DNA of 64,000 nucleotides, taken from Candidatus Binatia bacterium. GTDB taxonomy: Bacteria; Desulfobacterota; Binatia; UBA9968; JAJDTQ01. Of the stretch, positions 1 to 64,000 are shown piece by piece. The DNA lies in assembly GCA_963666515.2 (NCBI GenBank), contig OY762897.2:4224001-4288000 (forward strand), written 5' to 3'. The number at the start of each line of letters is the position of its first letter. Within the stretch, counting starts at the first letter, position 1. The position numbers and the translations under genes are program-made. The notes beneath the pieces are model-generated. The model was not told the origin of the DNA. It did no database searches and worked only from the letters and a program-made list of their open reading frames with translations.

Positions 1-369
1 CAGCAAACGATCATTTTCACATCCATCGTCTGCCATGGAGAAATACTGGCGCTTGCGGAAAAGAGAGGATGGGGCAGCAGGAGACGGGATCGGCTTGAAG
101 ATGTGCTTGCCACAATTCCGACAATTGACATCGGAAGCCCTGGTATTTTGGCTGCATACGCTCTGGTAGACGCCTGGACGCATGGCAAAGACGTGGCTTC
201 GCCTCGAAACCACCCGCCGCCAAAACCTGCTGTACCGATGTCCAAGAACGATCTCTGGATAGCTGCAACTGCTCACGTGAGCCAGGCTGTGCTCCTCTCG
301 ACAGACAACGACTTCGCACACCTGGACAAGATATGGTTCGATTTCAAAAAGGTGGACATGGACGTGTGA
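1..369 (+). CDS. PIN-domain (VapC-like) ribonuclease toxin, 5'-truncated by window edge
   Basis: Frame 1 is open from base 1 (QQTIIFTSIVCHGEILALAEKRGWG...). Carries the PIN C-terminal motif KNDLWIAATA...LLSTDNDF. Confidence 0.8.
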   Translation, partial: QQTIIFTSIVCHGEILALAEKRGWGSRRRDRLEDVLATIPTIDIGSPGILAAYALVDAWTHGKDVASPRNHPPPKPAVPMSKNDLWIAATAHVSQAVLLSTDNDFAHLDKIWFDFKKVDMDV

Positions 370-397
370 GTGGGGACGGTATCCTGGTCCAATCCGG

Positions 398-566
398 ACA
401 CTCCGCGATATCCCTCAATCACGGGCCAAGGCTGTGCTCGCCGACCTTCAACGCGACGCTACGGCTCGTGGTCTCGACAAGTTGTCGATGGATGAGATCG
501 ACACCGAGATCCAGGCATCGCGCAAGCGGCGAGACCTGGATTGAAGATTGTCATTGACAGTGTAGT
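398..566 (+). pseudogene. Decayed type II TA remnant: antitoxin C-terminal half plus first codons of a PIN toxin
   Basis: Frame 2 reads TLRDIPQSRAKAVLADLQRDATARGLDKLSMDEIDTEIQASRKRRDLD* (stop 542-544) with no obvious start. An overlapping TTG at 541 gives MKIVIDSV, resembling the MK(V/I)VIDTNV start of PIN toxins, and then runs into the amidase 3' end. Confidence 0.5.
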
Positions 567-2003
567 TCAGGCCGGCTTCCGCCCAACCCACCCCGCCGCC
601 TGCTCATAGGCGTGCGCCACCTGGAACACCCGGCCTTCGTCGAAACACGCCCCCACGACCTGCAAGCCCAACGGCAACCCCGTAGCCGTGAACCCGCAGC
701 ACACGCTCAGCGCCGGCAGGCCCGTGACGTTGAAGGGGATGGTGCAGCGGGTGCCGATGCTGCCGCTGGGGTGGCGGAACGGGACCCGGCGGCCGGCTAC
801 ATCGGCGAAGCCCTGCTTGCATTCCTCGATGGTGGGGGCGGCGATGCCGACGGTGGGGGCGACGATGACCTGGACGTCTTCGAGGGCTTCCTCGAATTCG
901 CGGCAGATGACGCGCCGGACCCGTTGTGAGGTGACGTAGGCGGAGGCGGGGACGGTGAGGGAGGCGATGTTCCGGTGCAACAGCTCGCGGCTGTAGTCCC
1001 GGGGCTGCGTGCGGATGTAGGGCTCGTGGGCGACGAGGTTCTCGCATCGGCTGGTGGCGGTCTGGACGGCGGGGACGGCGTCCATGTGGGGGATGGTGAC
1101 TTCCTGGACCCGCATGCCCAAGGATTCCAGGGCGGCGAGAGCTTCCCGCAACGACTTGGCGACCTCGTCCACCATGAGTTCGTCGAAGTAGCCCTTGACG
1201 ACGCCCACCTTCATGCCGGCTACCGGGTTGCCGAGGCTTTCGGTGTAGTCGGGCACGGGCTCGGTTGAGCACAGGGGGTCGTTGGGGTCTTCGCCGGCGA
1301 TGGCTGCCAGCACCAGGGCGCAGTCTTCCACGGTCTTGGTGAAGGGGCCGAAGTGGTCCGACGAGAATCCGCCGGTGCCGGCGACACCGCCGTAGCGGCT
1401 CACCCGGCCGTAGGTGGCCTTGAGGCCCACGGTGCCGCACCAGGCCGCGGGGTTCCGCACGGAGCCAGCGTTGTCGGTGCCGATGGAGATCAGGCACAGG
1501 TCTGCGGCCACCGCTGCGGCCGAGCCGCCGCTGGAGCCTCCCGGCACCCGGGTGGTGTCCCACGGGTTGTGCGTGGTGCCGAAGTAGGGGTTCATGGTGG
1601 TGCCGCCGCCGGCCCACTCGTGCATGTTGTTCTTGCCCAGGACGATGGCTCCGGCCTGCCGCAGCCGGGTTACCACGGTGGCGTCGAAGTCGGGCCTCCA
1701 GTCCGCCAGGATCTTGCTGCCGGCGGTGGTGGGATAGCCCTTGACCGCGAGGTTGTCCTTGATGGACACGGGCACGCCGTGGAGAGGGCCGCGGTAGTTG
1801 CCGCCGGCGATTTCATCCTCCGCCCGGCGCGCGTCCGCCATGGCGTCCTGCTCCATGACGGTGCTGTAGGCGTTGATCGCGGGATTGAGGCGCTTGATCC
1901 GCTCCAGGTAGCAAGCGGTCACCTCTACCGGCGACACTTCGCGTGAGGCGATGCGCGGGGCTAGGCTGGCGATGGTGAGTGTTGTGGGGTCCAGATCAGG
2001 CAT
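567..2003 (-). CDS. Amidase signature family protein (GatA-like)
   Basis: Motifs GPLHGVPVSIKDN, GGSSGGSAAAVAA and IGTDNAGSVRNPA. No gatB/gatC adjacent. Confidence 0.9.
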   Translation of the reverse strand: MPDLDPTTLTIASLAPRIASREVSPVEVTACYLERIKRLNPAINAYSTVMEQDAMADARRAEDEIAGGNYRGPLHGVPVSIKDNLAVKGYPTTAGSKILADWRPDFDATVVTRLRQAGAIVLGKNNMHEWAGGGTTMNPYFGTTHNPWDTTRVPGGSSGGSAAAVAADLCLISIGTDNAGSVRNPAAWCGTVGLKATYGRVSRYGGVAGTGGFSSDHFGPFTKTVEDCALVLAAIAGEDPNDPLCSTEPVPDYTESLGNPVAGMKVGVVKGYFDELMVDEVAKSLREALAALESLGMRVQEVTIPHMDAVPAVQTATSRCENLVAHEPYIRTQPRDYSRELLHRNIASLTVPASAYVTSQRVRRVICREFEEALEDVQVIVAPTVGIAAPTIEECKQGFADVAGRRVPFRHPSGSIGTRCTIPFNVTGLPALSVCCGFTATGLPLGLQVVGACFDEGRVFQVAHAYEQAAGWVGRKPA

Positions 2004-2019
2004 GGGGCTTCCTTTAGCG

Positions 2020-3021
2020 TTAGTCGAGGTCGGCGCAAGCCGGGATGACCTCGCGCCCCCAGAGGTCCATGACCTCGTCGAGCACGCGCATGGGCGGTGT
2101 CAGCAGCAGGTGTTTCACGCCGGCTTCGGCCAGCTCACGGACGCGGGTCAGGCACTCCTCCGGGGTGCCGGCGATGGCGAAGCGGCGCAGCATGTAGTCG
2201 GTGATGAGCGCGGGGTCCGCCCGTTCCTCCAGGGGCTTGCTGATGTCGAAGCCGGCCATGAAGCGCTGGACCCCGGCCAGTTCCTCGGGCGGCACGGTCT
2301 CCGTCGTGAAGCGGAAGTTGTGATGGGCGCGGTTGGCCAAGCGTGCGCGCACCCGTTCGCGGGCACGGGCGCCGTCCTCGTCCACACAGATCATGCCCGC
2401 CATGGCGACGTCGATGTCGGACAGGTCCCGGCCGTCTTCACGAGCGCCGGCGGCGATGTGGGCCTGCGCCCATTCCAGCACGTCGAGGTCGAACCCGGTG
2501 CCCAGCATGATGCCGTCGGCGTAGCGTCCGGCCACCCGCAGGCTCCGAGGACCCACCGAAGCCACGTACACCGGCACCGGGAGCCTGCCCACGTTGAGGG
2601 AGGCCGCGCCGGCGCCTTCGTCGCCCTGGGGCACCTCGATGGAGCGCCCTCCCAGAAGCTCGCGGATGGTGGCCAATCCGGCGGCGAAATCTGCCAGCCG
2701 CGTGGCCTTGCGCCCCAGCCGGTAGGTGGAGCCGTCGCCGGTCGCCAGGCCTAGGATGGCCCGTCCGCCCGAGAACTCGTTGGACGTGGCCACGGACAGG
2801 GCCAGGGTCGTGGGGTCGCGGTAGGCCATGGTGGTGGCGGCGATGCCGAAACGGAGCCTTTCCGTCCGCAGCGCGCACACGGTCATGGCCTGGAACCCGT
2901 CCAGGTTGTTCAGGTGGCCGTCGGCGAAGAAGAGGGCATGGAAGCCCAGAGCTTCTGCGGCCACGGCGCGGCGGGTGATCTCTTCCGCGTTCCGGGCCGG
3001 GGCGTGGATCGAGAACAGCAC
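2020..3021 (-). CDS. LLM class flavin-dependent oxidoreductase (Mer-like)
   Basis: Motifs AEALGFHALFFADGH, SGGRAILGLATGD, PVYVASVGPRSLRVAGRYADG and IAGTPEEC. Confidence 0.85.
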   Translation of the reverse strand: MLFSIHAPARNAEEITRRAVAAEALGFHALFFADGHLNNLDGFQAMTVCALRTERLRFGIAATTMAYRDPTTLALSVATSNEFSGGRAILGLATGDGSTYRLGRKATRLADFAAGLATIRELLGGRSIEVPQGDEGAGAASLNVGRLPVPVYVASVGPRSLRVAGRYADGIMLGTGFDLDVLEWAQAHIAAGAREDGRDLSDIDVAMAGMICVDEDGARARERVRARLANRAHHNFRFTTETVPPEELAGVQRFMAGFDISKPLEERADPALITDYMLRRFAIAGTPEECLTRVRELAEAGVKHLLLTPPMRVLDEVMDLWGREVIPACADLD

Positions 3022-3043
3022 GTTTGTCTTTTCGTTCAGTGCC

Positions 3044-4084
3044 CTACGCCATCCCGAACAGCCGCATGGCGTTGCCGCCCAGGATCTTCTCCTTGTCCTC
3101 GTCGGAGATGCCTTCCAGTTCCTGCACCATCCGCACCGTGCCTTCCTTCCAGGTGCCCGACGGGTCGTTGTGCGGGTAGTCGCTGCCCACGGTCAGGTTG
3201 TGGTCCTTCCAGAAGTCGCAGGCGTAGCGGACCGAGGTCTCGGCGGCGAAGGCGGACACCCAGATCTGGCTGAAGAACTCGCTGGGGGCCTTGCCGAGCC
3301 GCTTGCGCGCGTCGGGGTCCATGTCCAGGCGGTTCATGAGCCAGGGCACGAAGGCGGCGGAGCCTTCCACGAAGCAGATGCGCAGGTCGGGGAACTCCTT
3401 CAGCGCGCCGCGCAGGATCAGGCTGCCCATGTCGACGATGTAGCGGAAGGGGAACGCCAGCAGAAAGGGCAGGGCGTTGTTGTCCGCCTCCAGGAAGAGC
3501 TGCTCGATGCCCACCAGCGCGGGGTTGGGATGGCCCTGCCGGTCCGACGCGGTGTCGTGCACCAGGATCGGCACGTCGAGTTGGCACACCTTGTCGTAGA
3601 ACGGCCACAGCCGCTCGGCGCCCAGGTTGGCGTCCTCAAAGCCGCCCATGAACTTCACGGCCTTGAGCCCCAACTGCTTCACCATCCGGTCCAGCTCCCT
3701 GCAGGACTCCTCCACGTCCGGCAGGAACACCCAGCCGACGCCGATGTAGCGCTCGGGATGGGCGCATTCCGCCAGGTCCCGGGCCACCGCGTCGTTGTAG
3801 CGCCGGGCCAGCTCGCAGCCGAGGTCGCGGTCCCAGGTGTACAGCAGTTCGCGATTCTCCGGGATGAGCACGTGCTTGTCGAACCCCTCGAAGTCGGCCT
3901 GGGCGACACGGGTGTCCAGGTCCCAGCGCCCCTTAGGTGCCTGGTTCTTGATGAGGGTGCCGTCCGGCAAGACGGACTTGACCTCGTCGCCGTTCCGCAC
4001 CACCCGCGGCGATTCGGGGTACTGGTCGCTGATCCCTTCCAGGAACTTCACCGGGAAGTAGTGCGTGTCGCAGTCGATGTACAT
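3044..4084 (-). CDS. Amidohydrolase family protein (Amidohydro_2)
   Basis: Starts MYIDCDTH after a GGAGG RBS. Motifs VPILVH, EGSA and GSDYPH, with C-terminal KILGGNA. Confidence 0.85.
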   Translation of the reverse strand: MYIDCDTHYFPVKFLEGISDQYPESPRVVRNGDEVKSVLPDGTLIKNQAPKGRWDLDTRVAQADFEGFDKHVLIPENRELLYTWDRDLGCELARRYNDAVARDLAECAHPERYIGVGWVFLPDVEESCRELDRMVKQLGLKAVKFMGGFEDANLGAERLWPFYDKVCQLDVPILVHDTASDRQGHPNPALVGIEQLFLEADNNALPFLLAFPFRYIVDMGSLILRGALKEFPDLRICFVEGSAAFVPWLMNRLDMDPDARKRLGKAPSEFFSQIWVSAFAAETSVRYACDFWKDHNLTVGSDYPHNDPSGTWKEGTVRMVQELEGISDEDKEKILGGNAMRLFGMA

Positions 4085-4097
4085 CCGCCGTCCTCCG

Positions 4098-5195
4098 TTA
4101 CGCATACGTGAAGATCGCCCGCCCCAGGATTCTCCCTTCGGCGAGGTCGTCCACGGCCTCGTTGACTTGGTCCAGGGTGTAGCGGCGGGTCACCAGGTCG
4201 TCGAGCTTGAGCTTGCCTTCGCGGTACCAGCGGACGAAGGTCGGGAAGTCGCGGTCCGGGAGGCAGTCGCCGGCGTGGGTGCGGGTGAAGTAGCGGCCGC
4301 CGGCGAAGAGGTTGGTGTTGATGAGCGGCGTGGCGCCCGAGGGCGGCAGGCCGATGAGCAGGGCGGTGCCGCCGCGCTCCAGCCCCGGAGCCCCGGTGCG
4401 CACCGAGCGCAGGATCTGCTCCTGGGTGGTGGGATGCCCCACCGCGTCCAGGGCGTAGTCCGCGCCGCCGCCGGTCAGCTCGGTGATGGCCTCCACCGGG
4501 TCCACCTTGCTGGCATTGATGCAGTGGGTGGCGCCGAAGCCCTTGGCGAACTCCAGCTTCTCGTCGTCCAGGTCCACCGCGATGAGCGGGTAGGCGTCCA
4601 CCACCGCCGCGGCCGAGACCGCGCACATGCCGATGCCGCCCACGCCGTAGACGGCCACCGACTGGCCCGGCCGCACTTTCAGCGTGTTGATGATGGCGCC
4701 CGAGCCGGTGGTGACCGCACAACCGATGATGGAGGTCACGTCCGTGTCCACGTCGTCGTCCATGGGAAGCACCACCCGCTCCGAGGCCACCAGGTGCTCC
4801 GCCCAGGTGGACGCCGACGCCCAGATGGACTCCTCGCGCCAAGTGGCCGGGATCGGCGGCCGCATGTTGAGGGCATGGGACACGGGCGGCAGCGGCGACT
4901 CGGGGGCGTTGCGGTCCACCCAGGTGGTGAAGACCCGGTCGCCCTCCTTCACGTGAGTGACGTCACGTCCCGCGGCCACCACCACGCCGGTGGACTCGTG
5001 GCCCAGGAGCGCCGGCAGCTTGGAGCGCTGCTCCTCCGGCGTGCGATGGATCTGGTGGAGCTGGGAGTGGCAGATGCCGCTGGCGAAGAGCTTCACCAGC
5101 ACCTGGTCGGGCGCCGGGTCCGGGAAGGTGACCTCGTCCACCACCAGGGGCTTGCGCGATTCCACCAGGATGGCCGCACGGGACTTCGTTGGCAT
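4098..5195 (-). CDS. Zinc-binding alcohol dehydrogenase (MDR family)
   Basis: Motifs GICHS, LGHE, IGCAVTTG and GVGGIG. Start re-picked at MPTKSRAA. Confidence 0.88.
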   Translation of the reverse strand: MPTKSRAAILVESRKPLVVDEVTFPDPAPDQVLVKLFASGICHSQLHQIHRTPEEQRSKLPALLGHESTGVVVAAGRDVTHVKEGDRVFTTWVDRNAPESPLPPVSHALNMRPPIPATWREESIWASASTWAEHLVASERVVLPMDDDVDTDVTSIIGCAVTTGSGAIINTLKVRPGQSVAVYGVGGIGMCAVSAAAVVDAYPLIAVDLDDEKLEFAKGFGATHCINASKVDPVEAITELTGGGADYALDAVGHPTTQEQILRSVRTGAPGLERGGTALLIGLPPSGATPLINTNLFAGGRYFTRTHAGDCLPDRDFPTFVRWYREGKLKLDDLVTRRYTLDQVNEAVDDLAEGRILGRAIFTYA

Positions 5196-5456
5196 GGCGT
5201 TTTCCTTTCCGTCAGACAGCCCCGCGGCCGTGCCGGCTCCAAGGCTGTATCGCCGCGCAAGGGCGGCTACGCATTTTTCGTGAGTAGTTGCCGCCGGGTG
5301 GTTTGTCAAGGGATCGTCCGGCCGCGGTTTCCGCTGGTTCCGCGTTCGAAAAGGTGGTATCCACGTCTACGGAATTCAGCGTTCCGTCGCCATGCCCGCG
5401 CATCTTCATGCCTTGATTCGCAAGACGGGACGCCAGGAAAACGGGAGGTAACGATC

Positions 5457-6533
5457 ATGTCCATTATCGATGCCGACGCCCACGTCGTCGAGTCCGAGCA
5501 TACTTGGGACTACATGGAACCGGCCGACCAGAAGTACCGTCCGCTCGTCGTGAGGCCGACCGGCGAGGGGGGCGGCGAGTACTGGTTCATCGACGGCAAG
5601 ATCCGGGGACTGGTTCGCATCGTCATGACCGCCCAGGAGTTGGGCGAGGTTGCCGAACGCACCGGCCGCGTGATGTTCACGCCGCAGGAAACGCGCGAGA
5701 TGGAGAACGTCGAGGCCCGCCTCAAGCACATGGACGAGCTGGGCATAGACGTCCAGGTGCTCTATCCTACCATCTTCATCGAGCAGGTAACCGACAAGCC
5801 CTCGGTGGAGATTCCCCTCTGCAAGAGCTACAACCGCTGGCTGACCGACCTTCACAGCCGGGGGGACGGACGCCTGCGCTGGATCTGCGTGCTGCCGTTG
5901 CTCGACATGAGCACGGCCCTGGAGGAGCTGGAGTACTGCAAGCAGAACGGCGCCTGCGGGGTCTTCATGCGCCCCATCGAGGGCCATCGCCTGCTGACCG
6001 ATCCCTACTTCTACCCCCTCTACGAGAAGATGAGCGAGCTGGACATGGCCGTGGGCGTGCACGTGGGCAACGGCAACCCCCAGGAGCTGGACCTCGTGTC
6101 CCAGTACAACGGCGGCGGCAGCTTCTGGAAGTTCCGCATCCCGGTCATCGGCATGTTCCACTCGGTGATCATGGGCGAGATACCCAAGATGTTCCCCAAG
6201 CTGCGCTTCCACTGGGCCGAGGCCGCTGCGCTCTGGGTGCCCTACGTGGTCAAGGACCTGCAGCGCCGCTGGGGCGCGCAGAACAAGGACTTGCCGGACA
6301 ACATCCTGAAGGAGTACCGGCAATACGTGTCGTGTCAGACCGACGACGACGTGGACTACGTGCTCCGGTATTCGGGGGAGGACAACATCGTCATCGGCAC
6401 CGACTACGGCCACAACGACCAGTCCACCGAGATCGAGGCGCTGCAGAACCTGAAGGAGTTGGGCAGCATCACCGAGCCGCAGTACGAGAAGATCGTGACG
6501 CAGAACCCGAAGGAGCTGTTCGCGCTGCAGTAG
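5457..6533 (+). CDS. Amidohydrolase family protein (Amidohydro_2)
   Basis: Starts MSIIDADAHVVE after a GGAGG RBS. Motifs MDELGIDVQVLYPT and GTDYGH. Confidence 0.88.
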   Translation: MSIIDADAHVVESEHTWDYMEPADQKYRPLVVRPTGEGGGEYWFIDGKIRGLVRIVMTAQELGEVAERTGRVMFTPQETREMENVEARLKHMDELGIDVQVLYPTIFIEQVTDKPSVEIPLCKSYNRWLTDLHSRGDGRLRWICVLPLLDMSTALEELEYCKQNGACGVFMRPIEGHRLLTDPYFYPLYEKMSELDMAVGVHVGNGNPQELDLVSQYNGGGSFWKFRIPVIGMFHSVIMGEIPKMFPKLRFHWAEAAALWVPYVVKDLQRRWGAQNKDLPDNILKEYRQYVSCQTDDDVDYVLRYSGEDNIVIGTDYGHNDQSTEIEALQNLKELGSITEPQYEKIVTQNPKELFALQ

Positions 6534-6537
6534 TGCC

Positions 6538-7083
6538 CTAGTCCGCCTTGGTGCGCACGCGCCAGCGCTGGTACTTGGCGCGCCCCTCGTCGCAGTTTTC
6601 CAGGGTCAGCCCGCGGATGAGATGCACCGGGCGGCCGCCCCCTCCCTGCCTCGATTCGCCACCCGCCACGGTCGCGCACAGCTTGGGCGTGCTCTTGGTC
6701 ACGATCTCACCGGTGGCGGTCAGCGAGAAGCCCTGCGCCGCTGATCCGTCGCACTTCGCCAGACCGAGCCGGGCGCCCGCCTGGGACCCGCCCGCGGTCA
6801 TGCACACGTCGAAGCCCGGCATGTGGAACCGTCCGGCCTTGATGCCGTCGGTGTCGAACCCCTGGTCCACGCCGATCTGCCCCTGATAGCTGTAGCAACT
6901 GTGGGCCTGGAGGCCCCTGTCGACCCGCGCACGGTGCTTGTAGCCGCGGATGTCCAGGCAAAAGCCGCGCTGATCGTCCAGGCGGTCAACGAGGACGACC
7001 TCCACCGTTTCGCCCGCCTGGGCGGAGTCGGAAAGGGGGACGCCGATAAGCGCAGCCAGCAGAATGAGTCCAGAGACTTTCAT
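6538..7083 (-). CDS. Secreted ricin-B-type lectin domain protein
   Basis: Signal peptide MKVSGLILLAALIG...AQA. Beta-trefoil-like repeats FCLDI, CDGSAAQGF and CDEGRAKYQRW. Confidence 0.65.
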   Translation of the reverse strand: MKVSGLILLAALIGVPLSDSAQAGETVEVVLVDRLDDQRGFCLDIRGYKHRARVDRGLQAHSCYSYQGQIGVDQGFDTDGIKAGRFHMPGFDVCMTAGGSQAGARLGLAKCDGSAAQGFSLTATGEIVTKSTPKLCATVAGGESRQGGGGRPVHLIRGLTLENCDEGRAKYQRWRVRTKAD

Positions 7084-7129
7084 GTAACCTCCGTTTTCGC
7101 TCAAAGCTCTCTCGAATGTCGGGCTACGT

Positions 7130-8677
7130 TCAGGCGGTCTCCGTCTCGAAAGCTACCACGTTGCGGCTCTCTCGGCTGAACTCCACCCCGACTAGGTGGA
7201 CGGGTTGCCCCGAGCTCCGGTACTTGTCCGCGTAGCCGCGTTCCCTGAGCTGCGCCATGGCCGAACCCTCGGGCGCCAGCTCTACTACCTTGAACTCGAA
7301 CAAGTAAACCTGCTCGTTGAGCCGCATCGCCATATCCAGTCGGCCGCGGCTTGTGCTGTCTTCCAGGACCACATCCAATCCCAGCCCCGCAAACCATGCA
7401 TAGAGCACGCTGGCATAGTAGCCCTCGTAGCGAGCGATGTCGTTGCGGGTGTGCCACTCGTAGGGAATGCTGGCGAAGAATGCCCGCAGCAGCGCCTCCA
7501 CGCCGGCGAAGTCGTTGGTGCGCAGAAGCTCCCGCAGCCGCCGGCCCCTGCGCAGTTGGGCGGGAGCGTCCGGCGCCAGCGCCTTCAGCAGGCACTCGTT
7601 CAGACTCTTGCGCACTTCATGGTTCGGATAGTCCAGCCGGTACATCGTCTCCCCGTCCTCTTCCTCGACATCCGCGATTGTCAGATACCCGGACTGGAAC
7701 AGCAGCGCCTCGGTCTCCATGTTGTCCACGTCGAACCGCGACAGCAGATCGTCGTGACTGTAGGCGCCGTCCAGCGACGGGATGGCGGAACCTCGTCTCA
7801 GCAGCAGGTCTACGAGGAACGTCGGCGTACCGGTGCCGAACCAGTGGGCGCGGTACTCGCGCTTGTCGAACAGCAGCAACAGGTCGAATGGGTTGTAGAC
7901 GTCCTCGTCCCCCAGCCAGTTGTAGCCGTTGTACCAGCGGCGGATCTCGTCCCGGTCCAACCCGGCGAGCTCGGGAGCGAACACCCGGTCGAGGTCTGCG
8001 TCGGTGTAGCCGCAGATGGCCGAGTAGCGCCGGTCCAGTGTGACGTCGTTGAGGTTGTTGAGGCCGGAGAACACGCTGGCCTGGGAGAACTTGCTCACCC
8101 CTGTGAGAAAGGTGAACCGGACGTGTTCGTCGGAGTCCTTGATGGTTCCGTACAGCCCGCGCAGGATGTCACGGTTGGCCCGCGCCAAGTCCGGCTCCTC
8201 CAGCGCGTCCAGGATCGGCTTGTCGTACTCGTCCACAAGCACCGCCACCCGCTCACCAGCACTCTGGTGCAGCACCCGAAGCAGGCGACGAAGGCGCCCC
8301 GGTGCCGTCGTATGCCCGGAGGGCGACCCCGCCTGTTCTTCGGCGTCGGCCAACTGCTCGATGATGTTCGCTTGCAGGTATCCCGGCTCCTTGAAGTTCC
8401 CTGCACCGAAGCTCAAGCACACCACCGGATGGCGCCTTGACCAGTCCCACTTGTCGTGAACGTCGAGACCCCGGAACAATCCTTCGGTGCCCTCGAAGAG
8501 TTCCTTCAGGGTATTCAGGAACAGGCTCTTTCCGAAGCGGCGCGGGCGGGACAGGAAGTAGGACTTGCCGCCGTCGACCAACCGCCACGCATAGGCGGTC
8601 TTGTCCACATAGTAATAGTCGCCCTCGCGTATTTCACGGAAGGTCTGGATGCCGATGGGCAGCTTGCGCTTCGTCAT
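7130..8677 (-). CDS. AAA-ATPase-like protein with C-terminal PD-(D/E)XK nuclease domain (copy 1)
   Basis: Motifs LPIGIQTF, YYVDKT, SRPRRFGKS and VDEYDKP. C-terminal GRLDM...FEFK...AQL...Y. Confidence 0.9.
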   Translation of the reverse strand: MTKRKLPIGIQTFREIREGDYYYVDKTAYAWRLVDGGKSYFLSRPRRFGKSLFLNTLKELFEGTEGLFRGLDVHDKWDWSRRHPVVCLSFGAGNFKEPGYLQANIIEQLADAEEQAGSPSGHTTAPGRLRRLLRVLHQSAGERVAVLVDEYDKPILDALEEPDLARANRDILRGLYGTIKDSDEHVRFTFLTGVSKFSQASVFSGLNNLNDVTLDRRYSAICGYTDADLDRVFAPELAGLDRDEIRRWYNGYNWLGDEDVYNPFDLLLLFDKREYRAHWFGTGTPTFLVDLLLRRGSAIPSLDGAYSHDDLLSRFDVDNMETEALLFQSGYLTIADVEEEDGETMYRLDYPNHEVRKSLNECLLKALAPDAPAQLRRGRRLRELLRTNDFAGVEALLRAFFASIPYEWHTRNDIARYEGYYASVLYAWFAGLGLDVVLEDSTSRGRLDMAMRLNEQVYLFEFKVVELAPEGSAMAQLRERGYADKYRSSGQPVHLVGVEFSRESRNVVAFETETA

Positions 8678-8745
8678 GGAGGCATTCCGTTCCCGTTCGT
8701 CGCGGAATCCGATTCTGCAGCCTTGACCTTTCGCCGACTGGGGAT

Positions 8746-9717
8746 TCAACGGTCCAGTTTGAGCAGCCGGGCAGCCGTACCCCCCAGGATACCCTCTTTG
8801 ACTCCCTCTTCAAGCTCCAGATTCCTCACCGCCTCGATGTATTCGCGTATGGCCCGGTTACCCTTGCCGGTCTCCGTGCTCACCCCCGTGAAGTTCTGCG
8901 GATAGTCCGTGGCGAACACCAGCCTTTCCGGGCGGATTCCCAGCAGGCCGCAACGGAGGGAAGTAAGCCCTCCCTCGAACCCGGACAGATCGAAATAGAG
9001 CCGGTCCAGATACTGCTCGAACGGACGTTTCAACGTGCCGAACCGGTGCGCCATGGCCACGAGCCGGTCCTTGAACGCGGCGATGCCGCCGCCGAAGTGG
9101 CCGATGACGAAGTCGATCTCGGGGTGCCGGTCCAGCACCCCGCCGGCAATCAGCCGTATGGTCGCAATGGTGAGATCGATCTCCCTGCCGATGATGCGCG
9201 GCAGATCATAGCCCTGAATGGAATCGTACCCCTTGGGCACCAGCGCCGGATGCACGAAGATCGGGACACCGAGCCGCGCGACCCGCTCATAGAACCGATC
9301 CAGCTCCGGCGCGTCGAGAAAGAGGCCGCCCACTTGGGAGGTGATGGTCACGCCGTGGAGCCCGCGCTCCAGGATCGCCCGGTCCAACTCGTCCAGCGCC
9401 TTTTCGCCTTCGAGGACCGGCGCATGCGCCAAGCCGACGAACCGCCCGTGGTACTCCCGCTCCAACTCGGCATAGCTGTCATTGATGACTTGGCAATCAT
9501 CGAGACTTCCGTCCCATCCCAGGTGGCAGGACAGCACCGACACGTCCACCCCAGCCTCGTCCATGTCCCGGAGTTGCGCCTCCGCGTCATACAGCTTCGC
9601 ATGAAGTGTCATCCGCGGCACGCCGTCCTCGGTGGCCACGGCGACCTTGTCGGAGTAGAGGCCCTTCTTTCGGGCCAGCTTCTCGGGCATGTAGTGATGC
9701 TGGAAGTCGATGACCAC
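8746..9717 (-). CDS. Amidohydrolase family protein (Amidohydro_2, ACMSD/decarboxylase-like)
   Basis: Motifs IDFQHH, PIFVHP, GHFGG and FATDYP. Confidence 0.85.
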   Translation of the reverse strand: MVIDFQHHYMPEKLARKKGLYSDKVAVATEDGVPRMTLHAKLYDAEAQLRDMDEAGVDVSVLSCHLGWDGSLDDCQVINDSYAELEREYHGRFVGLAHAPVLEGEKALDELDRAILERGLHGVTITSQVGGLFLDAPELDRFYERVARLGVPIFVHPALVPKGYDSIQGYDLPRIIGREIDLTIATIRLIAGGVLDRHPEIDFVIGHFGGGIAAFKDRLVAMAHRFGTLKRPFEQYLDRLYFDLSGFEGGLTSLRCGLLGIRPERLVFATDYPQNFTGVSTETGKGNRAIREYIEAVRNLELEEGVKEGILGGTAARLLKLDR

Positions 9718-9720
9718 GGT

Positions 9721-10071
9721 TTAGCTCATTGGGCGAAGGCCAAGAAGCATACGCAGGCTTTCCTCGACTTGGCCCATGATTGCGTCGGAAGCTCGTCCCG
9801 CCTGCTCGATGAGGTATTCCTTGTCCAAGGTTATGATCTGCGACACGTTTATCACAGACGTCCGGGGCAAGCCTGTTCCTCGCCGGGCAAGGGAGACATT
9901 ACCGGGTGCCTCGGCTAGTCTGAGGTTGGAGGTGATTGCCAACGCGACCACGGTCCGAATTCGGCTTCGGTTGAAGCCGTCGGATTGAACGATCAGAACA
10001 GGACGGCGGTACCCCGGCTCGGATCGCCCCGGAACCGGCAAGTCCGCCCACCAGATCTCGCCACGATTCAC
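9721..10071 (-). CDS. mazF: Type II TA toxin, PemK/MazF family endoribonuclease
   Basis: Sequence RGEIWWADL...EPGYRRPVLIVQSDGFN...ITSN...SQIITLDK. GTGA overlap with the antitoxin stop. Confidence 0.9.
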   Translation of the reverse strand: MNRGEIWWADLPVPGRSEPGYRRPVLIVQSDGFNRSRIRTVVALAITSNLRLAEAPGNVSLARRGTGLPRTSVINVSQIITLDKEYLIEQAGRASDAIMGQVEESLRMLLGLRPMS

Positions 10072-10316
10072 CACCCGTCCTCGTCGGCGGGCAACGAGAG
10101 GAATTGGAGGGCCTCGAGTCGCTTATCGAGCGCCGAGATCGAAGGGTCTTGGCCGTACACGGCGTTGAGCCGTTCCGTCAACTGGTCGCCAGCGTGCCGC
10201 GCAACGAACTCACCGACAGCCTTCGTGTAGAGTTCGCTCCGGGAGATTCCCAACCTCTTCGCCGTACGCTCCCCGGCCTCGAAAACTTCGTCTCGAATGG
10301 AAATGGCCGTTTTCAT
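10068..10316 (-). CDS. Ribbon-helix-helix antitoxin (ChpI/MazE-like)
   Basis: MKTAISIRDEVF...LGISRSELYTKAV (RHH pattern). 82 aa, directly upstream of mazF. Confidence 0.85.
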   Translation of the reverse strand: MKTAISIRDEVFEAGERTAKRLGISRSELYTKAVGEFVARHAGDQLTERLNAVYGQDPSISALDKRLEALQFLSLPADEDGW

Positions 10317-10323
10317 GATTTGC

Positions 10324-10352
10324 AGTATAACCCAGGTTATACTCCTGCACAA
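10324..10352 (-). promoter_or_regulatory. TA promoter with perfect palindromic operator
   Basis: AGTATAACC-CA-GGTTATACT (10324-10343) is a perfect 9-bp inverted repeat. On the minus strand TTGTGC-17 nt-TATACT ends 7 nt before the ATG. Confidence 0.75.
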
Positions 10353-10492
10353 TCCCAAGGCGCCTTGCCATCCACCGAAGGACGGTTGATAATGCATGTT
10401 CGAGGGTGGAGTACTTCTTTTCCCTGAACGGTTGAGTCGTGACTCATCCTGCCTTGCGGATGGAACAACCTGCCTTGTCGATGGACCTCACC

Positions 10493-12112
10493 ATGAACCG
10501 CCGCCGGCTCCCCATCGGGATCCAGGACTTTCGGACAATCCGGGAGCGGGACGGCTACTATTACGTGGACAAGACGCCCCTCATCCGGGAACTGCTGGAA
10601 AGGGGGCGGTACTACTTCCTGTCCCGCCCGCGCCGGTTCGGCAAGAGCCTCCTGGTGGATACCTTGCAGGAACTGTTCGAGGGAAACGAGGCTCTGTTCA
10701 GGGGTCTGGACATCCACGGGCACTGGGACTGGTCGGACCGTCACCCGGTCGTGGGGCTGAGCTTTGGCGGGAAGTACAACGAGCCGGACGACCTGGAGCG
10801 CAGCACGCTCAACCAGTTGGCGATCATCGAGCACGGCGCCGGTCTCGAGCCGGCGCCGGACGCAGGCACCGGACCGGAGCGCCTGCGCAATCTCCTGTAT
10901 CGCCTGCATCACGCCTCCGGCCGGCCCGCGGTGGTGCTGGTGGACGAGTACGACAAGCCGATCCTTGACGCGCTGGAGACCCCGGACCTGGCGAAGGCGA
11001 ACCGCGACTATCTGCGGGGCTTCTACGGGATCATCAAGGACAGCGCCCGCCACGTGCGGTTTGTCCTGGTCACCGGGGTGAGCATGTTCTCGAAGGTGAG
11101 CCTGTTTTCGGGCCTCAACAACCTGGAGGACATCAGCCTGGACCCGCGCTACGCTACGATCTGCGGGTACACGGATGGGGACCTGGACCGGGTGTTCGGC
11201 CCGGAGTTGCCGGGTCTGGATCGGGACGATATCCGGCGCTGGTACAACGGCTATCACTGGCTCGGTGAGGAAAAGGTCTACAACCCCTTTGATCTGCTGC
11301 TGCTGTTCCGGCGGCGCCGGTTCAGCCCCTACTGGTTCGAGACCGGCTCGCCCACGTTCCTGTACCGGATGCTGGTGGAAAAGAAAGTCAACCCGATGAC
11401 CCTGGAGAATCGGGTCACGGATGCAGGGCTGGTGTCAGACTTCGACGTGGACGACATCGGCATCGACGCGTTGCTGTTCCAGACCGGCTACCTGACCATC
11501 GCAGGCGAAACGTGGGACGGCGTGGAGACGCTCTACACGTTGGACTATCCCAATTTCGAGGTGCGCCGCAGCTTGAACCAGGGGCTCCTGGAATACGTGA
11601 CCCGGCGGGGACGGGAGGCCGTGGACCAGGGGAAGGAACTGGCCGGCCTTCTCTCGGCGAACGACTTCACCGGTTTCGGGGAGCGGCTGCAGGCGTATCT
11701 GTCGGGGATTCCGCATCAATGGTACGACCGTAGCGAGGTCGAACGATACGAGGCCCATTACGCCAGCATGCTGTACATGGGTTTCCGGGCAATCGGGGTG
11801 GACCTTCGTGTAGAGGAGGCATCGAGCCACGGCCGCTCGGACATGGTGGTGTTTCACCACAATCAGGTATTCGTGCTGGAGTTCAAGATGGCGGACGGGG
11901 AGGGGGAGGCGGCCTCGGTAATGGACCGGGCCATGTCCCAATTGAGGGAACGCGGCTATGGGGAGAAGTACAGGGACCGCGGGGAGCCGATCCACCTGGT
12001 AGGGATGGTATTCGGCCGGAAGGAGCGGAACCTGCTGGGAATCCGGCACGAGCGGGTGCCGGGTGTCAATGGACTAGCGGCAGCAGCGCCATCGGAGTCC
12101 TTCGAGCCATGA
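10493..12112 (+). CDS. AAA-ATPase-like protein with C-terminal PD-(D/E)XK nuclease domain (copy 2)
   Basis: Motifs LPIGIQDF, SRPRRFGKS, VDEYDKP and GRSDM...LEFK. Paralog of 7130-8677. Confidence 0.9.
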   Translation: MNRRRLPIGIQDFRTIRERDGYYYVDKTPLIRELLERGRYYFLSRPRRFGKSLLVDTLQELFEGNEALFRGLDIHGHWDWSDRHPVVGLSFGGKYNEPDDLERSTLNQLAIIEHGAGLEPAPDAGTGPERLRNLLYRLHHASGRPAVVLVDEYDKPILDALETPDLAKANRDYLRGFYGIIKDSARHVRFVLVTGVSMFSKVSLFSGLNNLEDISLDPRYATICGYTDGDLDRVFGPELPGLDRDDIRRWYNGYHWLGEEKVYNPFDLLLLFRRRRFSPYWFETGSPTFLYRMLVEKKVNPMTLENRVTDAGLVSDFDVDDIGIDALLFQTGYLTIAGETWDGVETLYTLDYPNFEVRRSLNQGLLEYVTRRGREAVDQGKELAGLLSANDFTGFGERLQAYLSGIPHQWYDRSEVERYEAHYASMLYMGFRAIGVDLRVEEASSHGRSDMVVFHHNQVFVLEFKMADGEGEAASVMDRAMSQLRERGYGEKYRDRGEPIHLVGMVFGRKERNLLGIRHERVPGVNGLAAAAPSESFEP

Positions 12113-14280
12113 ACAACGCCAACACCATCATCCCCAGCACCTGCTGGGAGTGCAGCGCCCATTGCGGGTCGCTGGTCACCGTCGAGGACGGGCGGGTGAC
12201 CAAGGTATCGCCCTACCCGGAGCACCCGGCGTCCCTGGGGGCGTTCTGCGTGAAGGGAATCCGGGGCCTGCCGGAGCTGACCTACCATCCGGACCGGGTG
12301 CTCTATCCGATGAAGCGATCGGGGCCGCGGGGCGGCGGGCGGTGGCAGCGGGTGTCGTGGGACGAGGCGCTGGACGAGATGGCGGAGTCGATGCTGGCGG
12401 TGCGGGAGCGGTACGGTGCGGCGGCGCTGTGCGGGGCGGTGAGCAACGCGCACTTCAGCCGCGGGGTGATGCTGGCGTTGCTGCTGCGCGCCTTCGGGTC
12501 GCCCAACTGGATGATGAACCAGGACCTGTGCGGCGGGTGCCGGGCGCTGAGCGACCGGATCACGGGGCTGGCAATCAGCAAGGGCGAGGACATCGACAAT
12601 ACCCGCTGTGCGCTGGTCGTGGGGCGGAATCCCTATGCGGCGGACCCGCCGCAGTGGCAGGCGCTCAAGCGCGCCAAGGCGAAGGGGGCGCGCGTCGTTG
12701 TCATCGATCCGGGAGAGACGCCGGCGTCCACCATGGCGGACCTCTGGCTGCGGCCGCGGCCGGGCACGGATGCCGCCATTGGGCTGGCCATGATCCACTG
12801 GCTGGTGGAGCACGGCCGCTACGACCGGGATTTCGTGGAGCGCTGGTGCCACGGGTTCGATGCGCTGGCGGAGCGGGCGGCACAGTACCCGGCGGAGCGC
12901 GCGGCCGAGTTGACCGGGGTCCCGCGAGCGGACATTGAGCGGGCTGCGGATCTCTACGCCGACGGGCCTTCCTGCTTCGTGAGCGGGCACGGCATCGACG
13001 CCTTCAGCGCCGGCGTACAGACCTTCCGGGCGTTCCATTGCCTGGTGGCCATCAGCGGCAACCTGGACCGCCAGGGCGGCAACCGGCGCGTGAAGAAGCC
13101 GGCAGGGTTCACCAACTACATCGAGGTGCTGCACAAGCCCGATTTCCGGCTGCCCCTGGAAGTGGAGCAGCGGACCATCGGCGCCGACCGCTTCCCGCTG
13201 TGGGCGGGACCTGACGGCTGGCAGACGGCCTGCCACAACCCGTCGGTGATCGAGGCGGTGCTGAGCGGGAAGCCTTACCCGGTGCGAGCCATGTACGTCA
13301 GCGGCGTAAACATCGTGGTGACCTATCCCGATACCCCGAAGACCCTGACGGCACTGAAGTCCCTGGACTTCCTTGCGGTGGCCACCCACATGATGAACCC
13401 GACGGCCGAGTACGCGGACATCGTGCTGCCCAAGACCACGGGGCTGGAGGACGAGGAGGTTTCGCTGGAAGGCTCGGGGCCGTGCCTGAGCCTGATCCAG
13501 CCTGCGGTGGAGCCGCTGGGGGAGGCGCGCGGCGACTTCCGTATCGCCCATGACTTGGCCCGGCACATCGAAGCCCGTGGCGTCGCTGAGGCGCGTCGGT
13601 TCATTCCCTGGGAAACCAAGCGCGAGTTCAACGAGTTCCTGCTGGGCGACTGCGGCGTCACCGTGGAGCAGATGCGGGAGAAGGGCTACGCGAACTTCCC
13701 CTTCACCTACGGCGACTTCGAGAAGGCCGGGTTCAAGACAAAAACGGGCAAGGTGGAACTCTACGCCGAGCGCCTCGCCGAGTTGGGCCTGGACCCGCTA
13801 CCCGACTACACGCCGACCCGGGCGGAGCGCGAGGCGCCTGCGGTGCGCGACGCCTACCCGCTGACGCTGCTCACGGGAGTGCGAGAGCGCACCTACCACC
13901 ACTCGCGGTTCCGCGACCAGGGTTGGGCGCGCAAGGTCTCGCCGGACCCTTGGCTGCAACTGCATCCGGATACGGCGACGCAGTACCGGCTCGCCCACGA
14001 CGACTGGGTCTGGGTGGAGACCGCCGGCGGTCCGGGCCGCTGCCGCCTGAAGGTCCGTGTCACCGAGGCCACCCTGCCCGGGGTGGCGCGCACCGGCATG
14101 GGTTGGTGGTACCCGGAAGCGGAAGCCCCGCACCGCGGCGCGCTGGAGGTGAACATCAACGCCGCCATGCGCTATGATGGGCCGTGGGATCCGGTGACGG
14201 GGTCGGCGGACACGCGCGGGCTGCCGTGCCGTATTGCCAAGGTCGAGGCTCTGCAAGAGGGGAGTCAGAGCAAACTCTGA
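12109..14280 (+). CDS. Molybdopterin (bis-PGD) oxidoreductase, DMSO-reductase superfamily, acetylene-hydratase-like
   Basis: N-terminal 4Fe-4S motif CWECSAHC...FCVKG. Also LRPRPGTDAA, ADIVLP, TGKVEL and HHSRFR. No Tat signal seen. Confidence 0.85.
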   Translation: MNNANTIIPSTCWECSAHCGSLVTVEDGRVTKVSPYPEHPASLGAFCVKGIRGLPELTYHPDRVLYPMKRSGPRGGGRWQRVSWDEALDEMAESMLAVRERYGAAALCGAVSNAHFSRGVMLALLLRAFGSPNWMMNQDLCGGCRALSDRITGLAISKGEDIDNTRCALVVGRNPYAADPPQWQALKRAKAKGARVVVIDPGETPASTMADLWLRPRPGTDAAIGLAMIHWLVEHGRYDRDFVERWCHGFDALAERAAQYPAERAAELTGVPRADIERAADLYADGPSCFVSGHGIDAFSAGVQTFRAFHCLVAISGNLDRQGGNRRVKKPAGFTNYIEVLHKPDFRLPLEVEQRTIGADRFPLWAGPDGWQTACHNPSVIEAVLSGKPYPVRAMYVSGVNIVVTYPDTPKTLTALKSLDFLAVATHMMNPTAEYADIVLPKTTGLEDEEVSLEGSGPCLSLIQPAVEPLGEARGDFRIAHDLARHIEARGVAEARRFIPWETKREFNEFLLGDCGVTVEQMREKGYANFPFTYGDFEKAGFKTKTGKVELYAERLAELGLDPLPDYTPTRAEREAPAVRDAYPLTLLTGVRERTYHHSRFRDQGWARKVSPDPWLQLHPDTATQYRLAHDDWVWVETAGGPGRCRLKVRVTEATLPGVARTGMGWWYPEAEAPHRGALEVNINAAMRYDGPWDPVTGSADTRGLPCRIAKVEALQEGSQSKL

Positions 14281-14289
14281 TCGATTGAA

Positions 14290-14352
14290 CCGCATCCTTC
14301 GACTTCGCTTCTCTACGCTTGGCGTGGGCTTGTCGAAGGGCTCAGGGCGAAC
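14290..14352. repeat. REP-like palindromic element (CCTTCGAC...GTCGAAGG-GCTCAGGGCGAAC type)
   Basis: Inverted repeat CCTTCGAC (14296-14303) / GTCGAAGG (14332-14339). A partial copy ccttcgacttcgct occurs near 28057. Confidence 0.55.
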
Positions 14353-14397
14353 AGCATTCAGACGCGAACAATGGGCGGGAACTTCGGAGGTAGACCC

Positions 14398-15471
14398 ATG
14401 CTGAACAAAAGCAGACAACCGGCCGTGCTGAGCCAGCCCGTGGTGGATCCGGCGGCCTGGACCGCGGAGGACCTGGACGCCGATCAGAGCTGGATCTACC
14501 AGCTCACCGAGAGCGATATCGTGGAGCTGGACGCGGCTGTCGCACAGGTGGAGGAACGCGGGCTCGACATCATGGACATCCACCGGGACGACTTCGTGCT
14601 CCCGAACTTGGCGGACAGGCTCGATGAGGTCGCCGACGAGGTGATCGACGGCCGCGGCATAGGGCTCATACGCGGGGTGCCGGTACACCGTTACAGTCGC
14701 CAGCAGGCGGCCATCGCCTTCTGGGGAATCGGCACGTACCTCGGCGTGCCCGTGTCCCAGAACGCCAAGGGCCACCTCCTGGGCCACGTGGCCGACCTCG
14801 GCTCGCACTCGCTCACGAACCCCAAGCATCGCGGCTACCAGACCCACGACATGCTGCCGTTCCACTGCGACTCCAGCGACGTGGTTGTGCTGATGTGCCT
14901 GCACCCGGCCAAGTCCGGAGGGTTGAGCCGCTTCACCAGCGCCCTCAACGTCTACAACGAGATGCTGAAACGCCGCCCCGAGCTGGTGCCGGAGCTGGCC
15001 GCACCCATCTACCGCGACCGGCGCGGCGAGATCCCGGAAGGGAAGGAGCCCTGGTGGCAGCTTCCGGTGTTCAACTTCTTTGACGGCTACCTGACCGTGA
15101 ACGTGGGCGGCACCTACATCCGCTCCGCGCAGCGCTTCGAGGAGTTGCCGCGCCACTCCGAGGCCCTCAAGGAAGCCCTGGACCTGTGCAGGGACCTGTG
15201 CGACGAGCTGTCGTATGACATGGAGTTCCTGCAGGGAGACGTGCAGGTCCTCCACAACCACGTCACCTGCCATTCGCGCACCGAGTTCGAGGACTACCCG
15301 GAGCCCGAGCGCCGGCGCAACCTGCTGCGCCTGTGGCTCTCCACTCCCGGAGGGCGGCCGCTGCCGCCCACCTACCGCGACCGTTACGGCCATCTGAACG
15401 ACGGCGAACGGCCCGGCGGCGGCATCGTGGTGCCGGGGACGGTCTACACCGCGCCGCTGTATCCGGAATAG
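14398..15471 (+). CDS. TauD/TfdA family Fe(II)/2-oxoglutarate dioxygenase
   Basis: PFHCDSSD (HxD) and HNHVTCHSR...RRNLLRLWL. GGAGG RBS. Confidence 0.88.
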   Translation: MLNKSRQPAVLSQPVVDPAAWTAEDLDADQSWIYQLTESDIVELDAAVAQVEERGLDIMDIHRDDFVLPNLADRLDEVADEVIDGRGIGLIRGVPVHRYSRQQAAIAFWGIGTYLGVPVSQNAKGHLLGHVADLGSHSLTNPKHRGYQTHDMLPFHCDSSDVVVLMCLHPAKSGGLSRFTSALNVYNEMLKRRPELVPELAAPIYRDRRGEIPEGKEPWWQLPVFNFFDGYLTVNVGGTYIRSAQRFEELPRHSEALKEALDLCRDLCDELSYDMEFLQGDVQVLHNHVTCHSRTEFEDYPEPERRRNLLRLWLSTPGGRPLPPTYRDRYGHLNDGERPGGGIVVPGTVYTAPLYPE

Positions 15472-15483
15472 GGGAGATGGGGC

Positions 15484-16785
15484 TCAGTACGGCCGGCAGA
15501 GCCTGTCGCGGCCGCCCCAGATGTCGATGCCGCCGGCGATGACGTCGCGGGCTTCCATGGTCAGCGGGTCGCCGGCGGCGACGTAGGGTGCGCCGGGATA
15601 GTTGATGAGTTGCAGCCGGTCGTAGGCGCCCACCACGCGGTCGGCCGCGGGCAGCTCCACGACGATGTCGCGGTTGCCGGTGCTGATCACGGCGTCCGCT
15701 TCCTTTTCGTAATAGAGCAGCGGCGCGTCCGCGCCGTCCTTGCCGCCGTACTCGTAGGTGACGAGGACGGTCTTGATGCCTTTCTCCTCGCAGCCCTTCA
15801 CCGTCAGCATGACCTCAATGAAGGCGTTGCCCGATCCCGTGCGCGTGATCAGGGCGGCGTCGGCGCCCAGGGACATGGCCACCCGCACGGCGTTGTGGGC
15901 GGCGATCTCCTTCTCGCGGGAGGTCTCGAAGCCGATGCGCTCCAAAATGACCCCCGCGCACCGGTAGCGCTTGTCGCGCAAGAGCCCCAGGACCAGGGGC
16001 TGGTGCTGCCAGTTCCAGGTGATCGGGTGGTAGCTGACGGTGCGGATGGTGCTGGGGGTGATGGCGCCGTCGGTCAGCTCGTTGGGATGGATCACCGTGG
16101 ACAGCGATTCCTGTACAGGGAAGCCGTAGTAGGCGACGTTGGACGGCCGGTTGTCGGGTTCGGTGAACACGCCGATGATGACCACGGCGCGGGGGAGATC
16201 GTCTCCAGCGGCGTCGGGATTGTGGATCTCCACGCCGTCCGGCTCCAGGCCCGTGGTGGTCTCGGCGAGTCTGACCGCCACGCTGAACTCCGCCCGCTGG
16301 ATGGCCTGATGCGCCTCGTAGGCGGACAGTCCGTCTTCCAACTCCAGGGTCATCACCAGGTTGTTCAGCGAGCTGAACGGCGTCATGTCGGCGCCCGGAC
16401 CCCACATGTCCAGAATGGCGCTGCGCTGGGCGGTGGTGCCGGTGCGGACGGTGCCCTCGTAGGCGACGGCCGTCACCACCGCCATGCCCGACAGCCGGTG
16501 GGTGCGGCCCTGGCCCGCGGGGGCCACCGGCCCCAGGACTCCTGGAAATACCTGCCCCACGCCGGCGGTCTTAACGCGCGGCTCCACCACGTCGCGAATG
16601 CCGGTAACGCGGGCCTTCTCGCCGGGGCGCACCACGTCGAAGGTGGCGGAACGCACCCGGGGATACTGCTCTGCCAGGGCCGCGAGCCCTTCGGCATCCA
16701 CCTCCAGGACGCCGGAGTCATAGCGCGTCTCCCGGCCGAAGCGGATCTCGCGCACACAGTACTCTGCCAGCTCAAGACCGTTCAT
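15484..16785 (-). CDS. Glycine/sarcosine/betaine reductase component B alpha/beta-like proprotein (GrdE family)
   Basis: Motifs VRPGEKARV..IRDVVEPRVK, FPGVLG..AGQGRTHRLSG, HPNELTDGAI and ADAVISTGN. Confidence 0.75.
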   Translation of the reverse strand: MNGLELAEYCVREIRFGRETRYDSGVLEVDAEGLAALAEQYPRVRSATFDVVRPGEKARVTGIRDVVEPRVKTAGVGQVFPGVLGPVAPAGQGRTHRLSGMAVVTAVAYEGTVRTGTTAQRSAILDMWGPGADMTPFSSLNNLVMTLELEDGLSAYEAHQAIQRAEFSVAVRLAETTTGLEPDGVEIHNPDAAGDDLPRAVVIIGVFTEPDNRPSNVAYYGFPVQESLSTVIHPNELTDGAITPSTIRTVSYHPITWNWQHQPLVLGLLRDKRYRCAGVILERIGFETSREKEIAAHNAVRVAMSLGADAALITRTGSGNAFIEVMLTVKGCEEKGIKTVLVTYEYGGKDGADAPLLYYEKEADAVISTGNRDIVVELPAADRVVGAYDRLQLINYPGAPYVAAGDPLTMEARDVIAGGIDIWGGRDRLCRPY

Positions 16786-16809
16786 GGCTGACTTGCCACC
16801 GCCCCGCCC

Positions 16810-16843
16810 CCTGGATTCCGGCTTTCGCCGGAATGACGGATTC
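16810..16843. repeat. REP-like palindrome copy A (CTGGATTCCGGCTTTCGCCGGAATGAC)
   Basis: Hairpin ATTCCGGC-TTTC-GCCGGAAT. 34 bp identical to 17731-17764. Confidence 0.85.
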
Positions 16844-16924
16844 GGGCATTGGCGGGCTCTTTTCGCAGCGGTGACCAGCGCGGCGCGGAGCACCGTTTTT
16901 CGCACGAGCGTGGTTCACGGCGCG

Positions 16925-17683
16925 TCAGTGCATGTGCTGGCCGCCGTCGACGCTGATGGACTGGCCGGTGATGAAGTCGCTGTCGTCCGACGACAGGAAG
17001 ATGACCGTGCCCACCAGGTCGTCCGGGTACTGGTCGCGCTGGAAAGCACGGCTCTTGCGCCGGTTCTCCAGTTGCTGGGGGGTCGTGACGCCGTCCTGGT
17101 TGTCGCTGGATATGGTGAGGCCGGGCATGATGGCGTTGACGCTGATCCCGTCGGGGCCGATCTCGCGCGCCAGCGCCCGGGTGAATCCCAGCACACCGGC
17201 CTTGGAGGTGACGTAGTGCAGGAACATCGGCGTCCCGCCCAGGATGGTGCCGGAAGAGATGTTGATGATCTTGCCCTTTCCCTGCTCCTTCATGGCCGGA
17301 TAGACCGCCTGCACGCACAGATGCAGGCCCTTGACGTTCACCGCCATGACCCGGTCCCACTCGTCCTCGCCGATTTCCATGAAGGACTTCTTGGTGAGCG
17401 CGGTGTAGAGGGCCGCGTTGTTCACCAGGACGTCGATGCGCCCGTATGCCTTCAGCACCGTATCCGCCATCTCGCGGGTCTTCTCGGGAGATGCGACATC
17501 CACCGCGACGGGGATGGCGTCGCCGCCGTCCTTCTTGATCTCCTCCGCCACTTGGCTGGCGGCTTCCACCTGGATGTCGGCCACGGCCACCTTGGCGCCT
17601 TCCTTGGCCAGCCCCTTCGAGTAGGCGCGGCCGATGCCGACGCCGCCGCCCGTTACGATCGCGACCTTGCCGTCCAAACGCAT
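16925..17683 (-). CDS. Short-chain dehydrogenase/reductase (classical SDR)
   Basis: Motifs TGGGVGIG, NNAA, YVTSK and ITGQSISVDGG. Confidence 0.92.
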   Translation of the reverse strand: MRLDGKVAIVTGGGVGIGRAYSKGLAKEGAKVAVADIQVEAASQVAEEIKKDGGDAIPVAVDVASPEKTREMADTVLKAYGRIDVLVNNAALYTALTKKSFMEIGEDEWDRVMAVNVKGLHLCVQAVYPAMKEQGKGKIINISSGTILGGTPMFLHYVTSKAGVLGFTRALAREIGPDGISVNAIMPGLTISSDNQDGVTTPQQLENRRKSRAFQRDQYPDDLVGTVIFLSSDDSDFITGQSISVDGGQHMH

Positions 17684-17730
17684 GGTTGAGTCCTCCTTTA
17701 TTGACGCCTGTGCCTCTCTGTCCCCACCCT

Positions 17731-17764
17731 CCTGGATTCCGGCTTTCGCCGGAATGACGGATTC
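17731..17764. repeat. REP-like palindrome copy B
   Basis: Identical to 16810-16843, same orientation. Confidence 0.85.
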
Positions 17765-17810
17765 TGGGAATCGTTGGGATTTCGTATCAGACTATGATCC
17801 GCCTGTTGCC

Positions 17811-18731
17811 TCACAGCCGGTACAACTCCACCGCCGTCTTCCACAGCACCTGCTCCGCGTCCTCTTCCGAGATGCCGCACTCCCTGACGACCTTGAGCCG
17901 CGCCGGGTACAGCGGCTCCGGCACCTCGACGCACCGCCAAGTGGGCGACCAGTCGGTGCCGAACATGATGCGATGGGCGCCGATGGTTTCCACGGCCCGG
18001 CGCAGGTGCTCCGCCGTCGTGGAAGTCGTATCGAAATACACGTTGGGGTTGCGCATGGCAACGATCAGCGCCGACTCGAAGTAGTGCTGGATGGCGCGCC
18101 CCATCTTGGTCAACACGATTGGGACGTCGGGGTAGCGTCCGGCGATCTCGTCCACGTAGATGGGGTCGGCATAGTACATGCGGCCGGGAAACTGGGTCCA
18201 GCCGGTGGCGATCAGGAGCGGCACCCGGTAATTCGCCAAGGTTTCCATGATGGGGCGCAGGTCGTCGGCGATCTTCACCGGGTGGGTCTCGGTGGTGAAG
18301 GGGCCGCCGTGTGACTCGCCGATGCCCTTGAAGCCCAGCCGCTCGATGCGGTCGGCGATCTGCTCGGGCGCCGCCTCACGGAGCGCCGGAGCGTTCTCCC
18401 AGACGCCGTTGCCCGAATAGTCTTCCCCCAGGCTCGCCAGCCCGTACAGCCGGTCCGGATACCGCGCCACCGCGGCCGCGGTCTTGGCGTCCTTCTCGTC
18501 GGGGCTGTCGCAACCGCCGGTGGTCATGATCAGCGCCTTGTCCACGCCGTACCGGTCCATGTCCGCGATCAGCTCGTCCACGTAGTCCACCAGCGGCTCG
18601 GTGTCCCGGGCCTGGTACAGCTCGGGATGGTTGCGGCGGAAGCCGATGAGGTCCGGGACGCTGCGGATCTTGTCGCGCAGGTCCCGGTAAGAGGGCGGCC
18701 CGAACGGGTGGCAGTGGACTTCGACGATCAT
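17811..18731 (-). CDS. Amidohydrolase family protein (Amidohydro_2)
   Basis: Motifs MIVEVHCH, MDRYGVDKA, FKGIGE, PNVYFDTT and IMFGTDW. Confidence 0.82.
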   Translation of the reverse strand: MIVEVHCHPFGPPSYRDLRDKIRSVPDLIGFRRNHPELYQARDTEPLVDYVDELIADMDRYGVDKALIMTTGGCDSPDEKDAKTAAAVARYPDRLYGLASLGEDYSGNGVWENAPALREAAPEQIADRIERLGFKGIGESHGGPFTTETHPVKIADDLRPIMETLANYRVPLLIATGWTQFPGRMYYADPIYVDEIAGRYPDVPIVLTKMGRAIQHYFESALIVAMRNPNVYFDTTSTTAEHLRRAVETIGAHRIMFGTDWSPTWRCVEVPEPLYPARLKVVRECGISEEDAEQVLWKTAVELYRL

Positions 18732-18819
18732 GTGCGCCCTTCGCCACCTGCCGCGTGTTTCCGCCATGGTGACACCCGCGGGCGGCTGGCGACCGCGGGC
18801 AAGGCGGGCCTGACCTCCA

Positions 18820-19863
18820 TCACTGTTTCGGGACCAGGATGCTCCTCAGCCTCTTCATAAGCTCGGCGTCGAGCTGGAAGAACTCGTTCACCGCCTCGGC
18901 GACCCGGGGGCCCGGAATGGGATTGATGATGAGCCTGGACTTCTTCGCCTCGGCCAGCAGCTCCGGGTCCTTGAAGGTGTCGGCGAAGGCCTTGCGCAGG
19001 AGTTCCACGCGGTCCTTGGGCGTGCCCGGAGGCAGCGAGAAGGCCCGCAGTATCTCGTGAGCATTGCGGCCCACCACGCCCGCCAACTGCCGTTGAGCGT
19101 CGTTCTTGGCGTATTCCAGGAGGTTCGGGACGTTGGAGAAGCTGGGGTGTCTTCCGACGCCCACCTGGATCACGAAGTTCAACTCGCCCGCGGGGATCTG
19201 CTTCGGCCAGTACGAGAAGATGACGTCGGGGCTCCAGCAACCGCCCATGACCTCGCGTTTCTCGATGGCCAGACGGATCCTGGCGGCCCCGCCGTAGCCC
19301 TCGATCAGTTGGAGGGGGACCCCGGTTATGTTTACGAGCAGCCTGGGAATGTCCGAGATGGAGCTGCCCGGCCCCATGCCGCCGAGCTTGAGCGGCTTCT
19401 TGGCGGCGAGCCACTCGTCCATGCTGGTGATGCCGCTGTCCCTGGCCACGATGCACGCCGTGTAGCTCGGCTTGGGGACGGTGATCCACTCGAACTTCCG
19501 GGCGTCGAACTGGACCCGCTTGTTCCCCAGCACCTGCTGCAGCACCAGCGTCCCCACCCAGTGGCCGATGGTGAGGCCGTCCGGCTTGGCCTTGTTGTAC
19601 ATGTAGTTGGCGGCGATGAGGTTCCCGGCCCCGGTCATGCTGGTCACCAGGGTCCTGGGAGTCCCCGGAATGTGCTTGGGGAGATGCCGCGCCACCAGCC
19701 GCGCGTAGGTATCGAAGCCGCCTCCAGGAGCCGAGCCCACGATGATGCGGATGGTCTTGCCCTTGTAGAAGTCCGCGGCGGGGGCCGCGGCGGCGGACAT
19801 GGCAACCAGGGCAATGCCCGCGGCGAGGGCAATTCGGAGCACGGACGGGGGATTCGGTCTCAT
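18820..19863 (-). CDS. Tripartite tricarboxylate transporter substrate-binding protein (TctC/Bug)
   Basis: Signal peptide, then YKGKTIRIIVGSAPGGGFDTYAR, AKPDGLTIG and PPGTPKDRV. Confidence 0.9.
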   Translation of the reverse strand: MRPNPPSVLRIALAAGIALVAMSAAAAPAADFYKGKTIRIIVGSAPGGGFDTYARLVARHLPKHIPGTPRTLVTSMTGAGNLIAANYMYNKAKPDGLTIGHWVGTLVLQQVLGNKRVQFDARKFEWITVPKPSYTACIVARDSGITSMDEWLAAKKPLKLGGMGPGSSISDIPRLLVNITGVPLQLIEGYGGAARIRLAIEKREVMGGCWSPDVIFSYWPKQIPAGELNFVIQVGVGRHPSFSNVPNLLEYAKNDAQRQLAGVVGRNAHEILRAFSLPPGTPKDRVELLRKAFADTFKDPELLAEAKKSRLIINPIPGPRVAEAVNEFFQLDAELMKRLRSILVPKQ

Positions 19864-19949
19864 GGTCTTTCCTCCTTTGGGAACGCAACGGTCTGGAATG
19901 GCCAAGCGGTTGGAGCAGCTTCGCAGCCGGTTTGTCCGGCACCGGCAAC

Positions 19950-20519
19950 CTACGGTTTGTCCCGCATCACCAGCCGGCAATGCACGGCCTCCGCCAAAAG
20001 ATCGGTGATCAGGAACGCCTCCATGAGGTCGCGGCCGCGTGCGACCGTGCCGTGGCCTTGCAGAATTACCACCGGGTGCCGGCGCAGTTCCTCGGCCACC
20101 GGCGCCGGGTCCGTGACCGTCGGGCCGTCGTGGGGAATCACCGGCACGCGGCCCAGACTATACTCCTCTTCGAAGCTCAACGGTACGAATTCGCTCCGGT
20201 CCCGGCAGTAGGCGATGATCTCCGGCGGATGGACGTGGACCACCGCCCGGGCGTCCGTGGCCTCGTACACGGCCAGGTGCAGCGGCGTTTCGCTCGAAGG
20301 GCTCTGCTTCGGGTTCACGGCGTTTCCCCGGCCGTCGATCTCCACGACGTCCCTCGCCGTCATGAACCCCAGTGCGGCGTGCGAACCGGTGATCAGATAC
20401 CGGCTCCGGCCGAAACGGCAACTGACGTTGCCGCCCCAACCGCTCACCAGACGGCGATCGAACAGCCTCTGGCCCCATTTGATGATCTCCGCACGCGACC
20501 CTTTCGAACGTTCCGCCAT
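19950..20519 (-). CDS. Class II aldolase/adducin family protein
   Basis: Motifs GGNVSCR, PSSETPLHLAVY, VHVHP and LQGHG. Confidence 0.9.
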   Translation of the reverse strand: MAERSKGSRAEIIKWGQRLFDRRLVSGWGGNVSCRFGRSRYLITGSHAALGFMTARDVVEIDGRGNAVNPKQSPSSETPLHLAVYEATDARAVVHVHPPEIIAYCRDRSEFVPLSFEEEYSLGRVPVIPHDGPTVTDPAPVAEELRRHPVVILQGHGTVARGRDLMEAFLITDLLAEAVHCRLVMRDKP

Positions 20520-20575
20520 GAATCGACCGTCCCGCCTCTTCTAGTACGAAAGCCGGCGGTTCGCCAAACAGCCGG

Positions 20576-21352
20576 TTACAGCCACTCCACCGCCTTGAGG
20601 GCGATCTCGCCGATCCGTTCCTCGGCCTCCAGGAACGACGGATGGCGGAAGCCCAGCCTGCCGGTGAGGCATTCGTCCGAGACCGCCAGGATCGCCCCGG
20701 CCCTGGCGTTCCTGAACTGGGCCACGGTCAGGAACGCCGCGGTCACCATGTCGATGGCGGTGATCTGCCGCCGTTCCAGGTCCGCCAGCAGCTCCGGCGT
20801 CTCCCGGAACAGCGCGTCGGTGGTGAACACCTGGCCATGGTGGACGGGCGCCTTGAGGCTGTCGGCCGCGCGTGCGAGAGCCTCCACCACGCAGGGGTGA
20901 GGGAGGGTGGCGGGTTGGTTGGGAGTCCGGGCAGTAGCGAAGTCTGCGGGAGCAGAACCCTCGGGCACGTAACGCGGGCTGGCGCCGTCGCCGCCAACCG
21001 CGCCGGTCGCGATGACGATGTCGCCGACCTTCACCTCGTGCCGGAGCGAGCCGCAGCTCCCCACACGCACCAGCGTCTCCACGCCTCCGGCGCACAGCAG
21101 TTCCGTGGTGATGGCCGTATCCGCCGAGTAGCGCCCGCCGTTGCCCACGGTGATGCGGCGGGCGCCCAACGCGCCCGTGTGCATCTCGTAGTCCTGGAAG
21201 GCGAGGGTCTTGCGCGGCTCCCCCAGCGCGCGCTGCAGCTTGGCGGCCCGGTCGCGCGGACCGGGGACCAGCGCCACCTTGCCGAAGGCGCCGGGTTCCA
21301 CCCCCAGCCTGGACAACAGTTTCTCCGCGGTGAAATGGGGCTCGCTTCTCAT
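20576..21352 (-). CDS. Nucleoside phosphorylase (PNP/UDP family 1)
   Basis: Motifs LVPGPRDRA, VRVGSCGSL, FTTDALFRET, IDMVTA and ILAVSD. ATGA overlap with addA. Confidence 0.85.
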   Translation of the reverse strand: MRSEPHFTAEKLLSRLGVEPGAFGKVALVPGPRDRAAKLQRALGEPRKTLAFQDYEMHTGALGARRITVGNGGRYSADTAITTELLCAGGVETLVRVGSCGSLRHEVKVGDIVIATGAVGGDGASPRYVPEGSAPADFATARTPNQPATLPHPCVVEALARAADSLKAPVHHGQVFTTDALFRETPELLADLERRQITAIDMVTAAFLTVAQFRNARAGAILAVSDECLTGRLGFRHPSFLEAEERIGEIALKAVEWL

Positions 21353-24300
21353 GGATTCGCGCCGCCGATCTCGGGAGGCACGTCCACCGCGCGGCCCAGC
21401 CGCAGAAGGATCAGTCTGAACGCGGCCACGTCCCGGTCCAGGCCGCGCCTCACGGCCTCGGTGTAGACCCGCGCCTGGTGGCGGTAGTCGTGCATGACTC
21501 CCGCGATGTCGTCGTCGGTCACCCGGTCGGTCTTGTAGTCGGCCACGTAGAGCCGCCCCTGCCGCTCGTAGACCAGGTCGATGACGCCCTCCATGATCCG
21601 GCCGTCCCAGGGCAGGACGAAGGGCATCTCCCGGCCCAGGATACGGGCGCTCCGCAACTCATCGTAGAGCGGAGAGTTCGTCAGGGTGGCCCAGATGGCT
21701 TTCAGCTCGTGGACCACCGTCTCTCTCTGCGGCGCCGGCAGCTCGGGTGCGTGGCGTGCGATGGCTTCATCGAGGTCTTCCCCGATCCGTTGTGTGTGGA
21801 AGTCCCAGTGTTCGAGCACCTTGTGGGTCAGCTCTCCCAGTATCAGCGCGGTGTCCCGCTGGGGACTCGCGTCGTGTCCCGGACCGTTATCGCGTCTTGC
21901 GCCGCCCTTCTTGCGTCCGTAGTCCGTGTCGCGTCCCAGGCCGCCGGCGCGCCGAGCCTCGGTCCTCTCGCTCTCTGCCGCCTCGCCGGCGGCCTTGAGC
22001 CGCGTGGGCGTGAGGAAGATCGGGGTTCGGCTGTGCGCTTCGTGCTCCTCCATCCGGCGGCGCCACAGTTCCTCGTACCAGGACCAGTCGGCGGTGTCCG
22101 GCGGGGGCGCCGGCGCGAGGCCGCGGTGCTCGTCCGCCGCCTGATCTTCCTCCACCACCTCCACCTCCATCTCTCCCATACCGCACGCGATCGCGGGCGG
22201 AACCGCATGGGCAAGGGCGCCGCCGGTCGCCTCGTCGATCATCGACGCCATGCTGTCGCCGTCCTGCCGTCTTTGGGCAAAGGAAAACACGAGTTGCTGA
22301 CGCGGGCGGGTCATGGCCACGTACAGCAGGCGGCGGCGCTCGTGCTTCTCCCGCTCGCGCTGCTTCGCGCGGAGGAATACGCCGGGCAGGCTCCACAGGT
22401 CATCGATGCAGAGCCCCACAAGACCCGTGGCCCAGTCCTGCCGTACTTCCACGGCCGAGGACGGTCTCCTGTTCACTCCGGCCAGGGAATCCGGCAGCAC
22501 CACCACGGGAAACTCCAGGCCCTTGGCCCGGTGGATGCTCATGATCCGTACCGCGTCCGGGGTCTCTTCCTCCATGGCGTTCTCGGACTCGTCCTCCTCG
22601 TCCCGGACCCGGCGCTCCAACTCGGCCACCACGTCCTTGAGGGTGCCGCTGCCGTCCGCGCCCGCATCCCGGGCCACCAGCCGCACCTTCTCCAGGTTGG
22701 CGACGGCCTGCTCGCCCGATGTCCCGCTCGCCGCCAGCACCGACAGCGGCAGTTCCCTGAAGACCCGCTCCACCGCCTTTCCGGCTTCCAGGAAGCGCAC
22801 CTCGCGGTGCAGCCGGAGGAGACGTTGATAGAGGTCCATCACGCTTCCGGGCAGGTCCACCCACCGCTCGTCCGACGCCGAGCGGTAGTCCAGCAGGCGT
22901 TGCCGGTCGAGGGCGAATATCTCGGCGTCGTCATATCCGCCCACGGGCGAGCGGAGCACTCCCACCAGCGCCAGCCGGTCGTGGGGGTTGTCCACCGCCC
23001 GGAGCAGGTTGACGGCGTCCACCACTACCTGGGCGGCGTAGAAGTCCCGCTCGCCTTCCACCACGTAGCCGATGCCGCGCCGTCGCAATGCTTCCAGGTA
23101 GACCTGCACGTTGCTCAGGGCGCGCATGAGGAAGGCGACGTGACCGGGCTCCATCCGCACTTGGCCGCCCGTCCGGTGGTCGAAGAAGGTGCGCCCCAGC
23201 ACCTCCTCGTCGAGCCAGCGCGCCAGCGACTCGGCCTCCACCCGGCGCGCAGCCTCCGCGCTCAGCACGCCGTCCGGGGCGGTCACCCGGCGCACGCGCA
23301 CCGGGCTTCGGTCCGGCTCCGCGCTGTCGAGACCCGGCTGGAGGGGAATGTATCCGGGCTGAAGGCCGGGTTCTTCCCGGATCAGGCGCTCGAAGGCGCC
23401 GTTGACCACGTCCAGGATCCGGGGGTCGCTGCGGAAGTTTGCGGTCAGCCGGTATTCGCGTCCGTCCTGGGCCTCGATCATCTCTTTGACGACCTTCAGG
23501 TAGGCTGCCATGTCGGCGCCCCGGAACCCGTAGATGGACTGCTTGGGATCTCCCACCACGAACAGCTTGCCGGCGGCGAGGCGGATGTCGCGCCAGTTCG
23601 CGGCCCGCTGGGAACGCTCCTCGCACAGCCACAGAAGGATCTCGTACTGGAGCGGGTCGGTGTCCTGGAATTCGTCCACCAGGATGGCCTTGAAGCGTGC
23701 CTTCAACTCCTCCCGGATGCGCGGGTGGTCGCGCAGCAGATCCCGCGCCCGCACCAACAGTCCGTCGAAGGTCACCAGGCCGCCCCGGGCGAAGTCCTCG
23801 CGGAACCGCCGGGCGAACGGCGCCAGCAAGGCGCAAAGCCGGCCGACCTCCTCGGCGTCCACCCGGGCAAGCGCGCGCGCATCCCTCACCAGGTCCCGTG
23901 CGGCATCGAAGTCCTCCGGGGCCCAGTCCCGCGGCGCCGACAGCCCCCGCAGGAGCCTCGACTCCTCGTCATCCACCGAGGCGCCGCCGGCGCGAGCGGA
24001 CCGTATCGCCTTGCGCGCCACGGCCAGCGCCCGCTCGATCTTCCGTTGCTTCGGGTAACGCGCGATGAGATCGGCTGCGGTCTCATCCAGCTCGCCCAAC
24101 CACCTTCCGATGGCGCCGTCCGCGTCGTCCCGCGCTCCTGCGCCGGTGCGGGGGCGGCTCTCAGGCCCACCCGTGGCGCCGCTCGGATCTACCGGCGTGC
24201 CCGCGCGTTCGAGCCCGTCCAGGTCCACGTTTTCGGCGCAAAGAGCCAGCGCAAGCTCACGCAGCCGTTCCAGCGGGAACCGGCTCAGGAGCCGTTTCCA

Positions 24301-24837
24301 CTCCGCCGTCCGGGGACCCGTGCCCGACAGCTCCTCGTCGAGCCACAACCCCCAGCCGGCGCCGAAGCGCCTCCTGAGGAGGTTGCCGTCGTCTTCCCGG
24401 AACTGCGGATCCAGTCCGGCCTCCAGCGGATAGAGCCGCAACAGCGAGCCGGCGAAGCTGTGGATGGTGCCGATCTGCGCCCGCTCCAGGTGCTGCAACG
24501 CTTTCCCGGCCCGGTCACGGACGTCCTCCAGGGTGACGGCATAGCGCCCACGGAGGGCGTCGGCCTCATCAGGTTCGGAGTCGATACCGTGCCCGGCCAG
24601 CGTTTCCAGCCGGTCCCGCAGGCGCGCCTTCATCTCGTTGGCGGCCTTGTTGGTGAAGGTGAGGGCCACCAGTTCCGTCATCTGCACCGGGTCGGGCTCG
24701 CGCATCAGCAGGTTCACGCACCGCTCCACCAGGAGGGTCGTCTTGCCGGTGCCCGCTCCCGCGGTCACCACCACGTTGCGGTCGAAGGTCGTGGTAGCCA
24801 GCCGGCGCTGCTGCTCGTCTGCGGGAGGTTGCCTCAT
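21349..24837 (-). CDS. addA: AddA-like UvrD helicase/nuclease
   Basis: Motifs AGAGTGKT, TFTNKAA, VDEFQDT, VGDPKQSIYGFRGA, IHRAKGLEF and YVAMTR. C-terminal nuclease GVIDL...ADYKT. Confidence 0.9.
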   Translation of the reverse strand: MRQPPADEQQRRLATTTFDRNVVVTAGAGTGKTTLLVERCVNLLMREPDPVQMTELVALTFTNKAANEMKARLRDRLETLAGHGIDSEPDEADALRGRYAVTLEDVRDRAGKALQHLERAQIGTIHSFAGSLLRLYPLEAGLDPQFREDDGNLLRRRFGAGWGLWLDEELSGTGPRTAEWKRLLSRFPLERLRELALALCAENVDLDGLERAGTPVDPSGATGGPESRPRTGAGARDDADGAIGRWLGELDETAADLIARYPKQRKIERALAVARKAIRSARAGGASVDDEESRLLRGLSAPRDWAPEDFDAARDLVRDARALARVDAEEVGRLCALLAPFARRFREDFARGGLVTFDGLLVRARDLLRDHPRIREELKARFKAILVDEFQDTDPLQYEILLWLCEERSQRAANWRDIRLAAGKLFVVGDPKQSIYGFRGADMAAYLKVVKEMIEAQDGREYRLTANFRSDPRILDVVNGAFERLIREEPGLQPGYIPLQPGLDSAEPDRSPVRVRRVTAPDGVLSAEAARRVEAESLARWLDEEVLGRTFFDHRTGGQVRMEPGHVAFLMRALSNVQVYLEALRRRGIGYVVEGERDFYAAQVVVDAVNLLRAVDNPHDRLALVGVLRSPVGGYDDAEIFALDRQRLLDYRSASDERWVDLPGSVMDLYQRLLRLHREVRFLEAGKAVERVFRELPLSVLAASGTSGEQAVANLEKVRLVARDAGADGSGTLKDVVAELERRVRDEEDESENAMEEETPDAVRIMSIHRAKGLEFPVVVLPDSLAGVNRRPSSAVEVRQDWATGLVGLCIDDLWSLPGVFLRAKQREREKHERRRLLYVAMTRPRQQLVFSFAQRRQDGDSMASMIDEATGGALAHAVPPAIACGMGEMEVEVVEEDQAADEHRGLAPAPPPDTADWSWYEELWRRRMEEHEAHSRTPIFLTPTRLKAAGEAAESERTEARRAGGLGRDTDYGRKKGGARRDNGPGHDASPQRDTALILGELTHKVLEHWDFHTQRIGEDLDEAIARHAPELPAPQRETVVHELKAIWATLTNSPLYDELRSARILGREMPFVLPWDGRIMEGVIDLVYERQGRLYVADYKTDRVTDDDIAGVMHDYRHQARVYTEAVRRGLDRDVAAFRLILLRLGRAVDVPPEIGGANP

Positions 24838-24895
24838 CAGGTTCGGCTCTTCGTCCGGTATCGCGTCCCGTCAATCGACGTATGGCGTCCGCAAG

Positions 24896-27800
24896 TCAGT
24901 TCCTGGCCTTGCGCATCCGCGCCAGCGTTTCCGCGGCCGGATGACGCGCGGCCCGGAGCGCGGAAGGGAAGTGGTCCTTGCGGCAGATCTCCGATACCTC
25001 GCAATAGCTGCAGTATTTGCCGGGCATGATGAAGAACTCCCCGTCGCGGATGCCCCGAAGGAACCGCGCCACCGCGTCGCGGATGCGTTCGCCGGAACGT
25101 TCCCGCATGGTCGGGGCGGAGAATTCGCAACGGGCCAGGGGGCCGTCGTCCCAGCGCCGCGCGAGGAAGTACAGGGCCGCTTCCACGGCGGTGTCCGGCG
25201 ATGCGCCCCTGGCGCAGGCGTGCTCGGCGGCCAGCAGCACGTAGAGGGGCAACTGCAGCTTCTGCCCGCGCACCGCCGCCAGCACCGGACGCATGTCCTC
25301 CGTCTGAGGGTTCCGGCCGGTCTTGTACTTGTAGTCGACGACCCGGTAGCGGCCGTCCCGGTCGTTGCAGTCCACGCGGTCCAGGCGGCCGTGCACCGGC
25401 AGGTCCCGGAGGTCTTCGGGCCAGTCCGCGTCGAGACGCGCGGTCAGCTCCATTTCGAGGTCCACGGGGCGGAAGCCCGATTGCGTCATCTCGTCCCGGT
25501 CCGCCCGGACCACCTCCTGCAGCATGCCGGCCAGCTCTTCCCGGGCCGTTTCCCAGGCCGCGGGGTAGCCGGTGGGACAGTGCTCTTCGAACGCGGACAG
25601 GACCTCGGCCGCGGCGCCGTCGAGCCACGCGCTCCAGCCGTCCCCCCAGGCGCGGTCGGCGTCCTGGTAGAACCGCTGCAGGATCTCGTGGCAGATCTGC
25701 CCCCATTCCAGGGCCTGGACCGGCTCCGCGGCCTCCGGCCGCTCCAGCCGTTCCAGCCGGAGCACGCGGCGGGCGTAGTACTGGAAGGGGCAGCGGCCGT
25801 AGGCCTCCAGCGTGGTGGGAGAGACGCCGTCCTCCAGGATCTTGTTCCACACCTCTCCGAGGGGACCGGTGACGCCGTCCAGCGCCCCCGGTGCTCCCGC
25901 GCCGTCCTCCAGCGCGCGGACCGCGGCGGCGCTCCTCCGGAAACTCTCCGAGGAGGCGCCGCTCATGCGCACCAGCGGGGTCGGGTCCCGTCCTCCCAGC
26001 GCCTGCCGCACCGCCAGCTCCTCCGGCAGGAGCCACCGGGGGTCGTCGAACGGCGGGACGCGTTGCTTGCCGAGAACGCTCTTGGGAATCGCGCCGGCGT
26101 CCATGCCGCGGCTTTGCCCGCGGGAGCCTGCGTCCACCTCGCGGAGGTACCAGGACGGGGCCAGCGGCCGGCCGGCCGCGTCCGAGCGCTGGTAGCTGCA
26201 ATGGAGGCGGTCGGTGACCGAGCCCGAGAGCAGCGCGAACAGCAGCCTCTCCTCGTCGTAGCCCGCCAGCTTCGAGGAGATCTTGCAGCCCAGGTCGGTC
26301 TCCAGCACGCGCCGCGCGTGGTCCCGCAGGAACGGGTCCTCGCGGATGGTGCGCGGGAACACGCCCTCGTTCATGCCCACGAGGAACAGCGCCCGGAAGG
26401 GGATGCCGCGCGCCGACCCGGCGTCCATGACCTGGACGCCGGCCGCCACCTCACGGGCCGGCGGCGCCGAGGCCCGCTCCAGGCTCCTGCGCAGGGCGGC
26501 GGCGAACGTCTCCAAAGTCACCGTCGGGGTGATCGCCTCCAGGGCCGCCAGCCCGTCGAAGGTCTCGTCGATGGCTTGCGCCACGCCCGCGGCGGCTTCG
26601 TCCGATCCGGGGTTGAGGAAGCGGTCGATGACCGCGCGCCAGCGGGCCGCCAGGTCCGACCACGTGCCCTTTTCCGGCAGCGCGCTCAGTTGCTCGTGCA
26701 GGGCGTTGACGACCTTCAGGAGCGCGTCGACCTGCCACGGCGGGATGCGCAGGGGCCGGCCTTCCTCGTCGTGCATGAGGCTCAGCCGGAGGCCCTTGTC
26801 GAGGTAGCGCTCCAGGCGGCGCCATTCGCCCATGCCGCGGGTGATGCGCGACGCACGGGTGGCGACGTCCCACAGCTCGGGCCTGGGGTCGGCGCCCGGC
26901 CCCAGGACGGCCCGGAAGTTGAAGTCGTGGGACGACACGAGGTCGATGATCCCGGCGCGCGGGTAGTCCCGGACCGGCAGGTCCAGCAGCGTCAGCACGG
27001 CGCGGACCCGGTTGAAGCGACGGAGAGACTCGCGGGCCGGGGTGTGGAACGGGATCCCGTGTTCGGGAAAGATCTCCTGGATCCACGGCAGGTAGGGTTC
27101 CAGCGAGCGCGCCACGACCCCCACGCCATGGAAGTCGAACCCTTCCTCCTCCACCAGCCGGAGCACGCTCTTGGCCACGGTGAGGACCTCGTCCCTGGGC
27201 CCGGCGCAACTGGTGATGTCGCGGCGCGGTGAGGGTGCGGTGACGGGTTTCGCTCCGTCGTGGAGCAGGTCCGCCACTTCGTCCGCGCCGGCGAGGCCAC
27301 GGAGGTAACGGTCGTAGAAGTCCTGGGCGAAAGACCAGTACGGACGGCCTTGGGCCAGGGGATAGAAGAGGGTCAGGGGGTGGTTGCCCGCGACCGCCCG
27401 AAAGAGTTCCATCTGGCTCTGGGTCAGGTCGTAGAAGCCGTAGTAGTATACGCGTTCGAACTGCCCGAGATAGGCCGAGCCCGGCGCGTGCCGCGCCACC
27501 GCCGCGTCGAGGTCCTGGTGGTCCTGCGCCCGCCACTCCGGGAAGCGGCGCCTCACCTCCCGGTACAACTCGAAGAGGTCGCCCAGCGCGTTCCCGTCCC
27601 GGTCGCCGAACAGCCCCTCCCGCAGGGCCTCCAGCGCGGTCTCGGGGTCCACCATGCCGTCCTTGAGGTCGCGCAGGCTTTGCCACAGCGCGGAGCAGGC
27701 GCCGTCGTCCTCCAGCATCCGGGCGAACCTGCCGCGGGCCGGGATCACGCGCTTCAGGGACTCTTCCATGAAGGTCTCGTCCCTCAACGTCGGCGCCGCC

Positions 27801-28036
27801 GGGCCGGCCATCTCGTGGAACAGGTTCAGGCTGAGCTGGAAGAACGTGAGGACGTGGAAATTCAGCAGGGGAAGGCCGTGCTCGTGCGCCAGCAGGACCT
27901 TGACGCGCCGGCGCAGCGTCTCCGAGGGCACTACCAGCAGCAGCGGGGCCAGCGGGTCATGCTCCCGCCGCTGCCGGACCTCTTCCGCCAGCGCGTCTTC
28001 CAGGTAGGGGTGGTAGGGACCCAGGACGATCTTCAT
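24896..28036 (-). CDS. addB: AddB-like inactive helicase with PD-(D/E)XK nuclease and Fe-S cysteines
   Basis: Motifs GMNEGVFP, YGRCPFQYY, GRLDRVD...VDYK and CSYCEVSEIC. Lies upstream of addA. Confidence 0.85.
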   Translation of the reverse strand: MKIVLGPYHPYLEDALAEEVRQRREHDPLAPLLLVVPSETLRRRVKVLLAHEHGLPLLNFHVLTFFQLSLNLFHEMAGPAAPTLRDETFMEESLKRVIPARGRFARMLEDDGACSALWQSLRDLKDGMVDPETALEALREGLFGDRDGNALGDLFELYREVRRRFPEWRAQDHQDLDAAVARHAPGSAYLGQFERVYYYGFYDLTQSQMELFRAVAGNHPLTLFYPLAQGRPYWSFAQDFYDRYLRGLAGADEVADLLHDGAKPVTAPSPRRDITSCAGPRDEVLTVAKSVLRLVEEEGFDFHGVGVVARSLEPYLPWIQEIFPEHGIPFHTPARESLRRFNRVRAVLTLLDLPVRDYPRAGIIDLVSSHDFNFRAVLGPGADPRPELWDVATRASRITRGMGEWRRLERYLDKGLRLSLMHDEEGRPLRIPPWQVDALLKVVNALHEQLSALPEKGTWSDLAARWRAVIDRFLNPGSDEAAAGVAQAIDETFDGLAALEAITPTVTLETFAAALRRSLERASAPPAREVAAGVQVMDAGSARGIPFRALFLVGMNEGVFPRTIREDPFLRDHARRVLETDLGCKISSKLAGYDEERLLFALLSGSVTDRLHCSYQRSDAAGRPLAPSWYLREVDAGSRGQSRGMDAGAIPKSVLGKQRVPPFDDPRWLLPEELAVRQALGGRDPTPLVRMSGASSESFRRSAAAVRALEDGAGAPGALDGVTGPLGEVWNKILEDGVSPTTLEAYGRCPFQYYARRVLRLERLERPEAAEPVQALEWGQICHEILQRFYQDADRAWGDGWSAWLDGAAAEVLSAFEEHCPTGYPAAWETAREELAGMLQEVVRADRDEMTQSGFRPVDLEMELTARLDADWPEDLRDLPVHGRLDRVDCNDRDGRYRVVDYKYKTGRNPQTEDMRPVLAAVRGQKLQLPLYVLLAAEHACARGASPDTAVEAALYFLARRWDDGPLARCEFSAPTMRERSGERIRDAVARFLRGIRDGEFFIMPGKYCSYCEVSEICRKDHFPSALRAARHPAAETLARMRKARN

Positions 28037-28114
28037 GGGGTAGCGGGAATTGGCGCCCTTCGACTTCGCTCGAACAACGGGAATCTCCGGGAAATTTGGC
28101 AGACCCGGCGCGCG

Positions 28115-28144
28115 TTGCCAAGGTCAACCGGGCACTGTTAACCT
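28115..28144 (+). promoter_or_regulatory. Putative sigma70 promoter of MBL gene
   Basis: TTGCCA-18 nt-TAACCT with TG extension, 7 nt before GTG 28152. No RBS. Confidence 0.45.
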
Positions 28145-28151
28145 CAGCCGC

Positions 28152-28874
28152 GTGAGAGTCCACTTTCTCGGCTCCGGGGACGCCTTCGGCAGCGGCGGCA
28201 GAAACCAGACCGCGTACCTGCTGGAGGACGGCTCGCGCCTTCATCTCCTCGACTGCGGGCCTTCGACGCTGCCGGCCCTCAGGCGCGCCGGCCTCGACCC
28301 GGCGGACCTGGACGCGGTCATCCTGAGCCACCTGCACGGCGACCACTTCGGCGGCCTGCCCTTCTTCTTCATCCACTACCTGTACAACGAGCCCCGGAGC
28401 CGTCCGCTTGAGGTGGCCGGCCCTCCGGGCACCGAGGAGCGCGTGCGCGGTCTCATGACGCTCATGTACGGCGAGAAGGCTCTGCCGTTCGCGGTCTTTC
28501 CGGTGCTGGAGCCGGACACGGTCACCGTCGTGGCCGGGGCCGAGGTTCTGGCCTTCCGGGTGCCGCACCAGACCGATGCCGTCTCCCTCGGCCTGAGGGT
28601 CACGCTCGCGGGGCGCACCGTGCTCTTCTCCGGCGATTCAAGCTGGACGGACGAGTTCATCACCCACAGCCGGGGCGCGGACCTGTTCATCTGCGAGTGC
28701 TGCCACTACGATGTCCCGTCGCCATCGCACATGAGCTACATGGAGATCGCCGCGCGCCGGGAGCGCCTGGAGTGCGGGCAACTGATCCTCACGCACATGG
28801 GCGAGGAGATGCTGGCCCGGCGCGGGTCGCTGCCGGTGGAGACCGCGGAGGACGGACTGGTGGTGGAGCTTTGA
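28152..28874 (+). CDS. Metallo-beta-lactamase fold hydrolase (RNase Z-like)
   Basis: Motifs FLGSGDAFGSGGR, LDCG, SHLHGDHFGG, FSGD and LTHM. Confidence 0.88.
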   Translation: MRVHFLGSGDAFGSGGRNQTAYLLEDGSRLHLLDCGPSTLPALRRAGLDPADLDAVILSHLHGDHFGGLPFFFIHYLYNEPRSRPLEVAGPPGTEERVRGLMTLMYGEKALPFAVFPVLEPDTVTVVAGAEVLAFRVPHQTDAVSLGLRVTLAGRTVLFSGDSSWTDEFITHSRGADLFICECCHYDVPSPSHMSYMEIAARRERLECGQLILTHMGEEMLARRGSLPVETAEDGLVVEL

Positions 28875-28896
28875 AAGCCGGAAAGGGGGAAGTTGC

Positions 28897-29334
28897 ATGA
28901 GCAGTCTGGCGAAGGACACGAGGGCGACGATGATTCCGGCGCTTCGGTACAGGGACGCAGCCAGGGCCATCGACTGGCTGTGCGAGGCGTTCGGCTTTGA
29001 GCGGCACCTGGTGGTGCCCGGCGAGGGCGGCGTCATCCTCCACGCCCAGCTCGTGTTCGGCAACGGCATGATGATGCTGGGCTCGGCCCGGGACGACGAC
29101 TACGCGGCGCTTCAGCAGCCCCTGCCGGACCCCGGCGGTCCGGTGTCGCAAAGCACCTACGTCATCGTCACCGACGTGGACGCACACCACGCCAGGGCGG
29201 CGGCCGTGGGCGCGGAGATCGTCATGGCCCCGGAGGATCAGGACTACGGGGGCCGGCTCTACTCCTGCCGGGACCCGGAAGGCAATCTCTGGAACTTCGG
29301 CAGCTACGACCCCTGGGACGACAACGGGCCATAG
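28897..29334 (+). CDS. VOC/glyoxalase family protein
   Basis: Motifs AIDWLCEAFGF, HAQL and YGGRLYSCRDPEGNLWNFG. Confidence 0.9.
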   Translation: MSSLAKDTRATMIPALRYRDAARAIDWLCEAFGFERHLVVPGEGGVILHAQLVFGNGMMMLGSARDDDYAALQQPLPDPGGPVSQSTYVIVTDVDAHHARAAAVGAEIVMAPEDQDYGGRLYSCRDPEGNLWNFGSYDPWDDNGP

Positions 29335-29434
29335 CGGGTAGGGTGTGTCGCGGCACGCTCCCGGTGACCTGCCCGCGCTTTCTTGGAGCGGATTTGCGCA
29401 GGATCACACGGCCGCGTAGACTTCGTCCTGCAAC

Positions 29435-29463
29435 TTGACATACCGCCGGGCGTTTCCTACAAC
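29435..29463 (+). promoter_or_regulatory. Putative sigma70 promoter of ferredoxin gene
   Basis: TTGACA-17 nt-TACAAC, 6 nt before ATG 29470. No RBS. Confidence 0.55.
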
Positions 29464-29469
29464 CCCGCC

Positions 29470-29754
29470 ATGCCTAGAGTCACTTTCATGCCGTTGGGGC
29501 AGAGCTTTGAGGTCGAGGACGGCACCACCATCCTGGTGGCGGCCATACGCAACGGCGTCAAGCTGCGCCACGACTGCACCGAGGCCATCTGCGGCACCGA
29601 CAAGGTGAAGATCCTGTCCGGCGAGAACAACCTGAGCCCCGTGGACGACAACGAGGAGTTGACGCTGTCCATGCTCGAATCGGATGCCGCCGACCGCCTG
29701 GGATGCGTGGCCAAGGTGCTCGGCGACGTGATCGTGGAGATACCTTCCGAGTGA
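29470..29754 (+). CDS. 2Fe-2S ferredoxin (Fer2), variant cluster motif
   Basis: Sequence GTTILVAA, HDCTEAICGTD, RLGC. 94 aa. Confidence 0.8.
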   Translation: MPRVTFMPLGQSFEVEDGTTILVAAIRNGVKLRHDCTEAICGTDKVKILSGENNLSPVDDNEELTLSMLESDAADRLGCVAKVLGDVIVEIPSE

Positions 29755-29759
29755 TGGAT

Positions 29760-30211
29760 GCGGCTGACTAGCAGAGAAACTCGTCCCCGACGACGCTGAT
29801 CTCGGAGGAAGGTCCTACCCTAATGAATCAGACACCCCGGCTCATAAAGAGATGGGGTCGTGTACGGACGAATTTGTGTGCAAAACCCAAATGGGCGGGC
29901 TGAACATCGTGTTGCAGAAGCCGAGACGGGTGCTTCTCAGAAAGCACATGGGCCTAATTCGAGCCATCTTGGAGCGAGTCTCGTGCTGCTCCAGCGTTTG
30001 GTTTGTATTTTCTCTCTTCATGAGATGAGATGTTAAGCATTTCAAGGAGTTAGGGGTCTCACACCGTTGGTTTGTGAGCCCCTTATGCATGCCTCCGTTT
30101 AAGGATCTCCCCGACGTGCCGAAGCTATTAAAATGTGGCGACACAGAGATAGCGATCTGGTATAAGGGGCCATCTGGCGAGATCCGATAGGGTTCCGGAA
30201 GGAATTCAAAA
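29760..30211 (+). ncRNA. Candidate structured non-coding leader (possible AvcI-like RNA antitoxin)
   Basis: About 450 nt without a credible long ORF, directly upstream of the dCTP deaminase. Several stems, e.g. AGGGGTCTCACA 30052-30063 / TGTGAGCCCCT 30073-30083. Positional inference only. Confidence 0.3.
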
Positions 30212-31822
30212 GTGAGTGTTGCGTCAACAAATGTCCGGGCGAAGCAAAGTACTTCAAGACGCTCATCTCAGTCAGCAGTCAACGATTTGGCGGCAAACGA
30301 GTTGATTTTTGCTGTCGTGGGCGCAGCAGGGTCCGGTACAAGCGAGATTGCCAAAGCATTGGAGGCTCTACTCCCACAGCACGGCTACAGTCCTACGATG
30401 CTAAAGGCGCGAGTCGTGATTGAGTCGTCGATGGGCAATGCCCGGCAATCCTATCCCCACGACACAAGACTTGCCAAGAGCGAGGCATTACAGAATGCCG
30501 GAGATTCCCTACGGGAGACGACCGGCGATAACGCTGCCGTCGCTGTAGGACTTGTTAGAGAGATACGCGCCAAACGTGCTCAATATCAGGGAACCGAGTT
30601 GGAGCCCAACAAACCGGTTGAGCCCGACGGTACCAAACGGGCCTATATTCTCGATTCCATCCGCCATCCTGCCGAAGTCGCCCTATTGCGTCGGGTGTAC
30701 CAACAGGCGTTCTGCCTAATAGGTGTTTTCTGCCATGAGGATGAGCGGTTTCACCGTCTAAGCGCTGACAAATATTCGGATGCGAGTGCCAACGACATTC
30801 GTCGTTTCATGCGGCGTGATGAGAATGCTCCAGAAGTACATGGTCAGAAAGTGTCTGATGCCTTTCACCTTTCTGACTATTTCGTGGATAACACGCGTCC
30901 TCGATTCGTTAGGGTTGGCAACGTTGATACGCCAAATCAGGACTGGGACGTTTCGGATCAACTTGGCCGCCTCGTCGATATACTCACCCGCAATCGTCTG
31001 ATCCGCCCAAGGCCAAATGAAACAGGGATGTTCCATGCTCACGGTGCCCGAATGCAGAGCAGTTGCTTGTCGAGGCAGGTCGGTGCAGCGTTGTTAGATG
31101 AACGCGGAGCGGTTGTAGCAACCGGTACAAACGAGGTCCCCCGTGCCGGCGGGGGCGTGTACGGTGGGGTGCTTCTACCAGTTGGGAGTGCTGATCCCGA
31201 ACCGGATCAGGATTTCCGTTGTTTCGTTTACAACAAGTATTGCACGAATACTCGGCAACAAAATGAGATCATTGATGAGCTTCTTGGAGTTATCGGTGAA
31301 ACTACGGGAGGCAAACCACCCGATGAATTGAAGACGCGAATAAAAAGCAGCCGAATTGGACAGATTTTGGAATTCAGCCGTGCCGTTCACGCTGAAATGG
31401 ACGCGTTGTTGTCGGCAGCAAGAAACGGCATCAAAACTGTGGGTACGCGGCTTTTCGTAACGACGTTTCCCTGCCATAGCTGTGCCCGCCATATCGTGAC
31501 CGCTGGGGTCGAAGAAGTGCAGTACATTGAACCGTACCTGAAGAGCCAAGCCATTCCTCTACATGGCGACGCGATTGTGACCGACCCGAAGAGTTGGAAG
31601 CCGCCTTCAATTCCCGAAACTCCACAAGTCTGTCCCAATGTGTTGTTCCGCGCGTTCATTGGGGTGGCGCCGCGGCTCTACCGTCGAGCTTTCATGAAGG
31701 ACGGAGAACTGAAGGACGCCGACACTGGTGACATGAACCTGCCCGTGTCGAGTGACTACACGACATCGCCGACGCTAAGGGTGAGCTATGCGGAGGTCGA
31801 AGCGCGAATCTCGGCATTATAG
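30212..31822 (+). CDS. Anti-phage dCTP/dCMP deaminase (P-loop kinase-like domain + deaminase; Dcd/AvcD type)
   Basis: N-terminal FAVVGAAGSGTS, ILDSIRHPAEV and HGQKVSDAFHLSDYF. Deaminase motifs SSCLSRQVGA, GTNEVP, VHAEMDA and TFPCHSCARHI. GGAAGGA RBS. Lower GC than flanks. Confidence 0.9.
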   Translation: MSVASTNVRAKQSTSRRSSQSAVNDLAANELIFAVVGAAGSGTSEIAKALEALLPQHGYSPTMLKARVVIESSMGNARQSYPHDTRLAKSEALQNAGDSLRETTGDNAAVAVGLVREIRAKRAQYQGTELEPNKPVEPDGTKRAYILDSIRHPAEVALLRRVYQQAFCLIGVFCHEDERFHRLSADKYSDASANDIRRFMRRDENAPEVHGQKVSDAFHLSDYFVDNTRPRFVRVGNVDTPNQDWDVSDQLGRLVDILTRNRLIRPRPNETGMFHAHGARMQSSCLSRQVGAALLDERGAVVATGTNEVPRAGGGVYGGVLLPVGSADPEPDQDFRCFVYNKYCTNTRQQNEIIDELLGVIGETTGGKPPDELKTRIKSSRIGQILEFSRAVHAEMDALLSAARNGIKTVGTRLFVTTFPCHSCARHIVTAGVEEVQYIEPYLKSQAIPLHGDAIVTDPKSWKPPSIPETPQVCPNVLFRAFIGVAPRLYRRAFMKDGELKDADTGDMNLPVSSDYTTSPTLRVSYAEVEARISAL

Positions 31823-31837
31823 CCGCGAGAAATACTG

Positions 31838-32368
31838 ATGAGTGCCAGGGAGCCAACGTCATATCTTCGTCTGGTAGTTCGACGACCACAGGTTGGTTCG
31901 GCTGAATCGCCCGAAGTCGAAAATAGACCGAAGCAACTGTCGTTGTGGTACCCTGAACCTTCGGCAATTTTCTTGCTGAGCGTCGCGTGGATGGGTCGCG
32001 AAGAATTCACGGCGGTCCTCGGAAGATGCCGACCACAGTGGATCATCGACATTCGAGCTGTTCCAAGATTCGATAGAATTGCAGCGTCCCGCAGTGAGGC
32101 GTTCAGACTTTTTGAAAAACTCGGCGCGACATATGTGGACCTTTTCGGGCGGCTAGGTATCAAGTCATATGATTCGGCAGAATCTAATCCAATCAATTGG
32201 GGTGGAGCGGTCGTTGACCTGCTAAGGAACACGGGTCGACAGGGACCGTACGTATTTCTGTTGGACAATGAAAAGCTGACAGCCCGAACACGACTGATTC
32301 TGCCCGGGGTCGTGGGAGAACTTGTAGGGGACGGGCTACGAATTGAGACTATTGCTCATGTAAAGTGA
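31838..32368 (+). CDS. Hypothetical protein, DUF488-like core, linked to the dCTP deaminase
   Basis: 15 bp after the deaminase stop, with the same low-GC composition. EEFTAVL...IIDIRAVP...GATYVDL..LG resembles the DUF488 pattern. Confidence 0.6.
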   Translation: MSAREPTSYLRLVVRRPQVGSAESPEVENRPKQLSLWYPEPSAIFLLSVAWMGREEFTAVLGRCRPQWIIDIRAVPRFDRIAASRSEAFRLFEKLGATYVDLFGRLGIKSYDSAESNPINWGGAVVDLLRNTGRQGPYVFLLDNEKLTARTRLILPGVVGELVGDGLRIETIAHVK

Positions 32369-32523
32369 GTGGTGGAGGGTATTTGAAGATGCCGCGAGAC
32401 GGAATCATGGCGTATTCGCCAAGTGTCGCGACTTGCACTCTTTTCCACACTCTAGCAGTGTGAGGGGTGGCCTTTTAGCGAGATGGTTGTGAATCGTTAT
32501 AGAGGTATAAGCTGGAGGCCCCA

Positions 32524-33378
32524 ATGAGTAGAGTCAAGGAAGTGCTCGACCGGCAGGGAACCCTGGTCATGCCGGGAGTGTACGACGCCCTGAGCGCCCG
32601 CATCGCCGAGCGCGCGGGCTTCGACGTCATATTCACCACCGGCTACGGCATCTCGGCGACTATGCTGGGCGAGCCGGATTTCGGCATCCTCACGCAGACC
32701 GAGATGCTGAGCACCATCTACCGCATCTGCGGCGCGGTGCCGACGCCGGTCATCGTGGACTCGGACACCGGCTACGGCAACGCGGTGAACGTGGTCCGCA
32801 CCGTCAACGAGCTGATGCGGGCCGGGGCCGCGGGCATGTTCCTGGAGGACCAGGTGTGGCCCAAGCGCTGCGGGCACATGCGGGGCAAGCAGGTGGTGCC
32901 GCTGGACGAGTATCTCAAGAAGCTCAACGCCGCGGTGGCGGCGAAGGACGGCGGCGATCTCTTCATCGTGGCCCGCACCGACGCGCGCCAGGCCTTGGGC
33001 CTCGACGAGGCCATCCGGCGCGGCATCGCCTTCAAGGAGAACGGCGCCGACGCCGTGTTCATCGAAGCGCCGGAAAGCCGCGACGAGATGCGGGAGATCG
33101 CCCGCAACGTGCCGGGGCCGCTGGTGGCCAACATGATCGAGCGCGGCGTCACCCCGCTGATGACGCCGGCGGAGTTGGGAGAGCTGGGTTTCGCGTTGAT
33201 CGTGTGGCCGGTGGGTCCGCTCTACTCAGCGGCCCAGGCGCTCAAGAACTACTACGCCAACCTCCGGGAGATGGGCACCGCGGAGGCGCTCATGGACCGG
33301 CTGCTGCCGTTCGACGAATTCCACCAGATCGTGGGGCTGGAGGAGAAGTACGCTCTGGACGAGAAGTACCGGACGTGA
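32524..33378 (+). CDS. Isocitrate lyase/PEP mutase family enzyme (methylisocitrate lyase-like)
   Basis: Motifs PGVYDALSA, VDSDTGYG, EDQVWPKRCGH and ARTDA. Confidence 0.9.
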   Translation: MSRVKEVLDRQGTLVMPGVYDALSARIAERAGFDVIFTTGYGISATMLGEPDFGILTQTEMLSTIYRICGAVPTPVIVDSDTGYGNAVNVVRTVNELMRAGAAGMFLEDQVWPKRCGHMRGKQVVPLDEYLKKLNAAVAAKDGGDLFIVARTDARQALGLDEAIRRGIAFKENGADAVFIEAPESRDEMREIARNVPGPLVANMIERGVTPLMTPAELGELGFALIVWPVGPLYSAAQALKNYYANLREMGTAEALMDRLLPFDEFHQIVGLEEKYALDEKYRT

Positions 33379-34321
33379 GGCTTTCCCTCAACGGCTCCCT
33401 CAGCGGCAGCGGCGTCATGGCCCCGTCGGGCAGTTCCACCAGCATCTCCCTCAACTCTCGCAGATCGACCCGCAGCTTAAGCTCCAGGATCTGCCGTATG
33501 AGGTCCGCCATCAGTTCGGTGTCGCTGGCGCGGCCGTCGCGGTAGACCTGGAAGTAGGCCTTTCCCTCCATCAGTCCCACCTTGGCGTGCTGGTAGATCA
33601 CCCGCACGGGCGTGCCTTTGGGCACCCGCGGGAACAGGTACGCGATGTCCTCGGGATAGAGCCGGATGCAGCCGTGGGTCACGCGGCGGCCGATGGCCCA
33701 GGGGTTGTTGGTGCCGTGGATGCCGTAGGTGGTGGCGGACAGCCGCATCCAGTACTTGCCCAGGGGGTTGTCGGGACCCGGAGGCACGACCTTGCGCGGG
33801 TGCTCCATCTCCGCCTGGATCGATTTCGGCACGTACCAGGTGGGGTTGGTCCGCTTCTCTCCGATGCGGTATTCGCCGGCCGGGGTCTCCTGGCCCTCGA
33901 CGCCCACGCCCAGCGGAAAGGTCATGACCCTGGAGTCGGGCAGGTAATGGTACAGCCTCATCTCGGCGATGTTGAGGACCAGCCCCTTCCGGGGACCGCG
34001 GGGAAGAATCCACTGGGAGGGGATGTTGATCAGCGAACCGCCGGGCAGCCAGCGGTCCACGCCCGGGTTCGCGCGCTCCGCCTCGCGGTAGCCCAAGTGG
34101 TGAAGGCGGGCGATGTCGAGGAGGGTGTCCTCGGATCGCGCAAGGTGTGTGCGCGGGGCGCCGATGATGGTGGATGCGTGCCCGCCTCCCGGGCCGTCGC
34201 CGCCCGAAGGCTCCCGATACTCGAACGCGGTGTCGCCGGGCTTCCACTCGTATCCCATGGACGGCGGGACGAGCACCGCCAACCCCACGACCGCCAACAC
34301 AGCGCACAAAGTGAGTCTCAT
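33290..34321 (-). CDS. L,D-transpeptidase (ErfK/YbiS family)
   Basis: Signal peptide, ANPGVD, NIAEMRLY, PPGPDNPLG and YGIHGTN...THGCIRL. Confidence 0.92.
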   Translation of the reverse strand: MRLTLCAVLAVVGLAVLVPPSMGYEWKPGDTAFEYREPSGGDGPGGGHASTIIGAPRTHLARSEDTLLDIARLHHLGYREAERANPGVDRWLPGGSLINIPSQWILPRGPRKGLVLNIAEMRLYHYLPDSRVMTFPLGVGVEGQETPAGEYRIGEKRTNPTWYVPKSIQAEMEHPRKVVPPGPDNPLGKYWMRLSATTYGIHGTNNPWAIGRRVTHGCIRLYPEDIAYLFPRVPKGTPVRVIYQHAKVGLMEGKAYFQVYRDGRASDTELMADLIRQILELKLRVDLRELREMLVELPDGAMTPLPLREPLRESLTSGTSRPERTSPPAPRSGGIRRTAAAGP

Positions 34322-34470
34322 ACGACCGTCCTCGTCATCGCCTTGCCCCCGTCCCGTCCCCGGCGCGGGCGGGATCGGGTGCGTGAATCCGTTTGTAACG
34401 GAGGGTCAGTTGAAATTTGTCAACGTGGACTATACCATCTTTTGCCCATACCGTTTAGGAAGGACCGCAA

Positions 34471-35334
34471 ATGCCGTTCGTTGCCGCACTGGCCGCAAGC
34501 CACGCACCCAACATGCTGCTCGACCCGGGCGCCGAGTGGGAAGAGTTCATGAAGCTGCACTACCGCATGGCGCCGCAGGCGGCCGGCGCCAAGCCCTCGC
34601 TGGAAGTACAGCAGCAATTGCGCACGGACGCGGAGAACGCCTTGTCCGTGCTTCGCTCGGACCTGGAGGCCGCCCGACCCGACGTGCTGATCGTGGTAGC
34701 CAACGACCAGTTCGTGAACTTCTTCTTCGACAACATCCCGACGTTCTTCGTCACGCTGGCGGATGAGGTCCGCGGCCGGTTCACCCGCTACAGCTTCCAC
34801 TATCGGAACCACCCGGAGCTGGGCCGGGCGATCCTCGAGGCCGGGGTGGCGGCCGGACTGGATCTGTCCTTCGGCGAGGACATCGAGTTGCAGCACACGC
34901 AGATGGTGCCGCTGCACTTCCTCCTGCCGGAGCCCGACATCCCCATCCTGCCCATCTTCGTGAACACGTGGATCGATCCGTTGCCGACGCCGGCCCGTTG
35001 CCACGCGCTGGGGAGCCTCATCCGGCAGGTGGCGGACGCCGCCGCCGACCGAGTGGCGATTCTCGCCACCGGCGGGCTGTCGCACTTCCCCGGCTCGCCC
35101 CGCATCGGCGAGATCGACACGAGCTTCGACGAAGGGCTGCTCCGGCAGATGCGCGCCGGCGAGGGCACGGCATTGGCGGAACTCACCCTGGAGCAGTTGC
35201 GCCAGTCGGGCAACTCCGAGTTCCTGAACTGGATGGTCACGGTCGGAGCGGTGGGCGATACCCCGGCCTCCGACACCTTCTACATGCCCGACCACGTCGC
35301 CACCGGGTGGGGCTTCGTCAGTTGGAAGATCTGA
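34471..35334 (+). CDS. Extradiol ring-cleavage dioxygenase, LigB-type catalytic subunit
   Basis: Motifs AASHAP, RPDVLIVVANDQF, ATGGLSHFPG and SEFLNW. Confidence 0.82.
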   Translation: MPFVAALAASHAPNMLLDPGAEWEEFMKLHYRMAPQAAGAKPSLEVQQQLRTDAENALSVLRSDLEAARPDVLIVVANDQFVNFFFDNIPTFFVTLADEVRGRFTRYSFHYRNHPELGRAILEAGVAAGLDLSFGEDIELQHTQMVPLHFLLPEPDIPILPIFVNTWIDPLPTPARCHALGSLIRQVADAAADRVAILATGGLSHFPGSPRIGEIDTSFDEGLLRQMRAGEGTALAELTLEQLRQSGNSEFLNWMVTVGAVGDTPASDTFYMPDHVATGWGFVSWKI

Positions 35335-35579
35335 TGAGCCGCTACCACCTGAACCGCTTCCTGTTCGACCTGAAGATGAAGCCGGACACGCTGGACCGGG
35401 CGCGCGTCGACCTGGACAAGGCCCTGTCGGACTATGAACTCAGTGCGGAGGAGGTCGCGGCCGTCAAGTCCGGGGACCCGCGTCAACTGCGGCCGCTGGG
35501 CGCTCACGGGATGCTGTCGCTCTACCTGATGCGGCTGGACCCGGAGTTCGACGACAACATCTATTGGACGCAGAAGTGA
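35334..35579 (+). CDS. LigA-like small subunit of extradiol dioxygenase
   Basis: TGATG coupling to the LigB-type gene. Sequence MSRYHLNRFLFDL...YELSAEE..AV..GD...L..LGAH. Confidence 0.72.
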   Translation: MSRYHLNRFLFDLKMKPDTLDRARVDLDKALSDYELSAEEVAAVKSGDPRQLRPLGAHGMLSLYLMRLDPEFDDNIYWTQK

Positions 35580-35644
35580 ACGTTCGCCGGCGCGCCGCCT
35601 CGGGGTGAGCCGGGCGAACACCGCAACGCAACGAGGAGCTTCGG

Positions 35645-36436
35645 ATGGATCTGGGATTGGCAGGCAAGGTGGCGCTGGTGGGCGGCGCGAGCCAGGGAAT
35701 GGGAAAGGCCATCGCCCGGGGTTTCGCCCGGGAAGGCGCGAAGGTGAGCATCTGCGCCAGAGGCGGCGAGGCGCTGGAGCGCGCCGCGGACGAGATCCGG
35801 CAGGCGACGGGAGGCGAGGTCCTCGCCACGGTCGCGGACATGTCCAGGTACGACGACATCCGTAATTTCGTGGACAGGAGCGTCGACGCCTTCGGACGCG
35901 TGGACGTGATCGTGAACAACGCCGGCGGCCCGCCGTTCGGAGCGTTCGACGCCTTGAGCGAGGACGACTGGATGGCGGCGTACAACCTGAGCCTGATGGG
36001 CACGGTGAGGCTCACGCGCGAGACGGTGCCGCACATGAAGAAGGCGGGCGCGGGACGCATCATCAACATCACCTCCTACGGCATCAAGGAGCCCATCCCC
36101 AATCTGATCCTGTCCAACACGTTCCGCACGGGCGTGGTGGGTTGGACCAAGACGCTGTCGCGCGAGTTGGCCCCCGACAACATCCTCATCAACACGGTCA
36201 TGCCCGGACGCATCGACACCGAGCGCCACCACAACCTCAACGTGGCCCGGGCCAAGCGGCTCAACCTGCCGCTGGAACAGGTACAGGAACAGAGCAAGGC
36301 CGAGATCGCGCTGGGCCGTTTCGGGCAGTCCGAGGAGGTGGCGGACCTGGTGGTGTTTCTCGGCTCCGACCGCGCCAGCTACATCACGGGGACGGCGATC
36401 CTGATCGACGGCGGACTCGTCAGGACGCTCATGTAA
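35645..36436 (+). CDS. SDR family oxidoreductase (atypical, BKR-like)
   Basis: Motifs GGASQGMG, VNNAGGPP and ITGTAILIDGG. SNTFR replaces the YxxxK motif. Confidence 0.9.
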   Translation: MDLGLAGKVALVGGASQGMGKAIARGFAREGAKVSICARGGEALERAADEIRQATGGEVLATVADMSRYDDIRNFVDRSVDAFGRVDVIVNNAGGPPFGAFDALSEDDWMAAYNLSLMGTVRLTRETVPHMKKAGAGRIINITSYGIKEPIPNLILSNTFRTGVVGWTKTLSRELAPDNILINTVMPGRIDTERHHNLNVARAKRLNLPLEQVQEQSKAEIALGRFGQSEEVADLVVFLGSDRASYITGTAILIDGGLVRTLM

Positions 36437-36445
36437 GGAGGGACC

Positions 36446-36775
36446 ATGGTAACTTATGTGGTTCAGTGGGACCTGCCGGATCAGAAGGCCAACCTGACGA
36501 TCTACAGCAACAAGGCCAAGAACGACTGGCTGCCCATGACGCTGGCCGCCCCCGGGGTGAGGGAGATCCGCAATCTTCGCAATCCCCTGGAGGTCAGCCC
36601 CCAGGTCGCCATCATGATCGAGTTCGAGACCCTCCAGGCGTGGGAAAGTTTTATCGAGTCGCAGGACTACATCCGGATCATGCGCGAGTTGAGGATCCTG
36701 GGATGCACCAACTTCAACGCCCAGGTGTGGTTTCCGTCCCGCCACTTCCCGGAGTCACTGAAGCGGGAAGACTAG
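36446..36775 (+). CDS. Hypothetical protein (possible dimeric alpha/beta barrel)
   Basis: AGGAGG RBS, in the operon, host-like codon usage. PGVREIR...IEFETLQAW pattern. Confidence 0.65.
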   Translation: MVTYVVQWDLPDQKANLTIYSNKAKNDWLPMTLAAPGVREIRNLRNPLEVSPQVAIMIEFETLQAWESFIESQDYIRIMRELRILGCTNFNAQVWFPSRHFPESLKRED

Positions 36776-36792
36776 GACTCGGCCGCGCAGAC

Positions 36793-37377
36793 GTGCTTGA
36801 CCGCGCAAACAGATTCGAGATTCTCAGGACCCGAACGCCCAAAACGATTGTTGGAGACGACTTCCGTCCGGCCGCGGTGCTGGCTCCCATTCAGGAGCGC
36901 CCCGACGGGGATCATCTCATCCTGACGCTCCGCGCGGATAACCTGAGCTCCCACAGCGGTCAGGTGGCGTTTCCCGGCGGGAGCGTCGACCCGGACGACG
37001 ACGGTCCGTTGGCTACGGCGTTGCGGGAGACCGAGGAAGAGATCGGCGTCGATCCAGGCCACGTGCGCATCCTGGGCCGGCTCGACCAGGTGATGGCGGG
37101 CTACAACTTCCTGGTGACCCCTTTCGTGGGGTTGATTCCCTACCCGTACGAGTTTCGTCCCGATCCGCGGGAGACGGCCGAGGTGTTCTCCGTGCCGGTG
37201 GCGGCGTTGCTGCGGCAGGAGGCGCTGACGCTCGATTCCCGCCTGTCGCAGAGGTCGGAACCCATCTACCACTTTCAATATCGGGAATGGGACATCTGGG
37301 GCGCCACGGCCCGGATGGTCAAGCAGTTGCTCGAGCTCGTGTACGGCTACGAGGCGAAAGCGGTGAGGCCGTCCTGA
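36793..37377 (+). CDS. CoA pyrophosphatase (Nudix, NudL-like)
   Basis: Motifs LTLRA..LSSHSGQVAFPGG...ALRETEEEIG and IWGATA. Confidence 0.88.
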   Translation: MLDRANRFEILRTRTPKTIVGDDFRPAAVLAPIQERPDGDHLILTLRADNLSSHSGQVAFPGGSVDPDDDGPLATALRETEEEIGVDPGHVRILGRLDQVMAGYNFLVTPFVGLIPYPYEFRPDPRETAEVFSVPVAALLRQEALTLDSRLSQRSEPIYHFQYREWDIWGATARMVKQLLELVYGYEAKAVRPS

Positions 37378-37415
37378 CGGCTGGCGGAATGTCGAATCGG
37401 GTCGCTACAAGGCCG

Positions 37416-37724
37416 CTAGTCCAGGTCGATGTCCTTGAGGGGCTTCTCGATGGGCTCGTCCTTGGCCTTCTTGAACAGCTCCTGGAACTTGCGGTCCAGC
37501 ACCTTGCCCTTGTCCTTTTCCGCGTGGAGGATGTCGCGGTACTTCTGATCGCGCTGGGTTGCCTCTTCCCGCAGCAGGCGGCCGGCGTCCTTGAGTTCCG
37601 GCGCCTTGTGCTGGGGCGGCGGCAGCTCGTGCCGCAGTACCACGGACAGCGCGGGGTCCACGAACAAGGTCGCGCCGCAGCAGGGGCAGTCCAGCTTGAT
37701 GGTCGTGGCTTCCTGGTCGGCCAT
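37416..37724 (-). CDS. Conserved-looking hypothetical protein with CPCC motif and charged helical tail
   Basis: Sequence MADQEATTIKLDCPCCGATLFVDP...KFQELFKKAKDEP. GAGG RBS. Confidence 0.7.
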   Translation of the reverse strand: MADQEATTIKLDCPCCGATLFVDPALSVVLRHELPPPQHKAPELKDAGRLLREEATQRDQKYRDILHAEKDKGKVLDRKFQELFKKAKDEPIEKPLKDIDLD

Positions 37725-37759
37725 GAGGTTTTCCTCGCTGTGCCGTAACCGGCGGCTTA

Positions 37760-38128
37760 CTAACCGCGCAGTTCGATCTGCTCGCCGTCCGGGCCGCCGA
37801 AGACGACCCGGCGCCAGCCTTCCTCCCGCGGCTCCCGCGCCGCGGTGCCGTGGGGCGCCCGCAGGAGCGGCACGCCGCGCCGTTGCAACTCCGCGACGGT
37901 CTCGTCGAAGTTGTCGGTCTCCAGGCAGAAATGGAACCCGGTCATGGAGCCGTCGCTCCGATGGGTCAGCTCCAGCACGGTGTCGCCAAGCTTGAGGTAC
38001 GCGATCTGCATCCCCGCGGTGGCTTGGTGCTGAAAATACTTCCGGAAGCCGAAGTTGTCCTCGTAGAAGGCGATGGTGCGGTCCAGGTCCGCGACGTGGA
38101 GCGCTACGTGGTCGATTCTCTTGAACAT
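37760..38128 (-). CDS. VOC/glyoxalase family protein
   Basis: Motifs IDHVALHV, VLEL, FHFCL and GPDGEQIEL. Confidence 0.88.
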   Translation of the reverse strand: MFKRIDHVALHVADLDRTIAFYEDNFGFRKYFQHQATAGMQIAYLKLGDTVLELTHRSDGSMTGFHFCLETDNFDETVAELQRRGVPLLRAPHGTAAREPREEGWRRVVFGGPDGEQIELRG

Positions 38129-38223
38129 GGCGATTTTCCCGCCCCACCTATAGCACGATTGCCGTCTCAAGTCCCACGGTTCCTTGCATCCGCTGCCTCG
38201 ATTCTGCAGCATGGATTCCGCCC

Positions 38224-38916
38224 ATGCCTGTCTATCGGTTGAACCGGAAACTCGCCTTTCCTTCGCCGCACGAAGCGGAGCCGAACGGGCTGCTGGCGGT
38301 GGGGGGCGACCTGGGCAGCGCACGTCTCCTGCTGGCTTACTCCATGGGCATCTTTCCCTGGTACAGCGAGGGTCAGCCGATCCTGTGGTGGTCTCCGGAC
38401 CCGCGGTGCGTCCTCGACCTCGACGACTTCCACGTTTCCAGGCGGCTGCGGCGCGTGTTGAACCAGGAGAGGTTCCGGGTCACGTTCGACGAGGACTTCG
38501 CGGGCGTGATCCGCGGCTGCGCGTCGGCCGGTCGGCCGGGTCAGGAAGGCACCTGGATCACCGCGGAGATGGAACGGGCTTACGTGCGGCTTCACGACGC
38601 GGGGCTGGCACACTCGGTGGAATGCCGGCTCGGCGAACGCCTGGTCGGGGGGATCTACGGCATCGCCCTGGGCAGGGGGTTTTTCGGCGAGTCGATGTTC
38701 CACCGGGAGACGGACGCCTCCAAGGTGGCGCTGGCGCGGCTGGTGGACCGGCTCACCGGCTGGGGCTTCCATTTCATCGACGCGCAGGTTACAACCTCCC
38801 ATATGCTAAGCCTCGGCGCGAGGGAGGTCCCCCGGAGGGATTTCCTCAAGAACCTGGACGACGCATTGCATTATCCGACCCGGCGCGGAAGCTGGCGGGA
38901 CGCGCACGAAGCCTGA
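38224..38916 (+). CDS. aat: Leucyl/phenylalanyl-tRNA--protein transferase
   Basis: Motifs GLLAVGGDL, AYSMGIFPW, WWSPDPR, FFGESMF and DASKVAL. Confidence 0.95.
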   Translation: MPVYRLNRKLAFPSPHEAEPNGLLAVGGDLGSARLLLAYSMGIFPWYSEGQPILWWSPDPRCVLDLDDFHVSRRLRRVLNQERFRVTFDEDFAGVIRGCASAGRPGQEGTWITAEMERAYVRLHDAGLAHSVECRLGERLVGGIYGIALGRGFFGESMFHRETDASKVALARLVDRLTGWGFHFIDAQVTTSHMLSLGAREVPRRDFLKNLDDALHYPTRRGSWRDAHEA

Positions 38917-38955
38917 ACGCGGGCACACGAACGACAGAGAAGGGAGGGGCCTCGG

Positions 38956-39141
38956 ATGGCCACGGTCAAGGAAGCGTTTAGCTGCAAATATCAGTCAACC
39001 AAGAATTCGGGAATCGAGGAAGCGAGCTTTTCGCCGGGAGACGAGGTGGAGGTGGTGAAGGAGTGGAGCAACGACATGTGCCTGGTGAAGAACGGCGACG
39101 GCGTGGTCTTCAACGTGCCGACGAAGAATCTCGATCTGTAA
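38956..39141 (+). CDS. Small SH3-like domain protein
   Basis: 61 aa with GGAGG RBS. Pattern EASFSPGDEVEVVKEW...GVVFNVP. Confidence 0.6.
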   Translation: MATVKEAFSCKYQSTKNSGIEEASFSPGDEVEVVKEWSNDMCLVKNGDGVVFNVPTKNLDL

Positions 39142-39167
39142 GGCGGCGGCCGGCAGGCCGCGGTCCG

Positions 39168-40400
39168 TCACGCGCCGCGGAACTCTTCGGGGAATAGCCT
39201 GACGGCGCTCTCGATGGGCGGGCCCGGCATGTTGATCAGGCTGCAGAACCCCTTCCCCTTGTTGAAGGCGATCACCTTCCCGAACTGCTCCACCAGCGCA
39301 TCGTTCCCCTCACCCTGCTGAACCTTCCTGAGCAGGGCGACCAGCATGTTCGTCTCCATGCGGCAGGCCGGGCACTGGCCGCAGGACTCCTTTGCGAAGA
39401 AGTCCGCGATGCGCGCCACCTCATCCACCACCGAGTCGCCTTCGGTGAGCACCTTGACCACGCCGCACCCGATGGACGAGCCGGCCTCGCGCAGGGAATC
39501 GTGGTCCAGCGGCAGGTCGAGGTTGTCGGGCAGCAGGAACCCCGATGACGGGCCTCCCGGCAGGATGGCCTTGATGCGCTTGCCGTTCTTCAGGCCGCCG
39601 CCGCATTCCTCGATCAGGTGGCGCAGGGGGGTCCCCAGGGGCAGCTCGTAGACGCCGGGCCGCTCCATCTCGTCTCCCAGCGAGAAGATCATGGTGCCGG
39701 GGCTGTCGCCCGCGCCGAAGGAACGGAACCACTCCGGGCCCTTGGCGACGATGGGCGCGATGTTGGCCAGCGTCTCCACGTTGTTCACGAGGCTGGGCTT
39801 GCCGAACAGGCCCTCGGTGACCGGGAAGGGCGGCTTCTGCCGGGGCAGGGGCTCCTTGCCTTCGATCACTTCCAGGGCTGCGGTGTCCTCCCCGGCCACA
39901 TAGTTCGACGGCGCGGCCACGGTCACGATCTCGAGGCTGAAACCGGAACCGGCGATGTCTTCGCCCCAGTAGCCGGCCTCCCGGGCTTCCCGCATGGCGA
40001 TCTCCACCGCAGCCGTGGCCGCCTCGTAGCCGTGGTTGATGTAGAGGTAGGCTTTCTCCGCCTGCACCGCGTAGGCCGCGAGGATGATGCCGTCCAGGAG
40101 AAGGTGGGGGACGTTCTCCATGAGCACGCGGTCCTTGTGGCTGCCGGGCTCGTCCTCGCCGCCGTTCATGACCACGTAGTGGGGAGTTTCGGGACATTCC
40201 AGGGTGAGGGCGAGCTTCCGGCCGGTGGGGAATCCGGCGCCGCCCCGGCCGCGCAGGCCCGAGGCCTCCACCTTGGCGATGACGTCCTGGGGGGACAGTT
40301 CTCCCAGACGGCCGACGGCCTCGTAGCCGCCTCTCGCGCGATAGGCGTCGAGCCCCTCGAGCCCCTCCACGACGCCTCGCGGGAACAGGATGCCTTCCAT
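39168..40400 (-). CDS. NuoF/HoxF-like NADH-binding flavoprotein with 4Fe-4S
   Basis: Motifs SGLRGRGGAGFPTG, DEPGSHKDR, YVAGEDTA, NNVETLA and ESCGQCPAC...FC. Confidence 0.9.
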   Translation of the reverse strand: MEGILFPRGVVEGLEGLDAYRARGGYEAVGRLGELSPQDVIAKVEASGLRGRGGAGFPTGRKLALTLECPETPHYVVMNGGEDEPGSHKDRVLMENVPHLLLDGIILAAYAVQAEKAYLYINHGYEAATAAVEIAMREAREAGYWGEDIAGSGFSLEIVTVAAPSNYVAGEDTAALEVIEGKEPLPRQKPPFPVTEGLFGKPSLVNNVETLANIAPIVAKGPEWFRSFGAGDSPGTMIFSLGDEMERPGVYELPLGTPLRHLIEECGGGLKNGKRIKAILPGGPSSGFLLPDNLDLPLDHDSLREAGSSIGCGVVKVLTEGDSVVDEVARIADFFAKESCGQCPACRMETNMLVALLRKVQQGEGNDALVEQFGKVIAFNKGKGFCSLINMPGPPIESAVRLFPEEFRGA

Positions 40401-40405
40401 GACGG

Positions 40406-40729
40406 CTAAAAGACCCCGGTGTCGAGCAACTGGTAGATGAGTTCCTTGAGGGAAGGGTCGATCTTGTCCAGCCGGTCCACCTGCGGTCCGCCGGCCAAGT
40501 GCGCGACGATGTCGTCCACGTCTTCGCTCTTCACCCCGGCGTACCAGTACTTGTCGGGGTAGAGGACCATGTTGGGGCCTTCCTGGCAGGCGCCGAAGCA
40601 CATGTAGGAACGCACCTCCACGTCTTCCAGTCCCTTGGCCGCCACCCGCTCCTGCAGCTCCTTCATCAGTTCTTCGGAGCCTCGGCTCTTGCAGTCGACA
40701 TTCTGGCAGACGAGGCAGAATCGATTCAC
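40406..40729 (-). CDS. Thioredoxin-like (NuoE-type) 2Fe-2S ferredoxin
   Basis: Motif VCQNVDC...CFGACQEGP..YPD..WY. GTG start after AAGGA. Confidence 0.88.
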   Translation of the reverse strand: MNRFCLVCQNVDCKSRGSEELMKELQERVAAKGLEDVEVRSYMCFGACQEGPNMVLYPDKYWYAGVKSEDVDDIVAHLAGGPQVDRLDKIDPSLKELIYQLLDTGVF

Positions 40730-40992
40730 AGGGTTTTCCTTGCCGGCAGGACCGGTTCGTCCGAAGAACCCGGTCCTTGTCCTTGAAGTATCGTTCAGGA
40801 CGGCTCGTCCCCGGCGCCGGGAGGCGCCTCGGAAAGATGTTTCCCATATTCCGACTCGGAGAGCAAATGGCGCGGCGTTCCGTGCCGGATTTCTCCCGTC
40901 TGCCCTTTTCTTTGGCCCGGATTTGTGAAACAAACACAGCTTCGATGTCGGCATGCGTCTTGCGACGTGAAAGAAAGCTCAGGAGGCTCGTT

Positions 40993-42027
40993 ATGATCAG
41001 TCGATTTCTCCGTGTAGTCATGGTTTCGGCGCTTGTCCTTGCGTTGGTCCCGTCTCTCGCCGCGGGTGCGGATGACTTCTTCAAGGGCAAGACCATCCGT
41101 TTCGTGGTAGGGTTCTCGCCAGGCGGCGGTTTCGACACCTACACCCGGTTCATCGCCCGCCATTTCGGCAAGCACGTGCCCGGCAACCCCCGGACGGTGG
41201 TTCAGAACCGCACCGGTGCCGGCAGCATGATCGCCGCCAACTACATCTACAACAGGGCCAAACCCGACGGCCTGACCGTCGGCAACTGGATCGGCCCCCT
41301 GGTGCTGCAGCACGTTCTCGGCAAGAAGGGGGTCAAGTTCGACGGCCGCAAGTTCAACTGGCTCGGCGTGCCGTCCACCGACGACAACACCTGCGCGCTC
41401 ACCAAGGCCAGCGGCATCAACAACGTCAAGGACTGGCTGAACTCCAAGCGACCGATCAAGATCGGCGCTACCGGTCCGGGCTCGACCACCGATGACGTGC
41501 CCAAGCTGATCAAGGCCGCGACCGACCTGCCGATGCAGATCATCGAGGGCTACGGCGGCACCGCGATCATACGCGTGGCCGCGGAGAAGGGCGAGATCGA
41601 CGGCGGCTGCTGGGCATGGCAGTCCATCAAGCCGACCTGGCGGCAGGGCATCGAGAGCGGCAACGTCAAGCCCGTGCTCCAGGTGGGTCCCGCCAAGCAC
41701 GCGGACCTGAAGGACGTGGGCGTGGCCTTCGACCTGGTCAAGGACGAGACCGGCAAGAAGCTCCTGGGGGTGGCCGCCGACGTCTACCGTGGCCTGTCGC
41801 GCCCTTACAGCTTGCCGCCCGGAACGCCTGCGGACCGGGTAAAGACTCTTCAGAAGGCGTTCATGGCTACCTTGAACGATCCCGAGCTGAAGGCCGAGGC
41901 CAAAAAGGCGAAGCTGGAGTTGAACCCGAACGACGGCAACTGGGTCGCCAAGAAGATGAGCGGGCTCTACAGCATGGATGACGCGACGCTGTCCCTGTTG
42001 AAGGAAGTCCTGTTGCCGAAGAAGTAG
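40993..42027 (+). CDS. TctC/Bug substrate-binding protein
   Basis: AGGAGG RBS, signal peptide, FKGKTIRFVVGFSPGGGFDTY and AKPDGLT. Confidence 0.92.
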   Translation: MISRFLRVVMVSALVLALVPSLAAGADDFFKGKTIRFVVGFSPGGGFDTYTRFIARHFGKHVPGNPRTVVQNRTGAGSMIAANYIYNRAKPDGLTVGNWIGPLVLQHVLGKKGVKFDGRKFNWLGVPSTDDNTCALTKASGINNVKDWLNSKRPIKIGATGPGSTTDDVPKLIKAATDLPMQIIEGYGGTAIIRVAAEKGEIDGGCWAWQSIKPTWRQGIESGNVKPVLQVGPAKHADLKDVGVAFDLVKDETGKKLLGVAADVYRGLSRPYSLPPGTPADRVKTLQKAFMATLNDPELKAEAKKAKLELNPNDGNWVAKKMSGLYSMDDATLSLLKEVLLPKK

Positions 42028-42053
42028 TTACTTACGCATAAAAGTTACGCGTC

Positions 42054-44078
42054 ATGGGCGAAATGGTTCAGGCCTTCGGGGCCGGTCTCGCACAGGTTTT
42101 CACGGCGACCACCTTTACGCTCATGATGCTGGGCATCGTGATCGGCTTCGCCGTGGGCATCCTGCCCGGACTGGGCGGGCCGGTCACGTTGGCGCTGATG
42201 CTGCCGTTCATCTTCAAGATGGAGGCAGTGGAGGCGTTCGCCTTCCTCCTGGGCATGTCCGCGGTCACGGCCACCACCGGGGACATCACGTCCATCCTGT
42301 TCGGCATTCCGGGAGAAGCCATTACCGCGTCCACCATCGTGGACGGCCACCCCATGGCCAAGAAGGGGGAGGCCGGGCGCGCTCTGGGCGCCTCGCTCAT
42401 GAGCTCGCTGGTGGGGGCGGTCTTCGGCGCCTTCGCCCTGGCCTTGGCCATCCCCATCGTCCGTCCCCTGGTGCTGGCCATCGGCTCGCCGGAATTCTTC
42501 ATGCTGGCGCTCCTTGGGGTCACCTTCCTGGCTGCATTGAGCGGTGAGGCCGTCATACGAGGCCTCACCGCCGCCGCCGTCGGGCTCATGCTTGCCACCG
42601 TCGGACTCGATCCGATCTCCGGCATCGAGAGGTTCACCTTCGACAACCTCTATCTATGGGACGGCATCAACCTGGTCCCGGTGACTCTCGGCCTGTTCGC
42701 CATCCCCGAGGTCATCGATCTGTCGGTCAAGGGTTCGAGCATCGCAGAGGAGAAAATCGAGAAGTTGGGCGGCGTGATGGAGGGCGTCAAGGATACCTTT
42801 CGTCACTACGCCCTGGTGCTGCGCTGCAGCGCCATCGGCACCTACATCGGCATCATTCCCGGCATGGGCGGAGCCGTCTCCCAGTGGGTCGCCTACGCCC
42901 ACGCGGTGCAAAGCTCGCCCGACAAGGAGCGCTTCGGCAAGGGGGCGGTGGAAGGCGTGCTGGGCCCGGGCGCGGCCAACAACTCGAACCTCGGCGGCGC
43001 GCTGGTGCCCACCATTGCCTTCGGTGTGCCGGGCAGCGTCACCATGGCCATCCTGCTGGGGGCGTTCATCATCCAGGGTCTCGTGCCGGGACCGCCGATG
43101 CTGGAGCCGGCCAGCCGGGGAGGCAACCTCGAACTTACGTTCTCGTTCGTGTGGATCGTGGTGGTCTCGAACATCATCACCGTCTCCATCTGCTTCATCT
43201 TCCTCAAGCAGCTTGCGCGCATCACCGAGGTGCGGGGCAGCCTGGTGCTGCCGTTCCTGCTGGTGCTCATCTACCTGGGCGGCTTCGCCCAGAACAACGC
43301 CTTCGAGGACCTCATCGTGGTGCTGGCCTTCGGGCTCCTGGGCTGGGTCATGGTGCAGCTCGACTGGCCGCGGCCGCCGCTGCTGCTGGGTCTGGTGCTG
43401 GGCTCGCTGGCGGAGAAGAACCTCTTCCTCGCCACCGACAACTACGGCTGGGTGTGGGTGGGCTTTCCCGGTGTCCTGATCATCGGAGCGATCATCCTGG
43501 CGGGCATCCTCTATCCGGTCTACCAGCGGCGTCGCGATGACAAAAGGAAGGCCGCCGGAGCCCCGCCCGCGGCCGTCCCCGTACCGGAGGCGGAGGCAGC
43601 CGAGGGCCCCAAGACCCTCAGCGCCTGGCATATCGTCTTCACGGCCGTGCTGCTGGCGGGTTTCACATGGGGCGTATGGGAGGCGAGGGACTGGGGCTTC
43701 CGCGCCAGCCTGTTCCCCTGGGTCATCGGCTTTCCCGGCATCGTGCTTGCCCTGGCCCAGCTCGAGATCGACGCCGTCGGCTTTCTGAAGCAGCGCAGGG
43801 CGGCGGCGCCGTCCGTGGGCCTGAACCCGGTGGTGGTAAGGCGGACATTGGCCATCGTGGGGTGGATCCTCGGCTTTTTCGTCTCCATCTGGCTCCTGGG
43901 CTTCTCCATCACGGTCCCGCTTTGCACCTTCCTCTTCCTCAAGGTGGGGGCTGCGGAGAATTGGTTCATCAGCGTCCTGCTGACGCTGTTGGCGTGGGTG
44001 GGATTCTATTTCGTCTTCGTCTACTCGCTGAGCCTGCCGTTCCCGCCCGGAACGCTCGTCGAGATGTTCACGGGATAG
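42054..44078 (+). CDS. Tripartite tricarboxylate transporter permease TctA fused to C-terminal TctB-like domain
   Basis: TctA motifs GILPGLG, VDGHPMAKKG, AANN...PTIAFGVPG and GLVPGP. A Pro/Ala linker then a further ~4-TM domain ending LPFP.G. Confidence 0.88.
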   Translation: MGEMVQAFGAGLAQVFTATTFTLMMLGIVIGFAVGILPGLGGPVTLALMLPFIFKMEAVEAFAFLLGMSAVTATTGDITSILFGIPGEAITASTIVDGHPMAKKGEAGRALGASLMSSLVGAVFGAFALALAIPIVRPLVLAIGSPEFFMLALLGVTFLAALSGEAVIRGLTAAAVGLMLATVGLDPISGIERFTFDNLYLWDGINLVPVTLGLFAIPEVIDLSVKGSSIAEEKIEKLGGVMEGVKDTFRHYALVLRCSAIGTYIGIIPGMGGAVSQWVAYAHAVQSSPDKERFGKGAVEGVLGPGAANNSNLGGALVPTIAFGVPGSVTMAILLGAFIIQGLVPGPPMLEPASRGGNLELTFSFVWIVVVSNIITVSICFIFLKQLARITEVRGSLVLPFLLVLIYLGGFAQNNAFEDLIVVLAFGLLGWVMVQLDWPRPPLLLGLVLGSLAEKNLFLATDNYGWVWVGFPGVLIIGAIILAGILYPVYQRRRDDKRKAAGAPPAAVPVPEAEAAEGPKTLSAWHIVFTAVLLAGFTWGVWEARDWGFRASLFPWVIGFPGIVLALAQLEIDAVGFLKQRRAAAPSVGLNPVVVRRTLAIVGWILGFFVSIWLLGFSITVPLCTFLFLKVGAAENWFISVLLTLLAWVGFYFVFVYSLSLPFPPGTLVEMFTG

Positions 44079-44126
44079 CAGTCCGCAGCCGGATTCCGCT
44101 CCGGTGAATTCCGGGGCGCACGATGA

Positions 44127-44156
44127 TTGACAGTGGCCGAGGGATGGGACTAGGTT
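44127..44156 (+). promoter_or_regulatory. Putative sigma70 promoter of LLM-tctC
   Basis: TTGACA-18 nt-TAGGTT. Confidence 0.5.
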
Positions 44157-44210
44157 AACCGTTCAACTCCGGTGCCCCGTCGCCTGCGCCCGCAAAGGAG
44201 ATCGATCCTG

Positions 44211-45353
44211 ATGAAAGTGTACAACTTCGACCTTTTGGCCTATCCGGAGGTCCCCGAGGACGTTCCCGGAACACCCGTTCCGAGCTCCTATTTCGATCCG
44301 CCTGTGGGCTCGCGCAACTACCGGGAACACCTGGACGAGATGGCCTACTGCGAGGAGCTGGGGTTCGAGGGGGTGGTCTTCAACGAGCACCACTACAGCG
44401 CCTACGGCACCATGCCGTCGCCCAACCTCATCGCCGCGGCCCTGAGCCAGAAGACGAAGCACATCAAGATCGGCGTCCTCGGCAACATCCTGCCGTTGCG
44501 CCAGCATCCCGTGCGCGTGGCCGAAGAGTACGCCATGATCGACTGCCTGTCCGAAGGCCGCCTGATCGCCGGGTTCGTGCGCGGCATTCCCTCGGAGTAC
44601 CTCTGGTACAACGTCAAGCCCCAGGAGTCCCGGGGGCGGTTCGGCGAAGCCTTCGACGTCATCATGAGAGCCTGGACCGAGCCGGTGTGGAGCTACGAGG
44701 GCGAGTTCTTCCAGTTCGAGAACTGCGCCATCTGGCCGCGGCCGGTGCAGCAGCCGCACCCGCCCATCTGGGTGGCCGCGCGCAGCGCCGAGTCCATCGA
44801 GTGGTGCGTCAAGCGCAAGGTCCCCATCGCGCAGGTGTACCAGACCACCGACCAGATCGAGGACACGTTCAACTACTACCGCAAGGTGGCCGGCGACGAC
44901 GGTTGGGAGAGCGGACCCGACAAGTTCGTGCTCTGCCGTCATATCTACGTGGGCGAGACCGACGAGAAGGCCCGCGCCGAGGCCGAGCCGCCGTTGAGGT
45001 ATTTTTTCACGTTGTGGAACCGCGGCTTCAACGAGGCCAAGACGGAGATTGCCGCGGACCAGCAGAAGGTCAAGGCAGCCATGGTCAGCGCCAGGTCCGC
45101 CAGCTACTTCCGCCCCGGCAACGAGGAACGGGTCAACTTCCACCCCATGAGCTGGAAGCAACTCATCGACAGCGGGTTCGTCATCGCCGGCAGCCCGGAC
45201 ACGGTGGCGCGGCAGGTCAACCAGCAGATGAGCCAGATCGGCGCCGACCACTTCATGGGCATGTTCCACATCGGCAACCTCGCCCACGACAAGGTTATCG
45301 ATTCCCTGAACCTGTTCCACAAGGAGGTCATGCCGAGGCTGAACGGCGCTTGA
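44211..45353 (+). CDS. LLM class flavin-dependent oxidoreductase
   Basis: Motifs LGFEGVVFNEHH, HPVRVAEEYAMID..SEGRL, WPRPVQQPHPPIW and AGSPDTV. Confidence 0.92.
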   Translation: MKVYNFDLLAYPEVPEDVPGTPVPSSYFDPPVGSRNYREHLDEMAYCEELGFEGVVFNEHHYSAYGTMPSPNLIAAALSQKTKHIKIGVLGNILPLRQHPVRVAEEYAMIDCLSEGRLIAGFVRGIPSEYLWYNVKPQESRGRFGEAFDVIMRAWTEPVWSYEGEFFQFENCAIWPRPVQQPHPPIWVAARSAESIEWCVKRKVPIAQVYQTTDQIEDTFNYYRKVAGDDGWESGPDKFVLCRHIYVGETDEKARAEAEPPLRYFFTLWNRGFNEAKTEIAADQQKVKAAMVSARSASYFRPGNEERVNFHPMSWKQLIDSGFVIAGSPDTVARQVNQQMSQIGADHFMGMFHIGNLAHDKVIDSLNLFHKEVMPRLNGA

Positions 45354-45416
45354 GCCGAAGCAGGCCCGCGCGCGCACTTCACGACCCCGCGCCCTGGTGC
45401 CCGGAGACCGCAAGCC

Positions 45417-46469
45417 GTGGCGATTCTGTCAAAGGGTCTTCTCGCAGCCGCACTGATCGCGGCGCTCCCGCCGTTGTTCTTCGCCACGGATGCCTCGGCC
45501 CAGGCGGGCAACTTCACTTTCGTGGTGGGCGCAGGCGCCGGAAGCGTCTTCGACCGCTACACCCGCACCCTCGCCCGTTACATCGGCCGCCATCTACCGG
45601 ACCGTCCCAAGGTGGCGGTGCGGAACCTGGCCGGCGGCGGCGGCAGCGTTGCCGCCGAATATCTCTACAAGGCCAAGCCCGACGGGCGGACGGTGGGCAA
45701 CTGGGCGGGCGACCTCATTCACAAGCAGATATTCGGCAGAGCGGAAGTGCAGCTCGACACGCGGCGGTTCGGGTGGGTGGGCGCCGTATCGACGCTTCAC
45801 CCCGTCTGCGTCCTCACCAAGGCCAGCGGCATCGGCGATCTGGCCGCCTGGGCCGGCGCCAAGAAGCCCGTCAAGCTCGGAGGCATCGGCAGCGATGAAG
45901 CCGCCTCCAACATGTCGCGGGTGGTCGGCGCCGCCCTGGGCCTGCCGGTCAAGCTCATCGGCGGCTACAAGGGCCCGGTGAACGTGCGTCTCGCCGCCGG
46001 CAACCGGGAAGTGGAAGGCGGTTGCTGGTACTGGCAGGCGGTCAGGAAGGCGTGGCGGAAGATGCTGGCCGCCAGGGAAGCGCAGGTGGTGCTGCAGGCC
46101 ATGGCCAAGCCCCATCCGGACCTGCAATCGGTGCCCAACGCGGTGGATCTGGCCAAGTCCCAGGACGCTCGCACGCTGCTCGTGTACGGCGTCCACGACC
46201 CGGCGAAGCTCGCGCGGGCCTATTCGGTTCCTCCCGGGACTCCCGAGACGCGGGTCACCCTGCTGAGAAAGGCGTTTGCCGACACCGTCGCCGACCCTGC
46301 GTTCGTCGCCGAAGCCAACGGCCAGGGCCTGGAAGTCCGCCCGGTGGACGGCGCCGAGATCGACAAGACGGTGAAGCAACTGTTCGAGTTGGATCCGAAG
46401 CTCATCGTGCAACTCCGCAAGGTGCTCTTTCCCGAGAAGTCCGCGGGCGAAGCGCCGCCACAGAAGTGA
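45417..46469 (+). CDS. TctC/Bug substrate-binding protein (divergent)
   Basis: Signal peptide, VVGAGAGSVFDRY, AKPDGRT and PPGTP. Confidence 0.85.
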   Translation: MAILSKGLLAAALIAALPPLFFATDASAQAGNFTFVVGAGAGSVFDRYTRTLARYIGRHLPDRPKVAVRNLAGGGGSVAAEYLYKAKPDGRTVGNWAGDLIHKQIFGRAEVQLDTRRFGWVGAVSTLHPVCVLTKASGIGDLAAWAGAKKPVKLGGIGSDEAASNMSRVVGAALGLPVKLIGGYKGPVNVRLAAGNREVEGGCWYWQAVRKAWRKMLAAREAQVVLQAMAKPHPDLQSVPNAVDLAKSQDARTLLVYGVHDPAKLARAYSVPPGTPETRVTLLRKAFADTVADPAFVAEANGQGLEVRPVDGAEIDKTVKQLFELDPKLIVQLRKVLFPEKSAGEAPPQK

Positions 46470-46925
46470 CTACGCCTCCTTCCCGCGGATCAGCCTTTCC
46501 ACCGTGTACTCCATGACCGTCTCGCCGCGCTGGTTGGCCACCACCTGCCGGCAGCGGACGATGCCGGCGTTGCGGGACTTGGTCCGGCGGCTTTCGAGCA
46601 CCTCGATCTCGACCCCGATGGTGTCGCCCACCTTGACCGGCCGGAACAGCCGCATGCCCCGGAGGCCGACGAAAGCCAGCCCCGTGCCGTGGATCATGCC
46701 GGTCTGGGTGGTCAGCCCCTCCGCCATGGCGAAGGTGAGGCTCCCCGGAGCGATGCGCCCGCCGTACTCGGTCTTGTCCCGCATGTACTCGGCGTCCATG
46801 AACAAGGGTTCCGTGAGACCGGCGAGGTTGACGAACTGCACCACGTCGGTCTCCGTGACCGTGCGCCGGGCGGTTCGGTGGACGTCGCCCGGCCGAAACT
46901 CTTCGAAGGTCATCCCGTGTCGCAT
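46470..46925 (-). CDS. MaoC family dehydratase
   Basis: Motifs FEEFRPG...RTVTETD, RIAPG and PVKVGDTI. Confidence 0.88.
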   Translation of the reverse strand: MRHGMTFEEFRPGDVHRTARRTVTETDVVQFVNLAGLTEPLFMDAEYMRDKTEYGGRIAPGSLTFAMAEGLTTQTGMIHGTGLAFVGLRGMRLFRPVKVGDTIGVEIEVLESRRTKSRNAGIVRCRQVVANQRGETVMEYTVERLIRGKEA

Positions 46926-46940
46926 GCCTGATTCCCTCGT

Positions 46941-48143
46941 CTAGCCGAGCGTCCCCTTGCGTTGCAGTTCCGCGATAGCGTCGTCGTCCAGTTCCAGCCA
47001 GTCCTTCAGCACTTGCTCGTTGTGCTCGCCCAGGAGCGGAGGCGCGAGGCGGATGGAGGCCGGAGTCTCGGAGAACTTCACCGGCAAGCCGGCCATGCGC
47101 ACTTTGCCCGCGGTGGGATGGTCCACCTCCCGAAGCATCCCGGTCGCCCGCACCTGCGGGGAATCGAACACCTCCCGGATGTTCTGGACCGGGGAGCAGG
47201 GCACCCCGGCGCGGTTCAGGACATCGATCCATTCATGACCGGGGCGCGTTCGGAACATCTCCCCCAGGATTCCCAGGAGCGCGTCCCGGTTCTCCACCCG
47301 GCGCGCGTTGGTCTCGAACCGGGGGTCGGCGGCCAGCTCCGGCCTGCCGACGCCCTCGCAGAACCGCGCCCAGATGGCCTCGTTGGCCACGGCGACCACC
47401 AGGTGGCCGTCCGCGGTCGGGAAGCTCTGGTACGGCACGATGTTGGGGTGCGCGTTGCCCCAGCGGCCGGGAACCTCGCCGGTCACAAGGTAGTTGCTGC
47501 CGGCATTGATCAGGCTGGCGATCTCCGCCTCCATCAGGGAGGTCTCGATCCGTTGCCCCTTGCCGGTCTTTTCCCGGGCGAACAGCGCCGCGGCGATGGC
47601 GTTGCCCAGCATGAGGCCCGCCACGATGTCGATGATGGCCACTCCCACCTTCGACGGTTCCCCGTCCGCCGGGCCGGTGATGCTCATCAGGCCGCCCCAG
47701 GCCTGAATGGCCAGGTCGTAGCCCGGCCGGTTCTTCATGGGCCCGCTCGCGCCAAAGGCCGAAAGCGACGCGTAGACGAGGCGCGGGTTCCGTTGCCGGA
47801 CCTCCGTTTCGGACAGTCCCCAGCCCGCCAGCGTGCCGGGCCGGAAATTCTCCATCAGCACGTCGGCCTCCAACGCGAGACGGCGCAGCAACTCGATGCC
47901 GTCCGGCTTCCTCAGGTCCAGGGTGACGCTCCGCTTGTTGCGGTTGACGCAAAGGAAGTACGCGCTCTCGCCCCCCTGGAAAGGCGGCCCCCAGCTTCGC
48001 GTGTCGTCTCCCCTGCCGGGTTGCTCGATCTTGACCACCTCGGCGCCCAGGTCGCCGAGGAACATGGTGCAATAGGGGCCGGCCAGGACCCGCGACAAGT
48101 CCAGCACGCGGATGCCGTGCAGCGGGCCGTCGGCTGTGCTCAT
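46941..48143 (-). CDS. CaiB/BaiF family III CoA transferase
   Basis: Motifs PLHGIRVLDLSRVLAGP, NRNKRS, ENFRPG, GYD and PPLLGEH. Confidence 0.93.
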   Translation of the reverse strand: MSTADGPLHGIRVLDLSRVLAGPYCTMFLGDLGAEVVKIEQPGRGDDTRSWGPPFQGGESAYFLCVNRNKRSVTLDLRKPDGIELLRRLALEADVLMENFRPGTLAGWGLSETEVRQRNPRLVYASLSAFGASGPMKNRPGYDLAIQAWGGLMSITGPADGEPSKVGVAIIDIVAGLMLGNAIAAALFAREKTGKGQRIETSLMEAEIASLINAGSNYLVTGEVPGRWGNAHPNIVPYQSFPTADGHLVVAVANEAIWARFCEGVGRPELAADPRFETNARRVENRDALLGILGEMFRTRPGHEWIDVLNRAGVPCSPVQNIREVFDSPQVRATGMLREVDHPTAGKVRMAGLPVKFSETPASIRLAPPLLGEHNEQVLKDWLELDDDAIAELQRKGTLG

Positions 48144-48514
48144 TCGAACTCCATGCCTTGCTCGCGCAGGATCTCGTCCAGCGTCTCGGCTCCCAGCCAC
48201 AGCCCGGGCATGCCGCCGGGTATGGCCGACACCTCCACCGCTTCCAGCACCTGGCGCGGCGTGGCGCCGAGCTTGAGCGCCCGCTCGCTGTGGAGGCGCA
48301 CGCCGCGGGGCCGGTTCAAGGCGCAGGTGATGCCCACCATGATCAGCTCCTTGGTCTTCCGTTCGAGGGCGCCCTCGCGCCCGAAGGTCCCGTCCACGAA
48401 CAGCCCGGTCAGGTGCCGGGAGTACTCGGGGTCGAGGTCGGCGATGATGTCGTAGGCCCTGTTCGTGGCCCCCAGCGATACGTCCTCGAAAGCCTTGCGC
48501 GCGTCGTCCGCCAT
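48140..48514 (-). CDS. Carboxymuconolactone decarboxylase (CMD) family protein
   Basis: Sequence LERKTKELI...H..RAL.LGAT..QVLEA. ATGA overlap with the CoA transferase. Confidence 0.82.
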   Translation of the reverse strand: MADDARKAFEDVSLGATNRAYDIIADLDPEYSRHLTGLFVDGTFGREGALERKTKELIMVGITCALNRPRGVRLHSERALKLGATPRQVLEAVEVSAIPGGMPGLWLGAETLDEILREQGMEFE

Positions 48515-48646
48515 GTGGAATCTCCTTTCCGGATCGGGCCGATGCGCGTCGGCAACGTGCGCGATCCGTGGTCTCTTGTAGCAGCCTCGCCCGCCTGGGC
48601 AAAGGCCCTTGCTCTCCCGCCACGCAACCGCCGCGCGGCCACGCAA

Positions 48647-48752
48647 CCGTCACCCCGGACTTGATCCGGGGTCCAGCGGACGGGCGGGGGGCAGAAAGAC
48701 TGGCAACCCCCAGCCCCGCCTCCTGGACCCCGGATCAAGTCCGGGGTGACGG
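48647..48752. repeat. Inverted pair of REP-like palindromes
   Basis: CCGTCACCCCGGACTTGATCCGGGGTCCAG (48647-48676) and its exact reverse complement (48723-48752). Confidence 0.9.
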
Positions 48753-48786
48753 AGTGCGGGTCTCCCGGACGCCGGAACAAGTCCGA

Positions 48787-48815
48787 TTGACAGCGTGGAA
48801 GCTCATCGTTAGTTT
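48787..48815 (+). promoter_or_regulatory. Putative sigma70 promoter
   Basis: TTGACA-17 nt-TAGTTT, followed by a GGAGG RBS before ATG 48848. Confidence 0.6.
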
Positions 48816-48847
48816 CATTTCGTATTCAGTTCGGAGGACTTAACACC

Positions 48848-49522
48848 ATGACCGGAAGGGAATTCGTCGAATCGCTGTGGAGCCGGTACCACGACGAACT
48901 GGAGGGGCCCGTCATCGCCATCCGCAAGGCGCTGGCGGAGCTGGATCCGCGGACTCCGGAGTTCGTCGGCCTGATGCAGCGGCAGGCGAAGAAGGAGCTG
49001 GCTCACGGCGTGGCGTTCACCAAGGCGTTGCTGCAATACGGCGAGTTGGAACCTCACGAGCGCGCCCACGTGGCCGAGCAGGCCGCCGACGAGTACAAGC
49101 ACTACGCGCTCATCAAGGACTACCTCGACGGCCGCAGCGCCGCCGACGATATCCCAGCGGATGCCTACGACGGCTACTTCGGGCAATTCCTCACCGGCGA
49201 CGTGCGCGCGTTCCGGCTGTGCAACATCGCCGAGAAGTCCGCGGTGGTGTTCATGCAGCACCTGCGGGACGTGACGCCCGATCCGGTGGTGCGGCGGCTC
49301 GCCAAGGACATCGTGGACGACGAGGAAGGCCACGAGGATATGGTCATGGAGAAGCTCGCCCGCTTCGCCGAGGACCCGGCCAACCGCGAATTTCTGGAGA
49401 ACATGTTCGTCCAGAGTTGGGCCAGCCAGAAGGAAGGCGTGATCCGCGAAGGGCGGGAGTTGGGCGTCGATGTGGACGCAATTCTGCGGGAATTCGGCGC
49501 CCCTGGACGTCGCCCGACCTGA
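48848..49522 (+). CDS. Ferritin-like (diiron carboxylate) domain protein
   Basis: E...ExxH...E...ExxH spacing: KELAH, DEYKH, IAEK, DEEGH. Confidence 0.75.
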   Translation: MTGREFVESLWSRYHDELEGPVIAIRKALAELDPRTPEFVGLMQRQAKKELAHGVAFTKALLQYGELEPHERAHVAEQAADEYKHYALIKDYLDGRSAADDIPADAYDGYFGQFLTGDVRAFRLCNIAEKSAVVFMQHLRDVTPDPVVRRLAKDIVDDEEGHEDMVMEKLARFAEDPANREFLENMFVQSWASQKEGVIREGRELGVDVDAILREFGAPGRRPT

Positions 49523-49549
49523 GCGCACTTCCGGCGCCCGACTTCCCGG

Positions 49550-50821
49550 CTAGCCTCGCCGCCGGGGCACGTGTCGAGCAGGCCCGGAGACGCGTGTGTC
49601 GCCCTCGGGGCTCGCGAGTTGTCGTTCCAGCGCGGTGAATGCCTCGATCAGTTCAGGCGCCTCGAAAGCGCGATTCCGCCGGCCCACGGTGATTTGCGTA
49701 AGGACGCCTGCGTCCACGAGCCGGTTCATCGCCTGGCTGGTCGCCTGGAATGACCGGCCGATCAACGCCGCGGCGGTGGAGGTGGTGAGCACTGGCGCCG
49801 CGGGGAGGGCGTCGATCAGAAGGCGGGCCGCCGAGTCACGGCGGATGGGTCCGACCCGCTCATGCCAGGAGTCCAGCAGTGCGCGCACCCGCTCCTCGAA
49901 TCGGCTGGCGTCCCCGACTGCCCGGTGACAGGCGGACGCAAAGAGCGCGATCCAGCGATTGATCCCTGCATGGGCCTCCGCGGAGTCGGCAGCACCGACG
50001 TAACGGGTCCCCATCAGGCCGCTGACATAGTCCCGCGACCATGTAGCGAGGACAAGAGAGACCGGAGGGAGGACGCGGAGCCCGACCCCCCGGCGGCGCA
50101 TCACCAAGTGGAAAAGCACCCGCCCGGAGCGTCCGTTGCCGTCCACGAAGGGGTGGATCGTTTCGAACTGGGCATGGGCGACCGCGGCCTGTGCCAGCGC
50201 TGGAAGCGAGTCGTTATTGCAGAACGTGAACAGGTCGTCCAGCAGACCGGCCACGGCCTCTGGCGGCGGCGGCACGAACTCAGCGGAGCAGGGGTTGTAG
50301 TCACTGCCGCCGATCCAGTTCTGGACGTCGCGGATTCGGCCCGCATGCGCCGTGAGGCGTGTGCCGGCCAGCAGACGGCGGTGCACCTCCAACAGGGTTT
50401 CGATGGTTATCACGCCGCCAGACTCGACGTCGGTCACCCCCCGGACCATTGCATCGATGTTGGCGAGCACCTCGGCGGCCGTGAGGTCGCGGGGCGCCTC
50501 TTCAAGTTGCCGTGCGGCATCGGCGCGTAGCAGCCGCCGTCCCCCCACTTCGAGCCCTTCAATGCGGGACGAGGCAACGCACTCGGCGCGTAGCAGGAGC
50601 CGGGCCAGCGCCTCGGTGCCGGCGAGCGCGCCCGCAGTGGCGTCGAGCCGCACCAGCGCGGCCTCGGCATCGGCAACGTCCGCGGCAACGTCACCGTCGA
50701 GGACGAACGAGCGGCCGGCCAGTGCATCAGGCAGGTAGACCGCGTAGTCGCATGGGCTGCGGTCGCGCCGGGTCAGTCCAGCGGCTTCTCCCTCCCAGCG
50801 CCGCTTTTGCGTATGTGCCAT
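49550..50821 (-). CDS. Fic family protein with C-terminal HTH
   Basis: Catalytic motif HPFVDGNGRSGR and N-terminal inhibitory motif SSRIEG. Confidence 0.92.
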   Translation of the reverse strand: MAHTQKRRWEGEAAGLTRRDRSPCDYAVYLPDALAGRSFVLDGDVAADVADAEAALVRLDATAGALAGTEALARLLLRAECVASSRIEGLEVGGRRLLRADAARQLEEAPRDLTAAEVLANIDAMVRGVTDVESGGVITIETLLEVHRRLLAGTRLTAHAGRIRDVQNWIGGSDYNPCSAEFVPPPPEAVAGLLDDLFTFCNNDSLPALAQAAVAHAQFETIHPFVDGNGRSGRVLFHLVMRRRGVGLRVLPPVSLVLATWSRDYVSGLMGTRYVGAADSAEAHAGINRWIALFASACHRAVGDASRFEERVRALLDSWHERVGPIRRDSAARLLIDALPAAPVLTTSTAAALIGRSFQATSQAMNRLVDAGVLTQITVGRRNRAFEAPELIEAFTALERQLASPEGDTRVSGPARHVPRRRG

Positions 50822-50825
50822 GACC

Positions 50826-50872
50826 CCCTTTCTTTATTTAAGGATAATATATTTTCCTTGAATTAGAAAGGG
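50826..50872. promoter_or_regulatory. AT-rich imperfect palindrome upstream of fic (probable operator/promoter)
   Basis: CCCTTTCT...AAGGA-TAATATATTT-TCCTT...AGAAAGGG. The most AT-rich patch in the neighbourhood. Confidence 0.55.
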
Positions 50873-50952
50873 AGCAGTTCAAGGTTCCTCAGGATATCCC
50901 GAGCGGCGTTGAGAGCCGGGCGCCACCTGCGGAGGCAAGACCGGCGCTCGCT

Positions 50953-51900
50953 TCAATGCCAGAAGCCGTGACGCCGCACCACCTCGATGTAGTCCGCGAG
51001 CCCTTTCTCCAGAGTGTACTGCGGCTTGTAGCCGAGAACGCTTTCGGCCGCGGACACGTCCACGCGGGGGCGCCCCTTGCCCGCGCCGGCGCCCTCGGCC
51101 AGCTCGACGGCGCGTCCCGGCAGCAGCCGGTGCAGCGCCCGCACGAAGTCCTGGGGACCGTAGTTCCTGCCCACGGCGATGTTGAAGGACTTGCCGGGCG
51201 CGTCCTTGGCGGTGCAGGCCAGAGCGATGCCGCGGCCCACGTCCGCGGCGTAGACGAAATCGTTGGGTCCCACGTGCCGGGCCTCGAGCCGGATCGGCCC
51301 CTCGCCGACGCACGCGCGCACCAGGTCGTTCATGGCGATGCCGCCGCCGGAGCCGCCGCGATAGTGTCCGGGGCCGTACACGCCGCTGGGCCGGATGCGC
51401 ACGCACTCCATGCCGTAGTAGTTCTCGTAGGCGTCCAGGAACACTTCGTTGGCCACCTTGGTGGCCGGGTAGAAGCGGTTGCCCCAGCGCGGCGCGTCCT
51501 CCCTGACCGGTCCCTTGCGGATGTTGGCCCAGTCGTAGACGCCGAAGGTGCTGACGTGCACCAGCCGCTTGACCCGGGTGATCTGGCAGGCCTCGAAGAC
51601 GTTCACCGATCCCACGGTGTTTGTGCGGAAGCCGCGGTAGGGCGGGCTCTCCACCTGACCGCCGATGAGCCCGGCGGTGTGCACCAGCACGTCCGGCCTG
51701 GCCTGCGACAGGGCGCGAAGCAGGTTGGGCATGTCCAGCAGGTCGCCGCGCACCGTGGTCACGCGTTTCATTCCGGCGATGGCCGCGACGTAGTCCGGGT
51801 CGGGACTCAGGTCGTAGAGGTGGACCGAGTGGCCCTCCCGGGTCAGCTCCCTGGCGGTGTTGCATCCGAGCATTCCGGCTCCGGTGATGAATACTTTCAT
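50953..51900 (-). CDS. NAD-dependent epimerase/dehydratase
   Basis: Motifs ITGAGMLG, VHTAG, YPATK and RPSGVYGPG. Confidence 0.88.
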   Translation of the reverse strand: MKVFITGAGMLGCNTARELTREGHSVHLYDLSPDPDYVAAIAGMKRVTTVRGDLLDMPNLLRALSQARPDVLVHTAGLIGGQVESPPYRGFRTNTVGSVNVFEACQITRVKRLVHVSTFGVYDWANIRKGPVREDAPRWGNRFYPATKVANEVFLDAYENYYGMECVRIRPSGVYGPGHYRGGSGGGIAMNDLVRACVGEGPIRLEARHVGPNDFVYAADVGRGIALACTAKDAPGKSFNIAVGRNYGPQDFVRALHRLLPGRAVELAEGAGAGKGRPRVDVSAAESVLGYKPQYTLEKGLADYIEVVRRHGFWH

Positions 51901-51980
51901 GGGGTTCCTCCTGAACGAAAATTTCCTGTTGACCGGTGCGCTGCCGAAGTATATTTTGGGCGCATCGAGGATCACGAACC

Positions 51981-52463
51981 ATGGCGAATAAAACGACAAT
52001 CGAGTTGCAAGTCAACGGCGTCAGCCGGACGGCCGAGGTCGAGCCCCGGTTGCTGCTGGTGCATTACCTGCGCGACGTGCTGGGCCTGACCGGGACCCAC
52101 ATCGGCTGCGAGACGAGCCTGTGCGGCGCCTGCACCGTCATGGTGGACGGCGCCGCGGTGAAGTCCTGCACGCTGCTGGCCGTTCAGGCGGACGGGTGCG
52201 AGGTCCGGACCATCGAATCGCTCGCCACCGACGACGGGCTTCATCCGATACAGGAGGCGTTCTGGGAGTGCCACGGGCTCCAGTGCGGCTTCTGCACGCC
52301 GGGCATGATCATGGCCACGCAGCAGCTTCTCCAGGAGAACCCGAGCCCCTCGGAGGAGGAGATCCGCCACGGGCTCGAAGGCAACATCTGCCGCTGCACC
52401 GGGTACAAGCATATCGTCGACGCGGTGCAGCAGGCCGCGGAACAAATGAAAGCTGGGACGTAA
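51981..52463 (+). CDS. coxS: CoxS-like 2Fe-2S subunit
   Basis: Motifs [12 protein letters not shown]...[10 protein letters not shown] and NICRCTGY. Confidence 0.9.
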
Positions 52464-52466
52464 GCC

Positions 52467-54794
52467 ATGCCGGTAAGCAAGCTCGTTGGAACCAAGGTCA
52501 AGAGGCGTGAAGACCCGCGCCTGGTGCAGGGTCTCTCGCACTACGTGGACGATCTGCGGATGGCCGACGTGATGCACGTGGCCATCCTGCGGAGCCCCCA
52601 CGCCCACGCCCGCATCAACGGCATCGACACGGACGCCGCCGCGGCGCTTGCCGGAGTCGTCAGCGTGGTCACCGGCGCGGACATCGGCGACAGCGTGGGC
52701 TCGGTGCCCTGCGCCGCGGCCAACCCGACGCTGCGCACGCCGCCGCACCCGGTGCTGGCCCAGGACGAGGTGCGCTACGTGGGAGAGCCGGTGGCCGCGG
52801 TGGTGGCCGGGGACTCCTACACCGCCCGGGACGCCCTCGACCTGATCGAGGTGGACTATGAGCCGCTGCCGGCGGTGTCGGACCTGGAGAAGGCGCTGGA
52901 GCCGGGCTCGCCGCTGGTCCATTCGCAGTGGGACAGCAACCAGGCCTTCACCTTCGAGTGCGGCACCGGGGACATGGACAAGGCCCGCGCCGAGGCCGAC
53001 GTCGTCGTCAAGCAGAAGTTCATCCACCAGCGGCTCGCGCCCATTCCGGTGGAGACCCGCGGCGTGGTGGCCCGGTATTTCCCCGGCGAGGACGAACTGA
53101 CCGTGTGGAGCTCGACCCAGATCCCGCATCTGCTACGGGCCATGCTGGCGCTCATGCTCAACTTCCCGGAGCACCGCATCCGCATCATCGCTCCGGAGGT
53201 GGGCGGCGGCTTCGGCTGCAAGCTCAACGTGTACCGGGAGGAGGGCCTGCTGGCCCACCTGGCGATGAAGCTCAAGGGCACGGTGAAGTGGATCGAGGGG
53301 CGCCGCGAGAACATCCAGGCGACCATCCACGGACGCGGACAGGTGGGCACCGTGGAAGCCGCGGTGAAGAAGGACGGCACGATCCTGGGCGTCACCTACG
53401 ACAGCCTGCTGGACACCGGCGCCTATCACCAGCTCCTGACGCCGGGCATGCCGCCGCTCACCGGCCTGATGATCAGCGGCTCCTACAAGATCCCGACCCT
53501 GAAGTTCACTTCCACCGGCGGCTTCACCAACAAGGTCGCCACCGACGCCTACCGCGGCGCCGGCAGGCCCGAAGCCACCCTGGTGATCGAGCGCACCATG
53601 GACCTGATCGCGCGGGAGTTGGACATGGACCCGCTGGAGGTGCGCCGCAAGAACTTCGCGCAGCCCTCGGATTTCCCGCTCTCGGTGGCCACCGGGCTCG
53701 CCTATGACAGCGGCAACTACCAGGCGGCGCTGGACCGGGCGCTGGAGATGGTGGGGTATGAGGAGCTTCGCGCCGAGCAGAAGCGGCTCCGGGAGGAAGG
53801 CCGCTACATGGGCATCGGCTTCTCCACCTACGTCGAGATCTGCGCCATGGGACCGTCCGCGGCGCTGCCGGCGGGGGGATGGGAGAGCGGCACCGTGCGG
53901 CTGGACTTCACCGGCAAGACCACCGTGCTGACCGGCGTTTCGCCCCACGGCCAGGGTGAGGAGACCACCTTCGCGCAGATCGTCTCCGACGAGTTGGGCG
54001 TCCCCATCGAGGACGTGGCCGTGCTCCACGGCGATACGGCCGTGGTGCCCAACGGCATCGGCACCTTCGGCAGCCGCGGCATCTCGGTAGGCGGCACCGC
54101 GGTGTACATGGCGACCCAGAAGGTCAAGGAGAAGGCCGAGGCCATCGCCGCCAACGTGCTGGAGTGCAGCGCCGAGGACCTGGAGTTCGAGGACGGCAAG
54201 TTCTCGGTCAAGGGCGTGCCCGACAAGGGCATCACCATCCAGGAGGTCGCCCTGCAGGCCCACGTGGCCACCAAGCTGCCCGCCGGCATGGAGCCGGGAC
54301 TCCAGGCGACGTCGGTGTTCGAGCCCTCGAACTTCACGTTCCCCTTCGGCACGCACATCTGCGTGGTGGAGGTGGACACCCAGAGCGGCGAGATCGAGAT
54401 CAAGAAATATGTAGCGGTGGACGACTGCGGCAAGGTCATCAACCCGATGATCGTGGACGGCCAGGTGCAGGGCGGCATCGCCCAGGGGCTGGGACAGGCG
54501 CTCCTGGAAGAGGTGGTCTACGACGAGGACGGCCAGCTCGTCACCGGCAGCCTCATGGACTACGCCGTGGCCCGGGCCGAGGACCTGCCGGAACTGGAGT
54601 TCGACCGCACGGAGACACCGTCGCCGGTGAACCCCATGGGTGTCAAGGGAGTGGGCGAGGCTGGCACCATCGGCTCCACGCCCTCCATCGTCAACGCCGT
54701 GGTGGACGCGCTGGCCCCGTTCGGCGTCACCCACATCGACATGCCGCTCAAGCCCGAGAAGATCTGGCGCCTGTGCCAGGGCGGCGCGAAGTAA
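52467..54794 (+). CDS. coxL: Form II CoxL-like molybdenum hydroxylase large subunit
   Basis: Motifs VGGGFG, AYRGAGR (form II active-site motif), HGQGEET and KGVGEAG. Gene order S-L-M. Confidence 0.88.
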   Translation: MPVSKLVGTKVKRREDPRLVQGLSHYVDDLRMADVMHVAILRSPHAHARINGIDTDAAAALAGVVSVVTGADIGDSVGSVPCAAANPTLRTPPHPVLAQDEVRYVGEPVAAVVAGDSYTARDALDLIEVDYEPLPAVSDLEKALEPGSPLVHSQWDSNQAFTFECGTGDMDKARAEADVVVKQKFIHQRLAPIPVETRGVVARYFPGEDELTVWSSTQIPHLLRAMLALMLNFPEHRIRIIAPEVGGGFGCKLNVYREEGLLAHLAMKLKGTVKWIEGRRENIQATIHGRGQVGTVEAAVKKDGTILGVTYDSLLDTGAYHQLLTPGMPPLTGLMISGSYKIPTLKFTSTGGFTNKVATDAYRGAGRPEATLVIERTMDLIARELDMDPLEVRRKNFAQPSDFPLSVATGLAYDSGNYQAALDRALEMVGYEELRAEQKRLREEGRYMGIGFSTYVEICAMGPSAALPAGGWESGTVRLDFTGKTTVLTGVSPHGQGEETTFAQIVSDELGVPIEDVAVLHGDTAVVPNGIGTFGSRGISVGGTAVYMATQKVKEKAEAIAANVLECSAEDLEFEDGKFSVKGVPDKGITIQEVALQAHVATKLPAGMEPGLQATSVFEPSNFTFPFGTHICVVEVDTQSGEIEIKKYVAVDDCGKVINPMIVDGQVQGGIAQGLGQALLEEVVYDEDGQLVTGSLMDYAVARAEDLPELEFDRTETPSPVNPMGVKGVGEAGTIGSTPSIVNAVVDALAPFGVTHIDMPLKPEKIWRLCQGGAK

Positions 54795-54832
54795 ACGGGT
54801 AACGAGAGTCAGACAGATAGCGAGAGCCGATC

Positions 54833-55690
<858 letters not shown>

Positions 55691-55694
55691 GAGC

Positions 55695-55791
55695 CTGTCC
55701 GAGCAATCGAATTTCAGGGGGCGACCGCGGGCCGCCCCTACACATGCGCCAGCGATGAACCCCATGTAGGGGCGACCCGCGGTCGCCCTGG
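55695..55791. repeat. GTAG-type REP doublet (REPIN-like), copy 1
   Basis: GGGGCGACCGCGGGCCGCCCCTAC...GTAGGGGCGACCCGCGGTCGCCC. Near reverse complement of 59850-59930. Confidence 0.8.
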
Positions 55792-55850
55792 TTCCGATAG
55801 TGAGGCCGGCGGCCTGCTGGCCTCACGCCGACCCCCACAAGGAATGGATC

Positions 55851-56267
55851 ATGCCCAAGGCGCCCAGCGGCCTGATGGGAATGCGCCACATTGCCCTCAA
55901 CGTGAAGGACATGGAGCGCTCGAAAGCCTTCTACCAGGACGTCCTGGGCATGGAAGTCGTGTGGCAGCCCGACCCTCAGAACGCCTACTTGAGCTCCGGC
56001 GTCGACAACCTCGCCCTCCACGAAACCCCCGGCGACCGGGCGCCCGCCGCCACCTCGTCACTCGACCACCTGGGCTTCATCGTCTCCGACATCGGCCGAG
56101 TCCAGGAGTTGGAAAAGGAGTTCCGCGCCCGACAGGTCACCATCATCAAGCCCTTCAAGCGCCACCGCGACGGCAGCGCCTCCTTCTACTGCGCCGACCC
56201 CGACGGCATCGTCATCCAGATGCTCTACGAGCCGACGCTGAGCAACCAGAGGATCGGCGGGGAGTGA
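55851..56267 (+). CDS. VOC/glyoxalase family protein
   Basis: Motifs MRHIALNV, LDHLGF and FYCADPDG. Confidence 0.88.
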   Translation: MPKAPSGLMGMRHIALNVKDMERSKAFYQDVLGMEVVWQPDPQNAYLSSGVDNLALHETPGDRAPAATSSLDHLGFIVSDIGRVQELEKEFRARQVTIIKPFKRHRDGSASFYCADPDGIVIQMLYEPTLSNQRIGGE

Positions 56268-56288
56268 GGGGACCAGCAGTATCTCGTA

Positions 56289-56912
56289 TCAGCAGTTCCC
56301 GTCGTTTCGGCTGATCAACCCTGACAGCGTGGTGAACAGCCGTTCGCAATGGCCGCATCGTTGGCGCACCGTCGTGGGGTTAATCCGTTGAAGAAGGTGT
56401 CGAGCATGCCGGATCTTGTGGTAGGCTCCCTTCCGTGTCCCTGCGGTGGCGCGAGTCAGACGCTCAGCGACCTCGCGTTTGTCCACTTCCTCAAGATTCT
56501 GGTGTTGAGGGAGAGCATTCTCCTGGAAACCCTGACCGTAGTAGCCCCTGAGCGCGACCTTGTCCGCAACGATCCATGTTTCCATTGTCTGAACCATGAG
56601 ATGAATCCTCTCGCCGTCGATGTCTTGGAGGTCCCATCCATCCCGCATCGTCAAATGATCAACGGGCTCGATGTTGACCGGCGCTTCTGAATCGACCAGA
56701 AGAACGACGATCCCTGGTTCACCGTTCATGAGTTCGTTTTGGAAACGTTTGTGTGCCTCGTTGCGCGAACCGCAACAAACCAGCTTCCAGTGCCAGTTCC
56801 GGGCACGGCAGGCGTCCTTGATTTCGGCCAGAAATACCTCCATGCCCTCACGCAACGCGGCTTTGGAGTTGTTGCCGTCCCCGCCACCCTCCATATAAAT
56901 CGCGACGTTCAC
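56289..56912 (-). CDS. DUF4276-like (TOPRIM-like) protein
   Basis: Motifs IYMEGGG, LLVDSE, MVQTMETW and YHKIRHA. GTGA overlap with the upstream ATPase. Confidence 0.8.
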   Translation of the reverse strand: MNVAIYMEGGGDGNNSKAALREGMEVFLAEIKDACRARNWHWKLVCCGSRNEAHKRFQNELMNGEPGIVVLLVDSEAPVNIEPVDHLTMRDGWDLQDIDGERIHLMVQTMETWIVADKVALRGYYGQGFQENALPQHQNLEEVDKREVAERLTRATAGTRKGAYHKIRHARHLLQRINPTTVRQRCGHCERLFTTLSGLISRNDGNC

Positions 56913-58114
56913 GGATTCGCGCCCAACTCGCCCATCCGCCACAAGTCGCCGAGGGCGTAATCCTTTAGCCAATCGGCAAGCTTGGCTGAGTCAAGGCGGC
57001 GAAGTACGGTTCCGTCTTCGATTCGTTCGCAGGCGACGACAGTGTCTGGTTCGGCGGTCAGGGCGGAAACCAACGCGTCCGAGTGAGTGGCGACAATGAG
57101 TTGCATACGTTCGGACGCCTCAACCATGAGATCGGCGACAAGGGAGACGGCGTCGGGGTGCAAACCCAATTCCGGCTCGTCGATGCAGACCAAGGGAGGC
57201 GGCGAAGGTGTTAGCAACGTGGCAAGAAGCGCCACAAATCGGATAGTGCCGTCAGAGAGACGAGTCGCCGGCACCGGGGTACGGAAGCCTTTCTCGTGCA
57301 GGTAGAACTGGACTGTGCCGCCTGACAGCATGGTAGACATCCTTTCGAAGCGGGGAAAGAAGCGCTTGAGCAGCTTGTTGAAGTCCCGTGAGGCATAGCT
57401 GTGTTCGATCTTGTTAAGGATCAAGGCGAGGTTGCTGCCGTCGGGAAGTAGACGATCGTCGGGAAGGTCTGCCGGCTGAGGTTTGCGGGGTGCGGTGTAG
57501 CGTCCGAAAGTCCAATCCCGGACTATCTGTATTTTGCCGAACTGGCGACCTAACCAAGTGAGTTCCGGATAGAGTTTCGGGTCCTTGATCTGTGCCAGAA
57601 CGGATTGGTCCGAGCGCAGTTCATGTCGCTCGATTCTGCGCGGCGATCCGTATATTGCCGCGATCTGGTCCTTTACGTTGATGGCAGGGTCACCCTGCTG
57701 AAAGCGGTAATAGAAATATGGATCTTGAAATCCCTGTTGAGGTTTTGTCTCCTCGATAGCTTCGTCGAACACCTCCACGCGTATGTTGTCGGTTTTGAAC
57801 TCAAGGCGATAACGGAGTGCTCGTTCGGTAGGTGTCGTTACGCCGTCGTAGCTGTCACCGGTTTCCACCTCAATTTTGGCGACCCTTCTCAAGTTGTCTC
57901 CCTTCCACAACCACTCCAACGCCCCGCCGCCCTCGCGTATCGCCGCGGCGAAATCGGTCGGTGTCGCGCCAAGGAGTTCGATGGCTTCGATGATGTTCGA
58001 TTTGCCGGATCCGTTCGGGCCGATGAGAACATTGAGAGCCTGAAGTTCCAGGGGCGACATATTGGGCGCAAACGACAGGAGTCCCTGCATTTTGAGGCTA
58101 CGGATGAATTGCAT
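56909..58114 (-). CDS. AAA_21/ABC-type predicted ATPase
   Basis: Walker A GPNGSGKS, signature LSDGT, Walker B IDEPELGLHP, H-loop ATHS, C-terminal LGDLW..GELG. Confidence 0.9.
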   Translation of the reverse strand: MQFIRSLKMQGLLSFAPNMSPLELQALNVLIGPNGSGKSNIIEAIELLGATPTDFAAAIREGGGALEWLWKGDNLRRVAKIEVETGDSYDGVTTPTERALRYRLEFKTDNIRVEVFDEAIEETKPQQGFQDPYFYYRFQQGDPAINVKDQIAAIYGSPRRIERHELRSDQSVLAQIKDPKLYPELTWLGRQFGKIQIVRDWTFGRYTAPRKPQPADLPDDRLLPDGSNLALILNKIEHSYASRDFNKLLKRFFPRFERMSTMLSGGTVQFYLHEKGFRTPVPATRLSDGTIRFVALLATLLTPSPPPLVCIDEPELGLHPDAVSLVADLMVEASERMQLIVATHSDALVSALTAEPDTVVACERIEDGTVLRRLDSAKLADWLKDYALGDLWRMGELGANP

Positions 58115-58356
58115 GGCTACGGCCTCCCGATTCTTGAGCACATAACCGCCTGCATTGCGTATTGCACGAGTTTACCGCCATAAGGGGAAAAAGGCAGGGG
58201 CTTCAGTAATGTTTTCGTAGCCCCTTCCCTGCCATGTTGAGACCCCCGGACGAGAAGGTAGGCCCGGCAACAGAATTTTTGCCAAATATTTCATTGCGAA
58301 GGAGCCAACGGCAAAGCCCACGGCTCGTGTCGCCAGCCGAAGCCCCGGGCAACGGA

Positions 58357-59826
58357 TCATGAGGAGAGTTCTTGTGGTGACGCCCCCTGTGCAAGCCTCT
58401 TCGCTATCCTTTCCGCCGCGGCTTCGCCGCCTGCGATGCAGTCGGCGATGCCGACCCCGCGATAGCTCTTGCCGGCGAGGGCGAGGGTGGGAAACTGCTT
58501 GAGCCGACTCTCGATTCTTTCCACGCGGTCCAGGTGGCCTACATTGTACTGGGGCATGCAGTCGGGGTAGCGGGTGGTGCGGCAGAGGGTCGGTTCGCCG
58601 GAGATGCCGAGGAGCCTTTCCAGGTCCTCCCGGACTTGGGCTTCCAGGGCGCCGTCGGGCTGGTCGAGCAGTTCGGGTTGCAGGGCGCCGCCGGCGAAGC
58701 AGCGCAGCAGGGCGATGTCTTCGGGAGCCCTTCCGGCGTACTTCACGCTGCTGAAGGTGCACGCCATGATCTTCCGGCCTTCCACGTGGGGGACCACGAA
58801 GCCGTAGCCGTCGAGGGGGTGGGTGATATCGCTCCGGCGGTAGGCAAGGTTGACCGTGGCGGTGGAAGAGAAGGGGATCGCTTCCAACTCGCCGGCCAAC
58901 TCCGCGTCCAGCGTTCTCACGGTATCCGCAGCGGCGGACGCCGGCAGCGTGCAGATGACGGCGTCGGCCTCCAACCCGCCGGAACTTTGGTTCGAACCGG
59001 CTCGGCCGGTGGCGACGCGCCAGCGGCGGGCGTCCGGGTTCCAGGACAGCGCCCGGACCGTTTCGCCAAGGCGGACCACGCCGGGACCAAGCGCCTCCTC
59101 GATTCGCCGCACGAGCACCTCCATGCCGCCGTCGATGCTGAGGAACAGGCTCCAGCGCGCGCCGGTCTCCTCCTCCGCCTGCGCCCGTCGTTTCTGGGCC
59201 CGGCGGCTTCCGAGAATGACGCTGCCGTGGTTGCGCTCCATCTCCGGGAACCGCGGCATGGTGGCGGCCAAGCTGAGGGCCTCCGGGTCCGAAGCGTAGA
59301 TGCCGCCGATGAGGGGCTGGGCGACGCGCTCCAGGACCTCCCGGCCCAGCCGGCGGCGCACGAACGAGGCTAGGCTCTCGTCGCCGTCCTCGGAGCGCCT
59401 GGGGATCAGGGGCTCCATTGCCATGCGGAGCTTGCCGCCGCAGGAGAACAATGGACTGCGCAGCACCGAGTCCACCCGGGTGGGCGCCATCAGCAGGAAC
59501 CCTTCCGGGAGCGGTTCCAGAGCGCCGCGGTGGACGGTATAGAGCTTCAACCCGGCGGCTTGCTGCGGCGCGATGAGACGGTCTGCGAGCCCCAGACGCT
59601 CACAGAGGTGCAGCGCCGCGGGCTTGTCCGTGATGTAGGAATCAGGACCGAGCTCCAGGAGGAGATCCCCGGTATGCTCGGTGGCGATCACCCCTCCGAG
59701 ACGGTCGGAGGCTTCCAGCAAGGTGACCTGCAACTCCGGGGAACCGGCGCGCCCCAACTCCGTCAGCCGATGCGCGGCCGACAGGCCCGCGATGCCCCCG
59801 CCGATGACGATGATGTGTTTGGTCAT
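58357..59826 (-). CDS. hemG: HemY-type proto/coproporphyrinogen oxidase
   Basis: Motifs IGGGIAGLSAA, ELGPDS, GGIYA, MPQYNVGH and YRGVGIADCI. Downstream of hemE. Confidence 0.92.
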   Translation of the reverse strand: MTKHIIVIGGGIAGLSAAHRLTELGRAGSPELQVTLLEASDRLGGVIATEHTGDLLLELGPDSYITDKPAALHLCERLGLADRLIAPQQAAGLKLYTVHRGALEPLPEGFLLMAPTRVDSVLRSPLFSCGGKLRMAMEPLIPRRSEDGDESLASFVRRRLGREVLERVAQPLIGGIYASDPEALSLAATMPRFPEMERNHGSVILGSRRAQKRRAQAEEETGARWSLFLSIDGGMEVLVRRIEEALGPGVVRLGETVRALSWNPDARRWRVATGRAGSNQSSGGLEADAVICTLPASAAADTVRTLDAELAGELEAIPFSSTATVNLAYRRSDITHPLDGYGFVVPHVEGRKIMACTFSSVKYAGRAPEDIALLRCFAGGALQPELLDQPDGALEAQVREDLERLLGISGEPTLCRTTRYPDCMPQYNVGHLDRVERIESRLKQFPTLALAGKSYRGVGIADCIAGGEAAAERIAKRLAQGASPQELSS

Positions 59827-59849
59827 TCCTGCGACACGGCGCAATTCCG

Positions 59850-59930
59850 CCAGGGGCGACCGCGGGTCGCCCCTACGGGGTTCATCACTGGGTGTGTAGG
59901 GACGACCCGCGGTCGCCCCTATTCGGACAG
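59850..59930. repeat. GTAG-type REP doublet (REPIN-like), copy 2
   Basis: AGGGGCGACCGCGGGTCGCCCCTAC...GTAGGGACGACCCGCGGTCGCCCCT. Confidence 0.8.
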
Positions 59931-59990
59931 CCCTCCAGGGTCAGAACTTGTCTTTTCCAGCAAAAGCAACTGGTTTAATTGAAGTTCTCG

Positions 59991-61025
59991 CTATCCGCTC
60001 AGCTCATGCACCGCATCCACCATGGCCCTCACATGGTCCACCGGGGTTTCCGGCAGTATGCCGTGGCCGAGGTTGAAGATATGCCCCGGACGCCCTGCGG
60101 CGCGTTGGAGGATATTCCGTACCCGGCGGCGGATCTCGTCCGGCGGCGCGAACAGGGCCACGGGATCGAGGTTGCCCTGGATGGCCACGTCGTGGCCCAC
60201 GCGGCTCCAGGCCGTGTCCAGGTCCACGCGCCAGTCCACGCCCAGCACGTCGCTGCCGGCTTCCCGCATGAGCTCCAGCAGGCCGCCGGTGGCGGTGCCG
60301 AAGTGGATCACCGGGACGCCGGGCGTGACCTCCGCCATCAGGCGGCGCATGTGCGGCAGCACGTATTCGCGGTAGTCGTCGGGGGCCAGGCAGCCGACCC
60401 AGCTATCGAAGACCTGGAGGGCGTCGATGCCCGCCTCGATCTGCGCGTTGACGTAGGAGACCGTGGCCGTCACCAGCCGCTCCATCAGCGCGTTCCAGGC
60501 GCCGGGATCGGCGTGATACAGCCGCTTGGTGTGGATGTAGTTCCGCGACGCGCCGCCTTCGATCAAGTAGGACGCCAGCGTGAAGGGAGCGCCGCAGAAG
60601 CCGATCAGGGGCACGCGTCCGGCCAGCGCGGCGCGGGTGCTGCGGACGGCGGCGTACACGTACGCCAGGGACTCTTCCGGCGTCGGGTCGCGTAGCGCGT
60701 CCACGTCCCGGCCCGTTCGCACCGGCCGCTGAATCTTCGGGCCGCCCTCGGCGTATTCAAGCCCCACGCCCATGGGCTCCAGCAGCAGCAGGATGTCGGC
60801 GAAGAGTATGGCGGCGTCCACGTTGAGGCGTTCCACGGGCGTCACCGTCACTTCCGCCACGAGGTCCGGGGTCTTGCACAGGTCAAGGAAGCCGACCCTG
60901 GCCCGCACGTCGCGGTATTCCTTCATGTAGCGTCCGGCCTGGCGCATGAGCCATACCGGCGTGTAAGGTGTCCTGCTGCGGCGGCAGGCGGTGAGGAACG
61001 GGTGCGGTGAAGAAATTTCGGTCAT
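59991..61025 (-). CDS. hemE: Uroporphyrinogen decarboxylase
   Basis: Motifs PVWLMRQAGRY, LFADIL, QVFDSW and FNLGHG. Confidence 0.96.
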   Translation of the reverse strand: MTEISSPHPFLTACRRSRTPYTPVWLMRQAGRYMKEYRDVRARVGFLDLCKTPDLVAEVTVTPVERLNVDAAILFADILLLLEPMGVGLEYAEGGPKIQRPVRTGRDVDALRDPTPEESLAYVYAAVRSTRAALAGRVPLIGFCGAPFTLASYLIEGGASRNYIHTKRLYHADPGAWNALMERLVTATVSYVNAQIEAGIDALQVFDSWVGCLAPDDYREYVLPHMRRLMAEVTPGVPVIHFGTATGGLLELMREAGSDVLGVDWRVDLDTAWSRVGHDVAIQGNLDPVALFAPPDEIRRRVRNILQRAAGRPGHIFNLGHGILPETPVDHVRAMVDAVHELSG

Positions 61026-61040
61026 GGCGTCCGCGTGCGT

Positions 61041-62162
61041 TCAGTTCGAGCGGTTCTTGCCCGCGCCGAGGGTGACGGTCTCCTCGCCGTACTTGTGCCG
61101 CAGCCGGTCGATGCCCTTGTAGAGCCGGTCCATGGACGCCCGTTCCCGGTAGTCGAAGATGGAGTCCTGCCACCCCTCGGTGGTGATGCCGCTGGCGCTG
61201 ATGCCGAGGAGGCGGACCGCCTTGTCCGGCGCCAAGTTCCTCGCCAGCAGCTCCCGTGCGATCTTGAAGATGTCCACGTCGAAGCAGGTGGGCGCTTTAA
61301 GGGTCCGCGACCGGGTGATGGTTTTGAAGTCGGAGTAGCGTAGCTTGAGGGTGATGCGCCGCGCCCGGGCCTCCTGGCGGCGCAGTCTCGCCGCCACGTC
61401 TTCTACGAGGCCTCCCAGCACCCGCTCCATTTCCACCGGGTCGGTCAGCGATTGGGCAAGGGTGGTCTCGCTCCCGATCGAATGTTCGTGGACGTGGCCG
61501 CTCGACTCCGGGCGCTCCAGGTTCAGATAGCGCCGCCCGATCCGGGGGTGGGCAAGAAGCTGAGCCACGGTGGCGACGCCGCGGCCCGTCAGCTCCCGGT
61601 GCGTCTTGGGGCCGACGCCGGGGATGATCGAGACGTCGAGAGGACCGAGGAAACGTTCTTCCGATCCCGGCGGCACGTAGAGCAGCCCGCGCGGCTTGAC
61701 CGTGGTGGCGGCGATCTTGGCCACGGTGGGGTGGGTGGCGAGCCCGCCGGACGACGGCAGCCCCAACTCGTTCCTGATGCGGCCGATGATTTCGTGGGCG
61801 ACGCGGATGGGATGCCCCATCAGCCGTTCCGTGCCGGTCAGGTTGACCAGCCCCTCGTCGATGGAGAAAGCACGGACGTCGGGCGAGAAGGAACGGAGCA
61901 GGTCGAATACCTTTCTGGAGAACTCGCTGTAGACCTTGCGCCGGCCGGGAACGAATATCCCGTCCGGGCAGAGCCGGCGCGCCTGGAATCCGGGCATGGC
62001 GGACCGGACCCCGAATTGACGCGCCTCGTAGGAGGCCGAGGTGACCACCCCGCGGCCGCTGCCGCCCCCCACCATCACCGGCTTGCCTTCCAGGGAAGGG
62101 TCGAGGACACGCTCCACGGACACGTAGAACGAGTCCATGTCGATGTGCAGGTAGGAGGCCAT
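61041..62162 (-). CDS. dinB: DNA polymerase IV (Y family)
   Basis: Motifs HIDMDSFY, SYEAR.FGVRSAM, SIDEG and AKIA. C-terminal QDSIF clamp-binding-like motif. Confidence 0.93.
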   Translation of the reverse strand: MASYLHIDMDSFYVSVERVLDPSLEGKPVMVGGGSGRGVVTSASYEARQFGVRSAMPGFQARRLCPDGIFVPGRRKVYSEFSRKVFDLLRSFSPDVRAFSIDEGLVNLTGTERLMGHPIRVAHEIIGRIRNELGLPSSGGLATHPTVAKIAATTVKPRGLLYVPPGSEERFLGPLDVSIIPGVGPKTHRELTGRGVATVAQLLAHPRIGRRYLNLERPESSGHVHEHSIGSETTLAQSLTDPVEMERVLGGLVEDVAARLRRQEARARRITLKLRYSDFKTITRSRTLKAPTCFDVDIFKIARELLARNLAPDKAVRLLGISASGITTEGWQDSIFDYRERASMDRLYKGIDRLRHKYGEETVTLGAGKNRSN

Positions 62163-62293
62163 GTTCTTCTTCCCGAATGTTAACAGTCTTGGCGCCGGGG
62201 AGTCCATCTTGCACTCAGGGAACGCGTGCGCCGGGTGCGAGTGGCATTCCTGTTGCTGCCACCCTATGATGAATGGCCGCGAGGGGATCAGGC

Positions 62294-63655
62294 ATGGCAC
62301 GAGCCAGGGTCGTCTACGAGTGTCAGAACTGCGGCTTCCAGTCGCCCAAGTGGCTGGGGCGGTGCCCGGACTGCGGCCGGTGGGACTCGCTGGTGGAGGA
62401 AGCGGTGGCGCCCCAGACCGGCGCCGCCAGGGACGGGGACGCCGGCCCGGCGCGCGCGCCGTCGCCCATGCACGAGGTCACCGCGGACACCGACAGCCGC
62501 CTGCGCTCCGGCATCGAGGAGTTCGACCGGGTGCTGGGGGGCGGCTTGGTGGACGGCTCCGCGGTGCTCATCGGCGGCGATCCCGGCATCGGCAAGTCTA
62601 CGCTGCTGCTCCAGGCGGTGGCGGCGCTGAGCCATGACGGGCCGCCGTGCCTCTACGTCTCCGGCGAGGAGTCGGAACAGCAGGTGAAGATGCGCGGGCG
62701 GCGCATCTCGCTGGCGTCTTCGAGCCTGCTGGTGCTGAGCGAGACCTCGCTGGAACGCATCCTGGAACAGGTCAGGATCGTCAAGCCCGCGGTGCTGGTG
62801 GTGGACTCCATCCAGACGGTGCACACCTCGGCCATCCCGTCCGCACCCGGGAGCATCGGCCAGGTGCGGGAGTGCTCGGCCGCGCTGATCTCCATGGCCA
62901 AGAAGAGCGGCGTCGCCACGTTCCTCGTCGGCCACGTGACCAAGGACGGCGCCATCGCCGGCCCGCGCGTCCTGGAGCACATGGTGGACACGGTGCTCTA
63001 CTTCGAGGGCGAGCGGGGCCACAGCTTCCGCATCCTGCGGGCGGTCAAGAACCGCTTCGGCTCCACCAACGAGATCGGCGTGTTCGAGATGCAGGAAGCG
63101 GGACTGCGGGAAGTGCCCAACCCCTCGCAGATATTCCTGTCCGAGCGCCCCCTGGGAGGGTCGGGCTCGGTGGTGGTCCCCAGCATGGAGGGGACGCGCC
63201 CGATCCTGGTGGAGATACAGTCGCTGGTGACACGGTCCTATCTCAACCTGCCCAGGCGCACCTGCATCGGTGTCGACGCCAACCGCCTCGCCCTGATCCT
63301 GGCCATCCTGGAGAAGCGGAAGGGGATGAACTTCTTCGACAAGGACGTGTTCATCAACGTCGCCGGCGGCGTGACCGTCTCGGAACCGGCCGTGGACCTG
63401 GGGCTCGCCGTAGGGGTGGCCTCCAGCGCGCTGGACCGCCCGGTGGACCCCCACATGATCTTCGTCGGCGAAGTGGGGCTCGCCGGCGAGATACGCACCG
63501 TGACCCGCGCCGAGGAGCGGGTGGCCGAGGCCGGCAAGCTTGGTTTCCGCAGGTGCGTGCTGCCCCAAGGCAACCGCCGGCAGCTCCCGCACGTCGAGCA
63601 GCCCGAGCTGCTGGGAGTGGCCTCGCTCGAGGAATGCTGGGAGATCCTCTTCTGA
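62294..63655 (+). CDS. radA: DNA repair protein RadA/Sms
   Basis: Motifs CQNCG...GRCPDC, GDPGIGKST, KNRFG and GEVGLAGE. Confidence 0.96.
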   Translation: MARARVVYECQNCGFQSPKWLGRCPDCGRWDSLVEEAVAPQTGAARDGDAGPARAPSPMHEVTADTDSRLRSGIEEFDRVLGGGLVDGSAVLIGGDPGIGKSTLLLQAVAALSHDGPPCLYVSGEESEQQVKMRGRRISLASSSLLVLSETSLERILEQVRIVKPAVLVVDSIQTVHTSAIPSAPGSIGQVRECSAALISMAKKSGVATFLVGHVTKDGAIAGPRVLEHMVDTVLYFEGERGHSFRILRAVKNRFGSTNEIGVFEMQEAGLREVPNPSQIFLSERPLGGSGSVVVPSMEGTRPILVEIQSLVTRSYLNLPRRTCIGVDANRLALILAILEKRKGMNFFDKDVFINVAGGVTVSEPAVDLGLAVGVASSALDRPVDPHMIFVGEVGLAGEIRTVTRAEERVAEAGKLGFRRCVLPQGNRRQLPHVEQPELLGVASLEECWEILF

Positions 63656-63700
63656 TATCAACGAGTTGGGGCTGTTGGGGTCAGGTCTTGGACTCACCCG

Positions 63701-64000
63701 TCAACCCAGCGCCGGCATCACTTTTTCCGAGAAGAGACCCACCGAACGCAGCGCTTCGTCTAGGGAGATGTCGCCGAAGGCGAACTGGCCGACGAGGTAG
63801 TTGGCGCCGGCGGTGTCGAGTTGCGACTGAAGGAACGCCCGGACCGTATCCGGACTGCCCGCGATGCCCTGACCCGAAGCCATGACCCCATCGAAATCCG
63901 GCGGTCGCGGGTGCCTCGGCGAGCTTCCCCGGAGCCGGAAAAGGAACGTGAAGCTTCGGTGCCAGACGGGATAGGCCCTGCGGGCGATGCGAAGCGCCTC
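63701..64000 (-). CDS. LLM class oxidoreductase, C-terminal part (truncated by window edge)
   Basis: Sequence IAGSPDTV...GANYLVGQFAFGDI....LRSVGLFSEKVMPAL. Confidence 0.75.
   Translation of the reverse strand, partial: EALRIARRAYPVWHRSFTFLFRLRGSSPRHPRPPDFDGVMASGQGIAGSPDTVRAFLQSQLDTAGANYLVGQFAFGDISLDEALRSVGLFSEKVMPALG

Follow-up and report, generated by a model that had tools for sequence, protein, structure and literature searches.

The question raised by this locus is what a second, small gene does directly behind an anti-phage dCTP deaminase, an enzyme which the accessible part of the description by Tal et al. presents as a single-protein system of single-gene defence (10.1101/2021.04.26.441389). 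The two genes lie in a low-GC insert of 2.7 kb at positions 29755-32520 of the window, by which we mean the whole 64-kb stretch of DNA analysed. GC is about 0.52 in the insert vs. 0.68 in the surroundings, and in 300-nt windows it runs at 0.50-0.57 across about 29750 to 32450 and at 0.62-0.73 on either side, which agrees with the sharp shift in composition that a preliminary description had reported between the ferredoxin stop codon and the isocitrate-lyase-family gene. The insert is set between a host 2Fe-2S ferredoxin gene (29383..29754, + strand; Pfam Fer2 1.3e-10) and a host PEP-mutase/isocitrate-lyase-family gene (32524..33378, + strand; PEP_mutase 5.6e-53), both outside it. The ferredoxin gene is kept in 17 of 18 other genomes of the same genus, and at 8 of 11 same-genus loci the two flanking genes adjoin, 34-172 nt apart, with the insert absent. 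These empty sites, the GC shift and the occurrence of the deaminase in only 2 of the 19 genomes of the genus identify the block, beyond chance, as an insert acquired by horizontal transfer.

Alignment with the empty sites places the left junction near 29766-29769, inside the 457-nt region 5' of gene A (29755..30211) that is non-coding in the list of open reading frames. The right junction, near 32460-32470 in alignments with the empty sites of three same-genus genomes, falls in the non-coding 3' end of the insert (32369..32523), and beyond it the original ferredoxin-PEP mutase spacer continues (GGCCTTTT...). A 7-nt direct repeat, CTAGCAG, was read from the sequence, with its left copy at the insert end (29768..29774, + strand) and its right copy at 32452-32458; it was not listed by a repeat scan with a minimum length of 11, and may represent a duplicated target site, the end of an element or mere chance. 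Relatives of the gene pair have integrases, a serine recombinase or a phage tail tube gene as neighbours.

Gene A (30212..31822, + strand) encodes a protein of 536 aa from a GTG start, with GGAAGGA lying 8 nt 5' of the start codon. The protein matches NCBIfam NF041025 at 422.4 bits (cut-off 400), residues 30-501 aligning with positions 1-437 of the 437 in the profile, as well as the PADLOC dCTPase model (6.5e-148, in a scan with the PADLOC-DB 2.0.0 HMMs) and dCMP_cyt_deam_1 (5e-14). An N-terminal P-loop kinase-like domain, with a weak match to AAA_18 (0.0011), extends to about residue 265, and the Zn deaminase domain is C-terminal. The motifs named in the preliminary description were located as claimed, the P-loop GAAGSGTS at residues 37-44 and the Zn site as HAE at 393-395 and PCHSC at 420-424; G37, G40 and G42 of the former and H393, A394, E395, P420, C421 and C424 of the latter are invariant in 15 relatives. 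The dN/dS of 0.11 against L003, the nearest relative, indicates purifying selection, and a PDB sequence search with A returned small dCMP deaminases only. Judged by sequence, with NF041025 matched above its cut-off and the PADLOC model matched as well, gene A is clearly assignable to the anti-phage dCTP deaminase family, of the Dcd/AvcD type, the identity first proposed for it.

Gene B (31838..32368, + strand) encodes the partner protein of 176 aa. The open reading frames agree with the layout described earlier, two co-oriented genes 15 bp apart behind a non-coding region of about 450 nt (15 and 457 nt, respectively). B has no match among the Pfam, NCBIfam and PADLOC models, and PDB searches by sequence and by Foldseek (E<=0.001) returned nothing. 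Since searches with B gave 17 close homologues and, at E<=0.001, 317 distant cluster representatives, and since its dN/dS of 0.094 against L003 indicates purifying selection, B is nevertheless a real gene. In the AF2 model, residues 1-38, which carry the motifs HLRLV and QLS.(W/P)YP, form a disordered tail, and residues 39-176 an alpha/beta DUF488-like domain with a core pLDDT of 86-94; the conserved residues are D71, R73, P76, R77, D79, R85, Y99, D101 and D143. A profile scan of viral contigs with B found no relative, and tblastn of B against phage records and plasmid records gave no match.

The designation of B as DUF488-like in the preliminary description stands in part. An hhalign comparison of B 48-119 with DUF488 8-80 gave a probability of 84.4% (E 7.1e-6, 72 columns), which is moderate support for a relationship over the N-terminal half and not decisive; the global alignment of B 41-176 with DUF488 1-149 is collinear, and the Atlas neighbours of B are DUF488 clusters. 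Against this, PF04343 matched none of 18 close B homologues, even at E<=10, and a search of the source genome (G000) with PF04343 matched another locus and not gene B. The C-terminal CxE...CHR stretch of DUF488, a motif as seen in nine DUF488 proteins taken from relatives, is absent from B, the aligned place reading FL(F/L)D(N/D)E with no Cys/His pair. The alignments thus partly support B as a remote DUF488-like domain lacking the Cys/His motif of DUF488. In a wide structural search (VIA) the best match was the N-domain of CbiF (Z 8.2, rmsd 3.4, 107 aligned), followed at Z 5-7 by mixed folds of the methyltransferase, SRP GTPase and Cys-phosphatase types; such Z scores lie in the background range of VIA and no fold is therefore assigned.

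B is strictly linked with one clade of A. A deaminase lies directly 5' of the B homologue at all 8 genome loci and all 12 metagenome loci fetched, these 20 being fairly close relatives (31-82% identity to B) from a search with a narrower B alignment. When 401 alphaproteobacterial genomes were searched with the B profile there were 6 matches, each directly after a deaminase and none elsewhere, and in the same sample, once the search seeds are set aside, B stands beside four of 15 near-full-length deaminase loci. Homologues of the 176-aa protein unlinked to a deaminase, which would have spoken against the small gene as a specific deaminase partner, were thus not encountered (20/20 and 6/6), and that part of the preliminary description is borne out. 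In the deaminase tree, a branch with 99/94 support separates the 17 B-linked rows (13 found by searching with B, four from the unbiased sample) from 11 B-less deaminases. The two reading frames are also coupled, with a 4-nt overlap between the stop of A and the start of B in 12 of 16 pairs; at the insert locus they are separated by the 15 nt given above. No description of a B-type deaminase partner was found in the open-access literature on dCTP deaminases, DUF488 and SPARTA.

Modelling of the two proteins together supports binding of B to the kinase-like domain of A. The ipSAE was 0.72, 0.73 and 0.72 in three runs, with the best control at 0.00; this score is a model confidence derived from alignments built in this analysis, and its mark was also attained in 58 of 80 solved complexes and in 2 of 110 mismatched pairs. 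The runs share at least 98% of their contacts, with a partner pLDDT of 74. PDB searches for A and B found no related complex solved, so that the high score does not stem from a memorised structure. The modelled interface is made up of the most conserved residues of B and an insertion in A (residues 231-245) peculiar to the core B-linked clade, and the conserved pocket of B is occupied by A.

The most likely role of B is that of a regulatory subunit of the deaminase, and we consider it probable, if well short of certain, that a two-gene anti-phage operon was acquired here by horizontal transfer and that its second product regulates the first by binding the kinase-like domain of the latter. On infection, A would convert dCTP to deoxyuridine nucleotides and starve phage DNA synthesis, as is known for the family and would be expected here. 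B would be made from the mRNA of A, mostly via translational coupling, would bind the N-terminal kinase-like domain through its conserved DxR..PRxD / YxD surface, and may hold A silent in uninfected cells as a protein equivalent of AvcI, the RNA antitoxin. The disordered 38-residue tail of the AF2 model, which is all that hints at lability, may make B short-lived, in which case shut-off of host gene expression by a phage would lead to loss of B and release of A. What we infer in this scheme is which way the control runs, what triggers it and that B is labile; provided that the binding is real, the odds that B silences A are about even, and the results fit an inhibitor and an activator alike, neither being singled out. 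A toxin-first gene order and an antitoxin devoid of a DNA-binding domain are unusual for classical protein antitoxins, and B has no match to a DNA-binding domain in Pfam. Relatives devoid of B defend as single genes (10.1101/2021.04.26.441389), and B is therefore not required for catalysis as such.

Further indications of what B may do come from its fusions. In locus L034 and in the Rhizobium gallicum plasmid pRGM101a (L077), the B domain forms the N-terminus of a TIR-APAZ protein, and both of these fusions, the ones seen with their context, lie directly after a deaminase of the same clade and before a short pAgo. The deaminase of the pRGM101a operon is split over two frames in the database record. 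In another genome (G410), a free A-B pair is placed tail to tail with a SPARTA pair. TIR-APAZ and pAgo are present only in the loci of relatives (L034, L057 and L077), and tblastn with the TIR-APAZ and pAgo of L057 against the 64-kb window found nothing. As far as it was searched, the literature on SPARTA and TIR-APAZ mentions neither a TIR-APAZ protein with a B-type N-terminal domain nor a deaminase as first gene. Because deaminases of the same clade are directly followed by this domain in TIR-APAZ-fused form, B behaves as a connector from the deaminase to a controlling partner. One tentative extension, which we hold to be possible rather than probable, is that B is a docking and control domain dedicated to this deaminase clade. 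When free, it would be the switch of a two-gene system, as a protein antitoxin or a sensor; when fused to TIR-APAZ, it would make the deaminase answer to a short Argonaute loaded with a guide. If so, loci with deaminase, B+TIR-APAZ and pAgo would be Argonaute-triggered systems depleting NAD+ and dCTP together, and a nucleotide-depletion effector would be wired to a nucleic-acid sensor, a route of which we found no description.

The regulatory subunit might instead work in the positive sense, as an infection sensor or activator that binds a phage product, nucleotide or nucleic-acid cue with its conserved pocket and switches the deaminase on via the kinase-like domain. This would also be served by the modelled binding to A, and the conserved polar residues of B sit, in the AF2 model, at the C-terminal ends of beta strands, the usual ligand site of an alpha/beta fold. 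Four of the conserved residues (D71, R73, P76 and Y99) are common to DUF488 proteins unconnected with deaminases, so that they may mark an intrinsic ligand or catalytic site and not an interface evolved with A. B is moreover modular, as is often the case for sensor domains in defence, being found fused to GNAT+PIN and to DUF2188 in addition to TIR-APAZ; the former two fusions could reflect a deaminase-independent role. However, the model fills the conserved pocket with A itself, no ligand- or nucleic-acid-binding family matched B, and in the fusions the Argonaute already serves as the sensor, and we regard a sensing B as unlikely.

The preliminary description had suggested a system of three parts, with an AvcI-like RNA from the 457-nt leader (29755-30211) inhibiting the deaminase and B as an extra accessory. 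RNAs of the AvcI type do inhibit related deaminases, as the accessible text of PMC10511110 states, a long non-coding stretch precedes A both here and in L003, and gaps of roughly 100-500 nt occur upstream at other loci. The leader holds no credible ORF and, given many frame-breaking indels against L003, of lengths that are not multiples of three, it is non-coding; its small ORFs (58 aa on the + strand, 100 aa on the - strand) were dropped as genes for the same reason. Its folding beats that of shuffles (z -2.55), but the opposite strand is about equally non-random (z -2.31), and large indels change the leader length even between the two closest relatives. No Rfam match was obtained at E<=1 across 29000-33000, and the leader resembles the upstream region of L003 only, with no similarity to those of 14 other A-B loci. 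The sole strongly conserved block (30101..30172, + strand), in which 72 nt are 90% identical to L003 as against 75% over the whole leader, looks like a promoter, with GCGACA at 30138-30143, a 17-nt spacer and TGgTATAAG at 30158-30166 as read from the sequence. With a promoter there, transcription is predicted to start near 30173-30175, and the 5' UTR of gene A would be no longer than about 40 nt. A scan with promoter and terminator consensus patterns gave no more sites than in shuffles; this site is absent from it because its -10 hexamer ends in G. A leader RNA is accordingly not supported as a component of the system by these sequence comparisons, and the three-part arrangement appears quite unlikely.

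It is improbable that B is a second enzyme or effector that works after the deaminase, with deoxyuridine nucleotides or uracil-containing DNA, for example, and not A as its target. The invariant Asp, Arg and Tyr of B are active-site-like, its weak likeness to Cys-phosphatase-like and methyltransferase N-domains (Z 6-8) fits a generic enzyme-like fold, and B has distant kin in DUF488, a family of unknown function whose members occur close to prophages and in defence islands or near them according to the accessible part of 10.1101/2024.05.24.595836. These points are countered by the missing CxE...CHR motif, the lack of any match to an enzyme family and the complex model, which sets the conserved site against A; TIR-APAZ, moreover, already carries an effector, and a fusion to it suits a connector better. 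That B is an unrelated neighbour riding in the same island, for which nothing speaks beyond the clustering of defence genes, has a negligible probability in view of the linkage in fetched and unbiased samples, the stop/start overlap, the position of B-linked deaminases on one side of a supported branch, and the same low GC and purifying selection in A and B.

Taking B as a regulatory subunit, the locus can be set beside the systems it resembles. dCTP deaminases have so far been treated as systems of a single gene or of a protein and an RNA antitoxin, and to our knowledge their silencing and triggering are known only for the Vibrio RNA case. Here a whole deaminase clade has an obligatory protein partner that is unnamed in the libraries, B being the candidate control subunit, which suggests that annotation as single-gene defence misses half of the system in the B-linked clade; PADLOC-DB 2.0.0 holds only a deaminase model for the dCTPase system. 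A shares with Dcd, NF041025 and the PADLOC dCTPase its P-loop kinase-like and Zn deaminase domains with intact motifs and a patchy, mobile distribution, but unlike in Dcd one clade of the family, including this insert, has a second, conserved and coupled gene. AvcID of Vibrio cholerae, a type III toxin-antitoxin system with a small RNA as inhibitor in the accessible text of PMC10511110, has a homologous deaminase toxin, and the logic that we propose here, a labile inhibitor lost upon phage shut-off of host transcription, is the same; unlike AvcID, the present locus has a protein partner, and no conserved RNA was found here. In a type II-like toxin-antitoxin pair the antitoxin binds the toxin directly, and here such a contact is predicted by the complex model (0.72 vs. 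0.00 for the best control). With DUF488 (PF04343; YeaO-type), B has in common a collinear secondary structure and, in the shared N-terminal half, a strand, a helix and the patterns DxRxxP..R and Y...LG, but it has neither a Pfam match nor CxE...CHR, possesses its own HLRLV tail and is tied to deaminases, which would give a DUF488-like domain its first functional context. As for SPARTA, the short prokaryotic Argonaute with TIR-APAZ (10.1101/2025.04.08.647717, accessible part; Aga_TIR-PNTD1-PNTD2 and pAgo_I in PADLOC), the B domain heads the TIR-APAZ protein in L034 and pRGM101a, fusions that point to nucleotide depletion and Argonaute immunity being physically linked, whereas the window contains neither TIR-APAZ nor pAgo. 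On this comparison, the system is a two-gene variant of the known dCTP deaminase defence, and the partner B is what is new in it.

The anti-phage dCTP deaminase gene (A) and its partner (B) lie in a block with a GC content of 0.50-0.57 over about 29750-32450, against 0.62-0.73 on either side in the window, flanked by a 2Fe-2S ferredoxin gene and a PEP-mutase/isocitrate-lyase-family gene. The block consists of 457 nt without a credible ORF (29755-30211), gene A (30212-31822, 536 aa) with a GTG start preceded by GGAAGGA, a 15-nt spacer and gene B (31838-32368, 176 aa). Among the 19 genomes of the genus, the host included, the deaminase is found in two, the host and G007, which matches the locus of the nearest relative (L003) and carries a copy 85% identical at the same site. 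Of the 18 other genomes, 17 have the ferredoxin gene, and at 8 of the 11 ferredoxin loci examined it is followed after 34-172 nt by the PEP-mutase gene; the remaining three are the insert-bearing G007 locus and two loci where the fetched stretch shows no PEP-mutase match. Alignment against three empty sites places the junctions at about 29766-29769 and 32460-32470, and a 7-nt direct repeat (CTAGCAG), which may be due to chance, is present at both ends (29768-29774 and 32452-32458). The low-GC block is an insertion, and no recombinase is encoded within it. In another genome of the genus (G002, C1:472001-474816) the ferredoxin region occurs twice with about 2.5 kb between the copies, which may reflect a further insertion there. 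Upstream of the insert, a 1046-aa ORF on the reverse strand (24896-28036), conserved in L003, has a nuclease-like tail rich in Cys at its end and on visual inspection resembles an AddB-type helicase-nuclease subunit.

All library tests agree in assigning the predicted product of gene A to the anti-phage dCTP deaminases: it matches NCBIfam NF041025 with 422.4 bits (cut-off 400) over the entire profile, PADLOC dCTPase (6.5e-148) and Pfam dCMP_cyt_deam_1 (5e-14). The motifs GAAGSGTS, HAE and PCHSC pointed out in the preliminary description were confirmed and are invariant across 15 relatives. A sequence search of the PDB returned no solved structure of a full-length family member, the matches being small dCMP deaminases only (residues 379-446). 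Defence requires both the kinase-like and the deaminase domain, according to the portion of the Tal et al. preprint that deals with them (10.1101/2021.04.26.441389).

A deaminase homologue stands directly upstream of B in all eight genome loci that the B alignment retrieved, six of them complete, one (L009) ending at a contig end and one (L010) a decayed remnant of both genes. In the decayed pair (L010:5453-6261), only 170 C-terminal residues of the deaminase and 99 N-terminal residues of B survive as ORFs. The same order is found in 12 of 12 metagenome loci, several of which end at contig ends and one of which (L034) is a fusion, and the stop of A overlaps the start of B by 4 nt in 12 of the 16 pairs having both ORFs. 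To escape the bias of B-based searching, 401 alphaproteobacterial genomes were searched with NF041025; 21 match at E<=1e-30 and 16 exceed the cut-off. A B-profile match lies directly downstream in 6 of the 17 near-full-length deaminase loci, but two of these were already known from searches with B, leaving an unbiased count of 4/15, or 3/14 for loci above the cut-off alone. Searched against the same 401 genomes, the B profile gave six matches, all at those six loci, and none away from a deaminase. A small same-strand, low-GC ORF of 72-91 aa follows 4 of the 11 B-less alphaproteobacterial deaminases (L038, L044, L035 and L040); these ORFs have no obvious likeness to B or to one another and could encode further partners or have arisen by chance.

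In a maximum-likelihood tree of 28 deaminases (midpoint root only; near-duplicates, the truncated rows L025, L027, L029-L032, L009 and L010, and the partial hits L052-L056 omitted), a branch with 99/94 support places all 17 B-linked rows, 13 of which came from searches through B, on one side and all 11 B-less rows on the other. The window deaminase nests among proteobacterial copies, a position that fits transfer to this high-GC host. The GxxGxG(T/S) loop (A residues 37-44) is kept in the B-linked deaminases, and an insertion at A 231-245 marks the core of their clade, B-less relatives lacking it. At the position of that loop, 8 of the 11 B-less deaminases have another, G.vGtdL-like one.

B is a real gene of a family without a name. 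It has no family match in Pfam, NCBIfam or PADLOC, and 18 members of its family gave no Pfam match at E<=10, yet 17 homologues of 47-79% identity share 47 invariant columns, a library of 1.8 billion proteins holds 317 representatives at E<=0.001, and in the comparison of the window with L003, B has a dN/dS of 0.094 and A one of 0.11. In the AlphaFold model of B (18-row alignment, mean pLDDT 77), residues 1-38 form a disordered tail ahead of an alpha/beta core predicted with confidence (pLDDT 86-94), and fold searches returned matches at background level only. B had been labelled DUF488-like, and the evidence on this is mixed. A 145-member B-family profile aligns with nine DUF488 proteins from relatives over B 48-119 (probability 84%, E 7e-6), B 41-176 stays collinear with them in a forced global alignment, and the nearest named neighbours in a protein-language-model Atlas are DUF488 clusters (0.94, 0.81, 0.77), but the Pfam DUF488 model does not match B and the CxE...CHR stretch conserved in the nine compared proteins is missing from it. 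B is therefore classed as a remote, divergent DUF488-like domain, outside the DUF488 family proper, for which searchable papers give no known function.

Structure prediction supports binding between the two proteins. With alignments for both chains, three runs gave ipSAE values of 0.72, 0.73 and 0.72, against 0.00 for the best control; among 80 solved complexes 58 attained this mark, as did 2 among 110 mismatched pairs. The three runs share at least 98% of their contacts, with a partner pLDDT of 74. The modelled interface involves residues 48-56, 231-253 and 262 of A, in the kinase-like domain near the domain boundary, and residues 50, 74-80, 84-86, 89, 99-101, 104-105, 109-111 and 143-144 of B, which are also its most conserved. 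No related solved complex was found by a sequence search of the PDB.

The non-coding leader upstream of A had been proposed as an RNA component of the system. It folds somewhat better than shuffles, on both strands (z -2.55 and -2.31), and is 75% identical to L003 with many indels that break each reading frame. A 72-nt block (30101-30172) is 90% identical; in it, GCGACA and TGgTATAAG stand 17 nt apart, plausibly an extended -10 promoter from which the mRNA would begin about 40 nt ahead of the GTG. Because Rfam gave no match, likeness was limited to L003 (none in 14 other upstream regions compared), the conserved block is promoter-like and both strands fold alike, the proposed RNA, though conceivable, is unsupported.

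B also occurs as a domain of longer proteins, some with B at the N-terminus followed by TIR-APAZ (PADLOC Aga_TIR-PNTD1-PNTD2, E down to 6e-142), one fused with GNAT and PIN (P0080, 878 aa) and one with DUF2188 (P0159, 387 aa; PADLOC candidate PDC-S16); the long fusions retain the HLRLV tail and the DxR..P.FD / YxD residues. Two B+TIR-APAZ fusions are visible in context. On a metagenome contig (L034:1566-7569), an integrase-family gene precedes a deaminase 48% identical to A, with a 678-aa B+TIR-APAZ gene 6 nt further on and then a short pAgo; the locus has the look of a composite in which three genes combine nucleotide depletion with SPARTA, the short pAgo + TIR-APAZ system. The same order of deaminase, B+TIR-APAZ and short pAgo is found on Rhizobium gallicum plasmid pRGM101a (NZ_CP092345.1; L077:4366-9389). 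Its deaminase (50-54% identical) lies in two frames in the record, as two CDS ('hypothetical protein' and 'deaminase'), and the next open frame holds B (profile E 1.5e-34) and TIR-APAZ, the annotated start of the TIR protein falling inside the B domain and losing part of it. At a third locus (L057:4719-11864, genome G410), adjoining a large serine recombinase, a free A-B pair and a TIR-APAZ/short pAgo pair are arranged tail to tail, 72 nt between them. In all, short Argonautes neighbour 3 of 26 distinct B-bearing loci, the flanks being mostly short, and further A-B pairs neighbour a tyrosine integrase (L006), a phage tail tube gene (L004) and a SocA/Panacea protein (L005).

The best-supported reading is that A and B form a two-gene operon, with B serving as a regulatory subunit bound to the deaminase's kinase-like domain. 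The fusions speak for B as the link between a B-linked deaminase and its controller. B would be inhibitory and labile, a protein analogue of AvcI, the RNA antitoxin of Vibrio cholerae AvcID. This is favoured because relatives of A are, in the relevant part of one account (PMC10511110), toxic enzymes restrained until host transcription stops, because B is produced in step with A, and because its tail is long, disordered and conserved. The deaminase itself is already known, and is handled as a sole-acting protein in the part of the Tal et al. preprint concerned (10.1101/2021.04.26.441389). As far as the searched libraries and searchable papers go, which hold no description of them, the partner B, its clade-wide coupling to the deaminase and the short-Argonaute link are new here.

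Follow-up and report, generated by a model that had tools for sequence, protein, structure and literature searches.

A two-gene dCTP deaminase locus whose partner protein carries a clamp-binding-like motif in a predicted disordered arm and a core distantly related to DUF488

What does the small protein encoded directly behind an anti-phage dCTP deaminase contribute to that system, and to which family does it belong? The question is raised by a low-GC island (29800..32500, defined by GC profile with no strand assigned) in the window, the whole stretch of 64,000 nucleotides analysed here. GC content is 0.50-0.57 across approximately 29.8-32.5 kb, compared with 0.66-0.70 in the flanks, and the content of the island is two co-directional genes, a dCTP deaminase (30212..31822, + strand, 536 aa) followed by its partner (31838..32368, + strand, 176 aa, ATG start), with a gap of 16 nt from the deaminase stop codon to the partner start. 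The initial annotation, made from the nucleotide sequence and its translations, read the partner as a catalytically dead DUF488 fold with a clamp-binding-like motif, possibly an adaptor between the deaminase and the replisome or a phage trigger, or else a protein antitoxin.

The identity of the first gene is established by several resources. Its product matches the PADLOC dCTPase model (E 6.5e-148) and Pfam dCMP_cyt_deam_1 (E 5e-14), scores 422.4 bits against NCBIfam NF041025, 'anti-phage dCTP deaminase' (cut-off 400, thus passing at the equivalog level), and displays the zinc motifs HAE and PCHSC in its translation. Its architecture, an N-terminal P-loop kinase-like domain and a C-terminal zinc deaminase domain, is also that of the characterised anti-phage dCTP deaminase, a single 576-aa protein (bioRxiv 10.1101/2021.04.26.441389), whereas the AvcD system combines a deaminase with an RNA antitoxin, AvcI (PMC10511110). 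The present locus differs from these characterised systems in that a conserved protein-coding partner follows the deaminase; full-text searches of open papers, without supplements, found no description of a protein partner of a dCTP deaminase.

The partner reading frame is placed as in the initial annotation, and the stretches quoted there (EEFTAVL, RPQWIIDIRAVPRF, GATYVDLFGRLG, VFLLDNEKLTAR, YLRLVV and KQLSLW) all occur in its product. A word-indexed search found 17 homologues of 176-199 aa with 47-79% identity, colinear with the window protein from Met1 to the end, and a profile search of 1.84 billion representatives placed 454 clusters in the family at E<=1e-3, 229 of them at E<=1e-10 and 40 at E<=1e-30; with these end-to-end homologues and profile-search clusters, the open reading frame is a real gene. 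The family is rare and patchy, being carried by four of 401 sampled genomes of the Alphaproteobacteria, the class that holds one of the homologous loci (L002). The partner has no match at E<=1 in Pfam, PADLOC, NCBIfam or PHROGs and no tblastn match in the plasmid and phage collections searched, and a search of PDB sequences with the family profile returned two rows only, both at chance level (E 0.18 and 1.9). A wide family alignment (A4) was assembled from the window protein and 146 of 165 proteins of length 150-215, giving 147 diverse sequences with a mean column identity of 21%, among which D71, R73, P76, D79, R85, Y99, D101 and D143 are nearly invariant; by its conservation this set of residues looks like a preserved pocket.

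Linkage of the two genes is strong when the partner is taken as the point of departure. The deaminase lies directly upstream in all eight genome loci, two of which are partial (incomplete matches to both deaminase and partner in L007, a degraded copy in L008), in both distant alphaproteobacterial matches, and in 14 of 15 metagenome loci, which were found with a narrow alignment (A1) that reaches close relatives only; the exception (L088) is a weak match, 31% identical over 77 residues. Taken from the side of the deaminase, the association is partial. NF041025 is matched at E<=1e-20 in 21 of the 401 alphaproteobacterial genomes, in 16 of them above the cut-off, and when the six-frame open reading frames of all 22 loci were searched with a hidden Markov model of A4, a partner-family member (E 4e-66 to 1e-6) was immediately downstream in six of the 17 deaminase loci examined (the 16 above the cut-off and one at 386.8 bits); since only these six have a partner, the deaminase in general does not need one. 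Of the 454 family clusters, these neighbourhood counts cover the close relatives and the 401-genome sample. Going by synteny, the partner may contact the deaminase. Two further loci contain open reading frames of 76-77 aa with QFDLNL or QLSIAF, which were picked by eye and constitute a lead only.

The most distinctive part of the partner is its N-terminal arm (residues 1-38; 31838..31951, + strand), which is predicted to be disordered, as had been proposed, with AF2 pLDDT below 50 at residues 1-4 and 9-38. Two motifs lie within it: YLRLV (residues 9-13; 31862..31876, + strand), recognised by its invariance and by the family consensus [HY]L[RK]L[VI], and the clamp-binding-like hexapeptide QLSLWY (residues 33-38; 31934..31951, + strand), recognised by conservation and by co-folding, of which QLSLW (Q33-W37) falls by direct reading exactly at the previously assigned positions 31934-31948. 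All 18 sequences compared (the window protein and its close homologues) have L10, R11, L12, Q33 and L34 without exception. Across the wide family, [HY]L[RK]L[VI] recurs near residue 9, always within about 15 residues of the N-terminus in stand-alone and fused proteins alike, and is followed about 20 residues later by Q-L-x-[LF]-P-[YFL] or Q-x-x-L-F. A clamp-binding-type pattern is present in 112 of the 142 representatives that have a full arm (Qxx[LMIF]F in 34, Q[LIVM]x[LFIM]x[LFYIM] in 80), 28-40 residues (median 36) ahead of the D-x-R anchor; the corresponding counts are 6.4 on average in shuffled arms and 7 in the core region, of the same 142, a conserved motif being bound to exceed its shuffles by construction so that the forms that occur are the informative point. 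The commonest are QLSFPY, QLAFPY, QLSLPF, QLALPY, QLSLF, QLPLF, QLTLF and QLSLPL. The remaining 30 representatives are without the pattern and include near misses (QLGLPH, QFSLPL) and one branch with HLRLV only. Of the six alphaproteobacterial partners downstream of a deaminase, four are divergent and have partly lost HLRLV; three of these carry QLDLF, QLELF and QTHMF, and the fourth keeps HLRLV together with a weak QGELEL.

Position 5 of the motif is often Pro or Trp (Trp in the window protein), and Pro at this position fits the hexapeptide type represented by Hda. The published consensus for binding to the beta clamp is QL(D/S)LF, usually located in flexible terminal regions (PMC6511837), and the N-terminal hexapeptide of Hda, 6-QLSLPL-11, is described as placing Leu7, Leu9, Pro10 and Leu11 in the cleft (PMC5397184). 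The family alternates between a pentapeptide form, QxxLF, and a hexapeptide form, QLxLP[LFY], which, because they match the QL(D/S)LF consensus and the Hda hexapeptide, amounts to toggling between exactly two canonical forms. The earlier expectation that a QLxL-type motif would be conserved in homologues was thus borne out, and QLSLW is supported in silico as a conserved clamp-binding-like motif in a predicted disordered arm.

Docking of this arm to the sliding clamp is likewise predicted by a complex model. Arm residues 1-42, with the A4 alignment, were co-folded with two chains of the DnaN encoded in the same genome (368 aa), for which an alignment of 29 sequences from the phylum was used, one sequence (L068) having been left out owing to its badly placed N-terminus. 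The arm-DnaN ipSAE was 0.71, 0.72 and 0.68, compared with 0.00 in each of three controls, two in which an unrelated protein took the place of the partner and one in which DnaN was replaced. Of solved complexes, 58 of 80 attain the mark applied to ipSAE, as do 2 of 110 mismatched pairs; these counts calibrate the present case only roughly because it employs its own alignments and a two-copy chain. Contact agreement in the co-fold runs was at least 49%, and partner pLDDT was at least 45 (45-46). The predicted interface joins partner residues 30-38 to DnaN residues 172, 174-177, 243, 248, 276, 278-279, 281, 321, 346, 348, 362 and 364-368, leaving the HLRLV/YLRLV motif outside. DnaN residues 3-368 align to residues 3-366 of E. 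coli beta, and in the E. coli structures the interface positions form the peptide-binding cleft and the C-terminal tail. The PDB contains 51 clamp sequences at E<=1e-30, and the co-fold may have passed from the model's memory of many solved clamp-peptide complexes; since such memory is possible, the co-fold shows that the motif reads as clamp-binding rather than showing binding itself.

The arm and domain are also found in proteins that lack any deaminase. They form the N-terminus of five TIR-APAZ proteins of approximately 650 aa (P0100, P0109, P0130, P0158 and P0159) that match PADLOC Aga_TIR-PNTD1-PNTD2 (E 1e-124 to 1e-142), and are N-terminal also in a 1139-aa TIR-APAZ-pAgo protein (P0163) and in an 878-aa GNAT-PIN protein (P0070). 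Nine more TIR-bearing clusters were found with the N-terminal 170 residues of P0109. Of 18 fused proteins, 16 keep QxxLF or the hexapeptide form, mostly as W-Q-x-T-L-F; of the other two, one breaks off right at the motif. A separate search for longer proteins with A4 returned none, which the tool itself rates as weak evidence. Since fusions of this arm and domain occur with TIR-APAZ/pAgo and GNAT-PIN proteins, the arm is not specific to the deaminase.

The core of the partner (residues 43-172; 31964..32353, + strand) is an alpha/beta domain whose DUF488 likeness is indicated by the AF2 model, hhalign and structural neighbours. The model has pLDDT 77 and pTM 0.71 overall, with the core confident from residue 40 (pLDDT 77-94 in ten-residue blocks). 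For comparison, 19 DUF488 proteins (A2) were aligned from 32 DUF488 matches in relatives' genomes, leaving out two YeaO-type proteins (L014 and L018) and the remaining matches. Against A2, hhalign gave E 0.0013 and probability 18.7 with the narrow partner profile, and E 1.1e-5 and probability 81.6 over 64 columns with the wide one (A4), pairing partner residues 44-108 with DUF488 residues 5-69; the match covers the N-terminal half only, where the two have in common a strand, a helix, D-[VI]-R-x-x-P...S-R, a helix, a Y-strand and LG. In ESM-Atlas, the nearest cluster is probably the partner's own (0.95, 436 members), and the next are automatically named DUF488 clusters, at 0.94 with members that have no Pfam family in common and at 0.81 with members that all (100%) carry PF04343. 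PDB sequences searched with the DUF488 profile yielded no structure of that family, and models were compared instead. In the partner model and in that of a DUF488 protein (pLDDT 94.5), the order of elements is the same, beta1-alpha1-beta2-alpha2-beta3-(helices)-beta4-alpha-beta5; the top three PDB neighbours by exhaustive VIA-align are identical (2cbf, 1v9a and 8xj3), and 28 of the 50 structural neighbours listed are common to both by manual count, the best Z being 8.2-8.9, which may reflect a common arrangement, so that the support from the models is indirect. The DUF488 likeness proposed for the core is thus supported for its N-terminal half by hhalign, ESM-Atlas, element order and common structural neighbours. 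With Foldseek against the PDB, no match of the partner model reached E<=1e-3, and the best, SRP GTPases and methyltransferases, were at about 1e-2. Foldseek against the BFVD viral models likewise gave no match at E<=1e-3, and no row listed was named DUF488. The window protein has no match to Pfam DUF488 (PF04343) at E<=1, and two of the 147 family members match it (best E 0.0026). By profile, then, the partner core is a distant, Cys-less relative of DUF488 that lies outside the formal Pfam family.

The second half of the core is where the two families part. The DUF488 alignment has as invariants C119, E121, C127-H128-R129 and H145, and in the partner family neither Cys nor His is conserved at any position, the C-x-E...CHR...H series being without counterpart. 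Loss of C-x-E...CHR, one of the claims of the initial annotation, is therefore seen in both the family and the DUF488 alignments; the accompanying statement that the protein has no Cys or His was too broad, as C64 and H174 exist, but these two residues are unconserved and lie away from the DUF488 C-x-E...CHR sites. After beta-strand 4, the partner has D143, which is nearly invariant in the wide family, and E145, so that D143-N144-E145 (32264..32272, + strand) appears in place of the DUF488 C-x-E in the family and DUF488 alignments, a positional equivalence that was judged by eye and lies outside the hhalign match. Further differences are that DUF488 has two helices between strands 3 and 4 and the partner one, and that the partner core is preceded by some 40 disordered residues with their two motifs, while in the first DUF488 protein the aligned domain already starts near residue 5. 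DUF488 includes YeaO of E. coli, which is given as a protein without literature, and the domain is given as occurring near prophages and defence islands, in a preprint (bioRxiv 10.1101/2024.05.24.595836). No activity of DUF488 itself was reported in the literature searched, and D71, R73, R85, D101 and D143 are kept in the partner family; for these reasons, whether the partner is 'catalytically dead', as first described, cannot be judged.

The explanation to which we give about an even chance sees in the partner a clamp-targeting subunit, adaptor or sensor, of a two-gene dCTP deaminase system. It would be an accessory subunit composed of a divergent DUF488-like domain and a disordered arm, of which the motif Q-L-x-[LF]-x-[YFL]/QxxLF is predicted to bind the beta sliding clamp as do the motifs of Hda and polymerases. 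The arm would tether the partner to DnaN, and through the partner the deaminase would be tethered as well; the core, to judge from gene linkage and the apparently conserved pocket, may contact the deaminase or a ligand. Deamination of dCTP would thereby be coupled to where DNA is replicated or to the state of replication: the system could be recruited to clamps loaded on replicating phage DNA, or it could sense whether the clamp cleft is occupied, and control might run in the direction of recruitment and activation or of guard-type inhibition. Given their fusion to TIR-APAZ/short-pAgo and GNAT-PIN effectors, the arm and domain may be a portable targeting or sensing module rather than a deaminase-specific inhibitor. 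A bolder generalisation, which we offer tentatively and on which the odds are somewhat unfavourable, is that clamp-motif arm and Cys-less DUF488-like domain constitute a portable 'replisome plug' that links unrelated immune effectors to the beta clamp, with the loading of clamps on replicating foreign DNA, or the occupancy of their cleft, serving as the signal or the address.

Three other explanations were weighed against the adaptor or sensor subunit, and the four are not all mutually exclusive. In the first, the partner acts on the deaminase as an antitoxin or inhibitor, doing as a protein what AvcI does as an RNA, and its arm binds the deaminase instead of the clamp; phage-induced shut-off or degradation of a labile partner would then free the deaminase. 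The tight gene linkage and operon-like spacing are what such a pair would be expected to have, as is the position of HLRLV, which presumably would suit an N-terminal degron. No Rfam RNA was matched at E<=1 in 29000-33000, where an AvcI-like structured RNA with poorly conserved sequence could escape, and the upstream 400 nt are conserved by blastn between close relatives only (3 pairs among 15 loci). A precedent exists in AvcID, in which deaminases are kept inactive by a labile inhibitor (PMC10511110). The covalent fusions to TIR-APAZ/pAgo and GNAT-PIN proteins, which have no deaminase, are nevertheless a poor fit with a freely degraded, deaminase-specific antitoxin, and the contrast between the arm-DnaN co-fold and its controls (0.71 against 0.00) likewise speaks against it; we consider a deaminase antitoxin unlikely, and note that the two readings are compatible, a clamp-bound inhibitor being possible.

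It is also improbable, in our estimation, that the likeness to clamp motifs is coincidental, the arm being meant for some other ligand (a phage protein, nucleic acid, itself in self-association, or its own effector) and the co-fold being an artefact of the model's memory, as would arise with any Q-L-x-L-aromatic peptide. Such an artefact would agree with the caveat of the tool that memory can let a pair pass when it resembles solved complexes and with a partner pLDDT of just 45-46 in the complex, and a different ligand would agree with the 30 of 142 members without the pattern and with the placement of the second invariant motif, HLRLV, outside the predicted clamp interface. What coincidence would leave unaccounted for is the alternation between exactly two canonical forms around an invariant Gln anchor in a disordered terminal arm, the survival of the motif in divergent partners and in fusions, and the score of 0.00 when the partner was kept and DnaN replaced. 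Least probable of all, and in our view very doubtful, is that the partner itself has catalytic or ligand-binding activity, in a pocket of DUF488 type where Asp/Glu have taken over from Cys/His, and functions as a second effector on nucleotides or nucleic acid or as a small-molecule sensor. The eight residues nearly invariant in 147 sequences, the D-x-R...P...SR block common to partner and DUF488, and the presence of PTP-fold phosphatases and tetrapyrrole methylase N-domains (Z 5-9) among the neighbours of both models speak in its favour; against it, Z values below about 8 may reflect common arrangement only, DUF488 itself has no reported activity in the literature searched, and the arm would be left unexplained.

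The partner shares with clamp-motif proteins such as Hda, polymerases and MutL a short Gln-anchored hydrophobic motif in a flexible terminal region; some family members have the exact Hda hexapeptide QLSLPL, and the docking site, as predicted, is the DnaN cleft with the C-terminal tail. It differs from them in not being a replication or repair protein, in carrying the motif some 33 residues into the chain, behind another conserved motif, and, in the window protein, in having Trp at position 5 (QLSLWY). From the TIR-APAZ/short pAgo systems (SPARTA-type), in which relatives of the module constitute the N-terminal approximately 170 residues (PADLOC Aga_TIR-PNTD1-PNTD2, E 1e-110 to 1e-142) and one relative is fused to pAgo, the locus differs in that the window has no TIR, APAZ or pAgo gene and that the module forms a protein of its own, with a deaminase as its pair. 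Neither a clamp-binding motif in such a defence system nor this TIR-APAZ N-terminal module was found in the open full-text papers searched. What the characterised dCTP deaminase defences sense is only partly understood; a conserved clamp-motif partner, if the reading is true, would link immunity by nucleotide depletion directly with the machinery of replication, its fusions to TIR-APAZ/short-pAgo would give an idea of how unrelated defence systems could find or sense replicating invader DNA, and one branch of the DUF488 superfamily, widespread yet uncharacterised, would for the first time become accessible to functional study.

Around the island, a repeat search found no flanking repeats, and a scan for promoters and terminators found nothing above shuffled sequence. 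The partner is present in 2 of 28 genomes of the window's genus, and in the single close relative the island occupies the identical chromosomal site, between flanks that are collinear at approximately 80% identity.

Elsewhere in the genome to which the window belongs, locus L009 (G000:C1:4421550-4421891, beyond the window) codes for a canonical DUF488 protein, which keeps the full C-x-E...CHR motif; therefore the divergent DUF488-like partner of the dCTP deaminase is an extra, paralogue-like member and not the sole DUF488-type gene of its genome. The closest solved folds to the AF2 models are the same for DUF488 and the partner, namely PTP-fold phosphatases and the N-domains of tetrapyrrole methylases (Z about 6-9), and these structural neighbours of the models may hint at the chemistry of DUF488. 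In another genome (G075) the partner family is represented a second time, by a weaker match with an in-frame TAA (G075:C374:10810-11274), which may be a decaying copy.

Besides the clamp-binding-like motif, the N-terminal arm of the partner carries a second invariant motif, [HY]L[RK]L[VI] (31862-31876 in the window), which is present throughout the family and always lies no more than about 15 residues from the N-terminus. In the co-fold model it falls outside the predicted interface with the beta sliding clamp (DnaN), and it could be a degron or a contact with the effector. The partner-type module is also found in an 878-aa protein (P0070), where a PIN domain and a GNAT acetyltransferase are fused to it, with a weak match in PADLOC (PDC-M11A, E 5.7e-7); GNAT-PIN is a third type of effector that carries the same N-terminal module.

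Two dCTP deaminase loci of the alphaproteobacterial sample, L091 and L100, lack a DUF488-like partner, and in each the deaminase gene is directly followed by an ORF of 76-77 aa. Each of these short ORFs contains a hexapeptide resembling the clamp motif (QFDLNL and QLSIAF, picked by eye), and their products might be minimal partners. Upstream of the low-GC island, the window contains an ORF of 1046 aa (24896-28036, minus strand) whose C-terminal segment is rich in Cys and which, judged by eye, resembles a helicase-nuclease subunit.
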